Source: Clostridia bacterium
Lineage (GTDB): Bacteria > Bacillota > Clostridia > Oscillospirales > CAG-272
Reading direction: 5' to 3'
NCBI GenBank assembly: GCA_017461475.1
Contig: JAFTXX010000002.1
Span: forward strand, 17,127-81,126
Length of the DNA stretch: 64,000 nt
Under the pieces are notes generated by a model. It saw nothing but the letters and a program-made list of their open reading frames with translations, was not told the origin of the DNA and ran no database searches. This document shows positions 1-64,000 of this stretch, in pieces (position 1 is the stretch's first letter; each line of letters begins with the position of its first letter). A program made the translations under genes and the position numbers.

Positions 1-1239
1 TTTGTATCATCTTATAAGGCGCTTGTCGCGGATTTGCAGACGCTCCCGACCGTCAAGGAAATGTATCTTTCCTCGATGATTCCCGCGCCCAACTCGGACA
101 TCACATATCAGGGAACTGCCTACACTCTCCCTCGCCTTATCGAAAGCATCGCAAAAGAACTTGATTTACCTTTTATCCCCACACATGAGTATACGCATGA
201 CTATTACAATGTAATGCTCGCCTATAACGACTCCGTTCACCCCACAAACACCACATATCCGCGCCTTGCATATAATTTCTATAACGAGGTCTTCGGGCAT
301 AACGCTGATGTTCCCACACTGCCCACCGTGCAGGATAAGGTAGTCTATGTTTCAAACTTCGGCAAGGTTACAAATGACGGTAAAACCGCAGAGAGCGCGG
401 TCAACTCGCTCGGACTCGCGGTTTCCATGCTCCGCGAAACGGGCGGCACGGTAGTCGTATGCGGTCCGCTCACCGCAAAAGTCACTTATCTTGTTGAGTG
501 CGCAGACAACGTAACAATTACATCTGTCTATGGCGGCGTTGACTACAGAGAGATCAACAGCGCCGTAGTTGACATGAGCGGCAACCTCACCCTTGCAAGT
601 GACCTTACATTTGAAAATGTAAAAATCAATACTTCTTCCGCAGGCAAAGCAATTTGCTGCAACTACAACAACTTCACCGTAGGCGAGGGCGTTGTATGTA
701 CCGGTACAAAAGATATCGCCATCAACGTAGGATACCGCATAGGTTCAAGTGCAATCACCTCAGAAGATGTTTCCTGCCATGAGGACTGCACCATAACCGT
801 TGCAAGCGGCACTTGGGCAATTCTTCGCGGCGGCAATATGCGTACCTCGCCAGCAAACCCCATCGGCACGGTTGATAAAGGCGTGACACTTACATATAAT
901 ATCAGCGGCGGCGACTTTACCTACACGGGCGTAAACGCAACTGCGGCTGTCGGCATGAACAGTTGCGACGGCGATGTTGTGATGAACATCTCGGGCGGCA
1001 ACTTTACAGGCGGCGTGTACGGCGTGCACCGCACAGGTACAAACACCACAGGCACATCTGCAACCTTTGGCGGCAGCATTACCATGAACATCACCGGCGG
1101 CACATTCGCAAAAGAAGTGGGACTATACCACACCGCGGACACCCCCGAGGTGCAGGGTGATGTCGTGCTCAACATAAGCGAAAGTCTCAAATCGGTTGTA
1201 AAAACCGACGGTTTTACAAAAATAAATTTTGTTGATTAA
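1..1239 (+). CDS. C-terminal part of a secreted or cell-surface protein with parallel beta-helix-like NIxGG repeats; the 5' end lies upstream of the window
   Basis: Frame 1 is open from base 1. The track start at 34 is a TTG inside that open frame, and the stop is at 1237-1239. N-I-[ST]-G-G-x-F units recur every ~20-25 aa. The segment VYVSNFGKVTNDGKTAESAVNSLGLAVSMLRETGGTVVV aligns with the N-termini of the CDSs at 36765 and 38185. Confidence 0.6.
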   Translation, partial: FVSSYKALVADLQTLPTVKEMYLSSMIPAPNSDITYQGTAYTLPRLIESIAKELDLPFIPTHEYTHDYYNVMLAYNDSVHPTNTTYPRLAYNFYNEVFGHNADVPTLPTVQDKVVYVSNFGKVTNDGKTAESAVNSLGLAVSMLRETGGTVVVCGPLTAKVTYLVECADNVTITSVYGGVDYREINSAVVDMSGNLTLASDLTFENVKINTSSAGKAICCNYNNFTVGEGVVCTGTKDIAINVGYRIGSSAITSEDVSCHEDCTITVASGTWAILRGGNMRTSPANPIGTVDKGVTLTYNISGGDFTYTGVNATAAVGMNSCDGDVVMNISGGNFTGGVYGVHRTGTNTTGTSATFGGSITMNITGGTFAKEVGLYHTADTPEVQGDVVLNISESLKSVVKTDGFTKINFVD

Positions 1240-1253
1240 TTTTAAAAAACCAC

Positions 1254-1282
1254 TTGACAACTTCACTTTAGCGTGATAACAT
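1254..1282 (+). promoter_or_regulatory. sigma-A type promoter for the T-box leader
   Basis: TTGACA (1254-1259), a 17-nt spacer, then TAACAT (1277-1282) with an upstream TG. It lies directly 5' of the leader. Confidence 0.5.
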
Positions 1283-1294
1283 AATGACATACCA

Positions 1295-1562
1295 AGAAAA
1301 CCATTGATTGAGAGTAGTACCCGGCACACTTTCATTCCAAGAGAGCCGCAGGCGGTGTGATTGCGGCAGTGAAACGCAGGCGAATGGACTCATGAGGGCA
1401 AACTGAGCCGATATATCGGTTAGGGGCGACGGAGGGCAACCGTTACAGTGCCGTGTGTATGATAGTACATGTTGAGTGCGTAAGATTTTCTTACGAATTT
1501 GGGTGGTACCGCAGGTTTATTTATCCTGTCCCATTTTATATGGGACAGGATTTTTGTTTTTT
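1295..1562 (+). promoter_or_regulatory. T-box riboswitch leader, probable tRNA-Trp specificity, with an intrinsic terminator
   Basis: Stem I elements occur in canonical order: GA/AGTA box gattGAGAGTAGTAc (1306-1320), AG bulge AGAGAG (~1340), distal loop GGTGTGA (1354-1360), specifier loop gaaTGGa (TGG at 1385-1387) and F-box CCGTTA (1440-1445). The T-box core aatttGGGTGGTACCGCagg is at 1496-1515. The terminator hairpin atcctgtccca/tgggacaggat (1523-1551) is followed by a T-run to 1562. Confidence 0.88.
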
Positions 1563-1663
1563 ACCGACATAGAAAGGAGAGGCGCGATGTTTATTTTAGC
1601 AAAACGATGGCGTACTCCGCGCGCATCTTAAAACTAAAATTTAACATGAAACGGAGATATACC

Positions 1664-2881
1664 ATGAATTTTAACGGAATAGATTTTGACACCTATTTTA
1701 AGAATTACCCCGATGCAAACGGCTACTTCGGCAAATACGGCGGCTCTTACATTCCAAACGATTTGCAGAAAGCCATGAATGAGATAACCGAGGCGTATTT
1801 TACCATCTGCAAGTCCAGCAAGTTTGTCAGCGAACTTCGCCGAATCCGCAAGGAGTTTCAGGGCAGACCCACTCCTATTTCGCACCTCGAGCGCCTTTCT
1901 TCCTCTCTCGGTAACGTTCAACTTTATGTAAAGCGCGAGGACCTCAACCACACAGGCGCACACAAACTTAATCATTGTATGGGCGAAGCGCTTCTTGCAA
2001 AATATATGGGTAAGAAAAAGGTCATTGCCGAGACAGGCGCAGGACAGCACGGCGTTGCACTTGCTACTGCGGCGGCATACTTCGGACTTCAGTGCGATAT
2101 TTACATGGGCTCTGTAGATATCAAAAAGCAAGCTCCCAATGTTGCAAGGATGAAGATCCTCGGTGCTAACGTAGTTGAAGTTACACACGGTCTTGCAACG
2201 CTTAAAGAGGCGGTTGATGCGGCATTTGAAGCGTATACCAAAGAATATAAAGATGCAATATACTGTATCGGCTCGGTAGTAGGGCCACATCCGTTCCCAA
2301 TGATGGTACGTGACTTTCAAAGCGTTGTTGGAATTGAGGCAAGAGAACAGTTTATTGAAATGACCGGCGAGCTTCCCGATGCTATCGTGGCGTGCGTTGG
2401 CGGCGGCTCAAATGCTGCGGGCTTCTTTTCCGGTTTCTTAAATGACCCTGTTGATATATACGGCGTAGAACCTCTCGGCAGAGGCGAAAAACTCGGCGAC
2501 CACGCTGCAAGCCTTACATACGGCAGCGAAGGTGTAATGCACGGATTCAACAGCATAATGCTCAAGGACTCAAACGGCGAGCCGGCACCCGTATACTCGG
2601 TTGCAAGCGGACTTGACTATCCTTCGTCCGGTCCCGAACACGCATTCCTTCACGATATCGGCAGAGTAAAGTACGATGTTGTAAACGACGAGCAGACGAT
2701 TGATGCATTTTATGCGCTTTCCCGTCTTGAGGGCATCATCCCTGCAATTGAGAGCGCACATGCTGTTGCATACGGCGTAAAACTCGCTCAGAAAATGGGC
2801 AAGGGTTCGGTTCTTATCAACCTCTCCGGCAGAGGAGATAAAGATATGGATTATATCATCGAAAAATACGGTATCAGATAA
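1664..2881 (+). CDS. trpB: tryptophan synthase beta chain
   Basis: N-terminal [18 protein letters not shown]-lysine motif HTGAHKLNH, and GGGSNAAG. The ATG at 1664 has a GGAGA ribosome-binding site. The longer track ORF starting at 1499 would read through the T-box terminator. Confidence 0.9.
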
Positions 2882-2904
2882 ATATATTAAAAAGGAGAAT
2901 TACC

Positions 2905-3891
2905 ATGAAAAAGTTTATATCAATTATTCTTGTTGCTCTTATTTCCGTTTTCGCACTTGCATCATGTGCAGATACAACAAATGCCGCGTCCGACACCTAC
3001 AAGGTCGGCGTAGTACAGTACATCAGCCACCCCTCTCTCGATAACTGCTTTGCAGGCGTTGAAGCCGCTCTCACCGAGCGCTACGGCGAAAAAGTTGAAA
3101 TCACCCGTCAGATCGGTTCCGACTCTTCAGCAGATTCCGACTGTGCAACCTATGCGAGCCAGTTCGCCGCACAGAACTACGATATGATAGTCGCAATTGC
3201 AACCCCCGCGGCAACCTCCGCTTTCGCGGCGGCTGAGGCAAAGGATATCCCCGTTGTATTCTGCGCTGTATCCGACCCCGTTGCAGTCGGTCTTGTAGAA
3301 AGCCTTGATGCTCCTGGTTACAACTGCTCGGGCACTTCCGATGTGCTTGATATGGAAGCGCAACTCGACCTTATTACATCTCTCCAGCCCGACGTAAAGA
3401 AAATCGGCGTACTCTATACCTCCAGCGAAGCAAACTCAATAGCACAGCTTGCACTTCTCGAAGAAGCGGCAAAGGCTTACGGTGTGGAAATCGTACCTCA
3501 GAGCATCCAGAGCGACTCCGACATTCCCTCCGCGGCAACCGCACTTTGCGCCAAGGTTGATTGCCTTAACAACTTTACCGATAACAAGGTCGTAAATAAC
3601 CTCTCCGTAGTTCTCGATGCCGCAAACGAAGCGGGAATTCCCGTTTACGGCTCCGAGGAAGAGCAGGTTAAAAACGGCTGTCTCGCATCCGTCTCCATCG
3701 ACTATGTTGCACTCGGTAAGGTAACCGGTAACATGGCGGCTGACGCACTCGAAGGTGCCGACCTTGCAACTATGGCTGTTAAGACCATCTCCGACGCAAC
3801 TCCCGTTGTCAACACCGATGTGCTTGCGGCATTCAATATTACAATGCCCGCGGCTTATGCAAACGCAACCACCGTTACAACCAACAAATAA
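2905..3891 (+). CDS. ABC transporter substrate-binding lipoprotein (ABC_sub_bind/PF04392-like, TrpX-like)
   Basis: Lipoprotein signal MKKFISIILVALISVFALASC. YKVGVVQYISHPSLD and the overall layout are typical of this binding-protein family. It starts 23 nt after trpB with a GGAG ribosome-binding site. Confidence 0.75.
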   Translation: MKKFISIILVALISVFALASCADTTNAASDTYKVGVVQYISHPSLDNCFAGVEAALTERYGEKVEITRQIGSDSSADSDCATYASQFAAQNYDMIVAIATPAATSAFAAAEAKDIPVVFCAVSDPVAVGLVESLDAPGYNCSGTSDVLDMEAQLDLITSLQPDVKKIGVLYTSSEANSIAQLALLEEAAKAYGVEIVPQSIQSDSDIPSAATALCAKVDCLNNFTDNKVVNNLSVVLDAANEAGIPVYGSEEEQVKNGCLASVSIDYVALGKVTGNMAADALEGADLATMAVKTISDATPVVNTDVLAAFNITMPAAYANATTVTTNK

Positions 3892-3908
3892 TTTGAAAGG
3901 GCATAAAA

Positions 3909-4847
3909 ATGTCTTCCATTTTAAGTTCGATTGATGTCATGTTGCAGGATGGCTTTATGTACGCCATCCTTGCAATGGGATACTATGTTTCATATACCAT
4001 ACTTGACTTCCCCGACCTCACAGTAGAGGGAACCGTGCTTTCGGGCGGCGTAGCCTTCGGTTTGCTCGTCCGCGCGGGTGTAAACCCGTGGCTTGCGCTT
4101 GTCGTTTCCTTCCTTGTAGGTTTTGCGTTCGGAGCACTTACGGGATTTCTGCATGTAAAACTCGGTATTCGCCCCCTGCTTTGCGGTATCCTCGTCTCCA
4201 CCGCGCTGATTTCAATAAACCTTGTTATAACGGTTGTCGGCATGGGCGGCACATGGGCAGGTGACGGCGCACTTTCCACCATTGAACTCGGACGCAGCGT
4301 TCCCACGCTCCTTCGCACTTTTCCCGCAAACCTTTTGCCCACCGATTTTTATGGGTTCAATGTTCAGCGTCTTGTCACATTCTTTTTTATCGCGCTCGTC
4401 TGCAAGTTTTTGCTTGACGCATATCTCAAAACAAAGAACGGTCTTCTTCTCCGCGCGGCAGGCAGCAATTCCCAGTATGTAACCATGCTCGCAAAGGACC
4501 AGAGAGTGTGCAAAGTTCTTGGACTTGCCATAGGCAACGGATATGCAGCCGTTTCCGGTGCGCTTATCGTGCAGAGCCGCGGTAATGTAAATCAAGGCAT
4601 GGGCATAGGCATGGTAGTTATCGGACTTGCATCCCTTATTATCGGACTTTCACTGTTCGGTAAGGTCAGATTTATGAAGTCAACCACCGCCGTTATCCTC
4701 GGCTCGGTAATCTATCAGGCTTGCCTTGGTCTTGCGACTCTCCTCGGCGTTCCGTCTGCGTATAATAAGATAATCATGGCGGTACTGTTCACACTTGCGC
4801 TTGTCGGCAGCAGTGCACTTAAAAAGGGGGCGGAGAAAAATGCTTGA
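3909..4847 (+). CDS. ABC transporter permease (TrpY-like)
   Basis: 312-aa polytopic hydrophobic protein lying between the binding protein and the ATPase. Gene spacing is tight. Confidence 0.75.
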   Translation: MSSILSSIDVMLQDGFMYAILAMGYYVSYTILDFPDLTVEGTVLSGGVAFGLLVRAGVNPWLALVVSFLVGFAFGALTGFLHVKLGIRPLLCGILVSTALISINLVITVVGMGGTWAGDGALSTIELGRSVPTLLRTFPANLLPTDFYGFNVQRLVTFFFIALVCKFLLDAYLKTKNGLLLRAAGSNSQYVTMLAKDQRVCKVLGLAIGNGYAAVSGALIVQSRGNVNQGMGIGMVVIGLASLIIGLSLFGKVRFMKSTTAVILGSVIYQACLGLATLLGVPSAYNKIIMAVLFTLALVGSSALKKGAEKNA

Positions 4848-5619
4848 ACTTGAAAATATATCTGTCACTTTTAATAAAGGCACTCCCGACGAGTCCCTCC
4901 TGTTTGATAACTTCAATTTAAAAGTTGATGAGGGAGAATTTGTTTCTGTCATCGGTTCAAACGGCTCGGGTAAAACCACAATGCTCAATCTTATCTGTGG
5001 TTCGCTCGCACCCGACTCGGGCAGAATACTTTTTGACGGCAAGGACATTACAAAAATGAGCGAGTTCCGCCGTGCAAAGCGTATCGGCAGAGTTTTTCAG
5101 GATACAAAGGTAGGCACCTGCGCAGACCTCACCATTCTCGAAAACATGGCGCTCGCCGATAATAAAAATAAAATTTTCGGACTTTCACGCGGCGTAAATC
5201 CAAAGCGTGTTGACTACTACCGCACACTCCTCGAGGAGTGCGAAATGGGTCTTGAAAACCGACTCCATACACATGTTGGTTCCCTCAGCGGTGGTCAGCG
5301 TCAGGCACTCGCACTTGTCATAGCAAACATGACCGACCTCGATATGCTCATTCTCGATGAGCACACCGCCGCCCTCGACCCCAAGTCCTCGGAGACAGTA
5401 ATGCACCTCACCGATAAATTTGTGCACAAGAGCAAAATCACGTCTCTCATGGTAACGCACAATCTTCGTTTCGCCATAGAGTACGGCACAAGACTCATAA
5501 TGATGCACGAGGGCAAATGCATAGTAGACATCCGCGGTGAAGAAAAGAAAAACGCCTGCGTCGATGACCTCTTAAATATCTTCAACAAAATCAGCATCGA
5601 AGTCGGCAATAATGTGTAA
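4840..5619 (+). CDS. ABC transporter ATP-binding protein (TrpZ-like)
   Basis: Walker A GSNGSGKTT, signature LSGGQRQ, Walker B LILDEHTAALD. The ATG at 4840 overlaps the permease stop by 8 nt and follows a GGGGGCGGAG ribosome-binding site. Confidence 0.85.
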   Translation: MLELENISVTFNKGTPDESLLFDNFNLKVDEGEFVSVIGSNGSGKTTMLNLICGSLAPDSGRILFDGKDITKMSEFRRAKRIGRVFQDTKVGTCADLTILENMALADNKNKIFGLSRGVNPKRVDYYRTLLEECEMGLENRLHTHVGSLSGGQRQALALVIANMTDLDMLILDEHTAALDPKSSETVMHLTDKFVHKSKITSLMVTHNLRFAIEYGTRLIMMHEGKCIVDIRGEEKKNACVDDLLNIFNKISIEVGNNV

Positions 5620-5627
5620 TAAGAAAA

Positions 5628-5660
5628 GAACCAAATTCTACACGAATCTGGTTCTTTTTG
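5628..5660 (+). terminator. intrinsic terminator of the trpB-ABC operon
   Basis: Hairpin gaaccaaattc/gaatctggttc followed by TTTTTG, just after the stop at 5619. Confidence 0.7.
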
Positions 5661-5670
5661 TATCAGTGAG

Positions 5671-5770
5671 GTAAATAGATGTTTATATAAGTATAGCGAC
5701 GCACCAACCTGTAGGGGTCGACGTACTCCACGCGGTTGGTGCGTCGCCATTACTAATGTAAACAATATTT
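5671..5770. repeat. palindromic intergenic repeat, family A copy
   Basis: Perfect 14-bp inverted arms GCGACGCACCAACC (5696-5709) and GGTTGGTGCGTCGC (5734-5747) surround a GTAGGGGTCGACGT loop. The edges gtaaatagatgttta and ctaatgtaaacaata resemble the termini of the other elements listed below. Confidence 0.7.
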
Positions 5771-5845
5771 TTTCATTTTCTTCTAAACCTTTTTTATCTA
5801 AATCTTGTCTATAAGACAGAACCACAAAAACGAAAGGATGATACG

Positions 5846-8800
5846 GTGTTATATCAAGACCAAAATGACGAGACCTTGGTAATGCTCACGCTCGCCGGTG
5901 AGCAACGTGCTTATGAGGTGCTTGTCGCACGGTATGAAAAAGCGGTTGTCGCCGCGGCGAACTCTGTGATACACGCAAAATACATGGCGGAAGATGCGGC
6001 GCAGGACGCGTTTATCACCGCGTGGATGAAACTGAATGTCCTTCGCGAACCCGAGAAATACGGTGCGTGGGTATGTCGCATAGCAAAGAATTGCGCAAAG
6101 AACATGGTTGTTCGTATGCGCAGTTACCTGAGCCTTGACGCACTCGAAAACGCAGTTGCCGAGGATATGCGCAGTAACCCCGAAATACTCCTTGTCTCCG
6201 CCGAGGAAAAAGAGCAGTTGTACGGCAGTATCAGCGCGCTCTCCGAAAAAGTAAAACAGGTCATACACCTGCACTATTTTGAGGAACTTTCCATTGCGGA
6301 GATAGCGGACAGAATGCGCGTATCCGAAGGCACGGTCAAGGCACAACTTCACAGCGGCAGAAAACAGATAAGAAAGGGACTTGGTGCTATGAACGAAAAT
6401 GTAAACGATACCTTGGTGCAAAAGGTTATGAAGAAGGTCGAAGAACTCAAAGCATGGCAGTTTAAAAACAGCAAAAACGGCTTTGAAACCGCATATAACG
6501 ATGTTCTCGCTGATGTTGAAAACCTGCCCGAATCCGCGGACAAGTACCATGCGCTTGCCGATGTGCTTATGCGTGGCTGGTGGTGGCTCCCCGGTGAAAA
6601 GAACGACGCACTTTTTGCCCGCATCCGCGAAGCGGCGGAACTCGGAAAGAACGACGAGGCAATGCGTTTTATCACAATGCAGGAAGACCAGAAATGGAGC
6701 GGAAATGTGCTCATTGAGTTTATACGTGACAAACAAATTCCGCGTCTTGAAAAGTTAAAATTGACAAAAGCGCTTGCCAGCGAATGGTTTTGGCTTGCTG
6801 GTGCTTATTTCGGACTTAAAAAGCCGGACACCGAAAACGGCTTTGCCGCATATGAAAAAGTGTTGTCGATCGCCTCTCATACGGACATATACTATGCCGC
6901 GGCTCTCGCGGCAATCGAAATGCAGAAACAGCATCTCGCAAGAGAGGTGAGGGGAGAAAACGACCAGTACAAAATGCGTGCGGGCGGATACGAATATCGC
7001 ATAACCGATGGAAAACTTCGCCGCTTTGACCATTGCGGTATGGGAGAAGGGTGGATGAAATCCTTAGATGAGCAGATAGACCAGATATTCCGCAATGCGT
7101 CTCTGTGTGACGGCTTTTTTACTGTCGACGGTTTAAAAGTAGGGGAAAGTTACACAGGCTCCGACGGAACAACTCTCACTTTTGCAGATGACAATGCCAC
7201 CGCCGAAACTCCTTGCGGTGTTTTTGAAGGCTGTGAACTTTGGATAACGAAACACAATAAAGCCACAAATAAAACATATTTCAAAAAAGGCGTTGGCATC
7301 GTCCGTCAAAACAGAAAATGTCACGGTTATGAAGAAGTGCGTATGCTCAAATCCTATACTATAGTCGGCGGCGATGGGCTTATACCTTGTGCAAGCGGCA
7401 ACACCTGGGAATATACCGCGGATTATAATGCTGAATTTATTAAGCAATCGTCGGTTTTTACAGTATGCCATGCAGACAAAAATACGGTTATGATTTCGTA
7501 CAGATTCAGCGTTGAACGCCTGAAATATGACGACAACAGTTGGGTCGACATGATAAGGCAGATACGTAGCGAGTATTGCGGTGATGAGAAGATATATGAT
7601 GTTTATTATCCCATTGAGCGCGCCGAAATGCTTGCAAAGACACCCATTGAAAAAGCACATACCAAGGCGGCATGCTCGGTAGCACGCCGAATTTTGGAGA
7701 CGGATCCCACGTTCAATCCCAAATTTACCGCAACAGGGCATTGGAATTTCTTTACGCGTGAAACCACATGCAAAAATGACGGAAAAACCAAGATCCATGA
7801 ACATGATTACCCGTGGTGTTTCGAGTGGAAGAATACCGAGTGGACTATTGCTATGGCTCCGATTCTGTATAATGATATTTACGGAATCCTGCACGATGCA
7901 GTTGACTGTATATGGTCGGATGAATGGAAGAGCGGAACAAAGCACACGGCAGAGTATTTGATGTGGGGTACGGAATACATTAAAACTTTTGTCGAGTGTG
8001 AAGATGTGGGTAGCATAACCACAGCGGCGGGGACGTTTGAAAACTGCCTTAAACTCTCGCTTGATGTTCATGGTATGACCGCAGGTATGGCATACCGCGG
8101 CGGTAAGTTCTATTATTACTTTGCACCGGGCATCGGCATTGTGCGCATGGAAAAGCCGTATTGGGGCGATTCCGCTACCGCCGTTTATGAACTGACAGAA
8201 TATGAGGGAACAGGCGAGGGGTATATGCCGCTTTGCGACGGCATGATGCGCCGCTACGACGCGCTGAACTTGACTGACGGTTATGTAGGCAGTTCGGTGT
8301 ATACTTATGCCGCCGATGATGACGGAGATGTTGTAATTTTCTCCGACCGTTGCGGCGTCCGAGAAATTCCAGCACCTGTTACGCAGTATTGCTTAGTTCA
8401 AAATGAGGTGCTGGAGCAGCAGTTGTGGGATGCGGGAAACCGCGAAGAAGGGTGGAAATATAACTCGCTGAATAATTTCAATCTTATGATGCATTATATT
8501 GCCAAACCGAACAGAAACACACGCCGCGCCAACCGTTCTATTGAGATAAACGGTTTTAATATGCGCCTTATGGAAATGTTCGGCGAAGGCAACGGCGTGC
8601 CGCCCGCATGGCATGCGCTCTATGCGTGGGTTTCTCTTGTAAGAGCCGCGGCATTCTTCGGTGCAGGCAGAAGTGACGAGGGATATGAACATCTTGAAAT
8701 TTCACTTGAATATTACGCTAAGTGGAATGAGTACGAAGACGGGCAAGAACTTGATACGGGCTATAAAGAAATGTTCGGAGATTGCAAACTCTTAAAAGGC

Positions 8801-9001
8801 AAAGGTTGCGCCTTGTTCCCGGACGGCACTCGCTATCCGCTTGAATATGAGTACCGTTTCAGAAATTCCGCCGCAAGTGCTTTGTTCTACGCCATGACCG
8901 CGCCCCGCGGCTGGGAATGGTTCAACAAGTCAAGAAAAGAAGACCGTTTCAATGAACTTGTTGAGCGCGCAAAACTGCTATTGAATAATAATGATAGGTA
9001 A
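5846..9001 (+). CDS. ECF-type sigma-70 family factor fused to an ~870-aa C-terminal extension
   Basis: Residues 1-~182 carry region 2 (DAAQDAFITAWMKL, GAWVCRIAKN) and a region 4 helix-turn-helix (LSIAEIADRMRVSEGTVKAQLHSGRKQIRKGL). The rest is one continuous ORF with no hydrophobic transmembrane segment. GTG start at 5846 with an AAAGGA ribosome-binding site; an ATG at 5882 is an alternative. Confidence 0.8.
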   Translation: MLYQDQNDETLVMLTLAGEQRAYEVLVARYEKAVVAAANSVIHAKYMAEDAAQDAFITAWMKLNVLREPEKYGAWVCRIAKNCAKNMVVRMRSYLSLDALENAVAEDMRSNPEILLVSAEEKEQLYGSISALSEKVKQVIHLHYFEELSIAEIADRMRVSEGTVKAQLHSGRKQIRKGLGAMNENVNDTLVQKVMKKVEELKAWQFKNSKNGFETAYNDVLADVENLPESADKYHALADVLMRGWWWLPGEKNDALFARIREAAELGKNDEAMRFITMQEDQKWSGNVLIEFIRDKQIPRLEKLKLTKALASEWFWLAGAYFGLKKPDTENGFAAYEKVLSIASHTDIYYAAALAAIEMQKQHLAREVRGENDQYKMRAGGYEYRITDGKLRRFDHCGMGEGWMKSLDEQIDQIFRNASLCDGFFTVDGLKVGESYTGSDGTTLTFADDNATAETPCGVFEGCELWITKHNKATNKTYFKKGVGIVRQNRKCHGYEEVRMLKSYTIVGGDGLIPCASGNTWEYTADYNAEFIKQSSVFTVCHADKNTVMISYRFSVERLKYDDNSWVDMIRQIRSEYCGDEKIYDVYYPIERAEMLAKTPIEKAHTKAACSVARRILETDPTFNPKFTATGHWNFFTRETTCKNDGKTKIHEHDYPWCFEWKNTEWTIAMAPILYNDIYGILHDAVDCIWSDEWKSGTKHTAEYLMWGTEYIKTFVECEDVGSITTAAGTFENCLKLSLDVHGMTAGMAYRGGKFYYYFAPGIGIVRMEKPYWGDSATAVYELTEYEGTGEGYMPLCDGMMRRYDALNLTDGYVGSSVYTYAADDDGDVVIFSDRCGVREIPAPVTQYCLVQNEVLEQQLWDAGNREEGWKYNSLNNFNLMMHYIAKPNRNTRRANRSIEINGFNMRLMEMFGEGNGVPPAWHALYAWVSLVRAAAFFGAGRSDEGYEHLEISLEYYAKWNEYEDGQELDTGYKEMFGDCKLLKGKGCALFPDGTRYPLEYEYRFRNSAASALFYAMTAPRGWEWFNKSRKEDRFNELVERAKLLLNNNDR

Positions 9002-9224
9002 ATTAATGTTCAGCGGAGTGACAATATAAATCAAATCGTAGGGGACGACGTCCTCGACGTCCCTAAAAGCAACACATGAAATGGATGCTAATGTAACGAG
9101 CAAACTCGTAGGGGCGATTATCAATCGCCCGCTTGTATAACATCTAGTCTTTGCTTTTCGGCGATTGATAATCGCCCCTACTCGGTTTGTGCGTCGTCAT
9201 TGCTCGCATAATCATTAATTTCCC
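9001..9224. repeat. composite palindromic intergenic element (family B-like termini, family A-like interior)
   Basis: Begins aaattaatgttcagcggag and ends cataatcattaattt, like family B termini. The interior holds GTAGGGGACGACGTCCTCGACGTCCC, TGCTAATGTAACG (9086-9098), a 22-bp perfect hairpin GTAGGGGCGATTATCAATCGCC (9108-9129 / 9160-9181) and GGTTTGTGCGTCGTC (9185-9199). Confidence 0.75.
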
Positions 9225-9231
9225 ACTACAC

Positions 9232-9260
9232 AAAAAGCACCTCTTTCGAGGTGCTTTTTG
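9232..9260. terminator. bidirectional intrinsic terminator
   Basis: AAAAA-agcacctc-tttc-gaggtgct-TTTTT. It lies between the convergent sigma-fusion gene and the Gly-rich gene. Confidence 0.8.
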
Positions 9261-9267
9261 CTCTATC

Positions 9268-9582
9268 TTACATCAAAACAAGCGCAACCGCGAGCACGAT
9301 TGCGGCAATTGTTCCTACAACGGGAATGCAACAACCGAGACAGCCGCCGCGATAAGGGCGATAACCCCATCCACCGTATCTGTGATGCATTGGGGGTCTG
9401 TGGTGCATAGGCGGTCTGTGACCGAAACCGCCGAAACCTCCGCGTGGTCCGCCAAATCCGCCACGGGGACCTCCCCCGAAACCACCTCTGGGGCCACCGC
9501 CGAAACCGCCACCGCGCGGGCCTCCGCCCATGCCGCCGCGACCTCCGCCACCGCCGTGATGTCCTCCACCTGGTCCTGGCAT
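9268..9582 (-). CDS. Gly/Arg-rich low-complexity protein with a C-terminal transmembrane anchor
   Basis: ATG preceded by ACGGAGGAAAA, with a terminator directly downstream. The sequence contains GGGPRGGF repeated about four times, HRPPMHHRPPMHHR, CLGCC, and then the hydrophobic tail IPVVGTIAAIVLAVALVLM. Confidence 0.65.
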   Translation of the reverse strand: MPGPGGGHHGGGGGRGGMGGGPRGGGFGGGPRGGFGGGPRGGFGGPRGGFGGFGHRPPMHHRPPMHHRYGGWGYRPYRGGCLGCCIPVVGTIAAIVLAVALVLM

Positions 9583-9774
9583 AATATTTTCCTCCGTTTT
9601 CTAAAGATTTTTCTTTGATTAAATTATATCATAAAATCATCGCTTTATTGTGAAATTTTTGAAAAATTTTAAAATTAACATTTTTTTAACATTTTATAAA
9701 TTTTTCAAAAACAAGCCGGAGGTAGAATAAAGCCACAAAACAAAAACAAACAATCACACGAAAGAGGTAACGAA

Positions 9775-10140
9775 ATGAACAACGCAAACGACAAGAACTT
9801 TATCGCACAGAACATACGTGCACAGTACACCGAAAAGAAAATAACCGAACTTGACGAACTTCGTGCACTTGACGCAAAGGTTAAGCGCCCCGCAAATGTG
9901 TTTGCTTACATCTTCGGCAGTGTTTCCGCTATCGTAATGGGCAGCGGCATGAGCCTTGTTATGACCGACATCGGTGCAACACTCGGCATCGCAGGCATGG
10001 TACCCGGCATCGTAATCGGTATTGTCGGTATGCTCATGGCAATTATCAATTACCCCATGTATAAAAAGATCCTTGCTTCGCGCAAGAATAAGTACGCAGA
10101 CAAAATTCTCGCTCTCAGCGACAAAATAATGAATAAATAA
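9775..10140 (+). CDS. small two-transmembrane-segment membrane protein, unknown function (paralog of 18211..18585)
   Basis: AGAGG ribosome-binding site. The N-terminal helix ELDELRALDAKVKRPA is followed by two hydrophobic segments. The nonapeptide PGIVIGIVG is shared with the paralog. Confidence 0.6.
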   Translation: MNNANDKNFIAQNIRAQYTEKKITELDELRALDAKVKRPANVFAYIFGSVSAIVMGSGMSLVMTDIGATLGIAGMVPGIVIGIVGMLMAIINYPMYKKILASRKNKYADKILALSDKIMNK

Positions 10141-10153
10141 GGAGAAAACAAAA

Positions 10154-10402
10154 ATGGCAAACTTTTTCAAAAAAGCATTTGAAGATATGAAGGAAAGCGC
10201 AAAAGCACAGCACGAGGTTGACAAGGCAAACTTTGAAGCGGTAAAAGCCGAGTCAAAGGCAAACTGGGAAGAGGCGAAAGCTATGGGTAACCCCGAGACT
10301 TACAAAAAGATGATGCAAGATGAGCGCGACGCGCAGATTGCCGAGGCAAACAAGCGCAAAGCCGCTGCCGAGGAACGCATCAACAACGCAAAAAACAAGT
10401 AA
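10154..10402 (+). CDS. small Lys/Glu/Ala-rich helical protein, unknown function
   Basis: Starts 13 nt after the previous stop with a GGAGAA ribosome-binding site, and a terminator follows. Confidence 0.5.
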   Translation: MANFFKKAFEDMKESAKAQHEVDKANFEAVKAESKANWEEAKAMGNPETYKKMMQDERDAQIAEANKRKAAAEERINNAKNK

Positions 10403-10409
10403 AAAAGCA

Positions 10410-10440
10410 TAAGCGGGATAACCCCGCTTTTTGCTGTTTT
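10410..10440 (+). terminator. intrinsic terminator
   Basis: gcggg-ataac-cccgc followed by TTTTTGCTGTTTT. Confidence 0.6.
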
Positions 10441-10451
10441 GAGGGAGCGCT

Positions 10452-12014
10452 ATGAAAAAGAAAGTAGAGTATTTTTTAAACGACAAACGTATCGAAAAAG
10501 AAGTAAATTATATCCCCGTGCGTTTTATCCTCGCTATCGCCATAACTCTTGTGGAAATCGCCGCTATAATCGGCATAGTGGTAGCGCTGTGCTATTATGT
10601 TCCGTATTTTTATATTGCGGCATGGCTGACCGAAGTTTTCTGTGTAATAAGGATAATTGCATCTGATGACAACCCTGACTATAAAGTGCCGTGGCTGTTG
10701 TTTGTGCTGATAATCCCCATTGCGGGTTTTATGCTTTACTTTTTGTTCTACTCCAGAAAACTCAAAAGAAAATACGTAAAGCGTCTCCGTGACCTTAAAA
10801 ACAGCACGTATACCAAGGACGACAGCGAGCTTCTTGAAAAACTTTCCGCCGAAAACGCAACGGTTGCAAGCCATGCGAAAATGCTTTGCACCATTGCCGA
10901 GACGCACCTTTTCTGTAGCACTTCCGTGACCTATTTTCCGCTCGGCGAAGATATGTTTGAAAGCCTTATTCGCGACCTTAAAACCGCCGAGAAATTTATT
11001 TACATGGAGTATTTCATCATCGAGGAAGGGAAGTTCTGGAACTCGGTGCTTGAAATACTCAAAGAAAAAGCCGCGGCGGGAGTCAAAGTCAAAGTGCTGT
11101 ACGATGATATCGGCTGTATGTCCACGCTCCCCGGGGACTATTTTAAAATCCTCGCGTCTTACGGTATAGAAGCAAGACCGTTTTCTTTGCTTCGCGGCAA
11201 CGCCGACAGTGAGTTCAACAACCGCAGTCACCGCAAAATTACCGTTATTGACGGCAAGATAGGTTACACCGGCGGCATAAATATAGCCGACGAGTATATT
11301 AACGATATCAAACGGCTTGGACACTGGAAAGACACCGCCGTGCGCCTCGAAGGAGAAGCGGTATGGGAACTCACGAAACTTTTCTATGTCGACTTCGGCA
11401 TTAATGTCAAAAGAATGCCGAAAATCGACGCGGAGCATTTTCCCACGTCTGATATATCGGCAGGCGGCTACGTTATTCCGTTCGGCGACGGGCCGCACCC
11501 GATATACACCCGCCGCATAGGCAAGTCGGTCATACAAAATATGCTGAACTCGGCGACGCGCTATATGTACATGACAACACCGTACCTTATTATTGATAAC
11601 GGACTTTGCACCAGCATAGAAAATGCCGCCATGCGCGGTGTTGACGTAAAAATCATAGTGCCGCATATCCCTGATAAAAAACTTGTATTCGGAATGACAA
11701 GAAGTTTTTATAAAAGACTTATGGACGCGGGCGTAGAAATTTACGAGTACGAACCCGGATTTATCCACGCCAAAAGTTACCTCTGCGACGACGAATACGC
11801 CATGGTAGGCACGATAAACCTTGACTACCGCAGTCTCGTGCATCATTTTGAAAACGGCGTGTGGATGTATAAATGCGACTGCATAGCGGATTTGAAAAAA
11901 GACATAGAAGACACCCTAGCAAAATCAATGAAAGTAACGCCCGAACTTGTTAAAACAAATTTACTGCAGAGGTTTATCCGCTCGGTAGTCAGAATCTTTG
12001 CACCGCTGTTGTAA
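10452..12014 (+). CDS. cls: cardiolipin synthase
   Basis: N-terminal transmembrane helices and two PLD HKD motifs (HRKITVIDGKIGYTGGINIADEY and HAKSYLCDDEYAMVGTINLDYRS). Confidence 0.9.
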   Translation: MKKKVEYFLNDKRIEKEVNYIPVRFILAIAITLVEIAAIIGIVVALCYYVPYFYIAAWLTEVFCVIRIIASDDNPDYKVPWLLFVLIIPIAGFMLYFLFYSRKLKRKYVKRLRDLKNSTYTKDDSELLEKLSAENATVASHAKMLCTIAETHLFCSTSVTYFPLGEDMFESLIRDLKTAEKFIYMEYFIIEEGKFWNSVLEILKEKAAAGVKVKVLYDDIGCMSTLPGDYFKILASYGIEARPFSLLRGNADSEFNNRSHRKITVIDGKIGYTGGINIADEYINDIKRLGHWKDTAVRLEGEAVWELTKLFYVDFGINVKRMPKIDAEHFPTSDISAGGYVIPFGDGPHPIYTRRIGKSVIQNMLNSATRYMYMTTPYLIIDNGLCTSIENAAMRGVDVKIIVPHIPDKKLVFGMTRSFYKRLMDAGVEIYEYEPGFIHAKSYLCDDEYAMVGTINLDYRSLVHHFENGVWMYKCDCIADLKKDIEDTLAKSMKVTPELVKTNLLQRFIRSVVRIFAPLL

Positions 12015-12035
12015 AAAAGTAAAGGAGATATATAA

Positions 12036-12938
12036 ATGAATGCTATTGAAATTCGCGGCTTATCAAAAAGTTTTCGCGGAATGTACGCAGTCGATAATTT
12101 AAATATGACTGTTCCGCAAGGCGCAATTTACGGTTTTATCGGCGAAAACGGTTCCGGTAAGTCCACCACCGAAAAACTCATCTGCGGTCACCTTGTAGCC
12201 GACAAAGGCACTGTCAAACTGTTCGGCAGGGATTACACCGACGCAGGCGTAAGAGTGCGCGTCGGCGCGCTTATCGAAGACCCCGGCTGTTTCCCGAATT
12301 CAAGCGTGTATCAGAATCTGATGATGCAAGCAATCAATCTCGGGCTTGAAAACCGTGATGCTGAGATCCGCCGCGTGCTTAAAATTGTACGCATGGAGAA
12401 TGAAGCCAATATCAAATTCAAGAGTTGTTCCCTTGGTATGAAGCAGAGGATCGGTATCGCTATGGCACTTCTCGGCGATCCCGCTTTGCTCATCCTTGAC
12501 GAACCCATAAACGGTCTCGATACCGACGGTATGAGAATCATGCGCGAAATACTTGTCGATATTACAAAAAATTACAGTTGTACCGTACTTATTTCTTCGC
12601 ACATTCTCGGCGAACTCGAAAAGATTGCCACTCACTACGGCATTATCCGTCAGGGCAAGATGATCATGGAACTTTCCGCGAAAGAAATGGACAGCAGAGC
12701 CCAAACTTTTATATCTCTTAAAACCAAGGATATGAAAGGCGCGAAGGTTGTGCTTGCGGGAAAGTTTGCAGATGTCCGCACCGAAGACGAGTATATCCGT
12801 GTTTACGATGCCTGTGACCCCGAGACCGTCGTGGATTTGCTTTTGAAAAACGGACACGTTGTCAGCGAAATCAGAAAAAACAGAATAGGTCTCGAGGAAT
12901 ACTACATCGAACTGATGTCAAAAAAGGAGGTAAAATAA
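12036..12938 (+). CDS. ABC transporter ATP-binding protein (module 1)
   Basis: Walker A GENGSGKST, signature SLGMKQR, Walker B LILDEP. Visibly very similar along its length to the ATPase at 13783. Confidence 0.85.
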   Translation: MNAIEIRGLSKSFRGMYAVDNLNMTVPQGAIYGFIGENGSGKSTTEKLICGHLVADKGTVKLFGRDYTDAGVRVRVGALIEDPGCFPNSSVYQNLMMQAINLGLENRDAEIRRVLKIVRMENEANIKFKSCSLGMKQRIGIAMALLGDPALLILDEPINGLDTDGMRIMREILVDITKNYSCTVLISSHILGELEKIATHYGIIRQGKMIMELSAKEMDSRAQTFISLKTKDMKGAKVVLAGKFADVRTEDEYIRVYDACDPETVVDLLLKNGHVVSEIRKNRIGLEEYYIELMSKKEVK

Positions 12939-12939
12939 A

Positions 12940-13767
12940 ATGACGCGCGAACTCAAATTTGAATCTCCGAGTTTTTATAAGCGCTTAAAGGGTATGCTCG
13001 GCGTGGACTTTTATCGACTGTTCCATACGCCGATGTATTACATTTTTCTTGCCATAGCCGCAATTATCCCCGCGATGATTTTAGGCACCACGGGAATGAC
13101 CGACCCCACCACAGGCGTCGCCACAGCACCGCTTTACACAAATGTATGGAACATAGTCGCGGCAGATTCTCCTTTGTATGTTGTAAACTCCATTGCGGAT
13201 TACGCCAATATGAACATGGTGTTTATTTTCGGCGGTATAATGGTTTCAATTTTCATCGGACGCGATTACAAGAGCGGATATGTAAAACAACTTTTTACCA
13301 CTCACCCGAAAAAGCAGGACTACATGATGTCAAAAACAATAGTCTGCGCTTTCGCCATGGCATGCATGTGCATTACTTATTTGCTAGGCGCGGTAGCCGC
13401 GGGACTTCTTACGGGAGTTTCCTTTGAAGTAAATGTCGGCTCGCTGATTTGCGCCGTTTTAGGCAAAATTATTATGAGCCTCGGCTGGGCAAGCCTTTAT
13501 ACATTCTTAAACGTTATTTTCAGAAAATATTTCGGCGTTTCCATTGCGTCAAGTTTCTTTTTCGGTACTGGAATTATGATTATCGGCGCCGCGGCGATTA
13601 TAGGCAACAACTCCGCGCTCAACATTTTTCTGTACGGTTCCTCGGTTTTTGCATGCCTTTCGGGCAATATCGTGACAGTGCTTGTATGCCTTGCGTGTTC
13701 GGTTGCTTGGGCAATTGTTTACAACGTACTTGGCACAAAACTCCTCTCAAAGAGCGACGTATATTAA
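12940..13767 (+). CDS. ABC-2 type permease (module 1)
   Basis: 275-aa polytopic membrane protein. Its ATG lies 1 nt after the ATPase stop. Confidence 0.7.
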   Translation: MTRELKFESPSFYKRLKGMLGVDFYRLFHTPMYYIFLAIAAIIPAMILGTTGMTDPTTGVATAPLYTNVWNIVAADSPLYVVNSIADYANMNMVFIFGGIMVSIFIGRDYKSGYVKQLFTTHPKKQDYMMSKTIVCAFAMACMCITYLLGAVAAGLLTGVSFEVNVGSLICAVLGKIIMSLGWASLYTFLNVIFRKYFGVSIASSFFFGTGIMIIGAAAIIGNNSALNIFLYGSSVFACLSGNIVTVLVCLACSVAWAIVYNVLGTKLLSKSDVY

Positions 13768-13782
13768 GAAAGGAGAATGAAA

Positions 13783-14682
13783 ATGAACGCAGTTGAAATA
13801 AGAAATCTTTCCAAAAACTTCGGTAAAAAGCAGGCAGTAAACGGTCTTGATATGACTGTGCCTATGGGCGCAATTTACGGTTTTATCGGAGAAAACGGTT
13901 CGGGAAAATCCACCACGGAGAAAATGATTTGCGGACTTATACCCAAAAGCGGCGGAATCGTCAAACTTTACGGCAGAGATCATACAGACGAGAGCGTAAG
14001 AGCAAAAATCGGCGTGCTCATCGAGTCTCCCGGCTGTTTTTCCGGTCTTTCGGTTTGGGACAATATGATGCTTCAAGCGGCAAACCTCGGTGTTAAAGAC
14101 GCTCAAAAAGAGGTCGTAAGAATTCTCAAAACTGTCAGAATGGAAGGTGCCGCGGGCAATAAATACAAAAACTGCTCCCTCGGTATGAAACAGAGAATAG
14201 GTATCGCAATGGCACTTCTCGGAAGTCCCACTTTGCTTGTTCTCGATGAACCTCTTAACGGTCTTGATGCCGATGGTATGAGAATTATGCGAGAGGTGCT
14301 GACGGACATTGTCAAAGACGGCAAGCGCAGCATCGTCGTGTCTTCGCATCTGCTCGGTGAACTCCAAAAGGTAGCCACCCACTACGGCATTATCCGCCAC
14401 GGAAAAATGATATGCGAGATGACCGCCGATGAACTTGATGCAAACTGCCGCACCTATGTTGCTCTAAAAGCAAAGAATATGAGCCGTGCTAAGTCCTTAC
14501 TTGGCTGTAAGTATTCACGCGTGGAAGAAGACGAAGCCGAATATATCCGCGTTTACGATATGACAACCCCCGAGGAAATCGTCACATATCTTTACGGAAA
14601 CGGTATATGTGTAATAGAACTTAAGACAGACAAAATAGGTCTCGAAGAATACTACATCGATCTTATGAAGGAGGGAAGATAA
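13783..14682 (+). CDS. ABC transporter ATP-binding protein (module 2)
   Basis: Paralog of 12036..12938 (MNAVEIRNLSK compared with MNAIEIRGLSK). The ATG at 13783 is better spaced from the AAAGGAGA ribosome-binding site than the one at 13777. Confidence 0.85.
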   Translation: MNAVEIRNLSKNFGKKQAVNGLDMTVPMGAIYGFIGENGSGKSTTEKMICGLIPKSGGIVKLYGRDHTDESVRAKIGVLIESPGCFSGLSVWDNMMLQAANLGVKDAQKEVVRILKTVRMEGAAGNKYKNCSLGMKQRIGIAMALLGSPTLLVLDEPLNGLDADGMRIMREVLTDIVKDGKRSIVVSSHLLGELQKVATHYGIIRHGKMICEMTADELDANCRTYVALKAKNMSRAKSLLGCKYSRVEEDEAEYIRVYDMTTPEEIVTYLYGNGICVIELKTDKIGLEEYYIDLMKEGR

Positions 14683-14683
14683 A

Positions 14684-15502
14684 ATGGAAAACGCAGTAAA
14701 TTTTGAAACTGTCGGATTTGGCAAAAGGCTGAAAAGCATGCTGAAAGTGGATTTTCAAAGAATGTTCAAGTCTAAACTCTTTTACATTCTTATCGTCTGC
14801 GCGCTCATAATTCCCATACTTATTACGGTAATGATGACAATGATGGATGGCTCCGTTTCCGTAGACCCGCAAACGGGAGTTGAAACCGTAATGCAGGGAC
14901 CCGAAAACGCATGGCAGTCCATAGGCACTCTGCCCACTGATGGCGGTGAGACAATGGGCGGCATGGATGTTATGAGTATGTGCAACATCAATATGATGTT
15001 TATGCTTGCGGCTGTGTTTATCTGTCTTTTCATCTCGGATGACTTCAAAAGCGGATACGCAAAGAACCTATTTACCGTTCGCTCAAAAAAGGGCGATTAT
15101 GTCGTTTCCAAAACTCTCGCAGGCTTTGTCTCGGGAGCGCTTATGTTGATATTTTACTTTGTCGGCGCAATGCTCGGCGGCGCTATCTCGGGGCTTTCTT
15201 TTGACCTTGGAACACTCACCGCAGGCAACATTGCTATGTGCATTATGGCCAAGGTGTTTTTGATGCTCGTATTTGTGTCAATTTTCGTTCTCGTATCGGT
15301 TGCCGCAAAGCAAAAGGCATGGCTTGCGATCTGCGGCTCACTCGGCGCGGGCATGCTGCTCTTTATGATGGTTTCCATGATTACCCCGCTTGGCTCAACC
15401 GTTATGAATGTTGTTCTGTGCTTTGCAGGCGGCTTGCTTTTTGCCTTTAGTCTCGGCGCTGTAAGCAATACGGTCTTGAATAAAACACATTTGATATATT
15501 AA
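14684..15502 (+). CDS. ABC-2 type permease (module 2)
   Basis: 272-aa polytopic membrane protein. It shares the N-terminal layout of the module 1 permease (F(E/K)..(F/Y)KRLK.MLKVDF) but is much more diverged than the two ATPases are from each other. Confidence 0.7.
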   Translation: MENAVNFETVGFGKRLKSMLKVDFQRMFKSKLFYILIVCALIIPILITVMMTMMDGSVSVDPQTGVETVMQGPENAWQSIGTLPTDGGETMGGMDVMSMCNINMMFMLAAVFICLFISDDFKSGYAKNLFTVRSKKGDYVVSKTLAGFVSGALMLIFYFVGAMLGGAISGLSFDLGTLTAGNIAMCIMAKVFLMLVFVSIFVLVSVAAKQKAWLAICGSLGAGMLLFMMVSMITPLGSTVMNVVLCFAGGLLFAFSLGAVSNTVLNKTHLIY

Positions 15503-15503
15503 A

Positions 15504-15542
15504 AACACAGAAATGTTAACACATTGTTAACATTTCTGTGTT
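15504..15542. promoter_or_regulatory. perfect 18-bp-arm inverted repeat containing two TGTTAACA octamers
   Basis: aacacagaaatgttaaca-cat-tgttaacatttctgtgtt. It sits in the 76-bp gap between the ABC genes and the two-component system. There is no T-run on the + strand. Confidence 0.5.
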
Positions 15543-15578
15543 ATACTGTAAGGGAAATCTAAACTCGGAGGACGCGAA

Positions 15579-16250
15579 ATGTTCAAAATATTAGTCGTGG
15601 AAGATGACAGAGAACTCAACCGCTCGGTATGCCAGTTTTTAAACGGCAGCGGTTATGAGGCGACGGGGTGCCTCGGCGCCGAGGAAGCATACGACGCGAT
15701 GTATGATAATATGTTTGACCTTATCGTGTCCGATATAATGATGCCCGATATCGACGGCTTTGAATTTGCAAAAACCGTGCGTCAGTTAAATGCAGAGATT
15801 CCGATACTGTTTATGACCGCACGCGATGATTTTGCGTCCAAACAGCGCGGCTACCGTGTCGGAATTGACGATTACATGGTAAAGCCTATTGACCTTGATG
15901 AACTTTTTTTGCGCATAGGCGCACTTCTTCGCCGCGCTAAGATAGCATCCAGCCGCACACTCACCGTCGGCAATTTCAGAATGGATATGGATGAGCATAC
16001 CGCATATCTCGGCGAAGAGGAAATATCGCTCACCGCAAGGGAATTCAGCCTGCTTTATAAACTGCTCTCATACCCTAAAAAGACGTTCACCCGCACACAA
16101 CTTATGGACGAATTTTGGGATGCCGATACAGCATCGGGCCCCCGCACAGTTGATGTGTACATGACAAAACTCCGTGCAAAACTTGCCGATTGCAATGATT
16201 TTGAAATTGTCACCGTCCACGGACTCGGTTACAAGGCGGTGATAAAGTGA
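15579..16250 (+). CDS. OmpR-family response regulator
   Basis: Receiver domain (FDLIVSDIMMPDIDG) plus a winged-helix output domain (TVDVYMTKLRAKL, VHGLGYK). Confidence 0.9.
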   Translation: MFKILVVEDDRELNRSVCQFLNGSGYEATGCLGAEEAYDAMYDNMFDLIVSDIMMPDIDGFEFAKTVRQLNAEIPILFMTARDDFASKQRGYRVGIDDYMVKPIDLDELFLRIGALLRRAKIASSRTLTVGNFRMDMDEHTAYLGEEEISLTAREFSLLYKLLSYPKKTFTRTQLMDEFWDADTASGPRTVDVYMTKLRAKLADCNDFEIVTVHGLGYKAVIK

Positions 16251-17320
16251 AAAAAGGGAATAGGTTTACAAGCGTTTTAGTATTTGTGCATTACTTTCTC
16301 GTCTTTTTCCTCGTTGTGGCATTTCTTATCACATGCTGTACCATGCTGTTTGTGTCAACGCTTTCTTCGACTTTAAATCTCACCCTTACAAATGAAAATC
16401 TTGCCGCGGCAGCGAAACTTACTTTTTTAAATGTTATGCTTCTCAGCCTTGTTTTCACCGTGGCGGATGTCATACGCCGCAAGATAACTGTTGACCGCCC
16501 CGCAAAGCGTATTACAGATGCGGCTGAGCAGATAATGAAGGGCGATTTCAATGTGAGAATAGAGCTGCAAGGTAAATACGGCTCGGCGGACAGATGGAAC
16601 GAGGTTACCGAGTGTTTCAACAAAATGGCGGAAGAACTTTCAAGTGTTGAGACATTGCGCACCGATTTTATCGCAAATGTCTCACATGAAATGAAAACCC
16701 CGCTTGCCGTAATGCAGAATTACGGTACACTTTTGCAGGCCTCCGACCTTTCCGACGAAAAGCGCATTGAGTATGCAAAGGCGGTCACCGACTCATCGCG
16801 TCGACTCGCCGACATGATGACAAATATCTTAAAACTCAACCGCCTTGAAAATCAGCAGATATATCCCAAAACTGAGGAATACGACCTCGGCGAACAGCTA
16901 TGCGAATGTCTTTTGCAGTATGAAAACGTCTGGGAAAGCAAAAATATCGAAATTGAAACCGACATTTCCGAAAATGTCAGCGTCTACGCCGACCGCGAAC
17001 TTTTGTCGCTCGTGTGGAACAACCTTTTTTCCAATGCGTTCAAATTTACTGATGACGGCGGCAAAGTAACGGTTACTTTAACTGCAACAAAGTATCACGC
17101 CACAGTGAAAGTTAAAGATAGCGGATGTGGCATGTCGCCCGAAATCGGTGCGCATATATTTGAAAAATTCTATCAGGGTGACACTTCGCACGCAAGCGCG
17201 GGCAACGGTCTCGGACTTGCTCTTGTCAAGCGCGTCGTCGATATTACGCACGGCGAAATAAGCGTGGAAAGCTCCCTCGGAGAGGGAAGTACCTTTACCG
17301 TTCGCATACGGAGATACTGA
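16247..17320 (+). CDS. sensor histidine kinase
   Basis: Two N-terminal transmembrane segments, H-box SHEMKTPL, N-box NLFSNAFKF and G-box GNGLGLALVK. The GTG start overlaps the response regulator stop. Confidence 0.85.
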   Translation: MKKGNRFTSVLVFVHYFLVFFLVVAFLITCCTMLFVSTLSSTLNLTLTNENLAAAAKLTFLNVMLLSLVFTVADVIRRKITVDRPAKRITDAAEQIMKGDFNVRIELQGKYGSADRWNEVTECFNKMAEELSSVETLRTDFIANVSHEMKTPLAVMQNYGTLLQASDLSDEKRIEYAKAVTDSSRRLADMMTNILKLNRLENQQIYPKTEEYDLGEQLCECLLQYENVWESKNIEIETDISENVSVYADRELLSLVWNNLFSNAFKFTDDGGKVTVTLTATKYHATVKVKDSGCGMSPEIGAHIFEKFYQGDTSHASAGNGLGLALVKRVVDITHGEISVESSLGEGSTFTVRIRRY

Positions 17321-17321
17321 T

Positions 17322-18224
17322 ATGGATTACAAGAAATACTTCAAAAAACTGCTGTTTCCGCCGATATGGGTAATGATTTTACTCACGGTATTCAGCGCAG
17401 TAGCACTTGCACTCGTGTTTATAAAAGATCTTTCCGAAAATCCTCTTGCATACGCTGTGTATGTTGTCGCGTTTTATACCGTTAGTGTCGTTACTGTATT
17501 TTTCGCAATGGTTCTGCCAAAGCGTTATAAGGAAATCAAGCAAAAGATTTACGAAAATCCGCTCGGCAACAGATACATGACCGACGCAGTTTTTCGCACA
17601 CATGTCTCGCTTTACGCATCGCTTGCGGTAAACCTTTTGTACGTAGGCACAAATGCGGTGTCATATGCTCTTTACCGTTCTAATTGGTTTGGCTGCCTTG
17701 CAGTGTATTATTTAACCCTTGCGATAATGCGATTTCTGCTTGTACGTTATGTCAACAGAAACGGCATAGGAGCAAACCGCTTAGGCGAACTCAAACGTGC
17801 GAGACTTTGCTCGTTCATTCTTCTTACCCTCAATTTTGCCTTGTCAGGCGCGGTGCTTATGATACTGTACCAAAACAAAGGCTTTGAATACCACGGCATG
17901 CTGATCTATATTATGGCGATGTACACATTCTATATCACGACCACCGCGATAATAAACTTGTTCAAATACCGCAAGTATAAAAGCCCTGTAATGATGATAA
18001 CAAAGATAATCACGTTTTCAGCCGCACTGGTTTCAATGCTGTCGCTTGAAACCGCAATGTTTTCTCAGTTCGGTGCGGACATGGCGGCGGAAGATAAAAG
18101 ACTTATGATAATGCTTACAGGTGCGGGCGTAAGCATTGCGGTTATAACTATGTCGGTCTATATGATAGTGCGCACCACCCGCGAAATTAAACTCACAGGA
18201 GTAAAACACAATGGAGAACAATAA
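17322..18224 (+). CDS. polytopic membrane protein, unknown function
   Basis: 300 aa with multiple hydrophobic helices. It starts 1 nt after the kinase stop. Confidence 0.55.
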   Translation: MDYKKYFKKLLFPPIWVMILLTVFSAVALALVFIKDLSENPLAYAVYVVAFYTVSVVTVFFAMVLPKRYKEIKQKIYENPLGNRYMTDAVFRTHVSLYASLAVNLLYVGTNAVSYALYRSNWFGCLAVYYLTLAIMRFLLVRYVNRNGIGANRLGELKRARLCSFILLTLNFALSGAVLMILYQNKGFEYHGMLIYIMAMYTFYITTTAIINLFKYRKYKSPVMMITKIITFSAALVSMLSLETAMFSQFGADMAAEDKRLMIMLTGAGVSIAVITMSVYMIVRTTREIKLTGVKHNGEQ

Positions 18225-18585
18225 GGAAACATTTACATTTACCTATTCCGCAAAACAGCAGGAAGAGGTAGCACGCATAAGAAAAAAGTACGCCGCCCCC
18301 GAAGAAGATAAAATGGCACAACTCCGCCGCCTTGACAGAAGCGTTACCGATAAAGCAACAATGATTTCTATTGTAGTCGGCGTTATCGGCGCACTTATAC
18401 TCGGTATAGGAATGTGCTGTGCAATGGTCTGGATGGGCGCGCTGTTTATCCCCGGTATTGTTATAGGAATTGTCGGCATCGCCATAGTCAGCCTTGCCTA
18501 CCCCCTCTATAACCGCACTCTCAAAAAAGAGCGCGCCAAAATCGCCCCCGAAATAATAAGACTCACAGATGAACTTATGAAGTGA
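18211..18585 (+). CDS. small two-transmembrane-segment membrane protein, unknown function (paralog of 9775..10140)
   Basis: Same architecture as the paralog, including the PGIVIGIVG motif. It overlaps the previous gene by 14 nt. Confidence 0.6.
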   Translation: MENNKETFTFTYSAKQQEEVARIRKKYAAPEEDKMAQLRRLDRSVTDKATMISIVVGVIGALILGIGMCCAMVWMGALFIPGIVIGIVGIAIVSLAYPLYNRTLKKERAKIAPEIIRLTDELMK

Positions 18586-18589
18586 TGTT

Positions 18590-18793
18590 GTAAATTAAGT
18601 TTAGAGTTCAAGCCAACATCTCCCCGCAAGATCCTTCACTTCGCTATGCTACGTTCGAGGATGACAAGCGGGGTTTGTTGCAGTGTTATAAAACAAGCCT
18701 TTTTTAGCACATTGCTTAAACCCGCCCCTGTCATCCTCGAGCGAAGCGAAGGATCTTGGGCAGAGATGTTACTAACATAAACATTTATTTACC
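18590..18793. repeat. long palindromic MITE/REP-like element, family B copy 1
   Basis: The termini gtaaattaagtttag and aaacatttatttacc are inverted. The nested arms aacatctccccgcaagatccttcacttcgct (18615-18645) and agcgaagcgaaggatcttgggcagagatgtt (18740-18770) pair, as do ttcgaggatgacaagcgggg and ccccgcccctgtcatcctcga. Confidence 0.85.
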
Positions 18794-18796
18794 TCA

Positions 18797-18825
18797 TAAA
18801 AAAGAGCCTTGAGGCTCTTTTTTAT
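18797..18825. terminator. bidirectional intrinsic terminator
   Basis: AAAAA-agagcc-ttga-ggctct-TTTTTT between convergent genes. Confidence 0.7.
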
Positions 18826-19559
18826 ATTTTCTTTGCCTTTACAATTAAAAAGTTTGGTTTGATATACTCTTTTACTATTGTCGGTAATTTTTCTACTGCC
18901 CAGTTTTCGGGAACAGGTTCAACTACTTCTTCAATCATAAAACCTGCGTCTGCAAGTGCGGTTATGATATGCCCGAATGGTCTGTGGTACTTTACAACGT
19001 CGTCAACAAACCAGCGAGATGTGCGCTTGCCCGCACGGTTATAGTCTGAGAACGTATATGAAATACGGTTTCCATTTTCATCGCGGTTAAAGTGTCCGTT
19101 TCCATCAACGGTTGCTGTGATAATGGGGTGTTCCTGCGAAAAGAGAAGTGTACCGCCCTTGGTTGTGACATTCGCCATTGCTTTAGCGAAAGTTTTAAAG
19201 TCATCTATGTAGTGAAACGCAAGCGAACTGTAAAGAAGGTCAAAAGTCTCACCGATGCTTTCTATATCGGTCATGCTCATGTTTTTGTATTCGATTTTTG
19301 CATCGGATGATTCTTCTTTTGCAACTTCTAGCATCTTCTTGGAAATGTCTATGCCGACTACTTTGGTTGCACCGCGTTTAACAAAATCTACGCAATTATG
19401 ACCGTAGCCGCAACCGAGGTCAAGCACCGACTTGCCGACCAAATCGGGCAATAACTTTTTCATGGCAGGCTGTTCCAAAAGGTCGTTCATATTGTCATCA
19501 CGCTCACGCAAAGATTTGTACCCATCAAAAAATACATCGTTGTCAAAAATATTCTGCAT
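18822..19559 (-). CDS. class I SAM-dependent methyltransferase
   Basis: Motif I VLDLGCGYG and a typical ~245-aa size. Confidence 0.8.
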   Translation of the reverse strand: MQNIFDNDVFFDGYKSLRERDDNMNDLLEQPAMKKLLPDLVGKSVLDLGCGYGHNCVDFVKRGATKVVGIDISKKMLEVAKEESSDAKIEYKNMSMTDIESIGETFDLLYSSLAFHYIDDFKTFAKAMANVTTKGGTLLFSQEHPIITATVDGNGHFNRDENGNRISYTFSDYNRAGKRTSRWFVDDVVKYHRPFGHIITALADAGFMIEEVVEPVPENWAVEKLPTIVKEYIKPNFLIVKAKKI

Positions 19560-19621
19560 AACAACACCTTCTTAAATTAAAATGGAAATTTAATATAGCA
19601 TAGATAAGTTAAAAAGTCAAG

Positions 19622-19650
19622 CAAAAAACAGCACCGAAGCGCTGTTTTTC
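19622..19650 (-). terminator. intrinsic terminator of the dapA-dapB-lysA operon
   Basis: The hairpin aacagcgc-ttcg-gtgctgtt (read on the minus strand) is followed by a T-run, just after the lysA stop. Confidence 0.7.
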
Positions 19651-19655
19651 TATTA

Positions 19656-20951
19656 TCACATATCACATTTAATCAAATCTTCAAATGTTTCTCTTCTTAT
19701 ACCTACTCTCGTCTCGCCGTCCTTGACAATGACCACCGCGGGGCGGCAGATGCGGTTATAGTTTGATGCCATTGAGTAGTTGTACGCGCCCGTTGTAAGC
19801 ACCGCGAGAATGTCGCCGCGCTCGGGAGATGCAATCGCAATATCTTCCCCAATCAGGTCTCCGCTCTCGCAGCAACGTCCTGCAACCGTGCAGACAAAGT
19901 CTGCAGTCTTGTCAGCCTTTGTGGCGTTGATTACGGTGTACTCCGAGCCGTAGAGCGCATAGCGCGGGTTGTCGGTCATACCGCCGTCGATGGAAACGTA
20001 ACTCTTGTAACCGGTGATTGTCTTAACATTGCCGATTTTGTAAAGGGTGGTGCAAGTGTCTGCAACAATGCTGCGACCCGGCTCAAGCAGAATGGCGGGA
20101 GCCACAATTCCAAACTTTTCGCAGTCGGCGGCGATATGCTCGCCGAGTTTTTTGATGTTTGCCGCAATATCAATTTGCGGGTGTGACTCAACATAGCGAA
20201 CACCGTAGCCGCCGCCGAGGTTGAGAACCTTTACTTCATATCCGAACTTTGCTTTTACGTCGGCGACAAACTTTAACATAATGTCAGCCGCATCGCAGAA
20301 CGGGTCGGATTCAAAAATCTGCGAACCGATGTGGCAGTGAAAACCTTCGAGATTGATATTTTCGAGACCGAGCGCAAACTCTACAAGTTCCATAGCCTGT
20401 CCCGTCTCAATGGCGGTGCCGAACTTTGAGTCAACCTTACCCGTGCTTATCTTTGCATGGGTGTGCGGGTCGATACCGGGGGTGAGACGGAGCAACACGC
20501 GCTGCTTAATGCCGTTTTCACGCGCAATGCGGTCAATGGAAATAAGTTCGTCGCGGTTGTCGGCAACGAAACAGCCGAGTTTCTTTTCTATAGCAAGCGC
20601 AATGTCCTCGTCAGTCTTATTATTTCCGTGGAAATAAACATTCTGCATAGGAAAGCCTGCAGCGCTTACAGTGTATACTTCACCGGGGGAAACGACGTCA
20701 GCACCCATTCCTTCACTGTCAATGATACTGTAAAGTCCCTTAAAGCAGAAAGCCTTTCCCGCGTAAAGCGGCATTGAACCTTTCGGAAGATACTCTTTTA
20801 CCGCGTTAACATAAATACGGCAGTTTTCGCGCACTCTGTTCTCGTCAAGTACCATCAGCGGCGAGCCGTATTCTTTGACAAGTTCAAGCGCGTCAAGCCC
20901 GCCTATTGTAAGATGTCCTTGTTCGTTTGTAGAAAGATTGGAATAAAGCAT
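19656..20951 (-). CDS. lysA: diaminopimelate decarboxylase
   Basis: Fold-III PLP decarboxylase motifs (YAGKAF, HIGSQ, LGGGYGV, GRCCESGD), in an operon with dapA and dapB under an L-box. Confidence 0.9.
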   Translation of the reverse strand: MLYSNLSTNEQGHLTIGGLDALELVKEYGSPLMVLDENRVRENCRIYVNAVKEYLPKGSMPLYAGKAFCFKGLYSIIDSEGMGADVVSPGEVYTVSAAGFPMQNVYFHGNNKTDEDIALAIEKKLGCFVADNRDELISIDRIARENGIKQRVLLRLTPGIDPHTHAKISTGKVDSKFGTAIETGQAMELVEFALGLENINLEGFHCHIGSQIFESDPFCDAADIMLKFVADVKAKFGYEVKVLNLGGGYGVRYVESHPQIDIAANIKKLGEHIAADCEKFGIVAPAILLEPGRSIVADTCTTLYKIGNVKTITGYKSYVSIDGGMTDNPRYALYGSEYTVINATKADKTADFVCTVAGRCCESGDLIGEDIAIASPERGDILAVLTTGAYNYSMASNYNRICRPAVVIVKDGETRVGIRRETFEDLIKCDM

Positions 20952-20962
20952 TTTTTTACCTT

Positions 20963-21703
20963 TTAATTTTTAATCATATCCTGCATCGCGTAAAGTCCTG
21001 CACCCTTGCCGCAGACCCATTTAGCCGCTGCAACGGCACCGTCTGCAAAAACGCTTCGGCTCATCGCACTGTGAGAAACCGTGATGATTTCATTCTTCGT
21101 GGCAACGATAACTTCATGTTCGCCGACAATACTGCCTGCGCGAACCGCGTGAATACCTATCTCGTTTTTCTCACGCGCGTGTCTGCCGCTTCTGCCGAGC
21201 ATGAATGTGAGGTTCTCGCGCACGCTCTTTATTGCATTTGCAAGCATAAGCGCTGTGCCGCTTGGAGCGTCAAGTTTTGCGCTGTGGTGCTTTTCGATTA
21301 TTTCAATATCAGCTTCGGGGAACACCGCTGCGCTTTTTTTTGCAAGTTCGCAGAGCAGGGCAACGCCCATCGACATATTGGCAGAGAAGAACACGGGAAC
21401 CGCCTTTGCAAGCGCGTCAATGCGTGCCGTTTCCTCGTCTGTCTGCCCCGTGGTGCAAAGCACAACGGGGATGCCGTATTTCTCGGCGTACTCAGCCACA
21501 GCACCTATAGCGGAGTGGTGCGAAAAGTCAATAATAACATCCGCACCGACGTTTTCACTTGGGAAAGCGGTAACATTTACCGCGTCGGGGGCGGCAGTAT
21601 AGGGGTCAACGGCTAAAGCTAATGTAAGATTTTCGTCTTTTTCTATGCAGGCGATAACCTCTTTGCCCATTTTGCCGCACGCGCCGTTTACAATAACTTT
21701 CAT
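20963..21703 (-). CDS. dapB: 4-hydroxy-tetrahydrodipicolinate reductase
   Basis: MKVIVNGACGKMG NAD(P)-binding N-terminus and EKHHSAKLDAPSGTA. The ATG at 21703 lies 1 nt after the dapA stop. Confidence 0.9.
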   Translation of the reverse strand: MKVIVNGACGKMGKEVIACIEKDENLTLALAVDPYTAAPDAVNVTAFPSENVGADVIIDFSHHSAIGAVAEYAEKYGIPVVLCTTGQTDEETARIDALAKAVPVFFSANMSMGVALLCELAKKSAAVFPEADIEIIEKHHSAKLDAPSGTALMLANAIKSVRENLTFMLGRSGRHAREKNEIGIHAVRAGSIVGEHEVIVATKNEIITVSHSAMSRSVFADGAVAAAKWVCGKGAGLYAMQDMIKN

Positions 21704-21704
21704 A

Positions 21705-22592
21705 TTAAACATTAATACCAACGTCGCGCATTGCCTTCAGCAATACCGCCTTGGTGTTTTCCTCCATAGGTGTAAGGGGCAGACGGAGATAGTCCTCGCA
21801 GTAGCCCATAGCCGCCATGGCCGCCTTTACGGGAATGGGGTTAACTTCGCTGAACAGCGCGTCAATGAGGTAGTGATACTTGTACTGCAACTCCGCCGCG
21901 CCTGCAACGTCGCCCGCAAAGAAGCGGTTGCAAAGCTCAACGGTCTCCTTCGGGAGTAGGTTGGAGATAACCGAGATAACGCCGATGCCGCCGAGCGACA
22001 TAAGGGGAACTATCTGGTCGTCGTTGCCCGAGTAGAGGTCGAGTTTGTCATGTACAAGCGACATGGTTTCGACAATTTTCGATATGTTTCCGTTTGCTTC
22101 CTTAATAGCAACGATGTTAGGATGGTCGGCAAGCGCAAGATAAGTCTTGGGTTCGATATTTACGCCCGTGCGAGAGGGAACATTGTAAAGGATAACGGGC
22201 ACGGTGCTTGCGTCCGCAATAGCGGTGTACATCTGCACAAGACCCTTTTGAGTAGCCTTGTTGTAGTAAGGGGTAGCAACCAGAATTGCGTCAGCGCCCG
22301 CCTCACACGCGTGGCGGGTGAGTTCAAGCGCGTACGCGGTATCGTTTGAACCTGTGCCTGCAATGATCGGCACGCGTCCTGCCGCACGCTCAACCGCAAA
22401 GGAGATAGCCGCGCGGTGTTCCTCGTCGGTGAGGGTAGATGCTTCACCCGTGGTGCCGCAGACTACAAGCGCGTTGATGCCCTCGTTAATCTGCCAGTCG
22501 ATAAGTTTGCCGAAAGCGTCGTAGTCGATACCGTTTTCGGTGAGAGGAGTGATGAGCGCTGTTGCAACGCCCTTAAAAACTGTGTTTTTCAT
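21705..22592 (-). CDS. dapA: 4-hydroxy-tetrahydrodipicolinate synthase
   Basis: GVATALITP, CGTTGE, YNVPSRTG and the active-site Lys context AIKEANG. The ATG at 22592 has an AAAGGAAGAA ribosome-binding site. The longer track ORF would include the riboswitch terminator. Confidence 0.9.
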   Translation of the reverse strand: MKNTVFKGVATALITPLTENGIDYDAFGKLIDWQINEGINALVVCGTTGEASTLTDEEHRAAISFAVERAAGRVPIIAGTGSNDTAYALELTRHACEAGADAILVATPYYNKATQKGLVQMYTAIADASTVPVILYNVPSRTGVNIEPKTYLALADHPNIVAIKEANGNISKIVETMSLVHDKLDLYSGNDDQIVPLMSLGGIGVISVISNLLPKETVELCNRFFAGDVAGAAELQYKYHYLIDALFSEVNPIPVKAAMAAMGYCEDYLRLPLTPMEENTKAVLLKAMRDVGINV

Positions 22593-22617
22593 TATAGTTC
22601 TTCCTTTCTTTTGTATG

Positions 22618-22856
22618 GTAGAACAAAACAACCGTTCCTTGCGGAACGGTTGAACAGTAAATACATTTTGAAACAAAATCTATTAACCGATAGCCCTCCG
22701 CCATAAAGCGACAGTCACACACATCTTATTATGTGCAACCAGGTCGGCATTTTGCATACACCGCCTTCGGCGTCAGCCTCTTTCACTGCGGCAACGGCTT
22801 GCAAGACCTTGCACCGCAGATACTAACGACATAACGCGCCTCTACCATTTGAGAAG
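22618..22856 (-). promoter_or_regulatory. lysine riboswitch (L-box) with expression-platform terminator
   Basis: Reading the minus strand: GGTAGAGGCGC, GTTAGTA, GTGAAAGAGG, GCCGAAGG, CCTGG, GACTGTC and TGGCGGAGGGCTATCGG occur in L-box order. They are followed by the hairpin caaccgttcc-gcaa-ggaacggttg and TTTTGTT (22618-22653). Confidence 0.85.
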
Positions 22857-22885
22857 ATTGTAATATATATTTCCCGCTTTGTCAA
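22857..22885 (-). promoter_or_regulatory. sigma-A type promoter of the L-box/dapA operon
   Basis: On the minus strand: TTGACA (22885-22880), a 17-nt spacer, then TACAAT (22862-22857). Confidence 0.6.
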
Positions 22886-22904
22886 CAGTTTATTTCAAAA
22901 AAAT

Positions 22905-23010
22905 TGTAAATTGTAGTTATTAAAGCAATGGCGACGCACAAACCTGTGGACGACATCCTCAACGCCCCCTAAAAAAGCGAAACACAAGATGAGTGCTAAT
23001 GTAACGCCCC
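22905..23010. repeat. intergenic repeat, family A copy (single-armed)
   Basis: gcaatGGCGACGCACAAACC, GACGACATCCTCAACGCCCCCTAAAA and TGCTAATGTAACG (22994-23006) match modules of the 9001..9224 and 5671..5770 elements. Confidence 0.65.
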
Positions 23011-23022
23011 ACGATATTTGTT

Positions 23023-25044
23023 TTATCTCTCCAAAAACTTCGACTTTATCTTTTCATCCTTCTGGTCATACAGCGTCATCATGCGGTATGCGCCTGCCCA
23101 TGCACAGAGACAGTCGTTGTAATGACCGCGATCCTCGCAGGTGGGACGGTACTTTGTCCAGCGGCAGTGGAAGAACCCTTCGTTCTGTGAGCCTAAGGGG
23201 CGCACCTGACCGTGGAAAATGCGGTTATTCTCGGATGCAATACCCTGAATGGCGTTTGCCCACATTGCGCGCGCACGCTTTGCCCAACGCTTGTCGCCCG
23301 TGTAGTACGCGAGTTTCAAAAATCCGGTTACCGCGGCAGAACCCCATGAGTCAATGGCATGGTGCTCGGTGGAAATCGCCGTGCCGCCCTTGGTACTGTA
23401 GCCGTATTTGGTAAATTCGCTATCGGCGGGGTATAGCACATTGTAGTGATATGCCCAGGAGAAGAAGTAGTACGCCGCTTTCTTTGCGCGGTCGAGATAC
23501 TTTTTGTCTTTCGTCTCTTCGTAGAGAATAATAGAAGAATTGATAAACGGGTATGCAGTCTCCTTGTCAATGCTCTGACAGTCAAGCGCCCCCGCCGAGC
23601 AAACAAAGTTGTCAAGGTCGCGCGCAAAATAGAAGTCGCACGCCTTTATCGCAGTGTCAAGGTACTTTTTGTCTCCCGTCACACGGTAGGTTTCAAGCAT
23701 TCCGAGGAGCATAAATCCGCCTATCGAACCGCGTTCCATCACGCACTTGCCGTCAAGTGTCCATGACTTGCCAAAGCCGTATTCTTCGGAATAATGTTCG
23801 CAGAAAAAGTCGCATAGTTTTGCCGCAAAGTCGCGGAACTTCGGCTTGTCGATTCCGTGCTCTTTCAGCAACGTGTACATTCTCGACATCTCCGCCGCAC
23901 CCCAACCGAAGTTGCAGACATCGGGTGTTGCAAAGTCGTATGTTTCCTCAACATAATACTGTTGAAACTGCGAGTAAAGCAGACCGTTTTCGCCTTGCTT
24001 GTCCGCCCATGAGTCAAAAATGCCGATAGCCGTGTCAAGCATTTCCTTGTCGCCCTTTTCGAGTGCGTCGACCGCAAGCATACGCGCGTTGAGGAGACCT
24101 TGGTCTGCCCAACCCATTTCAAAACGCTCGTCAAAACGCCCGAGTTCGGTGTAGTACGGGTCACTCAGCCTTCTTTGCATCTCCTCGGGAGTGATAGCCG
24201 CGCCGTGTTGCGAGCGGAAGAGCCGTGGCGCAAAATGTGTGATTATCATTTTATGCCCCTTGTAGTCGTAGAGCAGAGCCTTTGCAAAATCAATGCCGAG
24301 ATCCCATACCTGTCTTGGCGTAAGGTGGGTGTCACGTTCAAGGTCAAAAATTTCAGCCGCGCGGTCAAGCAGATTTGCCGCCGCGTAGTTTTCGTACATG
24401 GGAACGCACGCGTATACATAAACCGTAGCGTCGAAGACTTCACCGGGAGCAAGCGTGATATATTCGCCGTACCTGTCGGTCAAAATATTTTTGCTCGAAT
24501 ATGAGTAAGGAGCTTCAACCACGGGGTGAATAATTCGCTGTGTAAACGTGCCGTCTTCGTTCTTTATCAGCGAGCAGGACGAGCGGAGCGAACTTTCGTT
24601 GCAGTCGCTTGCAAATACGGCGGTGCCGAAGTTTTTGTCCTCGCACAGCGTGCAGGAGGGAATACCCGTGCGGTCGTATGCAAATACCCACGGCTCGCCG
24701 TCACGGGAAAGTCCCGTCGGAGTGTTCTCACGGCAACCGTCATTTCCGTTGTAGTTTACGCAGGGAATAAGATAACGCGCAGGCTTAAACGCCGTCTTTA
24801 TCTCAAATATCTCGCGGAAAGTGACCTCTTTGTCGCTCACGTTTTTAACATAGCGAAGCACTTTGAAAAGTCCGTTGCCTTCGTTCTCATATGTATCGCC
24901 GACGTATAATTGCTTTTTCAATTTGTCAGCACCGACTTCCTTGCCGCCGACAAGTTCAAATCTTGCGTCGGGAAGATAACAAACGGCATGGTCATCGCCC
25001 GCACCTATGCAAAATTCGTTGTTGATATATTTAATGGAAATCAC
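23023..25044 (-). CDS. cytoplasmic (alpha/alpha)6-toroid glycosidase-like protein; family not assignable by eye
   Basis: 673 aa with no signal peptide. The C-terminal ~400 aa has repeated aromatic-rich helical hairpins (GWGAAEMSRMY, GGFMLLGMLETYRVTGDKKYLD, ILYEETKDKKYLDRAKKAAYYF, LAYYTGDKRWAKRARAMW). That pattern is typical of six-hairpin glycosidases or lyases. Confidence 0.4.
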   Translation of the reverse strand: MISIKYINNEFCIGAGDDHAVCYLPDARFELVGGKEVGADKLKKQLYVGDTYENEGNGLFKVLRYVKNVSDKEVTFREIFEIKTAFKPARYLIPCVNYNGNDGCRENTPTGLSRDGEPWVFAYDRTGIPSCTLCEDKNFGTAVFASDCNESSLRSSCSLIKNEDGTFTQRIIHPVVEAPYSYSSKNILTDRYGEYITLAPGEVFDATVYVYACVPMYENYAAANLLDRAAEIFDLERDTHLTPRQVWDLGIDFAKALLYDYKGHKMIITHFAPRLFRSQHGAAITPEEMQRRLSDPYYTELGRFDERFEMGWADQGLLNARMLAVDALEKGDKEMLDTAIGIFDSWADKQGENGLLYSQFQQYYVEETYDFATPDVCNFGWGAAEMSRMYTLLKEHGIDKPKFRDFAAKLCDFFCEHYSEEYGFGKSWTLDGKCVMERGSIGGFMLLGMLETYRVTGDKKYLDTAIKACDFYFARDLDNFVCSAGALDCQSIDKETAYPFINSSIILYEETKDKKYLDRAKKAAYYFFSWAYHYNVLYPADSEFTKYGYSTKGGTAISTEHHAIDSWGSAAVTGFLKLAYYTGDKRWAKRARAMWANAIQGIASENNRIFHGQVRPLGSQNEGFFHCRWTKYRPTCEDRGHYNDCLCAWAGAYRMMTLYDQKDEKIKSKFLER

Positions 25045-25216
25045 GCTATCATCTCCTTTGCTTTAACTTTACCACAGAAAAAATGATTTTACAATGCAAA
25101 CAGTTTACAAATTTGTATAATTTTTTGAAGAAGTTCATTTTTCACATAAGCCTTACTTGAACACGGAGTGTTTTTATGGTACAATAAATTAGTTTGATTA
25201 AAAGGAGGGAACCCGT

Positions 25217-27316
25217 ATGAAACTCATCATTGCCGAAAAGCCGAGCCTTGCGCGCAATATTTCGGGCGCTATCGGAAACCAGCAAAAAAAGAACGGATAT
25301 TTTGAAGGCAACGGCTATATCGTAAGTTGGGCGTTCGGACATTTGTTTTCCCTCTGTGACATAGAAGATTACCTCGAAAATCCACCCGCCGACGGACGTT
25401 GGACTATTGAAAATCTCCCTTGCTTCCCGCAACAGTTCCGCTTTACCTTGCGCCGCGGCTCGGACAAGCAGGTTGACAGCGGCGTTGTCCGCCAATTTGA
25501 AACGCTTAAATACCTCTGCAACCGAAACGATGTTGAGGCGATAATAAACGCGGGAGACGCCGACCGCGAGGGTGAGATAATAGTCCGCCTTTGCGTAATG
25601 CACGCGCTTGAAGGTAAAAAGCCTTTTCTCAGACTTTGGCTTCCCGACCAGACTAATGAGACCGTGCGTGCCGCGCTTGAAGAAATGAAAGACGAAAGCG
25701 AGTACGAAATGCTTGCAAACGAAGGCTTTGCACGTACCTATATCGACTGGCTTTACGGTGTTAACCTCACCCGTTACGCAACGCTTAAAACGGGCAAACT
25801 ACTCCGCGTAGGCAGAGTAATAGTGCCTATAGTAAAAGCCATCTACGACCGCGATATGGCAATACGTCACTTCGTACCCGAAAAATATTACGTCGGCAGA
25901 AGCGCCGAGGAAACAAAAGGCTACACTGTAGAACTCACAAGCAAAGTTAAGTTTGCCGCAAATGAGAAACACAAGGTCGAGGAACTTTGCGCAAGATATA
26001 ACCAGACAGGCGCGAAAGTCACCGCCGCAAAACGCAAAAAAGACGAAATCCTCCCAGGCAAACTCTACTCACTTTCAAAACTGCAAAACGTACTCGGTAA
26101 GAAGTATAAAATGTCAATGGGTGAGAGCCTTGAAATTGTACAAAATCTTTATGAGCGCGGCTATCTCACATATCCGCGTACAAACTCTGAGTATCTTGCA
26201 ACGGCAGAGCAGGGCAAGGTCAAAAAGATACTTGAAAATGTTGCCGCTCTCGGATATCCCGTCGAATTCAAGTTCAAAAAATCCATATTTGACGACTCAA
26301 AAATAGAGTCTCACTCGGCACTCACGCCAACATATAAGATACCGAAAAAAGGCGACCTCAGCGACGCTGAAAACAAGGTCTATTCGACCGTTTTCCGCCG
26401 CTTTGTAGCCGTGTTCTGTGCGCTCGAATGTAAAGCAGAAAAAACCGAGATCAAAATTGCAGTCGGCGACCTCGAGGAATTCACCCTCAAAGGCACCGTT
26501 ATTCTTGAACCCGGTTGGACAAAGTACGACGACTACTCGCAAAAGGATAAAATGCTCCCGCCACTTGAAAAGGGCGACGATGTAAATGTCAACTTTATGC
26601 CTGCCGAAAAAGAAACCACCCCGCCGAAACACTACACCATAGAAACCCTTAACAACTACCTCAAAAATCCTTTCAAAGAGGATAAAGCCGCGGCAAAAGA
26701 GGGTGCGGAGGAAAACGACGAAGAGGACTACAAGGCAATTTTCGAAGGTCTCGAACTCGGTACCGAGGCGACCCGCACGGGCATTATCGACAACGCCCGC
26801 AAGAGCGGATATATCGAACTCAAAAAGGATGTCTACTACATCCTGCCTGGCGGTGAATTTCTCATTCAGTCTCTCTTGCAAATGGGAATTTCCATGGATA
26901 AATACAAGACATCCGAAATGGGCAAGGCTTTAAAGCAAATCTTCCACGGTACAATGACGGTTGACGGTGTCTTAAAACTTGCCGAAAAGGAAATCATCGA
27001 AGTGTTTGCACAAAAGGAACTCCCGCCCGAGGACGACTTTGATGACGGCTTTGTCGGAGATGAAATTTGCGACTGTCCCTTTTGCGGCGGCAAGATACGC
27101 AGAACGACCTTCGGCTATGGTTGCTCAAAATATAAAGAGGGCTGTAAATTCGGTGTCAACCGTGTTATTTGCGGCAGAGTAATATCAAAGAAAAACGTTT
27201 ACATGCTGCTTACCGCGGGCAAGACATCAAAAATCAAAGGCTTTGTCTCAAAGACAGGCAAACCGTTTGACGCGGTGCTGAAACTTGAAGACAGAGGCGC
27301 AAAATTTGACTTTTAG
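25217..27316 (+). CDS. topB: DNA topoisomerase III
   Basis: Toprim N-terminus MKLIIAEKPS, DADREGE, the catalytic-Tyr context GYLTYPRTNS, and a C-terminal Cys4 zinc ribbon (CDCPFCGG...CSKYKEGC). Confidence 0.9.
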   Translation: MKLIIAEKPSLARNISGAIGNQQKKNGYFEGNGYIVSWAFGHLFSLCDIEDYLENPPADGRWTIENLPCFPQQFRFTLRRGSDKQVDSGVVRQFETLKYLCNRNDVEAIINAGDADREGEIIVRLCVMHALEGKKPFLRLWLPDQTNETVRAALEEMKDESEYEMLANEGFARTYIDWLYGVNLTRYATLKTGKLLRVGRVIVPIVKAIYDRDMAIRHFVPEKYYVGRSAEETKGYTVELTSKVKFAANEKHKVEELCARYNQTGAKVTAAKRKKDEILPGKLYSLSKLQNVLGKKYKMSMGESLEIVQNLYERGYLTYPRTNSEYLATAEQGKVKKILENVAALGYPVEFKFKKSIFDDSKIESHSALTPTYKIPKKGDLSDAENKVYSTVFRRFVAVFCALECKAEKTEIKIAVGDLEEFTLKGTVILEPGWTKYDDYSQKDKMLPPLEKGDDVNVNFMPAEKETTPPKHYTIETLNNYLKNPFKEDKAAAKEGAEENDEEDYKAIFEGLELGTEATRTGIIDNARKSGYIELKKDVYYILPGGEFLIQSLLQMGISMDKYKTSEMGKALKQIFHGTMTVDGVLKLAEKEIIEVFAQKELPPEDDFDDGFVGDEICDCPFCGGKIRRTTFGYGCSKYKEGCKFGVNRVICGRVISKKNVYMLLTAGKTSKIKGFVSKTGKPFDAVLKLEDRGAKFDF

Positions 27317-27324
27317 GAGAACAG

Positions 27325-27984
27325 ATGATTACTTACGAACAAATAAAAAATCACCCCGCGGTGAAAGTGTATATTGAGGAAGCAAACCGCGCACTCGGCG
27401 CGCTCGGCTACACCGAGCACAGTTTTGCTCACGTTACAAAAGTTGCCGAGGTCGCGGGTGAATTGCTTGAAAAATGCGGCTATGACGCGCACACCGTGGA
27501 ACTTGCGAAAATCGCAGGTTACATGCACGACATCGGCAACATCGTCAACCGCGTTGACCACTCGCAAAGCGGTGCAGTAATGGCGTTCCGCATACTTGAT
27601 AACGAGGGCATGGACCCGCTCGACATATCGCGTATAGTTTCCGCTATAGGCAACCACGACGAGGGTACGGGTGTACCCGTTAACGAAATTGCCGCCGCGC
27701 TTATTATTGCTGATAAGAGCGACGTTCGCCGCAGTCGCGTGCGCAACGGGGACCATTCCACATTCGACATTCACGATCGCGTAAACTACTCGGTTTATTC
27801 CGCTTCTCTCGATCTTAACAAAAACAGCAAAAATCTCACTCTCCGCCTTGAAGTTGATACCGCGTACGGCTCTGTAATGGACTTTTTTGAAATCTTTCAT
27901 ACCCGTATGATAATGTGCAAAAAAGCCGCCGAAACTCTCGGACTTTCTTTTGGTATTACCATAAACGGCCAGTCTGTAATGTAA
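27325..27984 (+). CDS. HD-domain phosphohydrolase
   Basis: H..HV, MHDIGN and GNHDE motifs. It starts 8 nt after topB. Confidence 0.75.
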   Translation: MITYEQIKNHPAVKVYIEEANRALGALGYTEHSFAHVTKVAEVAGELLEKCGYDAHTVELAKIAGYMHDIGNIVNRVDHSQSGAVMAFRILDNEGMDPLDISRIVSAIGNHDEGTGVPVNEIAAALIIADKSDVRRSRVRNGDHSTFDIHDRVNYSVYSASLDLNKNSKNLTLRLEVDTAYGSVMDFFEIFHTRMIMCKKAAETLGLSFGITINGQSVM

Positions 27985-28097
27985 TTTTTCGTCAAAATTT
28001 CACTATTGCGCAAAAATTGCGGATATGGTATATTGAAAGTAGAATGTAAAATTTGTATAAAGTTTTCGTAAATTCTATTTAAACAAAGGAGAACGGA

Positions 28098-29873
28098 ATG
28101 ACCATTTTTGATGTGTTCACTTTGCTCGGAGGACTTGCACTGTTCCTCTACGGCATGAAGGTTATGGGCGATGCGCTTGAAAAGAGCGCCGGCCGACAAC
28201 TAAAAAACATTCTTGCAAAACTTACATCCAATACTTTTAACGGCTTCTTGCTCGGCCTCGGCGTAACGATGATTATTCAGTCGTCTTCCGCTACCACCGT
28301 TATGGTTGTCGGATTTGTAAACTCCGCTATAATGACGCTCCACCAGGCAACGGGTGTTATTATGGGTGCAAATCTCGGTACGTCCATTACTGCGTGGCTT
28401 TTGGCGACAACTGCTATCACGGGTGAGAATCTTCCGTGGTATGTCGAACTTTGCAAACCGTCTACCTTCTCTCCGTTGCTTGCTTTTGCAGGCATTGTTC
28501 TCGTCATGTTCCAGAAGAACGAGAAGCGCAGGGATATAGGTCATATTCTCATAGGTTTTGCGGTTCTTATGACGGGTATGGATGTTATGTCCGCCTCGGT
28601 TGAACCGCTCGCAGAGTCTGCTGAGTTCCAGGCGGTACTCACCAAGTTTGCAAATCCCATTGTCGGTATTTTGGTAGGTACCATTTTTACCGCTATAATT
28701 CAGTCTTCATCGGCATCTGTCGGTATTTTGCAGGCGCTTTCGCTCACCGGTGCGGTTTCTTACCGTGTGGCTATCCCTGTTGTTATAGGTCAGAACATTG
28801 GTACCTGTGTGTCCGCTCTGATATCTTCCATAGGCGCGGGAAAGAATGCACGCCGTGCGGCGCTTGTTCACCTGTATTTCAATATTTTAGCGGCATGTAT
28901 TGTAGGCGGCGGTTTCTATGCGCTTAATTATTTTATCTCGTTTGAACTCCCTGCGGTAATCGATCCTTTGGGAATTGCTGTTGTGCATACTACTTTCAAG
29001 ATTATCGCGCTTATATTTATCATGCCTTTCTCACGCGTACTTGAGAAACTTGCTATGCTCACCGTTCCGAACACCAAGGACGATGAGGACAATACACAAC
29101 TTCTTGACGACCGTCTTCTTGCTACTCCCGCGGTTGCAATTGAGACTTCGCGCAAAGTTGCGGTCGACATGGCAAAACTTTCGGTTCGCTCTCTTAAAAA
29201 CTCCATTCTTCTTCTCAACAACTATACCGATAAAGGTATGGAGTCTGTTAAGGCGGAAGAGGATAAAGTCGATAAATATGAGGATACTCTCGGCACATAT
29301 CTTGTCAAAGTAAGTTCGCAGGAACTTACCGAGTCCGACGGACACGAACTTACAAAACTGCTGCACATTATCGGCGACTTTGAACGTATTTCCGACCATG
29401 CCGTAAATATTGCAGGCACAGCGCAGGAAATGGCAGAGAAGAAAGTTACATTCTCAGAAAAGGCACAAAAGGAAATCACTGTAATGGTTTCCGCTGTTGA
29501 AGAGATTCTTGACAGTGCGCTTGACGCATTTTGTAACGGCGACACTAAGCAGGCTTTCAACGTTGAGCCGCTTGAAGAAGTTATCGACTATCTCAACGCA
29601 AAGATAAAGAAACGCCATGTTACAAGACTTCAGCGTGGTGAATGTACGATTGAACTCGGATTTGTACTTAACGACCTGCTCAATAACCTTGAACGCGTTT
29701 CCGACCACTGCTCAAATATCGCAGGCTGCGTTATCGAGATGGAACATGACGCACTTGACCTTCACGAGTATCTCAACAAACTCAAGAGCGAGGAAAACTC
29801 CCGCTATACCGAGATTTACAATGACTTCAAGGACAAGTATGTTCTTCCTCCCAAGGATGTTGTTGCTCAATGA
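28098..29873 (+). CDS. Na/Pi cotransporter family protein with C-terminal PhoU-like repeats
   Basis: The QSSSATT and QSSSASV repeats are typical of NptA-type transporters. The C-terminal helical domain carries two (F)ERISDH/LERVSDH PhoU-type motifs. Confidence 0.85.
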   Translation: MTIFDVFTLLGGLALFLYGMKVMGDALEKSAGRQLKNILAKLTSNTFNGFLLGLGVTMIIQSSSATTVMVVGFVNSAIMTLHQATGVIMGANLGTSITAWLLATTAITGENLPWYVELCKPSTFSPLLAFAGIVLVMFQKNEKRRDIGHILIGFAVLMTGMDVMSASVEPLAESAEFQAVLTKFANPIVGILVGTIFTAIIQSSSASVGILQALSLTGAVSYRVAIPVVIGQNIGTCVSALISSIGAGKNARRAALVHLYFNILAACIVGGGFYALNYFISFELPAVIDPLGIAVVHTTFKIIALIFIMPFSRVLEKLAMLTVPNTKDDEDNTQLLDDRLLATPAVAIETSRKVAVDMAKLSVRSLKNSILLLNNYTDKGMESVKAEEDKVDKYEDTLGTYLVKVSSQELTESDGHELTKLLHIIGDFERISDHAVNIAGTAQEMAEKKVTFSEKAQKEITVMVSAVEEILDSALDAFCNGDTKQAFNVEPLEEVIDYLNAKIKKRHVTRLQRGECTIELGFVLNDLLNNLERVSDHCSNIAGCVIEMEHDALDLHEYLNKLKSEENSRYTEIYNDFKDKYVLPPKDVVAQ

Positions 29874-30565
29874 AAAAAGTATTAGTAACAGGCGCGTCGC
29901 GCGGTATCGGATATGAAACCGCCGCGGCGTTTGCCAAAAACGGATATAAGGTTTTTGCACTTTGGCACAACTCCCCCGAAAAACTTTCGGATGCGGCAAA
30001 TCCCGGTATCACCCCCATGCAAGGCGATGTTTCGTCGCTAGCCTCAATGCAGAAAGTGCGCGAGGAAATCGGGGAAGTGGATATCCTTATCAACAATGCC
30101 GCAATCTCGCATTTCGGACTTCTCACCGACCTTGCCGAAACCGAATGGGACAATATCATGGCAGTCGACCTTAAGTCCGTATTCCTTACTTCAAAGGTCT
30201 TTTTGCCAGATATGATTCGCAAAAAGAGCGGTAAAATAATTAACATTTCGTCAATCTTCGGTGTTGTCGGCGGCTCGTGCGAAGTTGCATATTCCACAGC
30301 AAAGGCGGGTATTATCGGATTTACAAAAGCCCTTGCCAAAGAGGTAGGACCAAGTGGCATACAGGTCAACTGTATCGCCCCCGGAGTTATCGCTACCGAG
30401 ATGAATTCGCGTCTCAGTGATGACGATATGGCGGCTCTCGCCGACGAAACTCCTCTCGGACGCATAGGCACCCCCGAGGAAGTTGCACGCCTTGCACTAT
30501 ACCTTGCCGAAGATACGTTTATCACAGGCGAAACCATAAACATCGGCGGCGGATTTATGAGATAG
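29870..30565 (+). CDS. SDR-family oxidoreductase (FabG-like)
   Basis: TGASRGIG, NNAA and the YSTAKAG catalytic motif. The start overlaps the upstream stop (ATGA). Confidence 0.85.
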   Translation: MKKVLVTGASRGIGYETAAAFAKNGYKVFALWHNSPEKLSDAANPGITPMQGDVSSLASMQKVREEIGEVDILINNAAISHFGLLTDLAETEWDNIMAVDLKSVFLTSKVFLPDMIRKKSGKIINISSIFGVVGGSCEVAYSTAKAGIIGFTKALAKEVGPSGIQVNCIAPGVIATEMNSRLSDDDMAALADETPLGRIGTPEEVARLALYLAEDTFITGETINIGGGFMR

Positions 30566-30568
30566 TTA

Positions 30569-30602
30569 AAAGGACTTGTTCAAAATGAGCAAGTCCTTTT
30601 TG
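30569..30602 (+). terminator. intrinsic terminator
   Basis: aggacttg-loop-caagtcct followed by TTTT. Confidence 0.7.
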
Positions 30603-30618
30603 CCGTTTAATGGGAAGA

Positions 30619-30864
30619 TAAATTAATGTTTAGCGGAGAAGCAAACATCTCCCCGCGAGATCCTTCACTCCGCCCATACTCGCTTTGCGAGTATGGCAGG
30701 AACCTTCGGTTCCTTGTGCTCCGTTCGAGGATGACAAGCGGGGGTTGTTGCAATGCTATAAAATAAGGCAACTAAAGCACTTTGCTAAATCCCGCCCTTG
30801 TCATCCTTGAGCGAAGCGAAGGATCTCGGGCGGAGATGTTTGTAAAATAAACATTAATTTACCT
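30619..30864. repeat. family B palindromic element, copy 2 (with an extra internal hairpin module)
   Basis: Termini taaattaatgtttagcgg and aaataaacattaatttacc. It has the same nested arms as copy 1, plus a ~45-nt insert cccatactcgctttgcgagtatgg/caggaaccttcggttcctt that forms two small hairpins. Confidence 0.85.
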
Positions 30865-30877
30865 AACTTCCTACGAC

Positions 30878-30906
30878 AAAAGCGACTGCAAAATGCAGCC
30901 GCTTTA
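30878..30906 (-). terminator. intrinsic terminator of the XRE gene
   Basis: On the minus strand: agcggctgca-tttt-gcagtcgct followed by TTTTG. Confidence 0.5.
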
Positions 30907-30936
30907 TTAATTTCATAACATTGCTGATTTTTCTGT

Positions 30937-31170
30937 TCAGTCATCAAAAGACAATAATTTGTAAGGTGGTATTTCAAGTGCTTTGGCGATTTTAAAAAGT
31001 GTATCCAATGAAATGGCTTTATAAATATTAGGTGCTTCTATTTGACCGATGAAAGAAACTCCGCAACCTAAAATTTCGGCAAGTTGCTCTTGCGTTAAAG
31101 ATTTCAGTTTTCTGTAATAAGATATTTTTAGCCCTATTTTTATATAATTGTCTTTAAATTCTATATTCAC
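30937..31170 (-). CDS. XRE-family helix-turn-helix transcriptional regulator
   Basis: LTQEQLAEILGCGVSFIGQIE helix-turn-helix motif. A GTG at 31170 with a GGTGA ribosome-binding site is proposed as the start. The N-terminal extension in the track is hydrophobic, AT-rich read-through of the promoter. Confidence 0.65.
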   Translation of the reverse strand: MNIEFKDNYIKIGLKISYYRKLKSLTQEQLAEILGCGVSFIGQIEAPNIYKAISLDTLFKIAKALEIPPYKLLSFDD

Positions 31171-31285
31171 AAAAATCACCCAATATAATTCTATTATATT
31201 GACAAACAAATATAAATATGATAAACTTAACATAATTATTACCGTACAAATAATAATTATGTTAAGTACATGGAGGGAAAATCAA

Positions 31286-31990
31286 ATGAAAAAGAGATTA
31301 CAAGGTATGATTGCGGGGATTTTAATAGGCGTAATGTTTTCGGGCATAGCGGTATATGCTGCAACGGGTTCTAAAACGATTGAAGCCTATTATAACAATA
31401 TAAAAGTTTATAAAGACAATGTTTTGTGCGAACTGAAAGATGCAAACGGTACTACTATTGAGCCTTTCATCTACAACGGAACGACATATATGCCTGTCAG
31501 AGGTACCGCAAATTTGGCGGGAATGGAAGTTGAATGGGACGGAAAGACACAGAGCGTGTATCTGTGGGACGAATTGGTTCCCGACGGAACATACTTAATG
31601 GATGTTTGTCCTCCGTATGCAACATCAAGTGAATATGAGGGTTATTCAAGTCAATCGGGAAAAAGTTTTATGATGGCGGGCGAGAAATTTTCAAATGGTT
31701 TTACTATTGGCGAGAACCATTGGAATATGTCTGATTGTTTTGCGCTATTTAATTTGAACAGTAAATTTTCAGTTATAAATTTGAGCATAGGACTTGTTGA
31801 TGACAATCAAATGTATGATACTACCGTTTGTTTTTATGTTGACGGAAAATTGGTCAAGGAAATTGATATAGAAGCCGATGGTTTGCCTAAAACCGTTTCT
31901 ATTCCGGTTAATTACGGTTTGCAACTTAAAATATTAGTGCCTGAAACTAATTACACCGTAATAGGTTTTGGAAACATAACTGTTGAATGA
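31286..31990 (+). CDS. secreted or anchored protein with a copper-amine-oxidase-N-like domain and an NPCBM-like C-terminal domain
   Basis: GGAGGGAAAA ribosome-binding site and the signal/anchor MKKRLQGMIAGILIGVMFSGIAVYA. The FIYNGTTYMPVRGTANLAGMEVEWDGKTQSVYL motif is typical of the clostridial stalk domain. The C-terminal domain resembles a carbohydrate-binding beta-sandwich. Confidence 0.55.
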   Translation: MKKRLQGMIAGILIGVMFSGIAVYAATGSKTIEAYYNNIKVYKDNVLCELKDANGTTIEPFIYNGTTYMPVRGTANLAGMEVEWDGKTQSVYLWDELVPDGTYLMDVCPPYATSSEYEGYSSQSGKSFMMAGEKFSNGFTIGENHWNMSDCFALFNLNSKFSVINLSIGLVDDNQMYDTTVCFYVDGKLVKEIDIEADGLPKTVSIPVNYGLQLKILVPETNYTVIGFGNITVE

Positions 31991-32116
31991 AACATTTGAT
32001 AGTAAGTCTTGTATCAAGAACGATAAGCGTAATAGTTCGTTTTGATAAAACAGCACAATGTGTACGGTGATTTTAAAAAATCTGTCCATGTCGTAACTTC
32101 GCGGTAACATGGGCAG

Positions 32117-32155
32117 AAAAAGCGTGTCTCGATATTGTAACGAGACACGCTTTTA
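32117..32155. terminator. bidirectional intrinsic terminator
   Basis: AAAA-agcgtgtctcg-atattgtaa-cgagacacgct-TTTT between convergent genes. Confidence 0.75.
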
Positions 32156-32157
32156 TG

Positions 32158-33255
32158 TTAATTCAAAAACATTTTCATAACGTCAATAACTTCGTCGCGG
32201 GAGTCGAGTTCGGCGATTTGGATTATGCGTTTTAATCTGTACTTTATCGTGCTTTCCGACACGTGCAGTATTTCCGCAATGTCAAAATATTTGTACCCGT
32301 TGATGATAAGTTTCAAGAGGTCAATGTCAATTGCGTCACATGCTGAAAGTATCTTTTCCGCAAGAAAAATTCTTGATACACTCGGGTCGCTGTGAAAAAG
32401 GGAAGCCGTGCCGTCGGGGGTGAGAGAGGTGCCGAGGGTCTCCTGCTTGACGGGAAGATTGGCAGTCGTGTCACCGATGATAAAATCACAGCGGATTTTG
32501 GTGCTTATGCTTGAAATGCTCGGTGAGGATGTGAGGTGGTGACAGACTTTTACCGTCTGCTTGCCGACCTCAACGCAGTTGAGCCTCGCCATTGTGAGCG
32601 TCTTTTTGCCGCTTGAGCTTATTGCCATGTCGCCGAAAGAGCAGAGAAACAAATCCTCGGGTATTTTGATTCCCGCTTCTTCCAGTTGATGTAAAAGTAT
32701 AACCGCGCTTGCGTCGTTGGAACAGATTACAGCGTCATAGTTGCGGCAAACCTCCATGAAACGTTCGCACGCCGAATTCATAAGTCCGTCCGCGCCCGTG
32801 TAGTAGAAAACATCATGCTCCCTGCATTTGTCGTAGGAAAGGAAAGCGTCTTTTTTTATCATGTCAGTCGCCGAATCAGAGTTTACGGCAAACAGGGCGA
32901 TGCGGTTTTTCTTATACGCGCGCAGGTATTCAATAAGTTGATAGGTTGCCTCGCGGTAGTCCATGAAAACATAACTTGCGTGTCGGAATGCATCTCTCGA
33001 AGCACCTCCGATAACGATTGGCTCCACTCCGAGTTCAGATAGTATAGCGGCAACTTTTTCTATCCACGCGCGTGAAGTTGAAAGTATCGCCGCAGAGATC
33101 GGTTTATCCTCTTTGAAAGCCTCGGCAGCTTCCTGCACGGACAGTACAAAAACCGTGTCTCCTTTGCGTTTTGCCTCACTGTAAATGCCTTTTAAATAAA
33201 GTGCGCACCAGTGTGTTTTTTCTGCCCCGGGTTGACAAATTATGTTTATTTTCAT
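32158..33255 (-). CDS. hybrid regulator: LacI-type periplasmic-binding-protein core with a C-terminal LuxR/GerE-type helix-turn-helix
   Basis: The N-terminal ~280 aa resembles a sugar-binding PBP fold (IALFAVNSDSATD, AVICSNDASA) and has no N-terminal helix-turn-helix. The C-terminus YFDIAEILHVSESTIKYRLKRI is a LuxR-like helix-turn-helix. Confidence 0.6.
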   Translation of the reverse strand: MKINIICQPGAEKTHWCALYLKGIYSEAKRKGDTVFVLSVQEAAEAFKEDKPISAAILSTSRAWIEKVAAILSELGVEPIVIGGASRDAFRHASYVFMDYREATYQLIEYLRAYKKNRIALFAVNSDSATDMIKKDAFLSYDKCREHDVFYYTGADGLMNSACERFMEVCRNYDAVICSNDASAVILLHQLEEAGIKIPEDLFLCSFGDMAISSSGKKTLTMARLNCVEVGKQTVKVCHHLTSSPSISSISTKIRCDFIIGDTTANLPVKQETLGTSLTPDGTASLFHSDPSVSRIFLAEKILSACDAIDIDLLKLIINGYKYFDIAEILHVSESTIKYRLKRIIQIAELDSRDEVIDVMKMFLN

Positions 33256-33439
33256 GGAATTTTCCTCCCTGATTTTTAGAGAGTCTGCTTTAGGTCAGCA
33301 ATTATATCACAACGAAATTTTTTTGTCAAGACCAAATTGCAAAAGTCAGAGATTTTTTATTGGTATTGAGCAAAGCGGGGGATAGTGCTAAAATCAAGGT
33401 GTATGAAACAAAAAACAAATTTTCAAGGAGATTTTGAAA

Positions 33440-36400
33440 ATGGCTAAGAAGACAACGGCACAGTTCGAAGATCTGGTTATTCCGACCTATAAACCCGGCG
33501 CAAGCGAATCTCTTCCCATGTTCTTTGAGAAGAAACCTTATCAGGGTGCAAGCGGACATCTTTATCCGATTCCGTTCACCACTAAAATCAGCGACAAGAA
33601 ACAGGACGTTACATATAACGCCGCAATTCTTGAAAACGAGTATATCAAACTCGAAGTTCTTCCCGAAATCGGCGGTAAGATTCAGCGTGCACTTGATAAG
33701 ACCAACAACTACGACTTCGTTTACCACAATGAGGTAATCAAACCCGCAATGGTAGGTCTTGCAGGCCCTTGGGTTTCCGGCGGTATTGAATTCAACTGGC
33801 CTCAGCACCACCGTCCCACTACATATATGCCTGTTGAGGCAACCATTACCGAGCGCGAGAACGGCGAAAAGACCGTTTGGGTAGGTGAAGTTGACCCGCT
33901 TCTCCGTATGAAGGGCATGGCAGGTATCACCATTGTTCCCGGTAAGTCTTACTTCAAGGCAGAGGTTCAGGTTTACAACCGTACTCCTTATCCCCAGCCT
34001 TTCATGTGGTGGGCAAACCTCGCTGTAGAAATCGATGAGAACTACCGCGTTGTATTCCCGCCGGATGTAGAGTGGGTCAACGACCATGACCGCAGAGCAA
34101 TTCTCGAGTGGCCTATTGCTAAGGGAGTTTACCACACCGCCCGTCCTTTCGACTTCGGCAAGGGCACCGATATTCACATCCTCGGCAATGTTCGCGTTCC
34201 TTCCTCTTACCTTGTTTCCAAGGGTCAGAGTGACGCTGACTACATTTCCGGCTACGATGTAGCAAAAGAGTGCGGTATCGTTACCGTTGCAAACCATCAC
34301 ATCTCTCCCGGTAAGAAACTCTGGCACTGGGGCAATCACCCCTTCGGTGACAAGTGGTGCTCCAACCTTACCGATAACGGTTCCAAGTACGTTGAACTTA
34401 TGACCGGTGTTTATACTGATAACCAGCCTGACTTCACATGGATCATGCCTTACGAAACCAAAACCTTTGAGCAGTATTGGTACCCCGTAAAGAACATCGG
34501 TGAAGCAAAGAACGCTACCATTGATGCTGCAATCAATGTTGAAAAGCGCGACGGCAAACTCTTTATCGGCGTATACGCTACAGGCGAATACAAGAATGCA
34601 AAACTTGTTATTACTCACGGTGACAATACAATTAAAGAAACCATCGCCGTCATCTCCCCCGAGACTACATTCACCAAACTTTATGACATCAAGGGACTTG
34701 ACATGAAGAAAGTTTCGGTTGACTTCACCGATGCCGAGGGCAACAAACTCGTTGATTACAGACACTACGAGCGCGGGCACAAGAAGCCTATCGAACCCCG
34801 TAAGCCCGCACTTCCTCCTAAGGAAATCGAAACCGTTGAAGAACTCTTCATCAACGGCCGCCACCTTGAGCAGTATAAGCACTTCGCTTACGAGCCTGCT
34901 GATTACTTCATGGAAGCACTGGAGCGTGACCCCGGCGAAAGCCGTTGCAACACCGCAATGGGTAATATCCGCCTGAAGGAAGGCAGATTTGAAGAGGCTA
35001 TTGAATATTACGATAAGGCTATTAAGCGTCTCACCCTCAGAAACGACAATCCCTACGATGTTGAGGCTCTCTATCACAAGGGTCTTGCTCTCCGCTACCT
35101 CGGTAAACTTGATGAAGCGTATAACTACTTCTACAGAAGTATCTGGAGTTATGACTATATCGCTGCAGGCTACTATGCACTCGCAGGTATCGACTGCATC
35201 CGTGGCGACTACGAGCAGGCACTTAAGCACCTCGACCTCTGCCTTGACGCAGGCGGAAAGAACCTTGAAGCACTCAAACTCAAGGCTGAGATCACAGGCG
35301 ATAAGGCAATCTTAGAGCAGATTAAGGCAATCGACCCGCTCTTCGACGTACTTCCCGATAAGCACGAGTATTACATTGACCGCGCTATCGAGTACATGAA
35401 CGCCGGCATGACCGATAAGGCAGTTGCAATCCTTAAGGAAGCAAATGCAAAGGCTCCTTTGGTTAACTACTATCTCGGTTACCTCACAGGCGACAAGAAG
35501 TATTACGAAAAGGCTGACAAGTGCGACTGGGCATGCGCATTCCCCGCACGTCTCGAGGATATCGCAGTTCTCAAGGCTGCAAACACCGGCATGGCTAAGT
35601 ATTATCTCGGCAACCTCTACTATGACAGACGCCGTTATGAAGACGCTATTGCACTCTGGGAAGCCGCAGACAAGGAACTCGGCGGATTTGCTCCCGCGTG
35701 CCGCAACCTCGGTCTCGCATACTTTGATAAGCGCGAAGACTTCACCGGCGCAGAGAAGATGCTTTTCAAGGCGCTCGAACTCGACAACGGCAAGAACGAC
35801 CGTATCTTCTTTGAACTGTCTCAGCTCTACAAGAACGGCGGCAAGAGTGTAAATGACAGACTTGCTCTCCATGAAAAGTATGCAAAACTCAGCGCTATGC
35901 GCGACGACTGCACTCTCGACCACTCTATCCTTCTCACCGAACTCGGCAGATATGACGAAGCAAAGGCACTTCTCGACGCTCACTGGTTCCACACCTACGA
36001 GGGCGGCGAAGGTAACCTCACCCGTCACCATGCATGGCTTATGACTCTCATCGGCAAGAAACTCGCTGACGAAGGCAACTATGAGGAAGCAATCGAAGCA
36101 TACAAGAACGGTTATGTATTCCCGCTCTGCTACGGCGAAGAGAAGAACTACTTCGCACAGGAAAGCCACCTCAACTACGGTCTTGCAATGGCTTATAAGG
36201 CGGCAGGTAACAAGCGCGAGTATGAGAAGACTATCAAAGAGGCAATGAAGGACACCGCTGCTCCTTCCGAAATCAGTTACTTCCGCGCACTTGCGATGTA
36301 CGAAGCAGGTGAAATCAGCGAAGGTCGTGCACTCTGCGAAGAGATGATTGCAAAGGGACAGCAGACTATCCGCGATAAGGATGTAAGCGCCTACTATGGC

Positions 36401-36592
36401 GTAGGCTCTCCTTGTCCTTGCCCCTTCGAGTACAACTTCCCCAAGATCAACACCGTCAAGGGACTTGTTCTCATGGCATTCGGCGAACTCGGTCTCGGCA
36501 GAGTAACCGATGCAAAAACTCACATCGAAGAAGCAAGAAAACTCGATGTAACCAATTTCGCAGTAGCAATGTTCGATATTTTCTGCAAGTAA
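33440..36592 (+). CDS. DUF5107-like domain plus TPR-repeat giant protein
   Basis: The N-terminal region (PYQGASGHLYPIPF, GGIEFNWPQHHRP) matches my recollection of the DUF5107/aldose-epimerase-like family. The C-terminal ~550 aa is TPR-like. The ATG at 33440 lies 9 nt after AAGGAG. Confidence 0.65.
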   Translation: MAKKTTAQFEDLVIPTYKPGASESLPMFFEKKPYQGASGHLYPIPFTTKISDKKQDVTYNAAILENEYIKLEVLPEIGGKIQRALDKTNNYDFVYHNEVIKPAMVGLAGPWVSGGIEFNWPQHHRPTTYMPVEATITERENGEKTVWVGEVDPLLRMKGMAGITIVPGKSYFKAEVQVYNRTPYPQPFMWWANLAVEIDENYRVVFPPDVEWVNDHDRRAILEWPIAKGVYHTARPFDFGKGTDIHILGNVRVPSSYLVSKGQSDADYISGYDVAKECGIVTVANHHISPGKKLWHWGNHPFGDKWCSNLTDNGSKYVELMTGVYTDNQPDFTWIMPYETKTFEQYWYPVKNIGEAKNATIDAAINVEKRDGKLFIGVYATGEYKNAKLVITHGDNTIKETIAVISPETTFTKLYDIKGLDMKKVSVDFTDAEGNKLVDYRHYERGHKKPIEPRKPALPPKEIETVEELFINGRHLEQYKHFAYEPADYFMEALERDPGESRCNTAMGNIRLKEGRFEEAIEYYDKAIKRLTLRNDNPYDVEALYHKGLALRYLGKLDEAYNYFYRSIWSYDYIAAGYYALAGIDCIRGDYEQALKHLDLCLDAGGKNLEALKLKAEITGDKAILEQIKAIDPLFDVLPDKHEYYIDRAIEYMNAGMTDKAVAILKEANAKAPLVNYYLGYLTGDKKYYEKADKCDWACAFPARLEDIAVLKAANTGMAKYYLGNLYYDRRRYEDAIALWEAADKELGGFAPACRNLGLAYFDKREDFTGAEKMLFKALELDNGKNDRIFFELSQLYKNGGKSVNDRLALHEKYAKLSAMRDDCTLDHSILLTELGRYDEAKALLDAHWFHTYEGGEGNLTRHHAWLMTLIGKKLADEGNYEEAIEAYKNGYVFPLCYGEEKNYFAQESHLNYGLAMAYKAAGNKREYEKTIKEAMKDTAAPSEISYFRALAMYEAGEISEGRALCEEMIAKGQQTIRDKDVSAYYGVGSPCPCPFEYNFPKINTVKGLVLMAFGELGLGRVTDAKTHIEEARKLDVTNFAVAMFDIFCK

Positions 36593-36764
36593 TATAATAA
36601 TGAAGCAAAACCCGAATACACTCGGGTTTTGTTTCACATTGTATGCAGGGAGAAAACAAACATTTATACGAAAATTTATCACAAAAAGTAAAAATCTTTT
36701 GATGACAAATTGTGCAAAATGTTGTATAATAGTTTTGTAAATTCTATTCTTTTTGGAGGAAATT

Positions 36765-38033
36765 ATGAAAAAGTTTTTGAGTTTTTTCTTCGCGGCTATT
36801 CTTTGTGTAATGATGGTTGCGGCAGTAAACGCGGCTGACATTTATGTAAATGACGGCGGTACGGGCGACGGTACAACCTCCGAAGCGCCTCTCGGCTCCA
36901 TGGACGACGCTATTGAAGCAATTGCGGCTGAAGGCGGCACTGTACATATCGTTGACACTTACACTTGCGCTGACCAGTACGTTGAGCCCGCTCACGCAGG
37001 TGACATCGTTATCACTGGCGGTAAGTATGTTTTCACCAATGGTTCTTTCAACCGTTGGTACCTCAGCGGCGAGGGTTCCACCACTTTTGAAAACATCACA
37101 TTTGAGTACGGCGCTGGCACAACCTCTCTTATCGTTTGCCAGTTCAATGACCTTATCATCGGCGAAAACGTTACTTTCCCCGGCACCTTCACACAAGGTG
37201 AGGGCGAAAGCGCAAAGGAAGTAACAGGTAAGTGCTACATTATCGGCGGTTATCAGTTCGCTTCCAAAGTCGGCGATGAAACCTTTGCTGACCTTAACTC
37301 TTTTATGGCAGCACAGGAATTTGCAACCGACCTTGATTCCCATGTTACCGTTAAGAGTGGCGACATCTGGTGCGTAGCAGGTTTCAGCCGTCAGGGCGAC
37401 ACCGTGGCTGACGAAGAGGGTAACAAGACGGTTCCTCACTTCAGCGGCACTGCGTACATCACTGTAGACGGCGGACATGTTTCCACTGTTTACGGCGGTA
37501 ACATCAATAACGATGCAACTGCAGCTAATGTTGATATCACTATTAACGGCGGTACTGTAGACACGGTTCGTCTCTCCTGCACCGATGATAAGATTTCTCC
37601 CATTACCGCAGATGCAACTCTCACCGTTAACAACGGTATCGTTACTTCTCTTATTATGAACAATGTTCTCGGTAAGACTGTTGTTAATATGAACGGCGGC
37701 TCTATCGGTCAGTCCGCTTATAAGATGGATGCAAGTCTTAACGAGCAGATTACCGACGGCACCACCACTCTTAACATTGCAGACGGTGTAACCGTTCTCC
37801 CCGGTCTTTCCATGAACTTCACAACCGTAAACGGCACTGTTTCGTCTCCGATTATCCCAGTTATCACCGACGAAGTAGTTGAGACCGAAAAAGTTGTAGA
37901 AACCACTGCTCCTGCCATCGACGATGTTGCAACTAATGAAGGCGGCATTAACCCCGTAGTAGTTGTTGTAATAGTAGTAGCAGTTATCGCAGTAGTTGCT
38001 GTAGTGGTTGTTGTTGCTAAGAAAAAGAAATAA
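36765..38033 (+). CDS. cell-surface beta-helix repeat protein with a C-terminal poly-Val transmembrane anchor (paralog 1)
   Basis: Signal peptide MKKFLSFFFAAILCVMMVAAVNA. N-[IM]-x-G-G-x repeats are present. The C-terminal INPVVVVVIVVAVIAVVAVVVVVAKKKK is followed by a stop and a terminator. Confidence 0.75.
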   Translation: MKKFLSFFFAAILCVMMVAAVNAADIYVNDGGTGDGTTSEAPLGSMDDAIEAIAAEGGTVHIVDTYTCADQYVEPAHAGDIVITGGKYVFTNGSFNRWYLSGEGSTTFENITFEYGAGTTSLIVCQFNDLIIGENVTFPGTFTQGEGESAKEVTGKCYIIGGYQFASKVGDETFADLNSFMAAQEFATDLDSHVTVKSGDIWCVAGFSRQGDTVADEEGNKTVPHFSGTAYITVDGGHVSTVYGGNINNDATAANVDITINGGTVDTVRLSCTDDKISPITADATLTVNNGIVTSLIMNNVLGKTVVNMNGGSIGQSAYKMDASLNEQITDGTTTLNIADGVTVLPGLSMNFTTVNGTVSSPIIPVITDEVVETEKVVETTAPAIDDVATNEGGINPVVVVVIVVAVIAVVAVVVVVAKKKK

Positions 38034-38040
38034 GTGAATG

Positions 38041-38077
38041 AAAAATAAGAGGCGCTTTGGGGCCTCTTATTTTTTTG
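38041..38077 (+). terminator. intrinsic terminator
   Basis: aataagaggc-gctttgg-gcctcttat followed by TTTTTT. The stem sequence is nearly the same as in the terminator at 39363. Confidence 0.75.
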
Positions 38078-38184
38078 TGTGTGCAAAAAAATAAACTAAA
38101 AAAACAAATACGATAATAAAATGTATGGAAAAATTGCATAAAGCATGATACAATTAACATATCAAATCTTATGGAGGTTTCATA

Positions 38185-39354
38185 ATGAAAAAACTTTTAA
38201 CCATACTTCTTGCAGCAGTTCTTTGCGTAATGATGGCAGTTGCAGTAAACGCAGCTGACGTTTATGTAACCGATGGCGGCGAAGGCGACGGCACTACCGC
38301 GGAGACTCCTATGGGCAGCCTTGAAGACGCAATTGCGTCCATTGCCGATGAGGGCGGCACCGTACATATCGTCAATACCTATTCCCACGATGGCGAATTC
38401 AGCGAGCCGGAGCATGCCGCACCTATTACCGTTACCGGCGGCGAATTCATTTTCGCAGGTGCAAAAAACCGTTGGTATCTTAACGGTGAAACCACTTTTG
38501 AAAACATCACCATAACCGCGGCTGACCCTTCAAAGGGTGCGGTTATCGTAGCACAGTTCAATCCCATTGTTATGGGCGAGGGAGTTACCGTTCCCGAAAA
38601 GACGTATCTTCTTGGCGGTCACCAACTTGACGGTATGGGAACCGATACCGCAGCCCTCATGGCTGATAAAGGCTGGCCTCTCGATAAGGATTCCTACATT
38701 ACTGTTAAGAGCGGTGTTTATCATGTAGTTTCCGGCTACAGTCGCGGTGCTTCCACTGCTATTTATACCGGTACTTCTCATTTAAATATTGAAGGCGGCA
38801 CAATCAACATGCTCCTTGGCGGTTCCTGCAACGGCAGTGCAGGACACAATGCCGAAATCAACATCTACGGCGGCGAAATCACTACACTTATGACTGCAGG
38901 TGACTCCACCCGCCGTCTCAACGGCGATTGCACCGTAAATATTTACGGCGGTTCTATTGCAACTCTTGATATCTGCAATATCATGGGCGTCGGTACTGTA
39001 AACATCAGCGGCGGTAACGTTGGTCAGGCTGCAAAGCGTGTTACCGCAGACGCACAGTACATGGTAGACGGTACAGTTACCCTCAATATCCTTGAGGGCG
39101 CAACCGTGCTCCCCGGCGTATCGATGGGATTTGACGTAGTAAACGGCGAAGTTTCTTCTCCCGTTATCAACATCCCTGGTATCACCGATGAAACCGAGGA
39201 AGTAGCAGAAACCACAGCTCCCGCGGCAGAAACAACAGAGGCACCTGCTGTCACCGAAGAAGGCGGTGTAAATCCCGTGGTTATCGTGGTAGTTGTCGTA
39301 GCGATAATCGCTGTGGTTGCCGTAGTAGTTGTAGTTGCAAAGAAAAAGAAATAA
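38185..39354 (+). CDS. cell-surface beta-helix repeat protein with a C-terminal poly-Val transmembrane anchor (paralog 2)
   Basis: Signal peptide MKKLLTILLAAVLCVMMAVAVNA. The N-terminus ADVYVTDGGEGDGTTAETPMGSLEDAIASIADEGGTVHIV is nearly identical to paralog 1. The C-terminus is VNPVVIVVVVVAIIAVVAVVVVVAKKKK. Confidence 0.75.
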   Translation: MKKLLTILLAAVLCVMMAVAVNAADVYVTDGGEGDGTTAETPMGSLEDAIASIADEGGTVHIVNTYSHDGEFSEPEHAAPITVTGGEFIFAGAKNRWYLNGETTFENITITAADPSKGAVIVAQFNPIVMGEGVTVPEKTYLLGGHQLDGMGTDTAALMADKGWPLDKDSYITVKSGVYHVVSGYSRGASTAIYTGTSHLNIEGGTINMLLGGSCNGSAGHNAEINIYGGEITTLMTAGDSTRRLNGDCTVNIYGGSIATLDICNIMGVGTVNISGGNVGQAAKRVTADAQYMVDGTVTLNILEGATVLPGVSMGFDVVNGEVSSPVINIPGITDETEEVAETTAPAAETTEAPAVTEEGGVNPVVIVVVVVAIIAVVAVVVVVAKKKK

Positions 39355-39362
39355 TCAAAGAT

Positions 39363-39397
39363 AAAAAATAAGAGGCTGTCGAGCCTCTTATTTTTTG
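39363..39397. terminator. bidirectional intrinsic terminator
   Basis: AAAAA-ataagaggc-tgtcga-gcctcttat-TTTTT between convergent genes. Confidence 0.75.
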
Positions 39398-39409
39398 CAA
39401 TTTATCATT

Positions 39410-40348
39410 TTACGACTTTTCATCAAACAGATTTGTTACGCCGTATGGCTCATAATCGCTGAAATATATGCGTTCACAGCCGATTATGCGTTCTTCCTTG
39501 TCAATGTAGTATTCCACCACATCCGACTTTATAAATCTGTTGCAGTCTGCGAAAAATTGTACCGTAACGGTGGTAACACCTTCCTTTTCTTCTTCGCCAA
39601 TCACCGCAAAATCTGTAACACCCATATGTATGTCACGCTTGATGTAAAGCTGCTTATCTTTTACTTCGTAAAGTTCACCGAACAAATCTTCATTGACCAC
39701 AACTCCGAGCTTGTCTGACAATAGCTCCTTGAACTTGTAGTCAAGAATTTTGCCGTCTTCGCCGTATCTGTCTATGAAATAATTTAGCGCTGTAAGCTGC
39801 ATTTCATCGGTAGCTTTGCCGTATTCGGGAACCGACCAACTGTATGTTGCGTTTATCCAGTCGCACACGGCTTCGGATGCAGAGGATAAAACAGTTACCT
39901 CGTTTTTCAAAAACGTAGGCGCCGCACTGTCAAATGTCATGTAGCAGTCAACTGCGTCGGTGACAATGGTTTTGTATTCTCCGATAGGCAAAGTTTCAAG
40001 TTTGGACTCGGTTACGGTAAAGTTAAAAGCAAGACTGTACCCGTAAACCTCTTCGTCGCGTATCATCTGCCACTTTCCGAGTTTAACCGTTTCAAACTCC
40101 GCAAATTTTGAGTTTCCTTCGATAAACATCAAGAGAAAACTCTTGCAGTTGTCGGTGAAATTTCCGTCGTAGTTGAAGTTTGCCCATTCTTGCATCGAGG
40201 TTATAGTAATGCGCTCGCCCTCTTTGATATAAGTCGGCTCACTGCTTGTTTCTGTTACGGTGTCGGCCGTGGCAGCCACATCTTTTTCATCGCATGACGC
40301 AAACAATAACGCGGCGCAAAGTATTGATAAAAATAATGTTTTTCTCAT
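39410..40348 (-). CDS. lipoprotein, unknown function
   Basis: MRKTLFLSILCAALLFASC lipobox, with an ATG at 40348. Confidence 0.55.
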   Translation of the reverse strand: MRKTLFLSILCAALLFASCDEKDVAATADTVTETSSEPTYIKEGERITITSMQEWANFNYDGNFTDNCKSFLLMFIEGNSKFAEFETVKLGKWQMIRDEEVYGYSLAFNFTVTESKLETLPIGEYKTIVTDAVDCYMTFDSAAPTFLKNEVTVLSSASEAVCDWINATYSWSVPEYGKATDEMQLTALNYFIDRYGEDGKILDYKFKELLSDKLGVVVNEDLFGELYEVKDKQLYIKRDIHMGVTDFAVIGEEEKEGVTTVTVQFFADCNRFIKSDVVEYYIDKEERIIGCERIYFSDYEPYGVTNLFDEKS

Positions 40349-40399
40349 GGTGTCCTCCAAGAAAAGTTAACATCATTTTATCATACTTGCGCCGCTTTT

Positions 40400-41695
40400 T
40401 CAACTCTTTTTAATGTCCTTTGCCGCGGGATTGTCAATAAGTTTGCCGTCACTCCGAAAACGTGAGCCGTGGCATGGGCAGTCCCATGTCTTTTCTGCCT
40501 TGTTCCACTTCAGCGCACATCCGAGATGCGGACACCGCGGAGTTGAAAACCGTAACAAATTTGCTGTAGTTTCAAATGCGTTTATCGCAAGCTGCTTTGT
40601 AAACATAGACCGCGACGGCGAGAAAAGGGAAGCGTATTCGTTCTCTTTTTCACAAATCATATCCGCGATAATTTCCGCCGCGACCATTGCTGATGTCATG
40701 CCCCATTTGTTAAATCCCGTCGCCACATACATCCGCGGCGTGTTTTTTGAGTAACGTCCGATATACGGTATTCCGTCAAGCGTCACACAGTCCTGATTTG
40801 CCCACTTATAAACCGCTTTTGCTTTTGGAAAATGCCGCTCGGCAATGCTTTTTGCCTCGCTCCAAGCGGGGCTTTTCTTTCCCGTGCGACAACTTCCGCC
40901 GCCTATCAGCAAAAAATCATCGAAGTTGCGAAAAGACAGTCCGCTTTTACTGCCGTCAACATACATTCCGTCAACTTTTCCGCCGTCAAACGCAGTAACA
41001 TATGAGCGCTCCTGGTACATCTTCAAAAAATACAGTCCGCGGCTGTTGATAAAAGGGAAGTGCGTCGCAATTACAATGCTGCCCGCAGTAATCTTTCCGC
41101 CTGAGGTGATTGCCACCGTGCCTTCGATTTCATAAACCTCGGTGTTTTCGTAAATATTCAGTCCTTTCGCAATCCCCTCCGCAAATTTCAACGGGTGAAA
41201 CTGCGCTTGACCTTTAAACCTTATTGCTCCCGCGACTGGGAACGGCAGAGATGTTTTGTTTGTAAATTCCGCACCCGAGCCGATAAAATCGAGTGCTTTT
41301 AACTCACTGCCAATCTCACGCAGCCCGTCTCGCATAAACACATATGCGTCCTGTTCTTCGAAGTCACACTCAATTTCTTTACTGAGCACTCTGTATTTTG
41401 CTATTGCTCCCTCGTTCGCATCAAAATATAACTTTGCTGCATCCGCACCGCCGCTTTTTATTAACTTGTCATAAATCAAACCGTGTTGTGACGTTATTTT
41501 TGCCGTGGTGTTTTTGGTAATCCCGCCGCATATATTTTTTGCCTCGGCAACTACGCACTCCACCCCACGAGCAGTAAGCTCATGCGCAATTAAAAGTCCT
41601 GCAATACCGCCGCCGACAATAAGCACATCCGTTTTTATATCGCCGCAAAGTTTAGGAAAACGCGGCATAGAAAAATCCGACCAAATTGATTTCAT
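40400..41695 (-). CDS. FAD-dependent oxidoreductase fused to a C-terminal Rieske [2Fe-2S] domain (YhfW-like architecture)
   Basis: The dinucleotide-binding motif VLIVGGGIAGL is near the N-terminus. The Rieske motifs CPHLGC and CPCHGS are at the C-terminus. Confidence 0.8.
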   Translation of the reverse strand: MKSIWSDFSMPRFPKLCGDIKTDVLIVGGGIAGLLIAHELTARGVECVVAEAKNICGGITKNTTAKITSQHGLIYDKLIKSGGADAAKLYFDANEGAIAKYRVLSKEIECDFEEQDAYVFMRDGLREIGSELKALDFIGSGAEFTNKTSLPFPVAGAIRFKGQAQFHPLKFAEGIAKGLNIYENTEVYEIEGTVAITSGGKITAGSIVIATHFPFINSRGLYFLKMYQERSYVTAFDGGKVDGMYVDGSKSGLSFRNFDDFLLIGGGSCRTGKKSPAWSEAKSIAERHFPKAKAVYKWANQDCVTLDGIPYIGRYSKNTPRMYVATGFNKWGMTSAMVAAEIIADMICEKENEYASLFSPSRSMFTKQLAINAFETTANLLRFSTPRCPHLGCALKWNKAEKTWDCPCHGSRFRSDGKLIDNPAAKDIKKS

Positions 41696-41752
41696 ACTTT
41701 CACCTCTGTGTTAGTATGTTCAATTTGGTCGGATTAATTTATTTATGAAAAA

Positions 41753-43024
41753 TTATACGCCGTACACCAGCCAGATGTAAATGTAGGCGGGGATGATAGC
41801 AGCAAGCGTGAAAGGAATACCTATCTTAAAGAAGTCGCTGTTTTTAACAGTGTAGCCTTCTTTGCGAAGAATACCGATACCGGTGATATTTGCCGACGCG
41901 CCGATAGGTGTGCAGTTGCCTCCGAGAGTAGCACCGGAAAGCAAACCAAAGTAGAGCACTGTCGGGTCAATGTTAAGAGTTGCAGCGATACCGCCGATAA
42001 CAGGAATCATAGTCGCAACATATGGAATGTTGTCAATAAACGCCGAAATAACAACAGATGCCCACACAACAGCAGTGTAAAGTATAAATACATTACCGCC
42101 GCCAAGACTTGCAAGCAGATTTGCTGCAGTTTTGATAACACCCTGAGCTTCGATGCCGCCAATCATAAGGAACAGACCGAGCAAAAGACCGATAGTTTCA
42201 AAGTCAATTTCCTTAAGCGGAGCGGTAATCGCGGAAATATTGCGCTTTTTGATAAAGTTGTAAATCAAACCGACAACAAGCAAAGCGCAGCAGATAAGAC
42301 CGTTTGTGATGTCAGGCTTGTTCTCAATAAACGACGCGCAGATAAGGAGCGCTATAGCACCCACAAGCAAAACCGTGGGGACATAATCGGTAACCTTTGT
42401 GCGACTATTGGACTTGGGAATAGGCGATTTTTCTTTGCGGAACAGAAAAGCGAGAATAATTGCTGAAAGTATTGCTCCGAGTTCAACAGCAAAGAAAATA
42501 CTGGGGCGTCCGTTGTACCAGAAGAAGTCAGTGAAACTCATATCAAGCGCCGAGCCGAGCATGATAGCGGTTGTATCACCCACAAGCGTAGCCGCCCCCT
42601 GCAAGTTGGATGAAACCGCAATGCTGATGATAAACGGAACGGGATTGGTATTGAACTTCTTGCAGATTTCAAGTGCTACGGGAGCGACCATAAGTACAGT
42701 CGCAACATTGTCAACAAAAGCGGAAATCACGCCGGCAAACAGCGCCATTGCAACAGCCGCCCACTGAACATTAGGAACTTTGTCCATAACGATATCGGCG
42801 AGCAGAGAGGGCATCTTGCTCTCGACAAACAAAGAAACAAGCCCCATCGTTCCCGCAATCATGAGGAGCACGTTAAAGTCGATAGAGCCGAAAATATCAC
42901 CTATGGGAAGCATGCCTGAAACAATAAATATCAGCGCGGATGCAAGCGCAATGTACGGACGGTATTTGCTGAAAGCGAGCATAAGCACATATGTAACGGC
43001 AAATAGAATAATAGCTGGTATCAA
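41753..43024 (-). CDS. ArsB/NhaD-superfamily anion permease
   Basis: Polytopic protein with the duplicated motifs AFVDNVATVLMVAPV and AFIDNIPYVATMIPV. A TTG start at 43024 lies 7 nt after GGAGGA; the upstream ATG at 43084 has no ribosome-binding site. Confidence 0.7.
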   Translation of the reverse strand: MIPAIILFAVTYVLMLAFSKYRPYIALASALIFIVSGMLPIGDIFGSIDFNVLLMIAGTMGLVSLFVESKMPSLLADIVMDKVPNVQWAAVAMALFAGVISAFVDNVATVLMVAPVALEICKKFNTNPVPFIISIAVSSNLQGAATLVGDTTAIMLGSALDMSFTDFFWYNGRPSIFFAVELGAILSAIILAFLFRKEKSPIPKSNSRTKVTDYVPTVLLVGAIALLICASFIENKPDITNGLICCALLVVGLIYNFIKKRNISAITAPLKEIDFETIGLLLGLFLMIGGIEAQGVIKTAANLLASLGGGNVFILYTAVVWASVVISAFIDNIPYVATMIPVIGGIAATLNIDPTVLYFGLLSGATLGGNCTPIGASANITGIGILRKEGYTVKNSDFFKIGIPFTLAAIIPAYIYIWLVYGV

Positions 43025-43208
43025 TATGTTGTCCTCCGTTAAGAAACTTATGTATATTATCGCAGTTTTTTTTACAATTTGCAAGAGTTTTGATAAAAAA
43101 ACGCATTACAAGGTCAAAAAAATACCGAATAGGGGCAGTTTATGTCGAATGCTAAGAATTTAATGTAAAATAATTTCACAATTGAATTTTATCGGGAGGT
43201 TTACCAAA

Positions 43209-43730
43209 ATGAGCACGAACGTTGAAAACGCAAAAACATTTGACCTTGCCCTCGCATTAAAAATTTTGAAAGAAAATCACATCACGGATTTTATTACCGC
43301 GGCGGAAATTGAAAAGCGGCAGGATATATGCGATATAGAAACGTTGTTTACCGTGCTTGAAGAAGAAGGCCGTCCCGTTTCTTATGAGATACGCATTGAC
43401 GTAAAAGATATTTATGGTATAATATATGAAGAAAATGTTTCTGTCGAAAACTATAAAACTATTGTTCTGCGCGCACCCAACAGCGTGAGGAGAATGATAA
43501 GCAAATGGAATCCGCCAACCGAAACGCAGATGAAAATAGGGGATGCGGTAAATGATATTTATCGCCGCATTACGGAAAAAATCATAGGCGAGTATTATTA
43601 TTACACCGGTCGAAGCAATATCAAAGGGGAAAAAGGGAAATACGCCTACAAACTTATTGTCAGCGACAGAAATGCGATATTTGTAAATTTGCATAGCCGA
43701 ATTGCGCATCAAGTTTTGATAAAAAGATAA
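43209..43730 (+). CDS. hypothetical soluble protein, first gene of the LytTR regulator/kinase operon
   Basis: GGGAGG ribosome-binding site 9 nt upstream of the ATG at 43209. The stop is 10 nt before the response regulator start. I recognise no motif. Confidence 0.5.
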   Translation: MSTNVENAKTFDLALALKILKENHITDFITAAEIEKRQDICDIETLFTVLEEEGRPVSYEIRIDVKDIYGIIYEENVSVENYKTIVLRAPNSVRRMISKWNPPTETQMKIGDAVNDIYRRITEKIIGEYYYYTGRSNIKGEKGKYAYKLIVSDRNAIFVNLHSRIAHQVLIKR

Positions 43731-43740
43731 GGAGACGACT

Positions 43741-44460
43741 ATGCTTAATTGTGCCGTTTGTGACGATGACAAGAATATCGCAGATTCTGTAGCCTCCGTT
43801 ATAAAGACCGTCCTCGGCGAGAATAAATGTGTCGGAAATGTCTGTTCATACAACGATTCCCGCCTGTTTGTATCGGATATAATGGAGTATAAGCCGCTTG
43901 ACCTCGTTGTAACTGATATAGAAATGCCGTTTTTTAACGGTATGCAGATTGCCGTTGAGATTAAAAAGCGTTTTCCGGAGTGTTGTATTATTTTTTTGAC
44001 ATCGCACTCAAAATATGCAATAGAGTCTTTTGAACTGCAGATTTTCCGATATGCGCGAAAAAGTGATATCGAAACCAAGTTGCCTATGTACATCAAAGAA
44101 GCATTGACGATGCTTACATTGCAGGACGGTTGCGTTTATATTGTTCCAAAAAGCGAGAAATGCGAAAGACTGCCGTATAATCAAATTCTGTGCATAAAAA
44201 AAGACGGTAAGTATTCTACTATTGTCTGCATTGACAACCGTGAGATTCGCATAAGAAAACCGCTTTACAATGTGGCAAAAGAGCTTGACAGCGAGGAGTT
44301 TTTTATGATCGATCGCAGTTGTATTGTAAACGTTGCGATGATAATCCGTGTCGCAGAGCGCGAAGTCGTGTGTAAAAATGGCGTTCATTTGCCAATTAGC
44401 CGTTCAAAATTGACAGAAACCAAAACTAAAGTAGCTCTGTATTGGGGTGGCAAATTATGA
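43741..44460 (+). CDS. LytTR-family response regulator (AgrA-like)
   Basis: Receiver domain (CDDD..., LVVTDIEMP) plus a C-terminal LytTR domain (ILCIKKDGKYSTIVCIDNREIRIRKPL...FFMIDRSCIVN). Confidence 0.85.
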   Translation: MLNCAVCDDDKNIADSVASVIKTVLGENKCVGNVCSYNDSRLFVSDIMEYKPLDLVVTDIEMPFFNGMQIAVEIKKRFPECCIIFLTSHSKYAIESFELQIFRYARKSDIETKLPMYIKEALTMLTLQDGCVYIVPKSEKCERLPYNQILCIKKDGKYSTIVCIDNREIRIRKPLYNVAKELDSEEFFMIDRSCIVNVAMIIRVAEREVVCKNGVHLPISRSKLTETKTKVALYWGGKL

Positions 44461-45785
44461 GTTTGGTTTATAGTGCATCGGAGTATATAACTTCATTTGT
44501 TGAGTGTTATATACTCATCTGCATTTTCGGTAAGTTTTTCAATCGAAGAGCTTCTAAAAAGTTAAATACTTTTTTGCAAGTCGTTTGCAGCGTCGCCGTA
44601 ATGATATTTACGGTGTGGATGAATTCGGATGCGCTGTTTTCACTTTATACGCTTCATATATGGATAATTACTATGGCGTTTATAGGCGCCGTGCTGTATC
44701 AGGCAAACTTTTTGAAAACGCTTTGTGTGTCTATTCTCTATATGGTGCTTTTGTGTGCCTCAGACCTTTTCGGTCTTGCGGTCATTGAGCTTTTGTTCGG
44801 CGCAAAGGGACTTACACTTACGGTGATAACCAAGGTAGGCTCGCTTCGCACGGCATACAGTCTGACTGTAAAAATTTTGTTGGTAATTTTTTATTTTGTT
44901 GCATTCCGTAAAAATAAAAAATACGAGTTCGAAATAAAAACCGCGGTGGGACTTTCGGTCTACGGATACTTTTTCTTTTCGGGGCTGCAAAGCATGGTAA
45001 ACTCTATTGTGACAAACAGCATAACCGATATGCGTCGCTCGGTATTGCTTTCGCTTGTTTTTGTCATGCTTTTTATGGTTAGCGTTTTTGTAATGCTTAG
45101 CATCAACAGCAAACTTAAGCAGGAAAAACTCGAAAATCGCATAATCACAACGCGCATAGAGGTGCTTGAAAACAACAATAAGCAGTTGAATGATGCGTAT
45201 AAAGAAATTGCAAAGATGTCGCATGATTACGGCAATCAGTTCCGCATGGTTACGGTGATGGCACAAAACGGTAGATTCAGCGAGCTTGCTGAATACCTCT
45301 GTGAGATCAAGGATGATTTCAAAAGTGTGAAAATTCTTTCATACACGGCAATAGACAGCATCGATGCCGCAATAAACATCAAAGTGCATGCGGCGGAGTC
45401 TAAGAATATAGCAATAGACGTATCTGCTTCATATCCCGGGACCATAAATGTACGGCATGTAGATATTTGCGCCGTAATAGTAAATTTGCTTGATAACGCT
45501 ATTGAAGCGTGCGAAAAGATAGAAGATGCCGCTTTAAGATACATAAAGCTCAGCATTACATCAATAGGCGAAATGATTGTTATAAAAGTGGAAAATTCTC
45601 ATTGCGAAAAGCTTCCGGAAATGTATGATACAGTCGAGCTTCAAACAACAAAACCGGACAGCCACTCGCACGGATATGGTATGCAGATAGTTGATGCCAT
45701 AGCGAAAAAATATAACGGTTCTTTTGAGATAAATTATAAAGAAAACACGTTTGCGGCAATAGCAATGCTGACATGCGACAGTTAA
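44457..45785 (+). CDS. AgrC-like (HPK10-type) sensor histidine kinase
   Basis: About 6 N-terminal transmembrane helices, H-box SHDYGNQF, N-box LLDNAIEA and GYGMQIV. The ATG overlaps the response regulator stop (ATGA). Confidence 0.85.
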   Translation: MSLVYSASEYITSFVECYILICIFGKFFNRRASKKLNTFLQVVCSVAVMIFTVWMNSDALFSLYTLHIWIITMAFIGAVLYQANFLKTLCVSILYMVLLCASDLFGLAVIELLFGAKGLTLTVITKVGSLRTAYSLTVKILLVIFYFVAFRKNKKYEFEIKTAVGLSVYGYFFFSGLQSMVNSIVTNSITDMRRSVLLSLVFVMLFMVSVFVMLSINSKLKQEKLENRIITTRIEVLENNNKQLNDAYKEIAKMSHDYGNQFRMVTVMAQNGRFSELAEYLCEIKDDFKSVKILSYTAIDSIDAAINIKVHAAESKNIAIDVSASYPGTINVRHVDICAVIVNLLDNAIEACEKIEDAALRYIKLSITSIGEMIVIKVENSHCEKLPEMYDTVELQTTKPDSHSHGYGMQIVDAIAKKYNGSFEINYKENTFAAIAMLTCDS

Positions 45786-45804
45786 CGGTCAAAAAACAAC
45801 CAAT

Positions 45805-45838
45805 AGAGGACAAAGTGTGCACTTTGCCCTCTTTTTTG
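45805..45838 (+). terminator. intrinsic terminator between the kinase gene and agrB
   Basis: agaggacaaagt-gtgc-actttgccctct followed by TTTTTT. Confidence 0.75.
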
Positions 45839-45864
45839 GTATTTTATAGGTGGTGATATAATTT

Positions 45865-46470
45865 ATGGAAAAACTTGCAGAGAGATTTGCCGACAGGCTT
45901 GTGCTCAAAAATATTTGCACGCTGGAAGAGAAACCGCTGTATGTATATGGCATGACACTTTTTTTAACTACAGCGCTTGTTATGCTCAGCATTGTTACTT
46001 TGTCGATAGTGCTTTTTGATGTAAGGTACGGAGTTTTGTATGTTGTTATGTTTCCGATGCTCCGCGTTTGCGTCGGAGGATATCATTGCAAAACATACGC
46101 GTCTTGCTTTGTTGTTTCAAATATAATTTTTGTTGCAGATGCTTTTTTTGCAGTATTTATCTGCGGCATGCCTGCTATGTGGTCCGCATTAATATCCGTT
46201 TCAATAATGCTTGTATCGGCAGCGTATATCATCTGCAATGCCCCCATATCCAATCCTAAAAACCCATTGCTCCAAAAGCGAAAAGAAAAAAACAGAAAGA
46301 AAGCGATTATTCGAACCACGGCATTGACCGCAACTTCGGTTGCGTGCGCACTTGCTGCGTTAAAATTTCCCGCATTTCTGTATGTTTCATCAACCGCGGC
46401 TTCGGTTGAATTTACCGTGGCATTATTAATGATAATAGAAACGATTAAACAGAAAGGAGAAAAAACATGA
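45865..46470 (+). CDS. agrB: AgrB-family autoinducer-processing membrane peptidase
   Basis: Polytopic 201-aa protein. LRVCVGGYHCKTYASCF has His and Cys 7 residues apart, the same spacing as the catalytic H77/C84 of S. aureus AgrB. Confidence 0.85.
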   Translation: MEKLAERFADRLVLKNICTLEEKPLYVYGMTLFLTTALVMLSIVTLSIVLFDVRYGVLYVVMFPMLRVCVGGYHCKTYASCFVVSNIIFVADAFFAVFICGMPAMWSALISVSIMLVSAAYIICNAPISNPKNPLLQKRKEKNRKKAIIRTTALTATSVACALAALKFPAFLYVSSTAASVEFTVALLMIIETIKQKGEKT

Positions 46471-46586
46471 TTAAGAAGTTTGCTGAACTCATTAACGCTG
46501 TTGCTAAGGCGGGCGCATATGAGGCTTCTGCCGGTTTCACCTACCAGCCTGAAGTTCCCGCTTGCCTCATGGACAACGAGGACTAA
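46467..46586 (+). CDS. agrD: AgrD-like cyclic autoinducing-peptide precursor (39 aa; not in the ORF track)
   Basis: The ATG overlaps the agrB stop (ATGA) and an AAAGGAGAAAA ribosome-binding site lies upstream. Translation: MIKKFAELINAVAKAGAYEASAGFTYQPEVPACLMDNED. It has an amphipathic N-terminus, a YQPEVP recognition motif and an acidic tail. The terminator lies 17 nt downstream. Confidence 0.8.
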   Translation: MIKKFAELINAVAKAGAYEASAGFTYQPEVPACLMDNED

Positions 46587-46602
46587 TCCGAAATCGACAC
46601 AC

Positions 46603-46637
46603 AAAAAGCCGATACCCATGCGGGTATCGGCTTTTTG
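46603..46637. terminator. bidirectional intrinsic terminator
   Basis: AAAA-gccgataccc-atgc-gggtatcggc-TTTTT between agrD and the convergent gene. Confidence 0.8.
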
Positions 46638-46680
46638 CTTATTAATGCGGATGAAATTGTATGCCCGGCTAATCATCACC

Positions 46681-47022
46681 TTATCCTCTATACCGATCCA
46701 CTGCTTCGCGGAATCTGTCAAGGAAACTTTCTTCACCCCAAGTGTTAAGTTTAAAAAACATAGCCTGCGAGCCGCCCGATGTTACAGCGCAAACCCTTAT
46801 GGTATTATCGCCCGTCTGCGTAAGCAAAACACTGAGACTAACGCGGTTGCCGCCCGCATAACTGTATCGCTCAAAAACACTCATTTCCGTCATGCCGTCA
46901 GCGTGTCGGTATGTACATCCGTCCTCATAACTCGCAGAAATACTCCCGTTCATTATCTCATCGTGAATATATCTCGAAAAATCCGAAAAATTTCCGTTTA
47001 CCGTACATTCATATTTAGCCAT
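46681..47022 (-). CDS. hypothetical 113-aa protein
   Basis: The ATG at 47022 is preceded by AAGGAGGA (MAKYECTVNG...). Confidence 0.55.
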   Translation of the reverse strand: MAKYECTVNGNFSDFSRYIHDEIMNGSISASYEDGCTYRHADGMTEMSVFERYSYAGGNRVSLSVLLTQTGDNTIRVCAVTSGGSQAMFFKLNTWGEESFLDRFREAVDRYRG

Positions 47023-47080
47023 ACCGAATCCTCCTTGATTGCCTATATTCATTATACAGCAGTTTCTGACATTTGTCTAT

Positions 47081-47110
47081 AAAAAAAGACCGCCGCGGCG
47101 GTCTTTTTTA
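47081..47110 (-). terminator. intrinsic terminator, probably for the spoIIA/sigF operon
   Basis: AAAAAA-agaccgcc-gc-ggcggtct-TTTTTT. Confidence 0.65.
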
Positions 47111-47133
47111 CTATAGTAAGTGTAAATTTAAGT

Positions 47134-47336
47134 GTAAATTAATGTTTAGCGTTCAAGCCAACATATCCCCGCAAGATCCTTCACTACGCTACGCTACGTT
47201 CGAGGATGACAAGCGTGGGTTGTTGCAATGCAATAAAATAAGGCTTTTTAGCACTTTGCTAAATCCCGCCCTTGTCATCCTTGAGCGCAAGCGAAGGATC
47301 TCGGGCGGAGATGTTAGTAGCATAAACAATTAAGCT
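47134..47336. repeat. family B palindromic element, copy 3
   Basis: gtaaattaatgtttagcg...aacatatccccgcaagatccttcactacgct...ttcgaggatgacaagcg...cccgcccttgtcatccttgagcg...gcgaaggatctcgggcggagatgtt...cataaacaattaagc. A short duplicated terminus, tgtaaattta, lies just upstream. Confidence 0.85.
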
Positions 47337-47350
47337 TTATCCCTATTTCA

Positions 47351-48082
47351 CTACGAACTCATTTCTTTTCTTAAAAACTCGATAAGCTTTTTTTCCTCGC
47401 GGGAAATCTTTACTTGCGAAAGACCCAACTGTTCGGCGGTGGATTGCTGTGACATATCGCGGTAATAGCGGAAGAGGACTATTTTTTGCCATAGTTCGGG
47501 CAGTTTGTTCAGCGCTTCGGTGAGCGACAGTTTTTCTATCATTTTTTCGCTTTCGTCCTTGGCAAACAGCGTGTTTTCAAGCGTGAAGTTTTCTTCGTCG
47601 CCGCAAAGCGGCTCAGAAAGAGATACGGCGGGGGACACGGCGCAGAGTGCGGCGGCGGCTTCTTCCGCGCCGACGCCGCATATCTCGGCGATTTCTTCTA
47701 TTCGCGGGGCGGTGCCGTTTTCGCTGATGTATTTTTCTTTCGCACGCATAAGCATTGCACCGAGTTTCTTTTGCGGACGGCAAATTTTTATCAGACCGTC
47801 GTCACGCAGAAATCTGCGTATTTCACCGAAAATAAGCGGCACTGCATAAGTAGAAAAAACTACTCCGCGCGAAAGGTCAAAACTGCGTATAGCCTTGAGC
47901 ATACCTATGTTTCCGATTTGTACAAGGTCCTCAAAGTCCACACCGCGGCCGTTGAATTTGCACGCGATACTTTGCACAAGTCCAGCGTTAAGTTTTACAA
48001 GTTCTTCCGTTGCGGATCGGTCTCCGCTTTGTGATAGACGAATAAGTTCAAGATTTTCAGAAAATTTTGCGGTCGATTCCAT
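47351..48082 (-). CDS. sigF: sporulation sigma factor F
   Basis: Group-3 sigma motifs (DLVQIGNIGMLKAIRSFD, YAVPLIFGEIRRFLRDDGLIK) in the conserved position after spoIIAA and spoIIAB. Confidence 0.85.
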   Translation of the reverse strand: MESTAKFSENLELIRLSQSGDRSATEELVKLNAGLVQSIACKFNGRGVDFEDLVQIGNIGMLKAIRSFDLSRGVVFSTYAVPLIFGEIRRFLRDDGLIKICRPQKKLGAMLMRAKEKYISENGTAPRIEEIAEICGVGAEEAAAALCAVSPAVSLSEPLCGDEENFTLENTLFAKDESEKMIEKLSLTEALNKLPELWQKIVLFRYYRDMSQQSTAEQLGLSQVKISREEKKLIEFLRKEMSS

Positions 48083-48087
48083 TAAAA

Positions 48088-48531
48088 TTACAATTCAAGA
48101 GGCGAAAGTTTTTTTGCAAGTGTGACCTTGGTGTACTTTCCCGGCACCGATTTCAGCGTGAGTTTGTCCATGAAACTTTCCATTACCGAAAAGCCCATTC
48201 CACTCCTCTCACCGCTTGAATCAGTGGTGTAAAGCGGAGTTTTCACAAGTTCTGTGTCCTCGATGCCGCACCCCTTGTCCTTTATTTCAATTTTCACGGT
48301 TCTGCAGTCGAAAATTTTAACCGTTATGTAAATTTCACCCTGCTTTTCACGGTATGCGTGTACAATGCAGTTGGTTATGGCTTCCGATACGGCACATTTT
48401 ATATCCGCAATTTCTTCTATAGTGGGATTGAGTTGTGCGCAAAACGCGCTTACCATTGCGCGTCCTACGCCCTCGTTGACCGAGAGCGCGGGAAGCGTAA
48501 GGCTCATTTTATTTATACAATTACTTTTCAT
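48088..48531 (-). CDS. spoIIAB: anti-sigma F factor (serine kinase)
   Basis: GHKL motifs (EAITNCIVHAY, DKGCGIED, GERSGMGFSV) and a size of 147 aa. Confidence 0.85.
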   Translation of the reverse strand: MKSNCINKMSLTLPALSVNEGVGRAMVSAFCAQLNPTIEEIADIKCAVSEAITNCIVHAYREKQGEIYITVKIFDCRTVKIEIKDKGCGIEDTELVKTPLYTTDSSGERSGMGFSVMESFMDKLTLKSVPGKYTKVTLAKKLSPLEL

Positions 48532-48877
48532 CTTCCGTTCCTTTCCGCGTTGTTCTGTACTCTATAGTCACTACCTTGCCAAGACCCGCAAGTTCGATTA
48601 TGCGTGCGACTCTGGTTGTCGGATTGATAAGTTTAAATGCCGCGCCTATTCTGTCTGCAGTGGATTTTCTACCCATTATTACGCCAAGTCCCGAACTGTC
48701 CATAAAATCGACGTTTGATAGGTCAAGTTCTACAAGTTTAGGCCTTGCGGATATCATTGCGTCATCAAGTTCATCTCTGAGCGCAAATGCTCCATGGTGG
48801 TCGATTTCCCCGACAATGGCGGCAAGAAGTGTGTCATCTTTGACTTCGGAAATTATACGTGCGTTTTTTCGAATCAT
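48521..48877 (-). CDS. spoIIAA: anti-sigma F factor antagonist (STAS domain)
   Basis: STAS motif VDFMDSSGLGVI with the phosphorylatable Ser. It overlaps spoIIAB by 11 nt. Confidence 0.85.
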   Translation of the reverse strand: MIRKNARIISEVKDDTLLAAIVGEIDHHGAFALRDELDDAMISARPKLVELDLSNVDFMDSSGLGVIMGRKSTADRIGAAFKLINPTTRVARIIELAGLGKVVTIEYRTTRKGTEDEK

Positions 48878-48929
48878 TTGTTTTTTCTTCCTTTCAACCT
48901 CTTTGCTATGAATTTTAGCATTACCCGAA

Positions 48930-48958
48930 GTCGAAACATGTAAATATCGTGTATCGAA
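48930..48958. promoter_or_regulatory. two Spo0A-box-like heptamers upstream of spoIIAA
   Basis: GTCGAAA (48930-48936) and TATCGAA (48952-48958). Each matches TGTCGAA at 6 of 7 positions. They lie 53-81 nt upstream of the spoIIAA start. Confidence 0.3.
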
Positions 48959-49034
48959 TTAAAAATTATTGAAAAAATTTTATTAGTGTGCTAAAATTGA
49001 AGAGTGAAAATTTCTTTTTAGAAAAGGAAATAGT

Positions 49035-50270
49035 ATGAAAAATAAATTCTTGGCAGTTTTTCTGTGCGTGTTTTTTTTGTTTGCCGTTACTGCTTGTTCA
49101 AACGGCGAAGATACTGTTACGGTGACTAACATTCATAGCGAAGACGAACCTATTGCACCGATAGAGGGTATCGTCAGCACTGATATGCCAAAAGAAACGC
49201 GTATAAGCGTTCTTGCTGTTGGCGACAACATCCCCCACGATTCTGTTATCAACACCGCAAAAGAGGATGCCGCAAGCGACGAAACATATGATTTTTCTAA
49301 GATTTATGCAGGAATCGCGGATGAAGTATCTGCCGCGGATATCGCATTTATCAATCAGGAGTCGCCCGTTGGCGGCGCGGCTTTAGGCATTGCAGGATAC
49401 CCAAATTTCAACGCGCCAAACGAAATGATTGAAGAACTTATAGATATAGGCTTTGACGTTTTCAATATCGCAAACAATCATATGCTCGATAAGGGCGAAA
49501 AGGGTTATGTCAATACGGTAGAATATTTCAACACACTTCCCGTAACTATGATAGGCGGATACACAAAGAGCGATTATGACAGCATCCGCATAGTCGAAAA
49601 AGACGGCGTAAAGATAGCGTTTTTGTCCTACACGACCATTGTCAACGAAGGACACAAAAACGATATTTCAAGCACAAGCCAATATATCATCCCGTATGCG
49701 GATACAGAGGATATAACGCGCCATGTGACACTTGCAAAAGAGCAGGCGGATGTGGTGATAGTATCCATGCACTGGGGAAGTGAAGGCGTGTTTACGGTAA
49801 CAAACGAGCAGCGCAAATATGCAAAACTCTGCGCAGACCTCGGCGTTGACGTTGTGCTTGGCCACCATCCTCACGTAGTCGGTGACGTTGAATGGGTCGA
49901 GGGCGAGAGCGGAAACAAAACGCTTGTCGCGTATTCGCTCGGCAACTTCTGTTCCTCGCAACTTTATTCATATAATATGGTCGGCGAAATGCTGAAGTTT
50001 GACATAGTCAAAAGCGCAGACGGCACTTTAGGCATTGAGAATGTAACAGTCGACCCCGTGGTATGCCATTACAAGACCGATACTTCCAAAAAGGACAATC
50101 AAAACCTTCATGTGCGCTACGAAGTGCGCATGTACATGATGAGCGATTACACCGAGGAACTGGCTTCATCTCACGGCTCGCAAAACTGGGGCAGATTTAC
50201 GTTTAATACTCTTAAAGAGTATCTGACAAGCGCAAATTACGCAAACATTTCCGAAGAATTTATGAAATAA
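49035..50270 (+). CDS. CapA-family metallophosphatase-like lipoprotein
   Basis: Lipobox FAVTAC, with the motifs GDN..HD, NNH, SMHWGSEG and GHHPHV. Confidence 0.8.
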   Translation: MKNKFLAVFLCVFFLFAVTACSNGEDTVTVTNIHSEDEPIAPIEGIVSTDMPKETRISVLAVGDNIPHDSVINTAKEDAASDETYDFSKIYAGIADEVSAADIAFINQESPVGGAALGIAGYPNFNAPNEMIEELIDIGFDVFNIANNHMLDKGEKGYVNTVEYFNTLPVTMIGGYTKSDYDSIRIVEKDGVKIAFLSYTTIVNEGHKNDISSTSQYIIPYADTEDITRHVTLAKEQADVVIVSMHWGSEGVFTVTNEQRKYAKLCADLGVDVVLGHHPHVVGDVEWVEGESGNKTLVAYSLGNFCSSQLYSYNMVGEMLKFDIVKSADGTLGIENVTVDPVVCHYKTDTSKKDNQNLHVRYEVRMYMMSDYTEELASSHGSQNWGRFTFNTLKEYLTSANYANISEEFMK

Positions 50271-50308
50271 AAAACAATACCGCGTTCGACGAACGCGGTA
50301 TTGTTTTA
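50271..50308. terminator. bidirectional intrinsic terminator
   Basis: AAAAA-caataccgcgttcg-a-cgaacgcggtattg-TTTT. Confidence 0.8.
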
Positions 50309-51466
50309 TCCTTTAATATACAGTTTTTTGTCTCCGACAAGGCTTTCGCATAACTTTTGATATTCTGCCTTGGCGTTTTCTGTTCCGTCGCCCTTTTTAA
50401 TGGCGCGGAGCAGAATGTTTTTCGGAGTATCGTCAGGGTCGGTGAGTTCAAGTGCGGTAACATCGTAGCCGTGTGCAGAAAGTCTTTCAAGCCTCATTGC
50501 ATCGGTTAATGCGTCGCACAGTTTCTTTTTAAGCATCGGATACTTCGTTACAAATTCAAATGCGTCGGTATCAATGTTTTGCAAAAGTTCTTTTTGACAG
50601 CAGGGGGTTGAAAGAATTACTTTTGCTTTAAGTTCGATTGCCTTTGTAAGTACGATATCGGTTGCAATGTCGCACGCATGGAGCGATACGACAAGGTGAA
50701 CAGGCATTTTGTATTCGTAGTCGTCGATGTTGCATGCGTAAAAGCGGAGACCCGAGTAACCGAGATTTTCCGCGGTGTTACTGCAAAACTCGATAACATC
50801 TTTTTTGAGGTCTATGCCGACCATGTTTACCTTGCGGTTCATGGTAACGGTGAGGTAGTGATATACCGCAAAACTGAGATAGCTTTTTCCGCAGCAAAGG
50901 TCAAGAACATTGAGTTCTCCGTCGCTCGGCAGATATTTGTATACCTCTGCAATATGCTCGGTGAAGCGGTTAATCTGGCGGAATTTAGCCTGCTTTTTGT
51001 CATAAACTCTGCCGTTTTTATCCGAAATTCCGAGTTCAAACATAAACGGTTCGCTGCCGTCAAACGCATATGCTTTTGCACGGTTGTGCGCTTTGATTTC
51101 TATTTTTTTACCGTAGTTTTCGACTGCACTCAAAAACTTTTTTTCGCCGATTATAGTCTCACTGCCGCTTTTTGACTTGCGGTATTCCGCATCGGCGCCG
51201 TCGCCGATAAGGTTTATCTGCGAAAACTGTGCAATAGTTTCGCAAATCGAAATGTCGTCTGCACTGAAATTCTGATGCAACGCCTTACCGTCTTTTCTGA
51301 GTGTTTCTATCTGTATCATTATGTCACCGCCGCGCTCAAAAAGAGTAGCGGTAGCACGGACGGTTTCTTTGTCGGCACACTTTGAAAAAACGGCTTTTTT
51401 TAGAAACCTCTTTTTTGAAGCCAGAGATATTAAATTAAATAACTGCTTTGAAACATCTGTTGGCAT
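50306..51466 (-). CDS. SAM-dependent methyltransferase
   Basis: Motif I VLDLCCGKSYLS and the post-I acidic GIDL. Confidence 0.7.
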   Translation of the reverse strand: MPTDVSKQLFNLISLASKKRFLKKAVFSKCADKETVRATATLFERGGDIMIQIETLRKDGKALHQNFSADDISICETIAQFSQINLIGDGADAEYRKSKSGSETIIGEKKFLSAVENYGKKIEIKAHNRAKAYAFDGSEPFMFELGISDKNGRVYDKKQAKFRQINRFTEHIAEVYKYLPSDGELNVLDLCCGKSYLSFAVYHYLTVTMNRKVNMVGIDLKKDVIEFCSNTAENLGYSGLRFYACNIDDYEYKMPVHLVVSLHACDIATDIVLTKAIELKAKVILSTPCCQKELLQNIDTDAFEFVTKYPMLKKKLCDALTDAMRLERLSAHGYDVTALELTDPDDTPKNILLRAIKKGDGTENAKAEYQKLCESLVGDKKLYIKG

Positions 51467-52134
51467 TATTTTTTATCCTTGTTCTTTTTTGAAAGAGAGA
51501 TCTTGTTTTCTGTATGATTTAAGAGACGCTTGAGATTTTCACGGTGCATAAATATAACCACAGCGGCGGTCATAAAACTGAACAGCACAGGGAAACCCGT
51601 ACCCCATGTGGCAAGTTTAAATGTTACGATAGGATAAAGCATACAGCAAATTACAGAGCCGAGTGAAACATATTTTGTTGTGATTACTAAACCTAAGAAG
51701 ACCACAAAAAGTATCAAGAAACAAACAGGGTCGAGCGTCAAAACCATTGCTGCGAGAGTAGCGACGCCTTTACCGCCTTTGAATTTGAAGAAAACGGGGA
51801 ATATATGACCGAACATGCAGAAAAAGCCTGCCATATATCCGCCTATGTAACTAAACGTAAGCCAACCTATACCGACAGCAACTGTAGCCTTTAACATATC
51901 GCAAAGAAGTGTGCCGAGCCCTGCAACTTTACCGTATGTGCGAAGCATATTTGTCATACCGGCGTTACCGCTGCCGTACTTTCTTATGTCGTCATGGTAG
52001 AATATTTTAGATATAACAAGAGCAAAATTAACACTGCCTAGCAGATAGGGAATTATGATGCAGATTAAAACACAGATTGCGGTGGCAAGATATTCGTTTA
52101 TTTGATCGACAAGCAGTTCATATAATGTAGTCAT
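51466..52134 (-). CDS. plsY: glycerol-3-phosphate acyltransferase
   Basis: GSGNAGMTN and FKGGKGVAT motifs in a polytopic ~220-aa protein. Confidence 0.9.
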   Translation of the reverse strand: MTTLYELLVDQINEYLATAICVLICIIIPYLLGSVNFALVISKIFYHDDIRKYGSGNAGMTNMLRTYGKVAGLGTLLCDMLKATVAVGIGWLTFSYIGGYMAGFFCMFGHIFPVFFKFKGGKGVATLAAMVLTLDPVCFLILFVVFLGLVITTKYVSLGSVICCMLYPIVTFKLATWGTGFPVLFSFMTAAVVIFMHRENLKRLLNHTENKISLSKKNKDKK

Positions 52135-52144
52135 TTTATTAACC

Positions 52145-52387
52145 TCACTTGGTAAACAGATTTCTGAGTCTTGTTTTCATTTCACTTTTTTTGTTTTCGG
52201 TTTCTTCGCTCAAAACTTCAACCGATACAACTTCGCCGTTTTCATTTATGGTGGCATTTATAATGTCACTTTCTTTGATGTCGGCGATTTTTTCACACAT
52301 GGTATATTCTTCGCCGTCACTTGAAAAGGCGATTACCGTACCTTCTTCAATACGGTCGACATGCAGTTTTTTGATTTCCGTACTCAT
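52145..52387 (-). CDS. small DUF3006-like protein
   Basis: 80 aa. The pattern VDRIEEGTVIAF...GEVVSVEVL...RLRNLF resembles DUF3006. Confidence 0.45.
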   Translation of the reverse strand: MSTEIKKLHVDRIEEGTVIAFSSDGEEYTMCEKIADIKESDIINATINENGEVVSVEVLSEETENKKSEMKTRLRNLFTK

Positions 52388-52466
52388 TTTTACCTCGTAT
52401 AATTATGAAATTACTATAACAGTATAACATATATTTTTCAAAAATAAAAGAAAAATCTCATATTAA

Positions 52467-55070
<2,604 letters not shown>

Positions 55071-55132
55071 TATTATACCTCGCATAATTATTGTTTTATA
55101 ACAGTATATGCATTTTACAAAGCTGGAAACAC

Positions 55133-55873
55133 ATGAAAGAGATACAAAGAATTTTAAGTTATGTCAGACGTGCGTCCGACGACTATGCTATGATAGAAGA
55201 CGGAGACCGCATCTGCGTCGGCGTTTCCGCGGGTAAAGATTCGCTTACTTTACTTGTTGCACTTGCGGAACTTCGCCGCTTTTATTCAAAAAAATATACG
55301 CTTTGTGCCGCCACTGTAGACCTTGGTTTTGAAGGCGCGGATTATTCGGAGATTGCCGAACTTTGCAGACGGCTTAATATTGAATATAAGATAGTTGAAA
55401 CTCAGATAGGCAAGGTCGTATTTGACATCAGAAAAGAGAGTAATCCATGCTCGCTTTGCGCAAAAATGCGCCGCGGTGCGCTGCACAATGCCGCTAAAGA
55501 AATGGGGTGCAATAAGGTTGCACTCGGGCATCATTTTGATGACACGGTTGAAACGTTTATGCTCAATTTGTTTTATGAAGGTCGCATAGGTTGTTATTCT
55601 CCCGTGACATATCTTTCAAACACCGACATTTATCTTATCAGACCTATGATTTATGTTCCGGAAAAGATAGTTCGTTATTTTGCAAACAGGGCGGCGTTAC
55701 CCGTTGCCGAGAGCAAATGTCCGGCGGATAAAAACACCGAGCGCGAGAATATGAAGCAGTTGCTTCGTGAACTTGAAAAAGATAATAAAGGGTTGCGCCA
55801 CCGAATTTTCGGCGCTATACAAAAGGGCAATGTAGACGGCTTTAAGGAAGTCGGACGATTGCCGAACGACTGA
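55133..55873 (+). CDS. PP-loop ATP-pyrophosphatase (TtcA/tRNA thiolation-like)
   Basis: The PP-loop SAGKDS, CSLCAKMRRG and GHHFDD. Confidence 0.75.
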   Translation: MKEIQRILSYVRRASDDYAMIEDGDRICVGVSAGKDSLTLLVALAELRRFYSKKYTLCAATVDLGFEGADYSEIAELCRRLNIEYKIVETQIGKVVFDIRKESNPCSLCAKMRRGALHNAAKEMGCNKVALGHHFDDTVETFMLNLFYEGRIGCYSPVTYLSNTDIYLIRPMIYVPEKIVRYFANRAALPVAESKCPADKNTERENMKQLLRELEKDNKGLRHRIFGAIQKGNVDGFKEVGRLPND

Positions 55874-55889
55874 AGTTAGGAGAGACAAT

Positions 55890-56846
55890 ATGAAAATATC
55901 TGTTATAGGCGCAGGAAGATGGGGTTCTTATATAGCATGGTACCTCGACAGCATCGGACATGAGGTAAAGTTGTACGGTCCTGCGGATACTCCGCAGATG
56001 ATAGAATTTACAAATACACGTTCAAACGGACTTATTACGCTTGGCGAAAGTATCAAACTTGTGTATGATATCAATGATATTAAGGATGCGGAGACGGTAA
56101 TCATCTCCATACCGTCGCAGGCATTGCGCGGACTTGTCGGCGAACTTTGCGAGGCGGGTATAACTGATAAAAATTATGTTCTTTGTATGAAAGGCATTGA
56201 AATTGAAACAGGGCTTCGCTTAAGTCAGATAGCGGAGAGCGGTTTGAACAGCAAAAATGTTGCTGTTTGGATAGGCCCCGGTCATGTACAGGAATTTTAC
56301 CGCGGTGTGCCTAACTGCATGGTTATAGACTCAAACAATGATGAACTTAAACGTAAACTTGTTGATGAGTTTTCAAGCAAACTCATTCGCTTTTATTACG
56401 GAAGCGACCTTCTCGGCAACGAAGTAGGAGCAGCGGCGAAGAATGTTATAGGTATTGCGGCGGGTATGCTTGACGGATATGGACTTTCTTCACTTAAAGG
56501 CGCTCTTATGGCGCGAGGCGCAAGAGAAGTTGCGCGTCTTATAAAGGCTATGGGCGGCAACGAACTTTCAGCATACGGTCTGTGCCACCTCGGCGACTAC
56601 GAAGCTACTGTTTTTTCAAAATTCAGTCACAATCGCCAGTTCGGGGAGTCGTTTGTAAAAGGCGAAAAGTTTGAAAGCCTTGCCGAGGGATATTATACCG
56701 CGAAGGCTATGATAAATCTAAGTAAAAAATACAGTGTGGACTTGCCGATTACAAATGCTGTATACGACATCTTGTATAACGGCGCTGAACCGCAGAAGAC
56801 CCTGCATTCGCTTTTTGAAAGACAAATCAAAGAGGAACTTATGTAA
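55890..56846 (+). CDS. gpsA: NAD(P)H-dependent glycerol-3-phosphate dehydrogenase
   Basis: N-terminal MKISVIGAGRWGS Rossmann motif and the KG(I/L)E and GPGHVQE-type motifs. Confidence 0.85.
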   Translation: MKISVIGAGRWGSYIAWYLDSIGHEVKLYGPADTPQMIEFTNTRSNGLITLGESIKLVYDINDIKDAETVIISIPSQALRGLVGELCEAGITDKNYVLCMKGIEIETGLRLSQIAESGLNSKNVAVWIGPGHVQEFYRGVPNCMVIDSNNDELKRKLVDEFSSKLIRFYYGSDLLGNEVGAAAKNVIGIAAGMLDGYGLSSLKGALMARGAREVARLIKAMGGNELSAYGLCHLGDYEATVFSKFSHNRQFGESFVKGEKFESLAEGYYTAKAMINLSKKYSVDLPITNAVYDILYNGAEPQKTLHSLFERQIKEELM

Positions 56847-57175
56847 TGGGATTCTTTTCGAGATTTTCAAAGAAAGACCCGTCCTCGCTTGCGTTTAAGC
56901 GCAATATGGCGCAGATGATAAGTGATAAGCGAATCAAGTATGTCGGAGAGAAGATATACGGAGTAGAGGAGATTATAGGTAAGGGCGGAAGTATTTCGAT
57001 TCGTGATGATGAAATACTTGTGTTCTCTTCTGCTGATGTCTTGCTTCGTGCAAAAATTGCGGATATGAATGCCGCTGAATTGCTTTCAAAGGACGGTGTA
57101 ATTATCACAGCTCCCGACCTTGAACGCGGCGGAGAAGTACGAACCATAGTGGTTTATTACGTATATTACAGATAA
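56846..57175 (+). CDS. hypothetical 109-aa protein
   Basis: The ATG overlaps the gpsA stop (TAATG). I recognise no motif. Confidence 0.45.
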   Translation: MGFFSRFSKKDPSSLAFKRNMAQMISDKRIKYVGEKIYGVEEIIGKGGSISIRDDEILVFSSADVLLRAKIADMNAAELLSKDGVIITAPDLERGGEVRTIVVYYVYYR

Positions 57176-57185
57176 AGGAAACGTT

Positions 57186-57956
57186 ATGGCTAAACTTTTT
57201 GACAAAATAAAAAAAGTCATATACGCCGCGCTCGGTCACAAAAATTTTGTAAGCGCTGTTGTTTTGGCAGGCGGAAGTGGAACGCGCGTTGGCGGCGACA
57301 AGACTAAGCAAATGATTGAAATTTGCGATATGCCGCTCATTGTTCATACTTTGCTCGCTTTTCAGAAAAGTGAGTATATTAATGAGATAGTCGTCGTTGC
57401 AAAAAAAGAAGAACTCCTTCTGTACGAGCTATTTAAAAAGGAATATAAACTTACAAAAATTTCTCGCATTGTTGAGGGCGGAGATACTCGTCAACAATCT
57501 GCTAAAAAAGGTTTTGATGCAATAAGTGCGGAGTCTGATTATGTTGCAATACATGACGGCGCACGCGCCTTGATAACTTGTGAGCAGATAAAAGCGGTGG
57601 TAATGAGTGCGCTTGCACACGGTTCGGCTATCGCGGCTGCACGCGCTACCGATACTATCAAGTATTCCGAAGGTTTTAAAATTTCGCAAACTGTACCGCG
57701 TGAGAACATCTGGCAGGCACAGACCCCACAGATCTTCCGTGACGAGATTTACCGTGCTGCTGTGTATACTGCCGAAAAAGAAGGATTCGAAGGAACCGAC
57801 GACTCGTCTTTGGTTGAACACATCGGACTTCCCGTATATCTTGTTGACACGGGCGCTGACAATTTTAAAGTAACATTCAAGAGTGATATTTTGCGCGCGG
57901 AGCAAATTTTGCTTGAAAGAAAGGAAAAGACAAATGCGGATAGGGCAGGGGTATGA
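57186..57956 (+). CDS. ispD: 2-C-methyl-D-erythritol 4-phosphate cytidylyltransferase
   Basis: [24 protein letters not shown] and IHDGAR motifs. Confidence 0.88.
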
Positions 57957-58401
57957 TGTTCACCGTCTTGTTAACGGTAGAAAAATGATTATCGGCGGAG
58001 TGGAGATTGGCAGTCCGCTCGGACTGCTTGGACATTCCGACGCAGATGTGTTGCTTCATGCAATTATGGATGCTATACTTGGCGCCGCGGCACTCGGTGA
58101 CATCGGCAAGCATTTTCCTGACAGTGACGAGAAATATCGTGGAATAAGCAGTGTGCTCTTGCTTGAGTATGTTGGCGCGCTTATTAGAGAAAAAGGATAC
58201 AAAATTGTCAATATCGATTCTACGATTATAGCGCAGGCACCAAAAATGTCTCCGCATATTGAAACAATGCGCAAAAACATCGCAGATGCTTTGAAAATTG
58301 ACATTGATACAGTAAATGTAAAAGCAACCACCGAGGAGAAACTCGGATTTACGGGAACTCGAGAGGGAATTGCGGCACAAGCAATTTGCCTTATAGACTG
58401 A
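57934..58401 (+). CDS. ispF: 2-C-methyl-D-erythritol 2,4-cyclodiphosphate synthase
   Basis: [23 protein letters not shown] and the DIGKHFPD motif. It overlaps the ispD 3' end by 23 nt. Confidence 0.9.
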
Positions 58402-58548
58402 TGCTTGTGCCGCGTATATATTATCGCTGCTGCAAAAACGTTACAGTGTCAACTTCCTTTGATTTTACATCCTGCGTTTTTGCAAGCGGCGTTGCGCTAT
58501 TATTATTTTATGGAGACGGCGGTTTTATGCCACCGAAAAGGAGTACAT

Positions 58549-59232
58549 ATGACTAAACTTTCACCATCCGTACTTTCTGCCGACCTTGCAAATCTTGCAA
58601 AGGAATGCGCTTCAATTGAAAGTGACGGTGCTGACCTTATTCATCTTGATGTTATGGACGGTAATTTTGTACCGAATATCACTTTCGGTGCGCCCGTTAT
58701 AAAGTGGGCAAGACATGCCGCAAAGATTCCTTTTGATGTGCATCTTATGATTGAAGAACCTATACGCTACATTGAGGATTTTGCCGCTGCAGGTGCGGAT
58801 ATAATTACCGTACATTACGAAGCATGCCGTGATATTGAGGCTACGATTGACAAAATCCACGAATGCGGAAAGAAAGCGGGAGTTTCGGTAAAACCGTGCA
58901 CGCCTGTTGACAAACTGTATCCGCTGCTTGATAAAATGGATATGGCGCTTGTCATGACGGTCGAGCCGGGCTTTGGAGGGCAGGGACTTATTCCCGAAAC
59001 GCTTCCAAAAATTAAAGCACTCAAAAATGAGATTACCCGCCGAGGCTTAAAAATTCCGATTGAGGTTGACGGCGGTATAAAGGCAGACAATATTGCCAAT
59101 GTTGCAGAATACGGCGCGGAGATTTTCGTCGCAGGTTCGTCGGTGTTCGGCGAACAGAACCGTGCAAAGGCAATGAGCAAACTTCGTATGGCGATTATAA
59201 ACAGCAAAAAACAGAGAAAGTCGATTCGTTAA
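58549..59232 (+). CDS. rpe: ribulose-phosphate 3-epimerase
   Basis: PSVLSADLANL, HLDVMDG.FVPN, MTVEPGFGGQ and VDGGI. The ATG at 58549 has an AAAGGAG ribosome-binding site. Confidence 0.9.
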   Translation: MTKLSPSVLSADLANLAKECASIESDGADLIHLDVMDGNFVPNITFGAPVIKWARHAAKIPFDVHLMIEEPIRYIEDFAAAGADIITVHYEACRDIEATIDKIHECGKKAGVSVKPCTPVDKLYPLLDKMDMALVMTVEPGFGGQGLIPETLPKIKALKNEITRRGLKIPIEVDGGIKADNIANVAEYGAEIFVAGSSVFGEQNRAKAMSKLRMAIINSKKQRKSIR

Positions 59233-59256
59233 GAGTCGGCTTTCTCTGTTTTTTTG
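59210..59256 (+). terminator. intrinsic terminator of rpe
   Basis: acagagaaagtcga/tcggctttctctgt hairpin spanning the stop codon, followed by TTTTTTT. Confidence 0.65.
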
Positions 59257-59261
59257 CAATA

Positions 59262-59296
59262 AAAAAGCAAACCGTGGGTTAAGCGGTTTGCTTCAA
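59262..59296 (-). terminator. intrinsic terminator of rpsT
   Basis: aagcaaaccg/cggtttgctt hairpin with an A-run on the + strand, which is a T-run for the minus-strand transcript. Confidence 0.65.
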
Positions 59297-59305
59297 GTGC
59301 TTGTA

Positions 59306-59569
59306 TTAGCCAAGGTTGTTGAGCTTAATGGTAAACTGGCTCTTTTTGTGTGCAGCAGCATTCTTGTGAATAATGCCGCGAACTGCAGCCTGGTCAATCT
59401 TCTTAACAGCAGCCTTGTAAGCTTCTGTAGCAGCAGCCTTATCGCCAGCCTCAAGAGCAGCATTGTACTTCTTTACGATAGTGCGGAGCTGAGTCTTGAA
59501 AATCTGGTTCTGAAGGGTCTTAGCTTCGATGACCTTAACGCGCTTTTTAGCGGATTTAATGTTCGGCAA
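59306..59569 (-). CDS. rpsT: 30S ribosomal protein S20
   Basis: (M)PNIKSAKKRVK... A TTG start at 59569 lies 4 nt after GGAGGTGGA. The N-terminal extension in the track is unlikely. Confidence 0.88.
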   Translation of the reverse strand: MPNIKSAKKRVKVIEAKTLQNQIFKTQLRTIVKKYNAALEAGDKAAATEAYKAAVKKIDQAAVRGIIHKNAAAHKKSQFTIKLNNLG

Positions 59570-59805
59570 GAGGTCCACCTCCTTCAAAAAATTTGAGAAT
59601 ATGAACATCAGCCGGTGCCTGAGAGGGTGCACACAGCCAAGTTGACACATTTACAATTCGATATGTTACCACATCTTCGTCAAAAATGCAAGAGCTTTTG
59701 AGAAAAAAATTAAAACTTTTTTTGCCGACAGGCTAATTAACCAATTATGTTTAAAGGATTTTGTATTAAAATAAAATATTTTTTGGAAAAATTTAAAAAA
59801 ATCAC

Positions 59806-59834
59806 TTGACAACCTCGCCCATCAGTGATAAAAT
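59806..59834 (+). promoter_or_regulatory. sigma-A type promoter of rpoB-rpoC
   Basis: TTGACA (59806-59811), a 17-nt spacer, then TAAAAT (59829-59834). This leaves a ~165-nt leader. Confidence 0.6.
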
Positions 59835-60000
59835 ACTATACTGCATTATAATCGCTTTAATTATGCTATCGTGTATATTTAAAGTGGAGGAATATTGCCA
59901 AAACGTGTCGCAAAATCACGCGTTTTGGGTGTGTTTATGCACAAAAAAGTCAACGCTGTCTTATCAGCGAGAATTTAAAGAATGGAGTGATCTTTACAAA

Positions 60001-63000
60001 ATGCTCACACCTCAGAAACTCGGAAAGAACACCAGAATGAGCTTTGCGCAAGTCGGTGAGGCTATTGAGATGCCTAACTTGCTCGAGGTACAGAAAAAGT
60101 CGTTCGAGTGGTTCCTTAAAGAGGGACTCAGAGATGTGCTCGATGATGTTTCTCCTATTGTAGACTATTCGGGTAATCTCGTCATTGAATTTGTAGACTA
60201 TTCTATTGATTCAAAAACTCAATATCCTATTGAGGAGTGCAAAGAGCGCGATGTTAACTATGCTGCGCCTCTCAAGGTTCGTGTAAGACTTACCAATAAG
60301 GAGACAGGCGAGGTTAAAGAGTCTGAGATTTACATGGGTGATTTCCCAATGATGACCGACAACGGCACTTTCGTTATTAACGGTGCTGAAAGAGTTATCG
60401 TTTCTCAGATAGTACGTTCTCCCGGTATCTACTACGGTGACGCTATCGACAAAACCGGTAAGCACATGTATACCGCGACTGTTATCCCTTATCGCGGCGC
60501 ATGGCTTGAGTATGAGACCGACGCCAACGATGCTTTCTTTGTAAAGATTGACAAGACCAGAAAAATTCCGATTACCGTCCTTATCCGTGCTCTCGGTGTT
60601 GAATCCGATGCCGACATCCTTTCCATGTTCGGTGACGAAGCAATGATTACCGCGACCTTTGAGAAGGACGAGTCTGCTGCACTTGCTGCTGAGAACAACT
60701 CCACTCTCGGCGATGAGGCACTTAAGGAAATCTACAAGAAGCTTCGTCCCGGCGAGCCTCCGCTTGTCGAGAGTGCGCAGATTCTTATTAATAATCTTTT
60801 CTTCGATCCCAAGAGATACGACCTCGCACCTGTAGGTCGTTATAAGTACGATAAAAAGCTTGACATTGCAAGCCGTATCGTAAACCACACACTTGCGGCG
60901 CCTGCTGTCAACCCTCTTACCGGTGAGGTTGTATGCGACGCGGGTACCGTTATCACACGCGAACTCGCAAAGGAAATTGAGAAAAACTGCATTAACGATG
61001 TTGTTCTCGCACTTGCTGACGGCACCACTGCTAAAGTTTTCTCCAATAACACTACCGAACCTGAAAACATGCTCGGCTTCGACCTCCGCGACTGTGGTAT
61101 TAAGGAAAAAGTTCGCGTTGCCGTGCTCAGCGAAATCATGGAGCAGTGCGGCGGTGATGTAGACGCTGTTAAGGCTGAGGCTAAGAAGCGTGTTCACGAG
61201 CTTTGCCCCAAACATGTAACCAAGGATGACATTTTTGCTTCCATTAATTATCTTATTAACCTTTCTCACGGCATCGGCGCCACTGATGATATCGACCATC
61301 TCGGCAACCGCCGTATGCGTTGCGTAGGTGAACTCCTTCAGAATCAGCTCCGCATCGGTTTCTCCCGTATGGATAAGATTATTAAGGAAAGAATGACCGT
61401 TCAGGACGGTACAGAACTTCATCCGCAGAACCTTATCAATATTAGACCTGTTGTAACTGCTATCCGCGAGTTCTTCGGTTCTTCGCCGCTTTCGCAGTTC
61501 ATGGACCAGAACAACCCGCTCGCTGAACTTACTCACAAGCGCCGTTTGTCCGCGCTCGGTCCCGGCGGTCTTTCCAGAGATCGCGCGTCCTTTGAAGTCC
61601 GTGACGTTCACTATACTCACTACGGCAGAATGTGTCCTATCGAGACTCCCGAAGGTCCTAACATCGGTCTTATTTCCTACCTTGCTACTTATGCAAGAAT
61701 TTCCGATTACGGCTTTATCGAGGCTCCTTATCGCAAGGTCGATAAGAAGACCGGTAAGGTTACCGACATCGTTGAGTACATGACCGCCGATATCGAAGAC
61801 AACTACATTATTGCACAGGCTAACGAGCCGCTCGATAAAAACGGTAAGTTCGTCAAGAGCCGTATTATCGCTCGTGACAGGTCTGAAATTCTCGAAGTTG
61901 ATGCTTCCGATATAGACTATGTTGACGTTGCTCCCAAGATGCTCGTTTCTGTTGCCACCGCGATGATTCCGTTCCTTGAAAACGACGACAATACCCGTGC
62001 ACTTATGGGTTCGAACATGCAGAAGCAGGCGGTTCCTCTGATGATTTCCGATGCTCCCGTTGTCGGTACCGGCATGGAATATAAAGCGGCCGTAGACTCC
62101 GGTGTTTGCGTAATCGCTAAGCATTCAGGTACAGTTGAGCGTGTTACCGCTGATGAAATCGTTGTTCGTGCCGAAGATGGTACTAAGGATGCGTATCACC
62201 TCATTAAGTTTAAACGTTCCAATCAGGGCACTTGTATCAATCAGAAGCCTATTGTAAACGAGGGTGACACTGTTGAAGCAGGGCAGGTTATAGCTGACGG
62301 TCCCGCTACATCTCAGGGCGAAATTTCGCTTGGTAAGAACGCACTTATCGGATTTATGACATGGGAAGGTTACAACTACGAGGACGCAGTTCTTCTTAAC
62401 GAAAGACTCGTTCGTGACGATATTTATACTTCCATTCATATTGAAGAATATACACATGAAGCAAGAGACACAAAGCTCGGCGAGGAGATTATCACCCGTG
62501 AAATTCCCAACGTAAGCGATGATGTTCTCAAAGACCTTAATTCAGAGGGTATTGTTAAGATTGGTACTGAGGTACGTTCGGGCGATATCCTTGTAGGTAA
62601 GGTTACTCCTAAGGGCGAAACCGAGCTTACCGCTGAAGAAAGACTTCTCCGTGCTATTTTCGGTGAAAAAGCAAGAGAAGTTCGTGATACGTCTCTCCGT
62701 GTTCCTCACGGCGTTGATGGCGTAATCGTTGATGTTAAAGTATTCTCGAGAGACAATCAGGATGACCTTCCTCCCGGGGTTAACAAGGTTGTAAGAGTAT
62801 ATATCGCACAGAAGAGAAAGATTTCTGTCGGCGACAAGATGGCAGGCCGTCACGGTAACAAGGGTGTCGTTTCGCGCATCCTTCCCCCCGAAGACATGCC
62901 TTTCCTTGCAGACGGTACTCCTCTTGACATCGTGCTTAATCCTCTGGGCGTTCCTTCGCGTATGAACATCGGTCAGGTGCTTGAAGTACATCTCGGTCGC

Positions 63001-63882
63001 GCAGCCAAGGAACTCGGATATAAGGTTATGACCCCTGCGTTTGACGGTGCAAGTGAAAGAGACATTCTCGAACTTATGAAAGAAGCAGGTCTCTGCCGCG
63101 AAATCCGTCCTCATGAAAACATCGAGGGCAAGGAAACCGTTGAACTTGTTTATGACGAAGCTAAAGGCAAGAATGTTTGCGTTACTGTTGACAAGAAGAC
63201 TGAGCCTGAGAAGTATGAACAGCTTCTCAGCGAGGGCAAACTTTATGTTGTCGACGGTAAGACCACGCTTTACGACGGCAGAACGGGTGAGCCTTTCGAT
63301 AATCCCGTAACCGTTGGTTACATGTATTATCTCAAGCTCCATCACCTTGTCGATGATAAGATTCATGCACGTTCCACCGGTCCTTACTCGCTCGTTACTC
63401 AGCAGCCTCTCGGCGGTAAAGCTCAGTTCGGCGGTCAGCGTTTCGGTGAAATGGAAGTTTGGGCACTTGAGGCATACGGTGCGGCATATACTCTTCAGGA
63501 GATGCTCACCGTTAAGAGTGACGATGTAACAGGACGTGTTAAGACCTATGAAGCTATCGTTCAGGGTCAGAACATTCCTACTCCCGGTGTTCCCGAAGCG
63601 TTTAAAGTTCTTGTCAAGGAACTTCAGTCTCTTGCACTTGATGTGCGCGTTCTCGACAGCGACGGAAACGAAGTTGAACTCGCTAAGATCGGTGACGATG
63701 AGATCGAAACTCCTAATTATGTAAGTCCTATTGAAGATGAAGACGCAATTTCTGCATCTGACATTGGAGAAACAGTTGCAACAGACGAGTTGTTTGATTC
63801 TTATTCCGAAGAGGAAGATCCCGACAACTCCGATGCAGGTTTCTTCGCCGATGATGTGGATGATGATTCGTTTGAACTCTGA
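60001..63882 (+). CDS. rpoB: DNA-directed RNA polymerase beta subunit
   Basis: Canonical blocks are present ([85 protein letters not shown]). The ATG at 60001 is used because the track start at 59806 coincides with the promoter -35. Confidence 0.93.
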
Positions 63883-63953
63883 TTTTCCTTTGTTTGTCAA
63901 AGTAAAAAATAATAGGAGAGGTTCTTTTGCACTTGCAAAAGGTGGTATTATAA

Positions 63954-64000
63954 ATGGATAATGTTTTGGATTCTATAAAAATCGGTCTTGCTTCTCCCGA
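63954..64000 (+). CDS. rpoC: DNA-directed RNA polymerase beta' subunit, 5' fragment
   Basis: MDNVLDSIKIGLASP matches the conserved beta' N-terminus, and the position after rpoB fits. The gene is truncated by the window end. Confidence 0.8.
   Translation, partial: MDNVLDSIKIGLASP

Follow-up and report, generated by a model that had tools for sequence, protein, structure and literature searches.

A complete agr-type quorum-sensing locus with a predicted serine-lactone autoinducer in an uncultured gut-type Clostridia

Small peptide precursors are easily overlooked in gene lists, and the 64-kb stretch of DNA analysed here (the window) raises such a case: does a 39-codon open reading frame at the end of an agr-like gene cluster encode a real AgrD, and which kind of signal would it specify? 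A previous sequence-only reading had placed in this region a LytTR regulator, a kinase resembling AgrC, a clean terminator, an AgrB gene and the 39-codon ORF, and all of its coordinates turned out to be right. The results showed that the locus is a complete and genuine agr-type peptide quorum-sensing system of an uncultured, spore-forming, gut-type member of the Clostridia, with its genes arranged in two units on the same strand:

43209..43730, + strand: 173-aa agr-associated gene, ATG at 43209, ribosome-binding site GGGAGG, product predicted to be cytoplasmic
43741..44460, + strand: agrA, response regulator with REC and LytTR domains (PF00072, 5e-12; PF04397, 1e-14)
44457..45785, + strand: agrC, AgrC-type membrane histidine kinase, polytopic (HATPase_c_5, PF14501, 1.6e-22)
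45805..45837, + strand: intrinsic terminator of the 173-aa gene-agrA-agrC unit, stem-loop at 45805-45832 followed by TTTTTT
45865..46470, + strand: agrB, predicted membrane cysteine peptidase/cyclase for AgrD (PF04647, 4.7e-29, full length)
46467..46586, + strand: agrD, 39-aa autoinducer precursor (TIGR04223, 34 bits)
46602..46637, strand not assigned: strong terminator hairpin after agrD, 16-bp stem with an A-run before and a T-run after, stronger than the inter-unit hairpin

All four core genes gave domain matches in Pfam or NCBIfam profile searches, including the AgrB (PF04647) and LytTR (PF04397) matches that the earlier reading had expected. The phospho-acceptor of AgrA, read from the translation, is Asp59. 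The agrC start overlaps the agrA stop as ATGA, and AgrC carries at least five hydrophobic segments within residues 1-215 as well as a His box, HDYGN, at H256. AgrB has multiple hydrophobic segments, and its His74 and Cys81, located in the motif GGYHCxxYxxC, are invariant among 8 homologs; we take these two residues to be equivalent to H77 and C84 of the S. aureus protein. AgrA matches the NF046049 model weakly and AgrC matches NF046015 over residues 47-399, both under the equivalog cut-offs. The NCBIfam scores of AgrA (30.8 bits, cut-off 400), AgrC (40.3, cut-off 500) and AgrB (30.5, cut-off 282) indicate that the three proteins stand well apart from their staphylococcal counterparts. The gene order, 173-aa gene-agrA-agrC followed by agrB-agrD, is likewise unlike the staphylococcal agrBDCA, as had been noted before, and this synteny is kept in loci whose AgrB identity ranges from 68% down to ~38%. 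No Rfam RNA was found at the agr locus. The locus adjoins spoIIAA-spoIIAB-sigF, an adjacency that is not kept in the related species (L003/L004).

The product of the 39-codon ORF is MIKKFAELINAVAKAGAYEASAGFTYQPEVPACLMDNED, which can be divided into a leader (residues 1-17 or 1-20), a predicted ring (S21-A-G-F-T25) and a follower (Y26-QPEVPACLMDNED). Its ATG overlaps the TGA of agrB (ATGA) and has a GGAG Shine-Dalgarno upstream. The peptide scored 34 bits against TIGR04223 (cut-off 19) in an alignment colinear over residues 2-35, and the same model was matched by all 17 AgrD relatives tested (17/17). By contrast, the Pfam AgrD family PF05931, the other profile in which a match had been anticipated, did not recognise it, the window AgrD having no Pfam match at E <= 1; the PF05931 model is built on staphylococcal sequences, and we give this miss little weight. 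Furthermore, the short ORF is conserved at every ortholog locus, the clade comprising 23 protein clusters. The profile match and this conservation bear out the proposal that the ORF overlapping the agrB stop is a real agrD. It had also been called unannotated, which holds for the ORF track, where it is absent owing only to a length cut-off, but not for public assemblies with the locus, in which gene callers already call the 39-aa agrD; NCBI names one clade member "cyclic lactone autoinducer peptide".

A serine stands exactly five residues ahead of the invariant YQP in 23/23 clade clusters, and a Cys at or beside the ring position was found in none of them (0/23). Ring positions 2-5, on the other hand, vary within the clade (AGFT, VIFA, ALLS, MLLS, TGLS and others), a combination that would be expected if the nucleophile is fixed and the ring determines specificity. 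The window AgrD has no Cys ahead of Y26, and the clade AgrDs also lack one ahead of the cleavage site, with the sole exception of P0062 (a leader Cys at position 6). Outside the clade, homologous AgrDs from more distant loci carry Cys in the alignment column of the Ser (CMYWS, CIGWT, CRCLT, CLYMA), and L022 (SLYWT) and L023 (CMYWS) represent a near-isogenic Ser/Cys swap. The invariant Ser, the lack of a ring Cys in the clade and the Cys in the same column of the outgroups make a Ser21-to-Thr25 lactone ring (SAGFT), the signal proposed in the sequence-only reading, a well-supported prediction. That reading had made its claim depend on several observations; among those looked at, the ORF proved to be conserved, an AgrD model was matched and the orthologs carry Ser rather than Cys. 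Its implication that Ser-lactones are rare was, however, overstated, because a clostridial precedent exists (PMC5322536).

According to this prediction, the membrane peptidase AgrB would bind the 39-aa AgrD and, through His74 and Cys81, cut between Thr25 and Tyr26, thereby removing the follower YQPEVPACLMDNED; it would then transfer the Thr25 acyl group to the Ser21 side-chain oxygen, yielding the five-residue lactone ring S-A-G-F-T. A second protease would take off the amphipathic leader, and the exported peptide would be sensed by AgrC, leading to phosphorylation of AgrA at Asp59. The mature peptide could be the tail-free cyclo-SAGFT (calculated [M+H]+ 464.214) or, if the leader is cut after the invariant Gly16-Ala17, YEA-(SAGFT) (calculated [M+H]+ 827.357).

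Three other readings of the peptide can be weighed against this one. Were the 39-codon ORF a chance ORF, the locus would be a two-component system that has an AgrB but makes no peptide itself; the ORF is indeed very short and has no Pfam match, but its product matches TIGR04223 above the cut-off, its Shine-Dalgarno and its overlap with the agrB stop are both kept in orthologs, a peptide with the invariant motif is kept across AgrB identities from 68% to ~30%, and the gene was called independently in public assemblies. These comparative data already refute such a reading, which we give practically no credence. Ring closure via the follower Cys33 (PACL) instead of Ser21 would produce a thiolactone of other composition, and a Cys in a P-x-C-L context does occur in 21/23 clade clusters. 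Nevertheless, we regard this as very improbable: Cys33 lies C-terminal to YQPxxP, the motif with which the follower to be removed begins in every aligned AgrD, whether of the Ser or the Cys type, and just 6 residues come after Cys33, not enough to form both a five-residue ring and a follower. Among the clade members, L012 (PKSLCKKD) and L032 (PVSLINK, with no Cys at all) have no Cys at this position, a tail Cys is also missing from L022, L027 and L028, whose AgrDs are Ser-type but fall outside the clade, and the colinear TIGR04223 alignment over residues 2-35 also speaks against it. The remaining reading is that the active signal is a lactam, which would form if the leader were cut right before Ser21, freeing its alpha-amine for an O-to-N acyl shift to cyclo(SAGFT). 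The all-amide cyclo(SAGFT) and the SAGFT lactone are equal in mass. Tail-free clostridial thiolactone AIPs turn spontaneously into lactams, as exemplified by Rc-AIP1, which has a half-life of ~5 min and whose lactam is the genuine signal, and the fate of tail-free Ser-lactones (e.g. that of C. thermocellum) is said in the same study to remain "to be clarified" (PMC8251862). Moreover, the Ser-type AIP of C. thermocellum is reported as tail-free, with its leader cut at A24|S25 (PMC5322536), and the window AgrD carries Ala at -1 of Ser21. On the other hand, all 12 aligned clade members keep Gly-Ala at -5/-4 relative to the Ser, and the pair is found in 23/23 clusters, which fits a conserved cut leaving a three-residue tail, and such a tail would block the O-to-N shift. 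In three clade members the Ser is preceded by Pro at -1 (GMPS), a residue that disfavours a signal-peptidase-type cut immediately before it. The C. thermocellum peptide itself was assigned as a lactone against a synthetic standard (Verbeke et al., PMC5322536). Altogether, a lactam signal appears unlikely here, although by no means negligible, and the Ser21-Thr25 lactone is the reading that we retain.

The origin of the locus has also been read in another way, since the AT-richness of the agr block had been taken to suggest acquisition. The compositional part of this claim holds: the block has 39.9% GC versus 45.7% for the window, is the lowest-GC 3.5 kb in it, and a GC content this low is found in just 0.8% of stretches of that size. 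That it is a recently acquired foreign island would further agree with the synteny to the related species, which stops exactly at the agrD stop codon, and with the 52-70% identity of the agr proteins between the two species (AgrD 82%) versus 88% for the adjacent CitMHS transporter. Faster divergence is, however, typical of agr loci. In addition, in this related species (L003/L004) the orthologous block shares its left junction with that of the window, beside the same CitMHS and FAD/Rieske genes, and shows the same kind of GC dip (38.1% versus ~45.5%), which indicates that the block is older than the species split. No integrase, transposase, tRNA or flanking repeat adjoins the block, and AT-richness is no general trait of the clade loci: in L009 the block has 55% GC next to a flank of 54.7%. 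Recent acquisition is therefore not supported and seems improbable.

As regards expression, a predicted regulatory module was found ahead of each unit:

43112..43137, + strand: predicted AgrA (LytTR) site of the first unit, GGTCA-N16-GGGCA as a direct repeat phased at 21 nt
43164..43171, + strand: predicted -10 of the 173-aa gene-agrA-agrC unit, TG-TAAAAT
45787..45812, + strand: predicted AgrA (LytTR) site of agrBD, GGTCA-N16-GGACA, beginning 2 nt past the agrC stop
45837..45845, + strand: predicted extended -10 of the agrBD promoter, TGgTATTTT

A search with the repeat pattern gave 3 matches in 64 kb versus 0.49 expected. With a position weight matrix (PWM) built from orthologous sites only, the window sites being left out, the agrBD site (35.0 bits) and the first-unit site (26.0 bits) were the top two in the 64-kb window, compared with 10.6 bits for the best site outside the agr locus and a shuffle maximum of 18.1; this matrix found no further box-plus-promoter site in the 64 kb outside the agr locus. 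The repeat sequence differs from the staphylococcal AgrA box, a point against the explanation given below. The first-unit -10 lies 34-39 nt past the box 2 start, at an offset essentially equal in all orthologous promoters, and the repeat plus -10 module also precedes the orthologous genes in L003, L009, L010 and L031. For agrBD, box 1 is located 75-79 nt ahead of the agrB ATG in all orthologs (measured after correcting two over-extended agrB start calls). At positions 30-38 past the box 2 start, TGnTAxxxT occurs in the window, L003, L006 and L007, while L009 and L010 have a common TGTTAT core and L011, L012 and L032 have TATAAT at an equal offset or 1 nt earlier. This placement implies a candidate agrBD transcription start at ~45852, ~13 nt ahead of the ATG. 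The predicted 5' UTR of ~13 nt, starting at the Shine-Dalgarno, is unusually short and counts against the explanation given below.

The terminator that had been noticed after agrC was confirmed as a hairpin followed by a T-run, with compensatory double changes at 5/12 stem pairs among 9 orthologs. On the + strand its stem contains one A.C mismatch, and in the terminator scan it appeared under the - strand alone. Box 2 of the predicted agrBD promoter falls within the 5' arm of this hairpin; no comparable hairpin follows the boxes of the upstream, first-unit promoter. For the hairpin after agrD, the + strand alone passes the tail rule of the scan, and the flanking A-run and T-run suggest a possible second role for this hairpin as terminator of the convergent DUF6054 gene. 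With a repeat/-10 module before each unit and a covarying terminator between them, the idea of two autoinduced transcription units gains support. Phosphorylated AgrA would bind the direct repeats (GG[T/A]CA-N16-GG[A/G]CA), which at each of two promoters closely precede an extended -10; promoter 1 would drive the 173-aa gene-agrA-agrC unit and promoter 2 agrB-agrD, closing a positive feedback loop. The conserved terminator would part the two units and lies within the stretch of the second promoter that holds its activator site and spacer. Overall, we consider it highly probable that the locus works in this way, with a Ser-lactone signal made by AgrB from AgrD, sensing by AgrC and AgrA, two autoregulated promoters and a terminator between the units.

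As a Ser-type agr locus, it is an ordinary addition to a kind already known and annotated, and the annotation is sound without being a surprise. Of its elements, only the conserved 173-aa partner gene could open up new ground; it is called at this length in public assemblies and lies directly 5' of agrA in the window, L003-L005, L009, L010, L019, L031 and L032. Its product has no Pfam or NCBIfam match, and the family has 29 representatives in all among 1.84 billion proteins. Its fold is predicted with confidence (AF2 model, pLDDT 93.7) and had no match in PDB or BFVD. We tentatively suggest, as a possibility that falls somewhat short of being probable, that this gene is an undescribed fifth agr component, either a cytoplasmic modulator of AgrA/AgrC or a direct output effector of the circuit. 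Separately, the all-Ser AgrD clade could be a natural test bed for a possible rearrangement of tail-free Ser-lactones to lactams.

Chemical characterisation has so far reached only a few dozen AIPs, against tens of thousands of predicted AgrDs (PMC12180512). The characterised clostridial AIPs are almost all Cys-based, whereas the clade described here is small and coherent, belongs to uncultured Clostridia and always has Ser; it bears on the question of lactone stability versus lactam rearrangement in tail-free Ser AIPs. The SAGFT ring is common to four AgrD clusters despite AgrB and AgrC identities of ~67-70% in the one pair compared, which suggests that cross-species signalling may occur. The locus also shows that a terminator and predicted activator sites can be fused within one intergenic region, and it could serve as a compact model for ring variation, for lactone stability versus lactam rearrangement and for such a fused terminator/activator.

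Ser-lactone AIPs have precedents in S. intermedius, E. faecalis (GBAP) and Clostridium thermocellum (PMC5322536, PMC12312760). In C. (Acetivibrio/Hungateiclostridium) thermocellum, LC-MS/MS detected a cyclic pentapeptide, Ser25-Phe29, that derives from the AgrD Clo1313_2818 (Verbeke et al. 2017, PMC5322536). Compared by its described layout, this clostridial AgrD resembles that of the window in its Ser nucleophile and A|S-x4|Y...P arrangement, both having Ala before the Ser, a five-residue ring, then Tyr and a conserved Pro five residues later; its gene, however, is an orphan without adjacent agrB, agrC or agrA, whereas the window has the full set plus the 173-aa gene. S. intermedius and S. 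pseudintermedius also have Ser for Cys at ring position 1, a lactone, and AgrB, AgrD, AgrC and AgrA as in the window (Ji et al. 2005; PMC12312760). In these species agrBDCA is expressed as a single operon from P2, and RNAIII (P3) is divergent, in contrast to the two same-strand units of the window, and no RNAIII was identified at the window locus; the window proteins also score far under the cut-offs of the staphylococcal equivalog models and do not match PF05931. The fsrABDC system of E. faecalis similarly uses a Ser-linked peptide lactone, GBAP, with an AgrB-type maker and AgrC/AgrA-type sensing, but its ring has 9 residues within an 11-mer (PMC12312760), versus the 5 predicted here. Ruminiclostridium cellulolyticum Rc-AIP1 and other clostridial cAIPs are likewise made by agr systems of clostridia and, where tail-free, can rearrange (Molloy et al. 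2021, PMC8251862); they are Cys-based and undergo an S-to-N shift, and Rc-AIP1 controls sporulation (PMC8251862). The window AgrD, in contrast, is Ser-based, and its locus happens to adjoin spoIIAA-spoIIAB-sigF.

LytTR promoters, such as AgrA P2/P3 and those of ComE, PlnC/D and BlpR, contain two direct repeats ~21 bp apart immediately upstream of the core promoter. The window repeats share this architecture, but their core is GG(T/A)CA and not the staphylococcal consensus. Unlike in the promoters named, the second repeat of agrBD forms the 5' arm of the terminator of the upstream unit.

Re-reading of the sequence from 43182 to 46640 found every gene, the hairpin and the short ORF that the sequence-only reading had described, and the locus and its right flank comprise the following features:

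43209-43730, plus strand: unk, a 173-aa gene; likely start ATG 43209, ribosome-binding site GGGAGG, same length as the public call
43741-44460, plus strand: agrA, REC+LytTR response regulator (Pfam LytTR 1.1e-14)
44457-45785, plus strand: agrC, AgrC-type kinase (Pfam HATPase_c_5 1.6e-22), with an ATGA overlap with agrA
45805-45832, plus strand: terminator hairpin followed by a T-run, with one A.C mismatch on the plus strand
45865-46470, plus strand: agrB (Pfam AgrB 4.7e-29)
46467-46586, plus strand: agrD, 39-codon ORF (TIGR04223), its ATG overlapping the agrB TGA, GGAG upstream
46602-46637: closing hairpin between agrD and the DUF6054 gene (16-bp stem, A-run before, T-run after)
46681-47052, minus strand: DUF6054 gene (PF19524, 2.3e-40), convergent to agrD
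47351-48877, minus strand: spoIIAA-spoIIAB-sigF operon (STAS, HATPase_c_2 and Sigma70 domains), immediately right of the locus

The product of the 39-codon ORF, MIKKFAELINAVAKAGAYEASAGFTYQPEVPACLMDNED, had no match in a Pfam search and scored 34 bits (cut-off 19) against NCBIfam TIGR04223 ('AgrD family cyclic lactone autoinducer peptide'), bearing out its assignment to AgrD. The gene had been called unannotated, which is true only of the first-stage ORF track: a public metagenome assembly contains a locus identical to that of the window, with the 39-aa gene among its calls. Among AgrB homologs, His74 and Cys81 are invariant within a GGYHCxxYxxC motif, and their seven-residue spacing is that of the catalytic pair in S. 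aureus AgrB. In its genes and their products the locus has the defining agr-type features at the family level. It does not qualify as an equivalog of the staphylococcal type, having another gene order, no RNAIII found at the locus and scores far under the equivalog cut-offs.

AgrB homologs ranging from 68% down to 32% identity led to nine further agr loci, in which the order, where the sequence sufficed, was unknown gene, agrA, agrC, agrB and a 38-39-codon ORF that overlaps or abuts the agrB stop. Their peptides share the pattern [leader]-G-A-x-x-x-S-x-x-x-x-Y-Q-P-x-x-P-... A GTDB genome search with a single AgrB as query gave no match, and a GTDB species-genome scan with an AgrB alignment returned distant relatives only, all in uncultured Clostridia/Bacillota MAGs; the loci thereby added, from uncultured Lachnospiraceae, Clostridiales, Eubacteriales and Oscillospiraceae MAGs, encode AgrDs that obey the same Ser-x4-YQP rule. 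When AgrD homologs were sought among 5.8 billion proteins with a profile of the clade alignment, 23 clusters were obtained, with Ser exactly five residues before YQP in 23/23 and the four residues after it variable (e.g., AGFT, VIFA, ALLS, MLLS, ALVS, VLSS, TGLS, IGPS, VWLS and WGFF). All 17 aligned AgrD peptides passed TIGR04223. In more distant AgrDs, Cys fills the alignment column of the ring Ser (CMYWS, CIGWT, CRCLT, CLYMA), and the pair SLYWT/YQPKRP versus CMYWS/YQPKAP shows essentially only the Ser/Cys swap. The short ORF thus has conserved counterparts in both the nine loci and the 23 clusters, and the possibility that 46467-46586 is a spurious ORF was rejected. The proposed Ser ring position also stood, as no ortholog has Cys there; judging from these alignments, no sequencing or strain artefact underlies the ring Ser.

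Several variations were seen among the relatives. The ring SAGFT is predicted to be identical in four AgrD clusters (P0041, P0047, which is that of the window, P0052 and P0062), which may represent a pherotype shared across species; AgrB and AgrC of the window are only about 67-70% identical to those of L004, the locus encoding P0041. In a distant relative with AgrB 25% identical (loci L014 4843-5588 and L015 36-781), agrD lies upstream of agrB, abutting it, and encodes a Cys-type peptide (CLYMA/HQPKLP), so both gene order and nucleophile vary in the wider family. In three related loci (L017 1133-3899, L018 1664-4404 and L019 1553-4403), agrA and agrB are separated by a tandem pair of agrC paralogs. 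On a metagenome contig of the sister species, the agrA of locus L003 (2878-3597) has a TGA at codon 7 (MLNCVV, then stop), while agrA is intact on a second contig of that species (L004, same coordinates). L003 may be a natural agrA-null variant; agr-defective variants are known in staphylococci.

For the signal itself, the evidence best fits the canonical agr route, with oxygen as the nucleophile: AgrB would cut between T25 and Y26 and pass the Thr25 acyl group to the Ser21 hydroxyl, giving a five-residue lactone ring, SAGFT. Cys33 was rejected as the ring nucleophile. Whether the ring carries a tail matters, as this bears on lactone versus rearranged lactam. All aligned clade members have a Gly-Ala pair three residues ahead of the ring Ser, which fits a conserved cut and a three-residue tail (YEA-SAGFT, predicted [M+H]+ 827.357). 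The Ser-type AIP of C. thermocellum was reported to be tail-free (PMC5322536), and the tail-free counterpart in the window would have an [M+H]+ of 464.214. Such a tail-free Ser-lactone could rearrange to a lactam, given that tail-free clostridial thiolactones become all-amide cyclopeptides within minutes; the same work explicitly leaves the fate of tail-free Ser-lactones open (PMC8251862). We regard this rearrangement as rather unlikely, and the lactone formed by the canonical route is preferred.

Because the 79-nt agrC-agrB gap is too short to hold a promoter downstream of the hairpin, the orthologous intergenic regions were compared. All of them contain a direct repeat, GG(T/A)CA-N16-GGACA, with 21-nt phasing, which begins 1-2 nt past the agrC stop codon and whose first half (box 1) lies at a fixed 75-79 nt upstream of the agrB ATG once two over-extended start calls are corrected. 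At 30-38 from the start of the second half (box 2), the window and the loci L003, L006 and L007 have an extended -10, TGnTAxxxT, and L011, L012 and L032 have TATAAT there or 1 nt upstream. The same repeat/-10 module also stands ahead of the unknown gene, both in the window (repeat 43112-43137, -10 43166-43171) and in four other loci. The bare repeat pattern matches three times in the window (0.49 expected), two of these being the predicted agr sites, which scored 35.0 and 26.0 bits with a weight matrix built from non-window sites only; the next-best site in the 64 kb scored 10.6 bits and the best shuffled one 18.1 bits. The third match (48255-48280, minus strand), inside spoIIAB, was taken as chance: it lacks a suitably spaced -10 and is absent from the twelve best weight-matrix sites, all of at least 4.6 bits. 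A connection with the sigF operon is therefore not proposed. TATAAT at 45856-45861 was rejected as the agrBD -10, as it is not conserved in orthologs and would have transcription begin within the gene.

The 5' arm of the hairpin at 45805-45832 is formed by box 2 of the predicted agrBD promoter. Across orthologs its outer stem varies with compensation (double changes at 5 of 12 base pairs), and no such hairpin was found at the upstream promoter, before which there is no same-strand gene; together these observations indicate that the hairpin genuinely terminates the unk-agrA-agrC unit. On the predicted layout, the agrBD promoter shares its activator site and spacer with this terminator. The two autoinduced units proposed earlier are supported by a repeat/-10 module at each unit and the terminator between them, from which we infer AgrA binding, promoter activity and autoinduction. 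The predicted agrBD start near 45852 leaves, oddly, a leader of only about 13 nt that begins at the Shine-Dalgarno. This short start-to-ATG spacing (45852-45867 in the window) recurs in most orthologs, the leaders of L032 and L012 being longer. The closing hairpin at 46602-46637 is stronger than that at 45805-45832 and probably terminates both agrD and the DUF6054 gene.

The AT-richness of the block is real (39.9% GC vs 45.7% for the window, in the lowest 0.8% of equal-sized windows), but, contrary to the earlier suggestion of acquisition, it does not point to a recent transfer: a related species has an orthologous block with the same left junction and the same GC dip (38.1% vs about 45.5%). 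The two are colinear from 41142 to 46587, exactly as far as the agrD stop codon, and the right flank has been rearranged. The adjoining CitMHS transporter is 88% identical between them; the agr proteins, at 52-70%, diverge faster than this flank, with the ring SAGFT identical. No mobility genes or tRNA flank the block, and the window contains no rRNA or tRNA. At the Rfam gathering threshold, it has a T-box leader (1295-1536, plus strand, 112.6 bits) and a lysine riboswitch (22683-22852, minus strand, 76.3 bits). The presence of spoIIAA-spoIIAB-sigF indicates that the host is a spore-former; its adjacency to agr is not conserved in the sister species.

The most unusual part of the locus is the 173-aa gene. 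Its product has no Pfam or NCBIfam match and no hydrophobic segment, and its family has only 29 representatives in 1.84 billion proteins. Even members at 22-27% identity are encoded immediately ahead of a LytTR regulator; in one of these loci genes for an AgrC-type kinase, AgrB and a Ser-type AgrD follow. Outside the window, a family HMM located a member upstream of agrA in seven distinct agr loci; L017/L018 and the Cys-type loci examined gave none. Members in related loci, always lying directly before agrA, are:

L003, 2343-2867
L009, 1275-1784
L010, 2374-2910
L019, about 253-813
L031, 394-957
L032, 2983-3522

A structure model from three sequences was unusable (pLDDT 52), whereas AlphaFold2 with 27 sequences gave a confident two-part model (pLDDT 93.7), helical at the N-terminal end and with one helix and a four-stranded sheet at the C-terminal end. 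Foldseek found nothing significant for it in PDB or BFVD (best E 0.48 and 0.16, respectively); weak RNase Sa and RelE-like rows were not counted as evidence. HMMER matches to two giant Kelch/DUF5122 beta-propeller proteins were dropped, as they look like repeat-motif noise. Given its predicted co-transcription with agrAC from a predicted AgrA-dependent promoter, the protein may either modulate the circuit or be one of its outputs.

Overall, the initial observation is confirmed and its interpretation supported, and the interest lies in the uniformly Ser clade, the fused terminator/activator site and, above all, the conserved partner gene without a recognisable fold. Ser-type AIP lactones are already known. 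TIGR04223 is itself named for cyclic lactones, and one clade member is already labelled by NCBI 'cyclic lactone autoinducer peptide [Clostridia bacterium]'. AgrB/AgrD pairs have been mined at large scale with PF04647 and TIGR04223 (PMC12180512; PMC11953309). Three systems have established Ser-based AIP lactones: S. intermedius and S. pseudintermedius, E. faecalis (GBAP; PMC12312760) and Clostridium thermocellum, for which LC-MS/MS detected a Ser25-Phe29 cyclic pentapeptide that is followed in the precursor by Tyr (PMC5322536).
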